From Planctomycetota bacterium (GTDB lineage Bacteria > Planctomycetota > Phycisphaerae > Phycisphaerales > UBA1924): a stretch of 10,600 nt of DNA. A program made the translations under genes and the position numbers. The stretch is taken from contig JANRKN010000165.1 of assembly GCA_033763435.1 (NCBI GenBank), positions 1 to 10,600 on the forward strand. Direction: 5' to 3'. Under the pieces are notes generated by a model. That model ran no database searches and was not told where the DNA came from. It saw only the letters and a list, made by a program, of their open reading frames with translations. Positions within the stretch are counted from its first letter, which is position 1; each line of letters opens with the position of its first letter. Below are positions 1 to 10,600 of this stretch, piece after piece.

Positions 1-165
1 GGGTGAGGCGAGGGTGAAACGGGTGGATCGCGCGTGGGGTGCCACCGGTCCGACGAGGCGCAGCCTCGGCGAGACTGGTGCCGAACTCGGCCCGCGTTCA
101 TCGGGCACCACTCTTCGCTTCGCTCCGAGTGGTGGCACCCAAGGCGGGGCCGCCACTGGCTCGGC

Positions 166-194
166 GGGTGGGGTGCGGGTGGGGTGGGGTGGGG
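166..194 (+). other. G-quadruplex-type motif, six consecutive GGG/GGGG runs separated by 1-3 nt (gggtggggtgcgggtggggtggggtgggg), about 70 nt upstream of the first CDS
   Basis: Direct reading of sequence. G-runs at 166-168, 170-173, 177-179, 181-184, 186-189, 191-194 on the + (coding-sense) strand. Followed at 203-218 by a 6-bp stem / GAAA tetraloop hairpin (ctgcggGAAAccgcag). Confidence 0.5.
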
Positions 195-266
195 CTTCTG
201 CTCTGCGGGAAACCGCAGGGCGGGAGATTGGGTTGCGGAGATCGGGAAAGAAACACAGGAGGTGGG

Positions 267-866
267 ATGATGTTTGCGACGGATCGGGACGTGCTGGCGC
301 TTTCGCCGCGGGTGTTCAATGAGTGCGCGTGGGCGGGTCAGCGGCGCGTGTCGGGCACGGGGACGATCACCGGCGCGGCGCTGACGATGACGGCGTCGGA
401 CGTGACGCTCGAAGCGGCGGGCGTGGACGCGGGGCACGTCGCGCTGATCGACGATGTGCCGCACGAACTGCTCGCGCGCACGGGGCCGAGCGCGATCGGC
501 ATCAGCCGCGTGCGTTCGAGGCCCGAGGACGCGCCGATCCCGCCCGCGCCGGGCACGGGGAGGCAGGTGCGCATCGTGACGTTCGCGCCGCAGCTCGCGG
601 CGGCGCACGCGCGGATCCTCACCGCGGCGGGGCTGGAATCCTCGGACGAATCGCGCATCGTCAACGGGAGCGAACTGGCGATGCTCGAGGCGGTGTGGGC
701 GTTGTCGGCGATCTGGGCCGGGGCGCGCGGCATCGGCGACACGAGCGCGACCGAACGCGCCGCGTGGTTCCATCGCGAGGTCGGCGTGCTGCGCTCGCGC
801 ATGCGCGTGAGGCTCGACACGGGCGAAGAGCGCACGCTCACGGGCCTGCGCCTGGTGCGGGAGTGA
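267..866 (+). CDS. hypothetical protein, 199 aa (the ORF-track 39..866 ORF trimmed to the ATG after the RBS)
   Basis: AGGAGG at 257-262 followed 4 nt later by ATGATG (267-272). The region upstream of 267 in this frame is G-rich leader (G4 motif, hairpins) with R/G/P-rich translation. Strong G/C third-position bias within 267-866. Stop TGA at 864-866. No recognisable domain. N-terminus MMFATDRDVLAL is loosely reminiscent of Mu gp36-like (DUF1320) phage proteins, but this is weak. Confidence 0.6.
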   Translation: MMFATDRDVLALSPRVFNECAWAGQRRVSGTGTITGAALTMTASDVTLEAAGVDAGHVALIDDVPHELLARTGPSAIGISRVRSRPEDAPIPPAPGTGRQVRIVTFAPQLAAAHARILTAAGLESSDESRIVNGSELAMLEAVWALSAIWAGARGIGDTSATERAAWFHREVGVLRSRMRVRLDTGEERTLTGLRLVRE

Positions 867-873
867 GAACTCG

Positions 874-966
874 GGTGGCACGGCTTGAGTGGGCTTGGGC
901 GCTCAAGCCGTGGAGGCGCACACAACGCACGGCTTGGCCCGAGCGCCAAGCCGTGGCACCCAAGAG
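874..966 (+). repeat. Two tandem REP-like palindromic hairpins (11-bp stems): B1 879-912 (cacggcttgag / 12-nt loop / ctcaagccgtg) and B2 928-955 (cacggcttggc / ccgagc / gccaagccgtg), followed by the motif GTGGCACCCAAG (953-964)
   Basis: Perfect 11-bp inverted repeats read directly from sequence. B2 is the exact reverse complement of the hairpin at 6134-6161. Sits in the 123-bp gap between two same-strand CDSs. Confidence 0.7.
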
Positions 967-989
967 ACAGCTTCATCGACGAGGGAACC

Positions 990-1379
990 ATGCTCATTCT
1001 CGATCCGTTGGATGTTTCATTCGGCGCGCGGTCGTGGCGCGATGTGCGGTCGCTGGCGGTGAGTGTCGAGGCCGCGCGCGTCGCGGAATCGTGGTCGGAC
1101 CTTGGGCCCTGGTGCGTGTTCGCCGACGTGCCCGAGCGGCGCGTGCGCGTGCAGATCGTGCGGAGTTTCGAGGGCTCTGAGCTGGCCGCGCCCGCCGTGG
1201 GCGATGAGGCGCTGCTGACGTTCACCGTCTCCGAGGGCGGGAGCGAGAGCGCGCGGCAGGTGGTCGCGCGGTGCGTCGTGACGGCCGTGCGCCACGAGAT
1301 CGCGCAGGGCAAGGCGGTGCAGCGGCTCGACCTGCTCGCGCTCTCCGAGACCGGCGGCGCGACGCCGATCGAGATGTAA
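990..1379 (+). CDS. hypothetical protein, 129 aa (ORF 885..1379 trimmed to the internal ATG)
   Basis: GAGGGA at 981-986, then ATG at 990. The region upstream of 990 in frame is occupied by the REP-like hairpins, so the longer ORF is implausible. High GC3. Stop TAA 1377-1379. No recognisable motif. Confidence 0.55.
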   Translation: MLILDPLDVSFGARSWRDVRSLAVSVEAARVAESWSDLGPWCVFADVPERRVRVQIVRSFEGSELAAPAVGDEALLTFTVSEGGSESARQVVARCVVTAVRHEIAQGKAVQRLDLLALSETGGATPIEM

Positions 1380-1409
1380 CCTCAGGCCCGCACACAGAAG
1401 GATCAACCC

Positions 1410-1790
1410 ATGAGCAGTTATAAGGGGCAGGACATCTTCGGCTCGGGCCCGCACCGGTTCAGCGCGTCGCCGCGGGGGCAGCTGCTGATCAGCGCGCTGA
1501 GCCAGAACCAGTTCGATCCGAGCAGCATCCCGCTGGGGCTGCTGGAAGAAGAGGTGCGCGTGCGCGGGCGGCTGGTGGGCACGAGCCAGGCGCAGCTCCG
1601 CCAGCGGATCGACGCGGTGAACGCGCTGCTGGAGAACCCGCCGACGCCGGGCACGCTGATCGACGAGCACGGCAAGCAGTACGCGGGCATGAGCTTCGTG
1701 CGCTTTGAAGAAGAGGACCGCACCGACCGCGGGCGCGTGTGCAGCGTGGCGTACGAGGCGGTGTTCCGGCGGTTGATCGTGATGCAGTAA
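1410..1790 (+). CDS. hypothetical protein, 126 aa
   Basis: GAAGGA at 1397-1402, 7 nt spacer, ATG 1410. High GC3. Stop TAA 1788-1790. Begins 30 nt after the previous CDS, so probably co-transcribed with it. No recognisable motif. Confidence 0.6.
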   Translation: MSSYKGQDIFGSGPHRFSASPRGQLLISALSQNQFDPSSIPLGLLEEEVRVRGRLVGTSQAQLRQRIDAVNALLENPPTPGTLIDEHGKQYAGMSFVRFEEEDRTDRGRVCSVAYEAVFRRLIVMQ

Positions 1791-1825
1791 AGCAGGCCAG
1801 TGGGCAGTGTGAACGGCCTCTCGTC

Positions 1826-1945
1826 GGGTGCCCCGAGTCGAGGGATCGAGCCCGTGGGCGAGATCCTGAGCCTCGGGCCGTTGGGCCCGACGCGCGCGAT
1901 GACGCTGCGCGCCATCACGCGGGTCGGGGCACCCTCACGCGCGCC
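1826..1945. repeat. Composite intergenic repeat element, copy 1: conserved core gggtgccccgagtcgagggatcgagcc...gcgagatcctgagcctcgggccg...cccgacgcgcg; a 20-bp imperfect inverted repeat (1886-1905 / 1909-1928, 17 of 20 pair); and a degenerate ggggcaccc unit (1926-1945)
   Basis: Nucleotide-level similarity to 6184-6312 seen by direct alignment. Reading frames differ between the two copies, so conservation is at DNA level, not protein level. Confidence 0.65.
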
Positions 1946-2005
1946 GATGCTTGACTGTTCTCCCCACGGGCTCTTCCCCACGAGCGTTCTTCTCAGGAGC
2001 TTCTC

Positions 2006-2302
2006 ATGGACCTGACTCTCGCGACGGAACTGGGCACGCAGATGGGCACGGCCGCGCTGCTCGGGTGGATGTGGATGAGCGAGCGGCGCGCCTCGGCCCG
2101 GCGTGAGCGGCTGCTCGAAGAGGCCCACGCGCGTGTGCTCGAGCAGTGCGCCAGCGCGCGCGAGGTCGCCCGCGCGCTCGATGCGACGGCGGTCGCGGTC
2201 GATCGCAACGCGCGCGCCGTCGATCGGCTGGACCGCGGCGTGGGTGCGCTGCTCGCGCGCATGCTCGGCGGACGCGACCAGCGCGCCGAGGCCGCGGATT
2301 GA
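2006..2302 (+). CDS. hypothetical small protein, 98 aa; short hydrophobic N-terminal segment (TAALLGWMWM) followed by an Arg/Ala/Glu-rich predicted helical, coiled-coil-like region
   Basis: AGGAG at 1995-1999, 6 nt spacer, ATG 2006. GC3 bias. Stop TGA 2300-2302 lies 19 nt before the next CDS, suggesting translational coupling. Possible -35-like TTGACT at 1951-1956. Confidence 0.5.
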   Translation: MDLTLATELGTQMGTAALLGWMWMSERRASARRERLLEEAHARVLEQCASAREVARALDATAVAVDRNARAVDRLDRGVGALLARMLGGRDQRAEAAD

Positions 2303-2321
2303 GCCCGTGTATGATCCACCG

Positions 2322-2990
2322 ATGCCCGCGCGATCGGCTCCCATCCTTGGTTTGGCCCCGGCGTCGGCCTCGTTGTTGGCCTCGGTGTTGGCTGCGGCGT
2401 TGGCGCTCTCGGGCTGCGGCTGGATGACCGGCTCGCGCCAGACGGCCGGTGAACGCTCGCCCGCGGCGGGCGAAACGCGCCTCACGCCCGGCCCCGCGCT
2501 CAACCCCTTCGCGCCCGCGTCGGTGCGGCTCTACCCGCTCACGCACGCGCAGCCGATGGGCCCCGGCGGGCGGCCCGTGCTCGTGGTGCACGTCGAGGTG
2601 AAGGACGCGTGGGGCGATTCGATCAAGTCCGCGGGCGAGATGGTCGTGCGCGTCGCGCCGCTCTCGGGCTGGAGCGGTCTGACGCGCGACGCCGCCGCCA
2701 AGGACGCGGGCAAGGACGCGGGCCGGGGCCCGGGAAGCGCGCGTGAAGAACCCTCGCGCTGGCGGATCGACATGACCGAGGCGGAGCTGAACAGCGCGTG
2801 GTTCGACCCCGCGACGCGCACGTATCAGGTGCGGCTGAGCAACCTGCCCGCGTGGATGGAAGAGGGCATCCGCCAGGGCGCGGGCAAGGACGGCAGCGAC
2901 CGCACGCTGCGCATCACCGCCGAGTTCACCGCGCTCAATGCCGAGGGACAGGTCAAGACGTTTTATGACGAGCTCGACCTGCGGCTGTGA
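2322..2990 (+). CDS. putative lipoprotein, 222 aa (ORF 2103..2990 trimmed to the in-frame ATG that begins a lipoprotein signal peptide)
   Basis: Translation from 2322 is MPARSAPILGLAPASASLLASVLAAALALSGC: a charged n-region, a long hydrophobic h-region and an L-S-G-C lipobox. The in-frame extension 2103-2321 translates to an R/S-rich non-protein-like sequence and overlaps the upstream CDS. The mature protein has no recognisable domain. Confidence 0.6.
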   Translation: MPARSAPILGLAPASASLLASVLAAALALSGCGWMTGSRQTAGERSPAAGETRLTPGPALNPFAPASVRLYPLTHAQPMGPGGRPVLVVHVEVKDAWGDSIKSAGEMVVRVAPLSGWSGLTRDAAAKDAGKDAGRGPGSAREEPSRWRIDMTEAELNSAWFDPATRTYQVRLSNLPAWMEEGIRQGAGKDGSDRTLRITAEFTALNAEGQVKTFYDELDLRL

Positions 2991-3004
2991 GCGGCTGAGG
3001 TTTT

Positions 3005-3034
3005 CGTGATGGGGCTGTACGTGATGGGCCTGTG
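3005..3034 (+). promoter_or_regulatory. 15-bp tandem direct repeat (cgtgatggggctgta / cgtgatgggcctgtg), 80-110 bp upstream of the 3116 CDS; candidate regulator-binding site
   Basis: Direct reading of the sequence; 13 of 15 positions identical between the two units. A regulatory role is inference only. Confidence 0.25.
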
Positions 3035-3115
3035 TGACCCCCTACGGCAGCCGAACGAAACCGCTCTTCCGCATCAGGCTGGATTCCACCCCGTCCCTCG
3101 GCGACAATCACCGCG

Positions 3116-4576
3116 ATGCCCACGCGCGACCAACGTTGTCTGACTGTGCCGACACGCGCGAAGGCGCGCGCCGCGGGGCTGGGCGTCAGCGCGCTCGTGC
3201 TGGCCGCGGGGCTCGCGCTCGCGCAGCCCGATTCCTCCCCATCCCCGACCCCACCCCCGACTCCCACTCCGACGCCAACGCCCGAGCCAACGCCCGAGCC
3301 GACACGGGAACCAGAATCTGCGCCCGAGGCGGAGGACGCGATCGAGGACATCGAAGAGACGATCGTGACGTTCCTCGACGGGCGCAAGGTGACGGGCGTG
3401 CTGATGATGATCGAGCGCGAGGCGCTGACGCTGCGGATCGGTCCGATCGAGCAGCGGTTTGCGACGCGTGAGATCGACCGGTGGGAGACGTTGCCGCCGA
3501 TCAGCGTGCGCTATCGCGAGATGCGCGCGTCGATCCCCGACCGGGACACCGACGCGCGGCTGGTGCTCGCGCAGTGGCTGGCCGACAAGAAGCGGTACGA
3601 CCTGGCGCTGAAGGAAGTGGAATCGATCCTCGTCTCCGAGCCCGGCCATCCGCAGGCCGAGCAGATGAAGCTGCAGTACGAGAAGCTCCAGGAGCTGGCG
3701 CGCAAGGGCACGTCGCGGACGGTGCCGGGCGAGCCCGTGCGCAAGCGCGCGCCCGAGGCGCCCGCGCGGAGTTTCCCGGTGCTGAGCGAGGAGCAGATCA
3801 ATCTGATCAAGGTGTACGAGGTGGACCTGCGCGACCCGCCGCGGATGATCATCCCGCGCGAGCTGATCGACGAGCTGATCGCGCGCTTCAAGGACCACCC
3901 CGCGATGCCGCGGACGCAGGAGGGGCGCGACGATCTGTACCGTCAGCGGCCCGATCAGATCGTGGACCTGCTCTTCCGCGTGCGTGCGCGCGAGCTGTAC
4001 GGGAAGGTCAAGGTCCAGGACCATCCGCCCGCGTTCAAGCTCTTCCGCGACCTGGTGCACTCCTCGTGGCTGATGAACTCGTGCGCGACCACGCGCTGCC
4101 ACGGCGGAGAGCAGGCCGGGCGACTCATGCTCACCGCGCGCAGGCCCAACTCCGACTTTGCGGTCTACACGAACTTCCTGATCCTCGACCGCTTCCGGAT
4201 GCGCGACGGCACGCCGCTGCTGAACTGGGATTCGCCCGCGCAGTCCGCGCTGCTGCAGCTGGGCCTGCCTCGCAACATCTCGCGCGTGCCGCACCCGGAC
4301 GTCACCGGCCCGCGGGGCCAGCGCGGGTGGGAGCCGGTCTTCGCGACCGAGCAGGACCAGCGCTTCCAGGACGCGCTGCGCTGGATGAACGCGATGTACC
4401 GCCCCCGCCCCGAGTACCCGATCGACTACGCGCTGCCGACGCCCGGCACGGCCTCAGGTGCCGCCGCGCCCTCGAGCCCTGCACCTTCGAGCCCTGCACC
4501 CTCGGCGCCGAGCACGGGCAACGCGGGCAGCCCCGCGCCCGCGGGGGGCAATCAGCCGGGCAACCCGCCGCGGTGA
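3116..4576 (+). CDS. secreted protein, 486 aa: signal peptide, acidic Pro/Thr-rich linker (PTPTPTPTPEPTPEPT), central domain, a planctomycete-cytochrome-like segment with the non-canonical motif C-x4-C-H (CATTRCH), and a Pro/Ser/Ala-rich C-terminal tail
   Basis: Signal peptide RAKARAAGLGVSALVLAAGLALAQP. The segment FKLFRDLVHSSWLMNSCATTRCHGGEQAGRLMLTA resembles the C..CHG...LRLD region of planctomycete cytochrome-c-like domains (PSCyt-type) from memory, but carries CX4CH instead of CXXCH (coding nt 4082-4102). The start could alternatively be the in-frame GTG at 3146 (MPTR / VPTR). There is no clear SD. Confidence 0.7.
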   Translation: MPTRDQRCLTVPTRAKARAAGLGVSALVLAAGLALAQPDSSPSPTPPPTPTPTPTPEPTPEPTREPESAPEAEDAIEDIEETIVTFLDGRKVTGVLMMIEREALTLRIGPIEQRFATREIDRWETLPPISVRYREMRASIPDRDTDARLVLAQWLADKKRYDLALKEVESILVSEPGHPQAEQMKLQYEKLQELARKGTSRTVPGEPVRKRAPEAPARSFPVLSEEQINLIKVYEVDLRDPPRMIIPRELIDELIARFKDHPAMPRTQEGRDDLYRQRPDQIVDLLFRVRARELYGKVKVQDHPPAFKLFRDLVHSSWLMNSCATTRCHGGEQAGRLMLTARRPNSDFAVYTNFLILDRFRMRDGTPLLNWDSPAQSALLQLGLPRNISRVPHPDVTGPRGQRGWEPVFATEQDQRFQDALRWMNAMYRPRPEYPIDYALPTPGTASGAAAPSSPAPSSPAPSAPSTGNAGSPAPAGGNQPGNPPR

Positions 4577-4710
4577 TGAACGCGCGCCAGTACGCGTGGG
4601 CGCCCGATTCTCGGACTCGCGCGCCGCGGGTGGACCGCCTCGGGCGTTCCGTGTTGCTCGCGGGCCGCGCCAACCCGGCAAAGCCCCTCCAATCCGTTGA
4701 TTGTGCTGGG

Positions 4711-4738
4711 TTTCAGGGCCGCCGTAGACCGTTATGAT
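4711..4738 (+). promoter_or_regulatory. candidate sigma70-like promoter for the 4803 CDS (-10 TATGAT at 4733-4738; weak -35, either GTTTCA or TTCAGG, at 4710-4716)
   Basis: Good -10 hexamer about 65 nt upstream of the start, but the -35 is poor. A better TTGATT hexamer (4697-4702) is 30 nt away, which is the wrong spacing. Speculative. Confidence 0.2.
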
Positions 4739-4802
4739 GGGCTCTTCCACCGTGCGGTTGCGACGCGAGCGATCTGGCGCTGGATCGGAGAAGGAGCCCG
4801 CG

Positions 4803-5951
4803 ATGACGTTCACGTCCCTGATTCGCCTGATCGCGATCGCCTCGATCGCGGGCATCGGCGCGAGCGCCTCGGCGCAGATCACGATCCCCACCGTGCCCGT
4901 CGGCGACCCCGGCAACAACTGGGATTCGAACAACGGCCGCGGCTCGGTCTGGTACACGTACAACATCGGCACGTTCGAGGTGACCGCGGGTCAGTACGCC
5001 GCGTTCCTCAACGCCGTCGCACGCTCGGACCCCAACAACCTCTACACCCCCGATCAGGCCCGAACCGACTACGGCAGCGGCATCGCGCGCACCGGCACCC
5101 CCGGCAGCTACACGTACACCGTCGCCCCCGCGTTCGTGAACCGGCCCGTGAACTACGTCTCGTTCTGGGATGCGTGCCGCTTTGTCAACTGGCTGCACAA
5201 CGGCCAGCCGACCGGCGCGCAGAACGCCAGCACCACCGAGGACGGCGCGTACACGCTGACCGCCGCGGGCATCAGCGCCAACACCATCACCCGCAACGAG
5301 GGCTGGCGGTGGGCCGTGACCAGCGACGACGAGTGGTACAAGGCCGCGTTCTACAAGGGCGGGGGCACCAGCGCGGGCTATTGGTTCTTCCCCACCCGCA
5401 GCAACACGCCCCCGACCAACGACCTGAACGATCTCTCGGGCAACAGCGCCAACTACCGATGGGGCCCGGGCGCGTTTCCGATCCAGAGCCCGTACTTCAC
5501 GACGGTCGTGGGCCAGTTCGCCAACTCGCCCAGCCCGCACGGCACGTTCGACATGGCCGGGAACGTGTGGGAGTGGACCGAGCGCATCACCAGCCGAGAC
5601 CGCGTCCTCCGGGGCGGGTCGTTCATGAGCGAACTCCTGGCCGTACCCAACTACCCCGTCGCGTCCTACGGCGCACTCTTCCACTACGCCCCGCAGGCCG
5701 AGTACTTCGCCTGGGGCTTTCGTGTCGTTCAGAAGCCGCCCTGCGCCGCCGACTTCGACGGCTCGGCCTTCGTCGACGCCGACGACTTCGTCTTCTTCCT
5801 CGAACAGTTCACGCTCGGGTGCACAGGCCCCGGCCAGGACGTGTTCGGGCCCAATCCCAGCTGCGTGAAGAACGCCGACTTCGACGGCACCAGCTTCATC
5901 GATGCCGACGACTTCGTCGCGTTCCTCGCGGCGTTCCAGGCGGGTTGCTGA
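4803..5951 (+). CDS. formylglycine-generating-enzyme (FGE/SUMF1) family domain protein, 382 aa, with an N-terminal signal peptide and two C-terminal Cys-flanked dockerin-like / EF-hand-like Ca-binding repeats (ORF 4734..5951 trimmed)
   Basis: GGAGAAGGAG at 4787-4796, then ATG 4803 giving MTFTSLIRLIAIASIAGIGASASAQ (signal peptide). FGE-sulfatase hallmarks are present: PVNYVSFWDACRFVNW, DEWYKAAF, GNVWEWTERI and RVLRGGSF. The C-terminal repeats are CAADFDGSAFVDADDFVFFLEQF...GC and CVKNADFDGTSFIDADDFVAFLAAF..GC (DNA direct repeat 5748-5810 / 5874-5936). Confidence 0.85.
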   Translation: MTFTSLIRLIAIASIAGIGASASAQITIPTVPVGDPGNNWDSNNGRGSVWYTYNIGTFEVTAGQYAAFLNAVARSDPNNLYTPDQARTDYGSGIARTGTPGSYTYTVAPAFVNRPVNYVSFWDACRFVNWLHNGQPTGAQNASTTEDGAYTLTAAGISANTITRNEGWRWAVTSDDEWYKAAFYKGGGTSAGYWFFPTRSNTPPTNDLNDLSGNSANYRWGPGAFPIQSPYFTTVVGQFANSPSPHGTFDMAGNVWEWTERITSRDRVLRGGSFMSELLAVPNYPVASYGALFHYAPQAEYFAWGFRVVQKPPCAADFDGSAFVDADDFVFFLEQFTLGCTGPGQDVFGPNPSCVKNADFDGTSFIDADDFVAFLAAFQAGC

Positions 5952-6133
5952 GCGGGAAGGCCGGGTGGGCTGGGTGGCATCCAAGGCCGGGGCACCCGAT
6001 CACCTTCTCCGCCTTTCGAGCCCCGAAGGGGCGCACGGGCTGTAGCCACGGGTGAAGTGAGCGAGTCTTCGAGCGAGCGCAACCCGTGGAAGGTCGCGCC
6101 CTCTCGCTCTCGAAGTCGTCCTTAGCTGGGTGG

Positions 6134-6161
6134 CACGGCTTGGCGCTCGGGCCAAGCCGTG
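6134..6161. repeat. REP-like hairpin B3 (cacggcttggc / gctcgg / gccaagccgtg), the inverted-orientation copy of the 928-955 hairpin; shares the flank gggtggcacggcttg with the 874-890 copy
   Basis: Exact reverse-complement identity with 928-955, read directly from sequence. Confidence 0.7.
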
Positions 6162-6183
6162 GTGAAGCGTCCGCGCGCGCGGG

Positions 6184-6312
6184 GGGTGCCCCGAGTCGAG
6201 GGATCGAAGCCGCCCCGTTGGGTGGGGGGCGGCGAGATCCTGAGCCTCGGGCCGAAGGACGCCTCACGCCCGACGCGCGTCGCCCATCAGAGCCTGGGCT
6301 CCGCGAGTCGGG
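6184..6312. repeat. Composite intergenic repeat element, copy 2: the same conserved core as 1826-1928, with a roughly 20-nt insertion (gccgccccgttgggtggggggcggc, itself hairpin-forming), ending in a cccgacgcgcg...ccgcgagtcggg hairpin
   Basis: Direct alignment with copy 1. Identical blocks are ggtgccccgagtcgagggatcga, gcgagatcctgagcctcgggccg and cccgacgcgcg. Translated frames of the two copies differ, so it is not a conserved peptide. Confidence 0.65.
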
Positions 6313-6420
6313 GCACCCGATGCAGCATCACGCCGGGGCACCCGATGCAGCGTCAAGCCGTGGCACCCGATGCAGCGTCAGGCCGGGGCACCCGATGCAG
6401 CGTCACGCCGGGGCACCCGC
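6310..6420. repeat. Tandem array of 4.4 copies of a 25-bp unit (ggggcacccgatgcagcgtcacgcc; units at 6310, 6335, 6360, 6385, partial 6410-6420), contiguous with composite element copy 2
   Basis: Units read directly; 1-3 substitutions per unit. No intervening unique spacers, so not CRISPR. Truncated versions of the unit occur at 1926-1945 and 5987-6013. Confidence 0.75.
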
Positions 6421-6436
6421 TTCAGTTCGCGCGGCC

Positions 6437-6682
6437 TCAGTTCACGCTGGAGGGCACCGCGCGCCTGTTCAGTTCTTCGAGTTCCTTCTTTTCCTGCTCA
6501 GAGATCTGGCTCGCCGCGGCCTTCTGATCAGGCGGGATCGGGTCCTTGATCGGCGCGGGCCCGAGGTTGATCACCCCCGTCCCGTACAGGATGCCGACGG
6601 TGCCCAGCCCGAGCATCACCACCGCCAGCGTGATCTTCAAGCCCTTGCCGCCGCCCGAAGGTTCTTCAGTTTTCATCGCCAT
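6437..6682 (-). CDS. small membrane protein, 81 aa: one TM helix (ITLAVVMLGLGTVGILYGTGVI) and a C-terminal Lys/Glu-rich amphipathic tail; 38 nt downstream of the permease, likely co-transcribed
   Basis: Minus-strand ORF with ATG at 6680-6682 and stop at 6437-6439. GC3 bias except in the K/E-rich tail. No convincing RBS. Protein-like hydrophobic segment. The overlapping + ORFs (6086..6793, 6159..6527, 6546..6803) look non-coding. Confidence 0.45.
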   Translation of the reverse strand: MAMKTEEPSGGGKGLKITLAVVMLGLGTVGILYGTGVINLGPAPIKDPIPPDQKAAASQISEQEKKELEELNRRAVPSSVN

Positions 6683-6720
6683 GCCCGGATTCTACGGCAT
6701 GTGCCAAGGCTCGGGGCCGC

Positions 6721-8127
6721 TCAACCCACGTCGCGCTTCTGGAACAGCATCACCGCCAGCGACAGGCACGCGCCGATCTGCAGCAGCGAGTAGAGCGCGA
6801 TGAGCCCGACGTGCGAGACGGGGATCGCGACGTTCTGGCTGACGGCGTCGAGGAGCCAGAAGTAGTGCAGGTTGGGCACGACCGCCCACGCCGCGAGATA
6901 CACGGGCCGCACGACCGTGGGCGTCGCGAAGACATAATCGCCCGGCTCCGGCGGCCTGCGGACCGCGCCGCCCTCGCGGTTGTCCTCGGGCCCGATGTGA
7001 CGCAGCGTCAGCACGGGCCGCCCGCCCGCCGAACCCTCCGCGCCCTTGCTGAAGCTCAGGTTCGTGAGCACGATCGCCCGCGGCGCGTTCGCGCCCAGCG
7101 TCTGCTGCGGATCGCTCAGGCTGCCCTCAAACCGCAGCGCCTCGGGCGAGGCGGTCTGAAGATCAAACCCGTTGGGGTTGGGCCCATAGCGCAGGAAATC
7201 GCCCGCGGCGAGCGGCCTGGTCGCGGGCAGTTCGAGCGTGACCTCGTAGAAATCGCCGGGCGTCGCGAAGCTCGGGTCGCGCGGGTTGGCCGCGACGACC
7301 GCCGCGACGCGCCCGATCGGGTCGTTGGAGTAGGCCAGACGCCCGAGGAAGTAGTTCGTCAGCAGCGAGGCGAGGAAGACGCCCGCGCAGACGGTGATGG
7401 TCATGACCTGCGAGAGGCGCGTGGAGGCCGCGGTCGCGATCGCCGTGAGCACCAGCACCGCCAGCAGCAGCACGGCGCAGGCGAGGGTGATCTGGGGCTT
7501 GAAGTCGACCAGCGGGGGCTGGATCCGCCATTCCTTGCCGATGAACATCACCGCGACGAACGCCGCGATCGTCAGCGGCGCGAGCAGCAGCGTGACCATC
7601 TGCGGGAACGACCAGCCGTAGAAGTAGTTGGCCCAGCCCGCAAAGCCCAGCGCCCCGCCGACCGCCAGCAGCGAGAAGACGACCACGGGCATATCGATCT
7701 CGTCGGCGGCGGTAGACATCACGCCGTGGCGGATGCACAGCAGCAGGAAGACGAGCATGGTGATGACGGCGATCGAGATCGCGCCCGCGACGCCCAGAAA
7801 CTTGCCGAGGACGACGGTGGGGCGCGCGATGGGCTTGGAGACCACGGTGAGAACGGTCTTGTTCTCGATCTCGCGGCTCATGACCGCGGTCGCGAGGAAA
7901 CCGGCGAGCAGCATGCCCATGACGAAGACGGAGGAGAGCCCGATGTCGAGCAGGAGCTTGTTGTCGCCCGAGACCTCGGAGGCATCGGTGTAGCCCATCG
8001 AGTAGCCGGTGGACCAGGTGGTGAAGATCTGGATCACGCCGCAGAGCAGCGTGAGGATGAAGAGCACGGGCTGACGCGTGCTCTCGACGAACGTGTTCTT
8101 CGCGATGGTGAGCGACTGGATGACCAT
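6721..8127 (-). CDS. ABC-2 family transporter permease, 469 aa (ORF 6721..8739 trimmed to internal Met 205): five TM helices, an extracytoplasmic insertion of about 150 aa, and a C-terminal TM helix
   Basis: The N-terminus MVIQSLTIAKNTFVESTRQPVLFILTLL matches the characteristic start of ABC-2 / NosY / GldF-type permeases (M..IL.IAKKEF...LRS). Multiple hydrophobic helices. The 204-aa extension upstream of this Met is P/R-rich and non-protein-like, and it would overlap the divergent 8678 gene. ATG is the complement of cat at 8125-8127; stop is the complement of tca at 6721-6723. Confidence 0.75.
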   Translation of the reverse strand: MVIQSLTIAKNTFVESTRQPVLFILTLLCGVIQIFTTWSTGYSMGYTDASEVSGDNKLLLDIGLSSVFVMGMLLAGFLATAVMSREIENKTVLTVVSKPIARPTVVLGKFLGVAGAISIAVITMLVFLLLCIRHGVMSTAADEIDMPVVVFSLLAVGGALGFAGWANYFYGWSFPQMVTLLLAPLTIAAFVAVMFIGKEWRIQPPLVDFKPQITLACAVLLLAVLVLTAIATAASTRLSQVMTITVCAGVFLASLLTNYFLGRLAYSNDPIGRVAAVVAANPRDPSFATPGDFYEVTLELPATRPLAAGDFLRYGPNPNGFDLQTASPEALRFEGSLSDPQQTLGANAPRAIVLTNLSFSKGAEGSAGGRPVLTLRHIGPEDNREGGAVRRPPEPGDYVFATPTVVRPVYLAAWAVVPNLHYFWLLDAVSQNVAIPVSHVGLIALYSLLQIGACLSLAVMLFQKRDVG

Positions 8128-8200
8128 AAATGCGTGCGCGAGGCGGGCGCGGCACGGGAGAACCCCGCCAGCGCCGGGAAGAATGTGGACCCCGAAGGTA

Positions 8201-8223
8201 CGAACATAGCCGGGCTGTGTTCG
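8201..8223. promoter_or_regulatory. 23-bp near-perfect palindrome CGAACATAGCCGGGCTGTGTTCG (one mismatch), 75-95 bp upstream of the permease start in the divergent intergenic region; candidate dimeric-regulator operator
   Basis: Dyad symmetry read directly: 11 of 12 half-site positions pair. The function is inference. Confidence 0.3.
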
Positions 8224-8277
8224 CCGGTCACGGCCCGCGGGCCTTCCGCGTGCGCAAGGGTTGCGGGGCTGGGCTTG

Positions 8278-8329
8278 CTGGTTGGGCCTGCTGGTTGGGC
8301 CTGCAGGTTGGGTTGGCAGGTTGGGCTTC
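8278..8329. repeat. Four tandem 13-bp G-rich units (ctggttgggcctg x2, caggttgggttgg, caggttgggcttc), flanked by further GGG runs from 8265 to 8333 (G4-capable on the + strand)
   Basis: Direct reading of the sequence. Lies between divergent genes: about 150-200 bp upstream of the permease start and about 350 bp upstream of the SPFH gene start. Confidence 0.6.
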
Positions 8330-8677
8330 GGGACGATGAAGTCCCCAAAGGCGGGCCGAACCCAGGGCCCCGCGCGGCTGTATAGAGGATGCCGATCGAC
8401 AGGGAATCGGCGAATGGCTGGAAAGCGACCCCCGGGCGGCTCACAATACCGCCCCGGTCCCTCGACCGGCCTCGGGCCCGCCTTCGGGCCCGGCGCTACC
8501 TCTTCTCTGTGGGCCTTCGGTGTTGGGGCATTGGGACGTCGGGCGAGTTCTTCGTCCGGCGGAGTGCGCGGGTTGGAAGCAACGGAGTGCGCCGCCGGGC
8601 CTTGGGTCCCGGCTCGCTGTGCGTCCGAGACTGTGCGTGGGGGGCTGTGTGTGTGACTGAGGTCGGCTGGAGCGTCC

Positions 8678-10570
8678 ATGCGGATTGACCAACTGACGTA
8701 CAAGCGTGCGACCGGCGTGAGTGTCCGCGGCCTGATCATCCAGGTCGTCTTTGCCGTCGCCTTCGTGATCTACGGCTTCCGCGCGGGCGATGCCTCCGCG
8801 CTCAACGCCGCGATCTATCTCGGCGCGGGCATCCTCGCCTGGCTCGCCCTGGCGATCGTCTTCGATCAGCACCGCCGCGAGCGCCTGGAAGCCTTCGAAC
8901 AGCAGGCCCTGGCCGAGAGCGGCGCCGCGGACACCTCCGTCTTCGGCTCGGGCGACGATGAGTTCCGCCCCGCGCAGCGCCGGCTCAACACGCTCTACCG
9001 CTGGTTCGTCCCCATCGTCGCGCTGCTGATGGCGGGCACGCTCATCGGGCTGGGCGTCGTGCGCTTCCTGCAGGCGCGCGAGGACCTGCCGCTCCCCGGC
9101 ACGAGCGCGACGCGCCTGCCCAACGAGGCGCTCCGCGGCTGGGCGCTGGCGATCGCGACGACGGTGGCCTTCGCGGGCTTTGTCTTCGCGCGCTACGCCT
9201 CGGGCATGGGCAAGCAGAAGGTGTGGGCGAGCCTGAAGGCGGGCGCCGCGGTGAGCGCGGGCTCGTCGCTCCTGGGCCTGCTGCTCGCGATCGCGCACTT
9301 CATCAAGTACATCGGGCCCGACGTGGGCCTGGTCTATCTGCCCATCATCACCGCCTCGCTGCTCGTGCTGCTGGGCGCGGAGATCGTGGTGCGCTTCCTG
9401 CTGGAGCTCTACCGCCCGCGCAAGGCGGGCGAGTTCCCCGCGCCCGCGTTCGAGTCCAAGCTGCTGGGCCTGTTCGCCGCGCCCGACCGGATCGCCGAGT
9501 CGATCTCGGGCGCGATCAACTATCAGTTCGGCTCGAATGTTTCGGACACGTGGTTCTACCGCCTCGTGCTCCGCAGCAAGGAACTGCTGCTGCTGGTCGC
9601 GATCCTGCTGTTCTGGGGCATGACGAGCATCGTGGTGGTCGAGCCTCACCAGCGCGGGCTGATCCTCCGCGGCGGCGCCGTCGCGCGCGAGGCCGAGCCG
9701 GGCCTGCACTTCAAGTATCCCTGGCCCTTCGAGCGCCTGGAAGTGCCCGTCTACGGGCGCGTCAACGACCGCGGGCGCTTTGAGGAAAAGACGCGGACGG
9801 TGACGGGCCTGCGGGTCATCAACCTCGCGACGGCCTCGCCCTCGGGCGACAAGCCGATCCTCTGGACGAACGAGCACGCGCGCGACGAGGTCTTCCAGCT
9901 CGTGCAGCCCGCGCGCGCGACGCTGAGCGAGTCGTTCGCCGCGCCGGGCGCCGAGGAACCCGCGATGACCGCCGCGGGCAGCCCCGCCGCGGGCGCGCGG
10001 GACCTGGCGATGATCTCGCTGGAAGTGCCCGTGCACTACGTCGTGCGCGACGTGAAGGCGTTCGAATCGCTCGGCCCGCCCGCGATGCGCGACCCGATCC
10101 TCCGCGGCGCGGGGCAGCGCGAACTCATCCAGTTCCTGGGCACCTACTCGATCGACCAGATCCTCGGCAAGGAGCGCGCGGGCCTGGCCGAGAAGCTCCG
10201 CGCCCGCGTGCAGGCCGCGTACGACCGGCTGAACGTGGGAGGCGAAGGCCGGGGCGCGGGCGTCGAGGTCGTCTTCGTCGGGCTCAACGGCGCGCACCCG
10301 CCGCGCGAGACCGCCGCGAGCTTCGAGCGCGTCGTGCAGGCCGAGCAGAACCGCCAGAGCAAGGTCGAGACGGCCCGCGCCGAGGCAATCGAACGGCTCA
10401 CGCGCAGCGTCGGCTCGGTCGACCGCGCGCGCACCATCGCGTCGGAACTGATGGAGCTGGAGAAGCTCCGCGAGACGGGCGCGAAGGCTGAACTCATCGC
10501 CGAGAAGGAATTCGCGATCCAGCGCCTGCTCGAACAGGCGGGGGGCGAGGCGGCGGCGATCCTCGCCTAG
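8678..10570 (+). CDS. SPFH/band-7 family protein (HflK/HflC-like), 630 aa, with an unusual N-terminal polytopic membrane extension of about 300 aa (six predicted TM helices) preceding the canonical anchor TM, SPFH domain and coiled-coil tail
   Basis: GGAG at 8669-8672, 5 nt spacer, ATG 8678. Strong GC3 bias from the first codon, so the N-terminal extension is coding. The SPFH region aligns by eye with E. coli HflK: LLLLVAILLFWGMTSIVVVEPHQRGLILRGG...EPGLHFKYPWPFERLEVPV, ISLEVPVHYVV, GVEVVFVGLNGAHPPRETAASFERVVQAEQNRQ (compare ARPPEEVKAAFDDAIAARENEQ), followed by a coiled-coil C-terminus. Stop TAG at 10568-10570. Confidence 0.85.
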   Translation: MRIDQLTYKRATGVSVRGLIIQVVFAVAFVIYGFRAGDASALNAAIYLGAGILAWLALAIVFDQHRRERLEAFEQQALAESGAADTSVFGSGDDEFRPAQRRLNTLYRWFVPIVALLMAGTLIGLGVVRFLQAREDLPLPGTSATRLPNEALRGWALAIATTVAFAGFVFARYASGMGKQKVWASLKAGAAVSAGSSLLGLLLAIAHFIKYIGPDVGLVYLPIITASLLVLLGAEIVVRFLLELYRPRKAGEFPAPAFESKLLGLFAAPDRIAESISGAINYQFGSNVSDTWFYRLVLRSKELLLLVAILLFWGMTSIVVVEPHQRGLILRGGAVAREAEPGLHFKYPWPFERLEVPVYGRVNDRGRFEEKTRTVTGLRVINLATASPSGDKPILWTNEHARDEVFQLVQPARATLSESFAAPGAEEPAMTAAGSPAAGARDLAMISLEVPVHYVVRDVKAFESLGPPAMRDPILRGAGQRELIQFLGTYSIDQILGKERAGLAEKLRARVQAAYDRLNVGGEGRGAGVEVVFVGLNGAHPPRETAASFERVVQAEQNRQSKVETARAEAIERLTRSVGSVDRARTIASELMELEKLRETGAKAELIAEKEFAIQRLLEQAGGEAAAILA

Positions 10571-10600
10571 GCCTCGGCAGAACGCTGGACGCGGCACATG

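Follow-up and report, generated by a model that had tools for sequence, protein, structure and literature searches.

What are the hairpins that recur in the gaps between genes of a 10.6-kb stretch of DNA (the window, which is an entire contig of a metagenome-assembled genome [MAG]), and which enzyme, if any, acts on them? A sequence-only reading had compared them to REP/BIME-type elements and had set a recurring 12-mer apart from them. Here, we report that the hairpins belong to nine tagged units, which are likely REP elements of a Phycisphaerae-wide family, mostly arranged as REPIN/BIME-like inverted doublets. A clade of REP-associated tyrosine transposases (RAYT) is proposed to use them as DNA substrates.

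Repeat units in the window

Eight of the nine tagged units form four inverted doublets (37-140, 873-961, 1826-1934 and 6184-6318), with tags facing outward in all four, and one is a singlet (6128-6161). Every unit has two unlike ends, in that a GGGTG(C/G) tag is followed by a hairpin of 7 to 12 bp that mostly begins with CAC; the stem beyond these bases is variable, as is the loop. The units measure 34 to 68 nt, REPs being about 20 to 50 nt long, and carry the same tag on three stem types (A, B and C).

Type C forms doublet 37-140. Its left half (37-80, plus strand; tag GGGTGC at 37-42; hairpin CACCGGTC...GACTGGTG) was located with the tag-plus-hairpin scan, and its inverted half (minus strand) occupies 106-140. 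The 12-mer GTGGCACCCAAG does occur in exact copies at 132-143 and 953-964 and in a one-mismatch copy at 5974-5985, as first reported; it is no separate module, being the last three nucleotides of a hairpin arm (stem end GTG), the tag of the opposite strand (GCACCC) and AAG. The copy at 132-143 had been placed inside an imperfect hairpin at 125-164, which is not the relevant structure there: the real unit consists of hairpin 106-134 (CACCACTC...GAGTGGTG) and tag GCACCC (135-140).

Type A supplies the three hairpins that had been singled out before (879-912, 928-955 and 6134-6161), each at the coordinates first assigned to it. Unit 873-912 (plus strand; tag GGGTGG at 873-878; stem CACGGCTTGAG) begins 7 nt past the stop codon of gene 267-866, and its hairpin has an 11-bp stem and a 12-nt loop, which the hairpin finder lengthens to 12 pairs (one mismatch) around a loop of 8 nt. 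It forms a REPIN/BIME-like doublet with unit 928-961 (minus strand; tag GCACCC at 956-961), whose hairpin has an 11-bp stem and the loop CCGAGC. The singlet (6128-6161, plus strand; tag GGGTGG) also has an 11-bp stem, with the loop GCTCGG. Hairpins 928-955 and 6134-6161 are indeed reverse complements of each other, and the match runs on into the flank (97% complementarity over 35 nt between 928-962 and 6127-6161). Units 6128-6161 and 928-961 are reverse complements apart from a single mismatch, in the stem-adjacent base of the tag.

Type B forms two doublets. Unit 1826-1877 (plus strand; tag GGGTGC; longer imperfect hairpin CCCGAGTCG...CTCGGG) is closed into doublet 1826-1934 by unit 1886-1934 (minus strand; hairpin CCCGACCCG...CGTCGGG in minus-strand reading; tag GCACCC at 1929-1934). 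Unit 6184-6251 (plus strand; tag GGGTGC and long hairpin) repeats 1826-1877 in direct orientation, its centre being 16 nt longer, and unit 6269-6318 (minus strand) closes its doublet. A tRNA-derived origin was considered for type B, in which GGGATCGA resembles a tRNA 3' end read on the opposite strand, and was rejected (no ARAGORN tRNA; no Rfam match at E ≤ 1).

Leading into unit 6269-6318 is a tandem array of truncated units (6309-6419, minus strand; 25 nt × 4.4), in which four repeats consist of GGGTGC plus 19 nt and one repeat bears the type A arm CACGGCTTG at 6354-6362. Similar tag stutter occurs beside REPs that flank RAYT genes at five other loci (L122, L127, L128, L130 and L134). A further tag-bearing stretch, GGGTGG-CATCCAAGGCCGGG-GCACCC (5972-5997, no strand assigned), contains the one-mismatch copy of the 12-mer; it has no significant fold (z = −0.13) and is probably a decayed remnant.

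The units far exceed chance expectation. The 9-mer CACGGCTTG has seven exact copies (0.15 expected; none of 200 shuffles reached seven), the 12-mer has six copies at up to two mismatches (0.9 expected), and the tag GGGTGSC occurs 16 times (5.5 expected in the window). A strict search for tag plus hairpin gave 10 occurrences in the window, against 0.73 in shuffles (maximum, 4); it was preferred to a one-mismatch tag scan, whose 17 occurrences against 8 in shuffles meant an excess of false positives. Placement was equally biased: 15 of the 16 GGGTGSC tags are intergenic, although intergenic DNA makes up 20% of the window, and all nine units and array 6309-6419 are intergenic; units and array alike lack a terminator-like T-run. 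Checks of orientation and placement had been called for, and they found both orientations and the extragenic restriction expected of REPs.

The units are short imperfect palindromes able to form stem-loops, with significant folds (z = −4.7 for singlet 6128-6161). Each doublet, an inverted pair of REPs across a spacer of 8 to 25 nt, folds jointly into a single extended hairpin (z between −3.0 and −6.7), which is the arrangement that defines a REPIN or BIME. The values are z = −4.4 for doublet 37-140, −6.4 as RNA and −6.7 as DNA for 873-961, −4.6 for 1826-1934, and −3.0 for 6184-6318.

Tag and stem

The tag, (G)GGTGC or in some copies GGGTGG, is conserved, unpaired and confined to one side of the hairpin, as is characteristic of REPs. 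It was recovered independently of its definition, in that a survey of hairpins in RAYT flanks that was blind to the tag again ranked GGGTGC first among adjacent 6-mers. In 71 hairpins from RAYT flanks, the tag was always confined to one side of the stem; among the matches listed, 55 of 81 Phycisphaerae/Planctomycetota hairpins were tagged on one side and none on both, the other 26 having no strict tag. The same tag precedes 52 distinct stem arms, every one with a complementary partner; stems vary by compensating substitutions, and the tag remains unchanged.

The tetranucleotide GTAG, by which REPs are commonly recognised, is not the tag here; in its place stands a GTGC or GTGG core within the longer GGGTGC. 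We regard this as a variant and no ground for exclusion, because degenerate tags (GTRG, GTMG and GTGG) have been accepted, GTGG in the PVC bacterium Opitutus terrae (Di Nocera et al. 2013, PMC3733652). GTAG repeats are listed for the planctomycete R. baltica in the same work.

Distribution in related genomes

A genome scan found the repeat at at least 119 loci, mostly in MAGs of Phycisphaerales, Phycisphaeraceae or Tepidisphaerales. Copies were plentiful in these relatives and several MAGs had multiple matches, with at least 26 hairpins on at least 13 contigs of SLDI01 and at least 13 hairpins on at least 10 contigs of JBIOJL01 (all among the matches listed). Inverted doublets are common in these relatives too, and a 15-mer of tag plus stem, GGGTGCCACGGCTTG, is identical in two orders, Phycisphaerales and Tepidisphaerales. 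The repeat family spans the class Phycisphaerae and is not a property of one genome. Between the window and the 119 scan loci listed, there was no similarity other than the repeats themselves, and the exact 28-mer hairpin had no match in the metagenome collection. Singleton matches outside Planctomycetota were at about chance level (~165 expected in 596 Gb), and some were ordinary terminators.

RAYT genes in relatives

There is no transposase gene in the 10.6-kb window, in agreement with the sequence-only reading; relatives have one beside the same repeats. In locus L091, an open reading frame (1162-1716, minus strand) matches E. coli TnpA-REP (PDB 4ER8; E = 7e-9) and scores 102 bits on the NCBIfam model NF047646, "REP-associated tyrosine transposase" (cut-off, 80), but fails the IS200 model (18 bits; cut-off, 55). 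All 32 homologues compared retain H64 and H66 of the HUH motif together with Y140, the tyrosine of the catalytic motif. Model score, HUH motif and catalytic tyrosine motif all place the protein in the RAYT family.

The L091 gene sits between inverted GGGTGC-CACGGCTTG hairpins, and the RAYT genes of L120 to L123 are likewise bracketed by inverted tagged hairpins (14 of 15 tagged hairpins intergenic, with an intergenic share there of 12.9%). Flanking of a RAYT gene by inverted REPs of the same type is thus found in relatives. Tagged hairpins lie within 300 nt of the gene at 67 of 85 homologous RAYT loci and on both sides at 46 of 76. The flanks hold 169 of them (2.25 in shuffled flanks), and their density falls from 3.5 per kb beside the gene to 0.12 per kb farther off (~30-fold). 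Each of the three stem types of the window has a RAYT-flanking counterpart as well: CACGGCTTG in L122 and L124, CCCGACTCG in L137 and L139, and CACCAGTCG in L131. Within 20 kb, the tagged hairpins of L120 to L122 are solely beside the RAYT gene, which indicates that dispersal is very different between genomes. We infer that the source MAG also has a RAYT gene; none of the ten top RAYT clusters came from it, as judged by accession number.

Proposed mechanism

The tag, the inverted doublets, the dispersed copies and the hairpin-bracketed RAYT genes of relatives bear out the original REP/BIME interpretation. By analogy with E. coli TnpA-REP, the units would be cleaved and mobilised by RAYTs, which are single-domain HUH/Y1 nucleases. 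Where DNA becomes single stranded, as at a replication fork, the hairpin would fold, and the RAYT would read both its shape and the sequence of the tag. Cutting and rejoining of the single-stranded DNA beside a unit could then carry single units or whole doublets in trans to intergenic sites. We know of no system in which RAYTs have been directly demonstrated to mobilise REPs in vivo. Hairpins transcribed downstream of genes would probably form barriers at the 3' ends of mRNAs as well. The repeats are of a known kind, selfish or domesticated, and are a new example of REP elements.

Alternative explanations

The hairpins could instead be RNA elements under selection (terminators or 3'-end stabilisers), spread by ordinary recombination and only incidentally associated with RAYTs, which we consider improbable. 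Their strength would suit such a role (folding energies of −27 kcal/mol at 6120-6170 and −62 kcal/mol across the doublet region 867-970), as would the start of doublet 873-961 just behind a stop codon and the lack of any unit in the 550-nt gap between divergent genes (8128-8677). However, intrinsic terminators were rejected, with no T-run after any unit and no unit at any of five terminator-like sites. The units also stand in both orientations relative to transcription, Rfam gave no match to them, a terminator needs no conserved, unpaired, one-sided tag, and the ~30-fold higher density beside RAYT genes speaks against this account. A secondary role as RNA elements has been reported for E. coli REPs, and the units described here may have such a secondary effect.

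Still less likely, the units are subterminal hairpins of decayed IS200/IS605-type insertion sequences, that is, dead ends of insertion sequences and not REPs mobilised in trans. RAYT homologues do match Pfam Y1_Tnp (PF01797) and, weakly, IS200, and the hairpins of L120 to L122 occur only beside the gene, as ends of an insertion sequence would. Against this, nine units stand in 10.6 kb with no trace of a transposase open reading frame in the window, and only 1 of 119 loci selected by hairpin has a RAYT gene (among the matches listed). The protein passes the RAYT equivalog cut-off and not that for IS200, as described above; moreover, the left and right flanks of the gene are one element inverted, whereas the two ends of IS200/IS605 elements are unlike each other.

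That the doublets are MITEs moved by a DDE transposase is barely credible: although all four have inverted termini of 14 to 17 nt (GGGTGCCACGG.../...CCGTGGCACCC) and total lengths of 89 to 135 nt, none is flanked by a target-site duplication or direct repeat, a lone unit exists (6128-6161), each "terminal repeat" is already a complete hairpin, and the associated enzyme is of the Y1/HUH type.

Comparison with known systems

As REP elements, the units share with the GTAG-tagged REPs (E. coli REP/BIME, Pseudomonas REPINs and the GTAG superfamily of Di Nocera et al. 2013) an imperfect palindrome with a one-sided unpaired tag, extragenic placement in both orientations, frequent inverted doublets, several stem sub-families within one genome, and a single-domain HUH/Y1 gene bracketed by inverted copies. 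They differ in their longer tag, (G)GGTGC or GGGTGG with a GTGC/GTGG core in place of GTAG, in a largely conserved CAC at the start of the stem, in the 15-mer held identical across Phycisphaerales and Tepidisphaerales, and in the frequent tandem duplication of tag-proximal partial units. BIMEs in the E. coli sense are defined by linker motifs that bind IHF or gyrase, and such motifs are specific to enterobacteria; the term is used here as an architectural analogy only. In the literature searched, neither REPs nor RAYTs were described for Phycisphaerae.

Class 3 TnpA-Y1 "REPtron-like" elements are known from Planctomycetes and Acidobacteria, with the protein motifs NHVH, W[TA] and YV..EQ and a CnGA foot (Quentin et al. 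2018, PMC6006769). Both systems comprise Y1 genes of Planctomycetes flanked by high-copy secondary structures with a short 5' foot, and the class was a tempting assignment because Acidobacteriota appeared in the scan. It was ruled out by the proteins, which bear the class 2/RAYT signatures EHVH, WQ and YIHxNP, and by the different foot, the tag GGGTGC; as judged from these motifs, Phycisphaerae RAYTs and class 3 TnpA-Y1 are different families. Similarity to IS200/IS605 (IS608 TnpA) extends to Y1/HUH chemistry and to the recognition of subterminal hairpins in single-stranded DNA, both predicted for the enzyme here. In contrast to those elements, the protein falls below the IS200 cut-off and the hairpins are dispersed without the gene; an IS608 TnpA query had no match in the loci.

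Significance

The REP-RAYT system, with a variant tag, is hereby extended to a poorly studied class of Planctomycetota. For Phycisphaerae MAGs, this provides an annotation rule (GGGTGC, then a hairpin starting with CAC) for repeats that break assemblies and can pass for regulatory motifs or small RNAs. With its unchanging tag, its freely co-varying stems and its thousands of RAYT homologues, the family is also a natural data set on sequence reading versus shape reading by RAYTs, and the same data bear on how long REPIN-RAYT pairs persist.

More tentatively, and on balance doubtful, the REPIN-RAYT pairing may be unusually ancient and vertical, going back to the base of the class, with the stutter as a footprint of RAYT cutting and rejoining. 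The 15-mer common to two orders and the tag that is constant over ~50 stem variants could mark such an ancient partnership. The truncated copies of tag and proximal arm directly 5' of full units, as in array 6309-6419 and the five stuttered loci named above, could show the site at which the RAYT cuts and rejoins.

Tagged hairpin units in the window

The window carries an extragenic repeat of tagged hairpins, arranged in part as doublets (two REP units inverted to each other), which in related genomes is physically associated with a clade of REP-associated tyrosine transposases (RAYTs). The three REP-like hairpins claimed by the sequence-only reading (879-912, 928-955, and 6134-6161) are present, and the last two are reverse complements of each other, as it had said; the inverted match extends beyond the hairpins (928-962 versus 6127-6161; 35 nt, 97% complementarity). 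Recurrence of hairpin and 12-mer is real and not chance, with seven exact copies of the stem 9-mer CACGGCTTG in the window (0.15 expected; 0 of 200 shuffles reached seven) and six of the 12-mer GTGGCACCCAAG including near copies (0.9 expected). The same reading had set the 12-mer apart from the hairpins. Because GGGTGG directly precedes the forward hairpin copies at 873 and 6128, and GCACCC (reverse complement of GGGTGC) directly follows the inverted copy at 928-955, GTGGCACCCAAG is instead stem end, tag, and AAG, a single element.

Tag GGGTGSC occurred 16 times in the window (5.5 expected), and the intergenic restriction for which a check had been proposed was found, 15 of the 16 lying in intergenic DNA, which by supported gene models makes up ~20% of the window. 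A strict scan (tag directly followed by hairpin) returned 10 units in the window versus 0.73 in shuffles, 9 of them intergenic, with three stem types. Type A (stem start CACGGCTTG) comprised three units, at 873-912 (+), 928-961 (−), and 6128-6161 (+), the sign giving the strand on which the tag precedes the hairpin; type B (CCCGAGTCG / CCCGACxCG) comprised four, at 1826-1877 (+), 1886-1934 (−), 6184-6251 (+), and 6269-6318 (−); and type C (CACCRGTC) comprised two, at 37-80 (+) and 106-140 (−), the latter being the better reading of an imperfect hairpin formerly placed at 125-164. Eight of nine window units pair, tags outward, into four doublets, each predicted to fold as one long hairpin (z, −3.0 to −6.7). 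Tags without a fold at 5972-5997 look like the remnant of a unit, and the scan found no REP units in the 550 nt that separate two divergent genes (8128-8677). A small tandem repeat (GGGTG/GCGGGTGGGGT, 164-194) follows directly after the first doublet, and a 13-nt tandem repeat (TGGGCCTGCTGGT, ×3.3) lies at 8270-8326, between the divergent genes.

RAYT genes and their flanking hairpins

E. coli TnpA-REP (sequence identical to PDB 4ER8) was searched against all open reading frames (ORFs) of the loci from other genomes and matched one, at L091 1162-1716 (−) (E = 7e-9). In the profile search this ORF reached 102 bits with the NCBIfam model for “REP-associated tyrosine transposase” (NF047646; cut-off, 80) and fell below the IS200 cut-off. 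This gene is flanked on both sides by GGGTGC-CACGGCTTG...CAAGCCGTG, the two copies being inverted to each other. A second tagged hairpin, GGGTGC-CACGACTCGCCG...CGGCGCAGTCGTG, occurs in direct copies (L091 1050-1112 and 1812-1875) that enclose the RAYT-plus-REP unit, which gives a nested arrangement of REP types about the gene. Homologues numbered 7,319 at E ≤ 1e-10; among the best 120 of these, every named taxon was Phycisphaerales, Phycisphaeraceae, or Planctomycetota, and one protein was named REP-associated tyrosine transposase. The two HUH-motif histidines and the motif tyrosine were invariant in the aligned homologues.

The same bracketing was found in four RAYT homologues on long contigs (stems CACGGCTTG, CACGGCTTG, CACTGCTCG/CACGACTCG, and CACACTTTG). 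A strictly tagged hairpin lay ≤300 nt from the gene in 67 of 85 RAYT loci; where sequence sufficed on both sides (76 loci), 46 had one on each side and 34 the canonical layout, tags outward. Across the 85 loci, tagged-hairpin density was 3.5 per kb near the gene versus 0.12 further away, and flanks held 169 tagged hairpins versus 2.25 when shuffled. In a tag-blind hairpin survey of RAYT flanks, GGGTGC was the commonest adjacent 6-mer, and its variants retained GTGC. Directly after the tag stood 52 different 7-nt stem arms, mostly CAC at positions 1 to 3 and freely varying thereafter, always with a complementary partner. All three window stem types have a counterpart flanking some RAYT.

Proposed mechanism

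Structure 4ER8 of E. coli TnpA-REP and the associated biochemistry form the basis of analogy. By that analogy, the RAYT would act on single-stranded DNA, recognising the tag by its sequence and the stem by its shape, and then cut and rejoin adjacent to the unit, which would account for unit dispersal in trans; the constant tag and compensating stem changes fit this division. Tandem copies truncated to tag plus proximal stem arm (periods, 13 to 26 nt) lie directly on the tag side of full units and often adjoin a RAYT gene (L122 10604-10669, L127 503-548, L128 217-272, L130 846-888, and L134 191-237). The longest, at window 6309-6419 (25 nt × 4.4 of tag plus 19 nt; five tags, 25-nt spacing), leads into full unit 6269-6318 (minus strand). 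Such arrays may be a by-product of RAYT cut-and-rejoin chemistry or may be a product of replication slippage. Once transcribed, the hairpins may plausibly have a secondary role at the 3′ ends of mRNAs. The units are not terminators, since no T-run follows any of them in the window; tRNA-like elements were rejected (tRNA search of the window negative), and no Rfam family matched the units.

Distribution and relation to known systems

When one genome of each species was scanned with CACGGCTTG-N6-24-CAAGCCGTG, at least 119 loci matched. Among the matches listed, the majority were Phycisphaerae MAGs (Phycisphaerales and Tepidisphaerales; lineage checked), several with many matches each, further copies being plentiful in these related genomes. 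Also among the matches listed, tag GGGTGC/GCACCC always stood on exactly one side of the hairpin, doublets (spacer, ~16 nt) were frequent in related genomes, and other phyla contributed singletons of the kind chance predicts, save one Acidobacteriota family. Closest other homologues of the window's SPFH protein were ~50% identical, those with a source name being mostly Phycisphaerales; the window makes up an entire contig (10,600 bp) of an NCBI MAG labelled “Planctomycetota bacterium”, to which protein MDX2018434.1 belongs.

Acidobacteriota (mostly Pyrinomonadaceae) carry a different high-copy palindrome, GAGACACAGAGA-CACGGCTTGAAG...CTTCAAGCCGTG-TCTCTGTGTCTC, with the same 9-mer core, a long extended outer stem, and no GGGTGC tag (L007, L015, L021, L022, L029, L033, L065, L087, L093, L095, L097, L098, L107, L109, L110, and L113). 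This family is unrelated, the 9-mer alone being common to both; an ORF search saw no RAYT in these 16 loci. Variant tag GGATGC/GCATC stands beside CACGGCTTG hairpins in L034 (5051-6795), L041, and L075 (Phycisphaeraceae CAYSIX01) and L023 (6994-7466), within longer arrays where two hairpin types alternate (periods, ~164 or 218 nt).

Together with the RAYT genes of related genomes, the repeats make up a REP-RAYT system like those of the GTAG superfamily, with a variant, longer tag (GGGTGC in Phycisphaerae elements versus GTAG). The PVC group was already known to hold tagged REPs, among them repeats in Opitutus terrae, where the tag is GTGG, and in R. baltica (PMC3733652). Class 3 Y1 elements of Planctomycetes were rejected as a different family, by protein motifs and foot sequence (PMC6006769). 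A literature search turned up no earlier account of such elements from Phycisphaerae.

Other features of the window

Six consecutive same-strand predicted genes within 267-4576 (267-866, 990-1379, 1410-1790, 2006-2302, 2322-2990, and 3116-4576) had no Pfam match at E ≤ 0.01; the last contains a Pro/Thr-rich 12-nt tandem repeat (3237-3300). At the end of an FGE-sulfatase-domain protein (4803-5951), a D-rich motif resembling dockerin or EF-hand, DFDG..F.DADDFV.FL, is present twice and forms a direct DNA repeat (5747-5802 and 5873-5928; 84% identical).

Follow-up and report, generated by a model that had tools for sequence, protein, structure and literature searches.

An HflK-type SPFH protein fused to a six-helix membrane module and encoded with ABC-2 transporter genes in Phycisphaerae

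The gene starting at position 8678 of the window—that is, the whole 10,600-nt stretch of planctomycete DNA analysed here—encodes in one polypeptide a membrane module of six helices followed by an HflK/HflC-like SPFH protein, and is referred to as S1. This fusion, put forward in the original prediction and upheld by the Band_7 match, the profile alignment to HflK, and a continuous architecture of about 700 residues shared by relatives, is genuine, conserved, and uncharacterised. Every relative examined has, alongside S1, a further pair of scaffold genes and an ABC transporter, an arrangement that points to a putative and so far unstudied membrane machine. The features on which these statements rest are collected in Table 1.

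Table 1. Features of S1 and of its divergently oriented neighbours (window positions; aa, residues of the encoded protein)
Feature	Position	Strand	Evidence or remark
S1 open reading frame as read	8678..10570	+	630 codons plus TAG; opens the conserved SPFH/ABC-2 cluster
N-terminal membrane module, aa 1-300	8678..9577	+	six TM helices, two conserved cytoplasmic segments, modelled fold CDF-transporter-like
Seventh TM helix, counterpart of the HflK anchor, aa 302-321	9581..9640	+	hydropathy peak 2.75; hhalign to E. coli HflK 81-100
SPFH/Band 7 domain, aa 320-570	9635..10387	+	PF01145 E=9e-17; TIGR01933 hflK 65 bits
Low-complexity Ala/Pro-rich insert, aa 413-441	9914..10000	+	inside the SPFH domain; pLDDT below 50
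Long helices, aa 543-620	10304..10537	+	counterpart of the HflK coiled-coil wall plus a family-specific extra helical segment (AF2, hhalign)
In-frame premature TAG	10568..10570	+	sense codon in 63/63 relatives; alignment runs past the TAG
In-frame continuation ASAERWTRHM	10571..10600	+	from translation; onset of the conserved HflK-type C-terminal segment, which the window end cuts
ABC-2 family permease P1, 468 aa	6721..8127	-	PF12679 (ABC2_membrane_2), 41.8 bits vs cut-off 27.2
Small single-TM protein, 81 aa	6437..6682	-	downstream of P1; same position in relatives
Divergent intergenic region, 550 nt	8128..8677	.	about five tandem 13-nt units at 8267-8331; several imperfect inverted repeats
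Promoter-like element for P1	8203..8231	-	GTGACC (8231-8226), 17-nt spacer, TATGTT (8208-8203); 75 nt upstream of the P1 start

The third-position GC content was found to rise from about 0.7 before position 8678 to 0.86–0.98 (about 0.95) from exactly that position to the end of the gene, and residues 1–300 of S1 are thus translated, as had been argued earlier from codon bias. The ATG at 8678 corresponds to Met1 of nearly all relatives in the alignment, one of which carries an annotated N-terminal extension. An internal Met near the anchor helix had been named as a possible true start; because Met1 is conserved, this was ruled out, and the third-position GC, the conserved Met1, and the conserved linker speak together against both an internal start and a separate N-terminal gene. 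A database protein of a Planctomycetota MAG, annotated as 630 aa, matches the product with 100% identity.

The N-terminal region contains hydrophobic segments at residues 13–35, 43–62, 108–130, 153–172, 188–209, and 217–244 on the Kyte–Doolittle scale, and all six appear as long helices in the AlphaFold2 model (pLDDT 89.8, pTM 0.86). The proposed six-helix domain ahead of the anchor is confirmed by both approaches, neither of which gave a topology with few or no membrane helices in residues 1–300. Two cytoplasmic segments are conserved, namely residues 63–107 (FDQHRRERxEAxE...) and the linker at residues 245–300 (YRPRKAGE...AAPDRIAxSIxEAINYQFG), with the latter ranking among the best-conserved stretches of S1. 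Across 50 sequences, Lys and Arg are over-represented at the N-terminus and in loops 2–3, 4–5, and 6–7. By the positive-inside rule, S1 is predicted to be a seven-helix protein with a cytoplasmic N-terminus, and with the part from about residue 300 to the end in the periplasm, as in HflK. The single-pass type II topology of HflK is replaced in S1 by seven hydrophobic helices.

With respect to the remainder of the protein, Band_7 scored 62.1 bits in Pfam (cut-off 23.6) over the full profile (positions 2–176), and the layout is that of SPFH proteins, with a TM helix directly N-terminal of Band_7 and helices C-terminal of it. The S1 family profile was aligned by hhalign to E. coli HflK—the closest solved protein by sequence—with a probability of 99.1% and E=6.9e-19, spanning HflK residues 81–352 with two inserts relative to HflK. 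Foldseek returned HflK, stomatin, HflC, erlin, and prohibitin as the best matches of the SPFH part, HflK being the closest solved fold. These comparisons of sequence and profile show the C-terminal two thirds of S1, from about residue 300 on, to be homologous to E. coli HflK in anchor, SPFH domain, coiled-coil helices, and tail. The S1 protein reached 65.3 bits against the TIGR01933 hflK equivalog model, below the cut-off of 159.4.

The gene order around S1 was established at 87 loci from two collections: P1 on the minus strand and then, in the opposite direction, S1, the HflC-like gene S2, the HflK-like gene S3, an ABC ATPase (A), a second ABC-2 permease (P2), and a protein of about 650 aa with TM and TPR regions (T). 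Among the loci numbered L001–L085, this order is complete and exact in 52; in a few more, an extra or split open reading frame or the small gene was also detected, and contig ends truncate the remainder. The same order was seen in the more divergent loci L087 and L088. Both S2 and S3 have one TM helix, N-terminal in the case of S2, and scored 116.9 bits against TIGR01932 hflC (E=8e-34; cut-off 134.4) and 81 bits against TIGR01933 hflK (E=7e-23; cut-off 159), respectively. The ATPase matches PF00005 (E=5e-32 in relatives), and its closest models are DrrA and GldA, both below their equivalog cut-offs. Overlaps of 4 nt join S2 to S3 and A to P2, the remaining gaps measuring 5–104 nt; on the plus strand of L001, no intergenic terminator-like hairpin was found from S1 to T. 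Two statements of the original prediction are revised by this arrangement. A partner SPFH paralog had been described as not visible before the window end; the window itself does end before one, but S2 and S3 directly follow S1 wherever the contig of a relative extends far enough. The divergent ABC-2 permease had been called an orphan: it is real and divergent, but not an orphan, since all relatives with sufficient sequence carry an ABC ATPase and a second ABC-2 permease downstream of the SPFH genes. A permease with its cognate ATPase is thus present, the permease in the window and the ATPase and second permease in the clusters of relatives, beyond the point where the window ends.

The permease P1 has a large extracytoplasmic insert ahead of its last TM helix and shares 52–56% identity with the syntenic genes of L001, L003, and L005, its start being fixed by that alignment; the L001 orthologue shows weak similarity to GldF. 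The small protein downstream has one TM helix, and its identity to the 74–88-aa genes of the same three loci is weak (26–28%), with the layout shared. A strong terminator-like hairpin follows the small gene in L001. The intergenic region is, as had been described, repeat-rich and palindrome-containing, and the corresponding spacer in relatives has a median length of 455 nt (range 268–1036 nt). In support of the P1 promoter-like element, the strict motif AACATA-N13-15-GTAnnTCAA was found in 34 of 77 related intergenic regions, with none expected from shuffled sequences. In the window copy of the P1 promoter-like element, the −35 half is degenerate, and the consensus scanner makes no call; a consensus promoter and terminator scan of positions 8100–8700 likewise returned nothing. 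A structured RNA in the long intergenic region was considered and set aside, there being no Rfam match at E<=1 over the whole window.

As to known systems, S1 shares with E. coli HflK/HflC the parts from the anchor through the SPFH domain, the coiled-coil helices, and the C-terminal tail, as well as a predicted periplasmic placement of the SPFH domain. PDB entries 7vhp, 7wi3, and 9cz2 represent this FtsH-modulating cage. S1 differs from it by having, ahead of the anchor, six extra TM helices and some 100 cytoplasmic residues that are conserved, and by its two inserts; the paralogues number three instead of two, S1 being adjoined by an HflC-like gene and another HflK-like one in all relatives that reach far enough, and the genes lie inside an ABC-2 string rather than after hflX. 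Stomatin-type SPFH proteins, regulators of channels and transporters, and bacterial SPFH–NfeD pairs (QmcA–YbbJ, PDB 8z5g) have in common with S1 the SPFH fold and the broad notion of an SPFH oligomer paired with a membrane transport protein, and an entry titled aquaporin 1 bound to stomatin (PDB 9zd2) is in the fold match list. Unlike in those systems, the transporter-like module is covalently fused in S1, and no NfeD gene was found in the cluster. The ABC-2 genes resemble DrrA and GldA–GldF transporters in that P1 belongs to ABC2_membrane_2 and the ATPase of relatives is nearest to the DrrA and GldA models, whereas all scores fall below the equivalog cut-offs and no GldG-type protein was recognised. 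Gld and Drr systems are not known to be linked with SPFH genes. Where Hinderhofer et al. (2009; PMC2636767) describe 12 prokaryotic SPFH subfamilies, none is presented with an ABC transporter, and a term search of the paper returned no "ABC."

The strict synteny is at most suggestive of an assembly and of an interaction between the SPFH proteins and the ABC transporter. There is about an even chance that S1 is the largest subunit of a three-paralogue assembly of the HflK/HflC type, characteristic of Phycisphaerae, working with the co-encoded ABC-2 transporter. In such an assembly, S1, S2, and S3 would form a ring or cage of the HflK/C kind facing the periplasm; the client or partner would be the transporter, with its one ATPase and two unlike permeases, either instead of FtsH or besides it; and the six-helix bundles of S1 may add thickness to the ring's wall within the membrane, or serve as a docking site for the transporter, without transporting ions themselves. 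A bolder version, possible but not the outcome to be expected, is a new membrane machine of three SPFH paralogues, with degenerate CDF-transporter domains reinforcing the membrane wall of an HflK/C-like periplasmic cage, whose dedicated client would be an ABC-2 exporter comprising one ATPase, two unlike permeases, a protein with TPR regions, and a small TM protein, and not a protease.

S2 and S3 resemble a standard HflC/HflK pair and might therefore do no more than serve FtsH. It is rather unlikely, yet deserving of weight, that S1–S3 are the HflK/HflC proteins of Phycisphaerae and modulate FtsH, the six-helix extension being a lineage-specific addition, for example for a wider membrane fence or for docking FtsH substrates, and the ABC-2 genes being conserved neighbours that have a separate function. 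Sequence, profile, and fold all point to E. coli HflK and HflC as the closest characterised relatives, the S2 score is not far below its hflC cut-off, and the JGI labels read HflK or HflC. All three proteins nevertheless fall below the equivalog cut-offs (65 versus 159, 117 versus 134, and 81 versus 159 bits for S1, S2, and S3, respectively), no ftsH was found within 10 kb at the loci with called genes listed, and the ABC genes stand in the same tight string at every locus examined, which would be unusually strict for unrelated neighbours. Separately, a role in defence was considered and dropped, since PADLOC gave no match for S1, S2, S3, P1, P2, or T and only generic ABC/AAA matches for the ATPase.

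The 3′ end of S1 bears on the length of the protein. The codon at the TAG position is a sense codon in all 63 relatives checked, mostly GAG, AGG, CAG, or AAG, and the TAG is one base away from the commonest of these (GAG, CAG, AAG). The consensus of the family at this end reads xAxAxRWxRHMxERGRAARY, to which the ten codons after the TAG conform; the C-terminal region of the family aligns by hhalign to HflK 288–352, and relatives of S1 are about 700 aa long. Judged from this sequence comparison, the TAG is not the natural end of S1, and its simplest explanation would be an error of assembly or sequencing, 30 nt short of the contig end. The natural length of 630 aa assumed earlier is thus abandoned, the TAG breaking a frame that goes on in register with longer relatives, and the 630-aa database product from the source contig would be a shortened form of a protein of about 700 aa. 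The frame past the TAG continues conserved family sequence, so the ATG at 10598–10600, suggested previously as the start of a downstream gene, is an internal Met: it is in frame with S1 and belongs to the conserved RHM motif. That the TAG is real, marking a pseudogene or a truncated allele whose protein lacks the segment aligning to HflK 288–352, is unlikely. It does occur in the deposited contig, the database annotation gives a 630-aa protein, and relatives never have a stop at that position; yet assembly errors concentrate at contig ends such as this one, a single base separates the TAG from GAG, CAG, and AAG, the following ten codons stay in frame and fit the conserved motif, and the remaining open reading frame shows no decay (third-position GC 0.88–0.98).

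The N-terminal module most resembles cation diffusion facilitator (CDF) transporters. These were its best fold matches by two independent methods (TM-score about 0.5), with Foldseek E-values of 4e-3 or worse and a large rmsd. Cation_efflux was also the most frequent weak Pfam match, found in 13 of 32 members of the S1 family (best E 9.3e-5); the matches in the detailed tables scored 8.8–18.1 bits, all below the gathering score of 26.6 bits, and their register was constant, placing family residues of about 105–238 on profile positions of about 63–185 (TM3–TM6). Searches for more direct similarity were negative: the S1 protein of the window had no PF01545 match at E<=1 in Pfam, the profile of the N-domain found no CDF among PDB sequences, its hhalign comparison with E. 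coli FieF was not significant (E=0.26), and jackhmmer with FieF found no CDF genes among all open reading frames of the fetched loci. Compared with CDF transporters (YiiP/FieF, ZnT/SLC30; PF01545), S1 shares a predicted six-helix bundle with both ends in the cytoplasm, but reaches no curated threshold and lacks both the metal residues of TM2 and TM5 and the metallochaperone-like C-terminal domain. CDF site A is a tetrahedral metal site to which TM2 and TM5 contribute Asp/His pairs, as in YiiP. In S1, these Asp/His residues were sought and are absent, conservation in TM2 and TM5 being confined to G51, W55, G189, G195, and G200; TM6 leads into a linker of 57 residues, followed by TM7 and the SPFH domain, in place of a CDF-type cytoplasmic domain. 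Homology to CDF is therefore not established, and the module appears from the structural model to be a compact six-helix bundle whose closest structural relatives are CDF membrane domains. It retains the invariant Glu E235 within the membrane and charged, conserved helices on the cytoplasmic side. The earlier idea of a channel module gains some support from this resemblance, although the metal-site residues are missing.

It is quite improbable that the bundle works as a cation transporter or channel of the CDF type, active though very divergent, which the SPFH part would gate or cluster, by analogy with the regulation of ion channels by stomatins. The two-method structural matches, the consistent register of the Cation_efflux matches, and the polar membrane residues E235 (invariant), N239, and Q22 (invariant or near-invariant) would fit such a protein, as would the P1B heavy-metal ATPase adjoining the cluster in two divergent relatives. 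Against it stand the conserved Gly and Trp of TM2 and TM5 where site-A Asp/His would be needed, the absent CDF cytoplasmic domain, and the lack of any match above a curated sequence threshold. The P1B ATPase is a neighbour in only 2 of 88 loci and so is not a property of the family; a link to metal homeostasis through it was discarded for the same reason.

The family is large. More than 470 full-length homologues of S1 were collected, the N-domain profile recovered 984 clusters at 50% identity, and relatives are encoded in at least 563 species genomes; all labelled members belong to Phycisphaerae or Planctomycetota, save for one locus labelled Cyanobacteria. In every match inspected, the N-domain forms residues 1 to about 300 of a protein of about 700 aa, and the best 150 of the N-domain representatives are of that length with the domain at the N-terminus. 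Whether this domain also occurs as a separate gene next to SPFH genes, as had been raised, was checked, and the short matches proved to be fragments or an assembly duplication: of the 300–440-aa matches checked, one is labelled partial and one falls in a cluster that also contains a full-length protein; the gene at L091 is cut by the contig end; and the apparent split gene at L090 is half of an exact duplication inside its scaffold. Members are labelled HflK or HflC by JGI, or otherwise "hypothetical," and full-text literature term searches found no paper describing the S1 architecture or the cluster. The notion that the fusion is an artefact, a wrong start codon or a sequencing error having merged a membrane protein gene with an adjacent hflK gene, has next to no probability and is effectively refuted, the same continuous architecture of about 700 aa recurring in hundreds of independent assemblies, the linker being so highly conserved, and the apparent split gene inspected in detail being a duplication within a scaffold; no point in its favour was found.

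SPFH proteins (stomatin, prohibitin, and flotillin, together with HflK/C) are universal, and the enclosed client of most bacterial members is the main open question. The S1 family offers a natural experiment in this respect: its architecture is obligatory, occurs in at least 563 species, and combines a subunit fused to a transporter-like bundle with a gene set locked to an ABC-2 transporter. The invariant gene string yields a concrete and testable client hypothesis, and some Phycisphaerae are cultured. The family may also illustrate how a CDF-like membrane domain was recruited as a structural element, and the current labels "HflK," "HflC," and "hypothetical" hide both the extra domain and the linkage to the transporter. 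If the bolder version set out above, with degenerate CDF domains in the cage wall and an ABC-2 exporter as the client, is true, it would give the first bacterial example of an SPFH assembly with a client revealed through invariant gene linkage, and S1 would be the first SPFH subunit with a captured transporter fold.

With a GC content of about 70%, the window holds many long open reading frames that are spurious because of this composition. Third-position GC, about 0.7 before position 8678, was found to rise to 0.86–0.98 from exactly that position onward on the + strand, within the frame of S1, the gene under study. The S1 product, of 630 codons, contains six hydrophobic stretches (aa 13-35, 43-62, 108-130, 153-172, 188-209, and 217-244), a seventh that is the strongest of all (aa 302-321), and a Pfam Band_7 domain (aa 320-570; E=9e-17; 62 bits against a cut-off of 23.6), with the HflK equivalog model remaining sub-threshold (65 bits against 159). 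The product is 100% identical to a Planctomycetota MAG protein annotated 'SPFH domain-containing protein'. Given the jump in third-position GC, the hydrophobic stretches, and the Band_7 match, the original prediction of a translated protein consisting of six TM helices, an anchor, and an SPFH domain is correct as far as it goes.

The C-terminal two thirds of S1 are of the HflK type. A profile of the S1 family matched E. coli HflK (probability 99.1%, E=6.9e-19) from the family's seventh TM helix—which falls on HflK residues 81-100, the HflK anchor—to HflK residue 352. Unlike E. coli HflK, the family carries an insert within the SPFH domain, including in the window's protein a low-complexity Ala/Pro stretch (aa 413-441; pLDDT below 50), and its coiled-coil region contains a further helical segment. 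When the full-length protein was modelled with AF2 (pLDDT 82), the anchor, an alpha/beta SPFH domain, and long helices were all seen; the PDB folds nearest to this model are HflK (E=2.4e-9), followed by stomatin, HflC, erlin, prohibitin, and QmcA.

In three annotated relatives, S1 belongs to a gene cluster with the order small TM protein (-), P1 (-), a gap of ~470-580 nt, S1, S2, S3, A, P2, and T, comprising three SPFH genes (S1–S3), an ABC ATPase (A), two ABC-2 permeases (P1 and P2), and a TM/TPR protein (T), as listed in the table. S2/S3 and A/P2 overlap by 4 nt, and the remaining gaps measure 5-104 nt. In the reference locus L001, no + strand terminator-like hairpin was detected between genes from S1 to T, and a strong one follows the small TM gene on the opposite strand. 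When the eight L001 proteins were compared by phmmer with six-frame ORFs of loci L001-L085, 52 loci had the whole string P1(-)|S1 S2 S3 A P2 T without deviation; a few others had it together with an additional or split ORF, or with a match to the small gene as well, and in the rest the cluster was cut by a contig or locus end. None of the 85 contradicted the order, which is also unchanged in the more divergent L087 and L088. In the window, everything 3′ of S1 lies past the contig end. From this conserved order, it follows that P1 is not the orphan permease it had been taken for, being accompanied in relatives by A and P2; likewise, the absence of a partner SPFH gene before the window's end stands as an observation, the downstream genes lying beyond the contig, but such partners, S2 and S3, do exist in relatives.

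Genes of the conserved cluster and other located features
Feature	Position (in the window unless a locus is named)	Strand	Character	Matches or remarks
Small TM protein	6437-6682	-	81 aa, single TM	directly downstream of P1
P1	6721-8127	-	ABC-2 permease, divergent	weak GldF likeness in the L001 orthologue
S1	8678-10570	+	6TM-SPFH	first gene after divergent spacer
S2			340 aa, Band_7, one N-terminal TM helix	HflC model, E=8e-34, 117 bits vs 134
S3			~480 aa, Band_7, one TM helix (residues 51-69)	HflK model, 81 bits vs 159
A	L001 14690-15973		ABC ATPase, 395-427 aa (~425 aa in the three annotated relatives)	nearest models DrrA and GldA
P2			ABC-2 permease, 620-660 aa	after A
T			~650 aa, N-terminal TM helices	weak TPR match
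Promoter-like motif copy	8203-8231	-	TATGTT (8208-8203); degenerate GTGACC (8231-8226) as -35 half	spacer 17 nt
Tandem repeat in divergent spacer	8267-8331		~five copies of a 13-nt unit	GGTTGGGCCTGCT-like
Gene upstream of cluster	4728-5951	+	FGE-sulfatase (formylglycine-generating-enzyme-like) domain	E=3.6e-18
Five high-GC3 ORFs	18-866, 867-1379, 1380-1790, 2079-2990, 3038-4576	+		no Pfam match
P1B heavy-metal P-type ATPase	L087 6484-8562; L088 6890-8905			TIGR01525, ~564 bits; directly beside P1
Apparent split gene	L090 6001-8990		330-aa N-domain protein, then 666-aa SPFH protein

S1 and S3 share ~26% identity, over local stretches only, and S2 is farther still from S1, so the three are old paralogues. 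That S1–S3 form a modulator of FtsH bearing a lineage-specific extension is a tentative alternative, which we consider improbable.

Several further features of these loci were noted. The small TM gene's place is held in L001, L003, and L005 by a 74-88-aa gene of like layout and 26-28% identity. In the L001 ATPase, similarity to ABC_tran extends to residue 183 and that to DrrA/GldA-type models to near residue 295, leaving ~130 C-terminal residues without a family match, and both permeases carry large inserts (~170-215 aa) between TM helices. Next to the cluster, 86 of the 88 loci have no P1B ATPase; the one in L087 and L088 may hint, for that lineage, at a link to metals, or may be a coincidence. 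The window's upstream neighbors are unlike those of relatives, where glycogen synthase, mfd, or chemotaxis genes stand.

All relatives have a long P1–S1 spacer (median 455 nt, n=80). A bipartite motif, AACATA-N13-15-GTAnnTCAA on the + strand, was found in the spacers of 34 of 77 relatives, against 0 predicted from shuffled sequence. Seen from the permease strand, it becomes TTGAnnTAC-N-TATGTT and lies 30-230 nt upstream of P1, in a promoter-like, sigma-70-like geometry. A consensus promoter scanner made no call on the window's copy.

The deposited end of S1 requires separate consideration. Homologues of 690-730 aa align with the whole query and then continue for 70-90 residues, and in the window the frame following the TAG at 10568-10570 reads ASAERWTRHM up to the last base, in agreement with the family consensus xAxAxRWxRHMxERGRAARY. 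The codon aligned to this TAG is a sense codon in 63/63 relatives, most commonly GAG, AGG, CAG, or AAG, and the part missing beyond it corresponds by profile comparison to residues 288-352 of E. coli HflK. On sequence comparison, the TAG is a premature in-frame stop, and the 630-aa protein a truncated version of a ~700-aa one. Because the frame past the TAG continues conserved family sequence, the ATG at 10598, originally proposed as a possible start of a downstream gene, is an internal Met of S1, in frame and within a conserved family motif. The 630-aa product reflects either an error 30 nt from the contig end or a truncated allele or real nonsense mutation; that the TAG is real in the source organism appears unlikely, a question orthogonal to the other alternatives.

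With respect to the N-terminal domain (N-domain, aa 1-300), Lys and Arg were found across 50 sequences to be enriched in the N-terminus and loops 2-3, 4-5, and 6-7, with the short loops 1-2 and 5-6 being acidic. This pattern indicates a cytoplasmic N-terminus; seven helices then predict a periplasmic SPFH domain, as in HflK. The AF2 model from a 32-sequence alignment (pLDDT 89.8, pTM 0.86) is all-helical, comprising six long helices plus a pair of amphipathic ones (aa 261-284). In Foldseek searches, the top 15 and nearly all of the top 31 matches were cation diffusion facilitator (CDF) transporters (YiiP, ZnT1/3/4/7/8, and SLC30A10), the best at E 3.8e-3, TM-score 0.53/0.56, and probability 1.00. 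Furthermore, Pfam Cation_efflux was the commonest weak match among 32 N-domains (13/32, best E 9.3e-5), placing family ~105-238 (TM3-TM6) on profile ~63-185 of 198 wherever coordinates were listed. No N-domain match reached the gathering score, and the window's S1 itself gave no match; the family profile found no CDF among PDB sequences, and hhalign against E. coli FieF was not significant. We conclude that the predicted fold of the N-domain is CDF-like, and the domain is possibly a remote, degenerate CDF homologue. YiiP bears the CDF metal site on TM2 and TM5. In contrast, TM2 and TM5 of S1 hold no conserved polar residue across 50 sequences, and the CDF C-terminal domain is missing. The conserved polar residues are instead Q22 (TM1), E235 and N239 (TM6), and R172, accompanied by the stretches D63-Q-H-R-R-E-R69 at the cytoplasmic end of TM2 and Y245-R-P-R248 after TM6. 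Function of the domain as a CDF transporter is thus unlikely, and an active CDF-like transporter gated by the SPFH domain seems very doubtful.

A full-length search with S1 gave 471 matches; nearly all of the 120 listed span 98-100% of the query, with 92% for two of them, and their identity to it is 42-52%; the sources named among them are Phycisphaerales, Phycisphaerae, or Planctomycetota. Database labels of family members include 'HflK', 'HflC', 'SPFH domain-containing', and 'hypothetical'. In a scan with one genome per GTDB species, at least 563 genomes encode a relative, the best 80 being labelled Phycisphaerales, Phycisphaeraceae, Phycisphaerae, Tepidisphaera, Phycisphaera, or Planctomycetota with two exceptions, one 'Cyanobacteria' and one 'Planctomycetaceae'. 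Locus L054 (RHKP01000002.1, 'Cyanobacteria bacterium CYA') carries a complete Phycisphaerae-type cluster at 49% identity; mis-binning or mislabelling of this MAG contig is the probable explanation.

The N-domain profile, run against 1.84 billion cluster representatives, retrieved 984 proteins at E<=1e-3 (467 at E<=1e-30), and almost all of the best 150 are 670-750 aa long and begin with the domain (residues 1 to ~300). No stand-alone N-domain gene was seen among the inspected matches, all of which ranked above the 147 weakest of the 984. The few short ones checked were labelled partial, shared a cluster with a full-length protein, came from a gene cut by a contig end (L091), or represented half of an exact duplication (L090). 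The apparent split in L090 arises from an exact ~700-nt duplication inside a metagenome scaffold and is most likely a mis-assembly rather than a natural stand-alone N-domain. That the six-TM/SPFH fusion is an assembly artefact can be dismissed.

A 2009 survey of prokaryotic SPFH proteins defined 12 subfamilies, with NfeD proteins as conserved operon partners, and a term search of it gave no mention of 'ABC' (PMC2636767). Full-text literature searches returned nothing relevant on SPFH with ABC transporter and Planctomycetes, SPFH with cation diffusion facilitator, or Phycisphaerae with HflK, and defence-system models did not match the cluster's non-ATPase components. What sets this HflK-type SPFH protein apart is a fused domain and an invariant genomic partnership that are both new. 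Taking as established the architecture and topology, the homology to HflK, the size of the family, and the invariant gene string, we favor, with middling confidence, a composite in which S1, S2, and S3 would jointly build a ring of the HflK/C type on the periplasmic side of the membrane; its partner or client would be the co-encoded ABC-2 transporter of A and the unlike permeases P1 and P2, together with T and the small protein, and the six-helix bundles of S1 may serve as membrane-embedded wall or docking elements.
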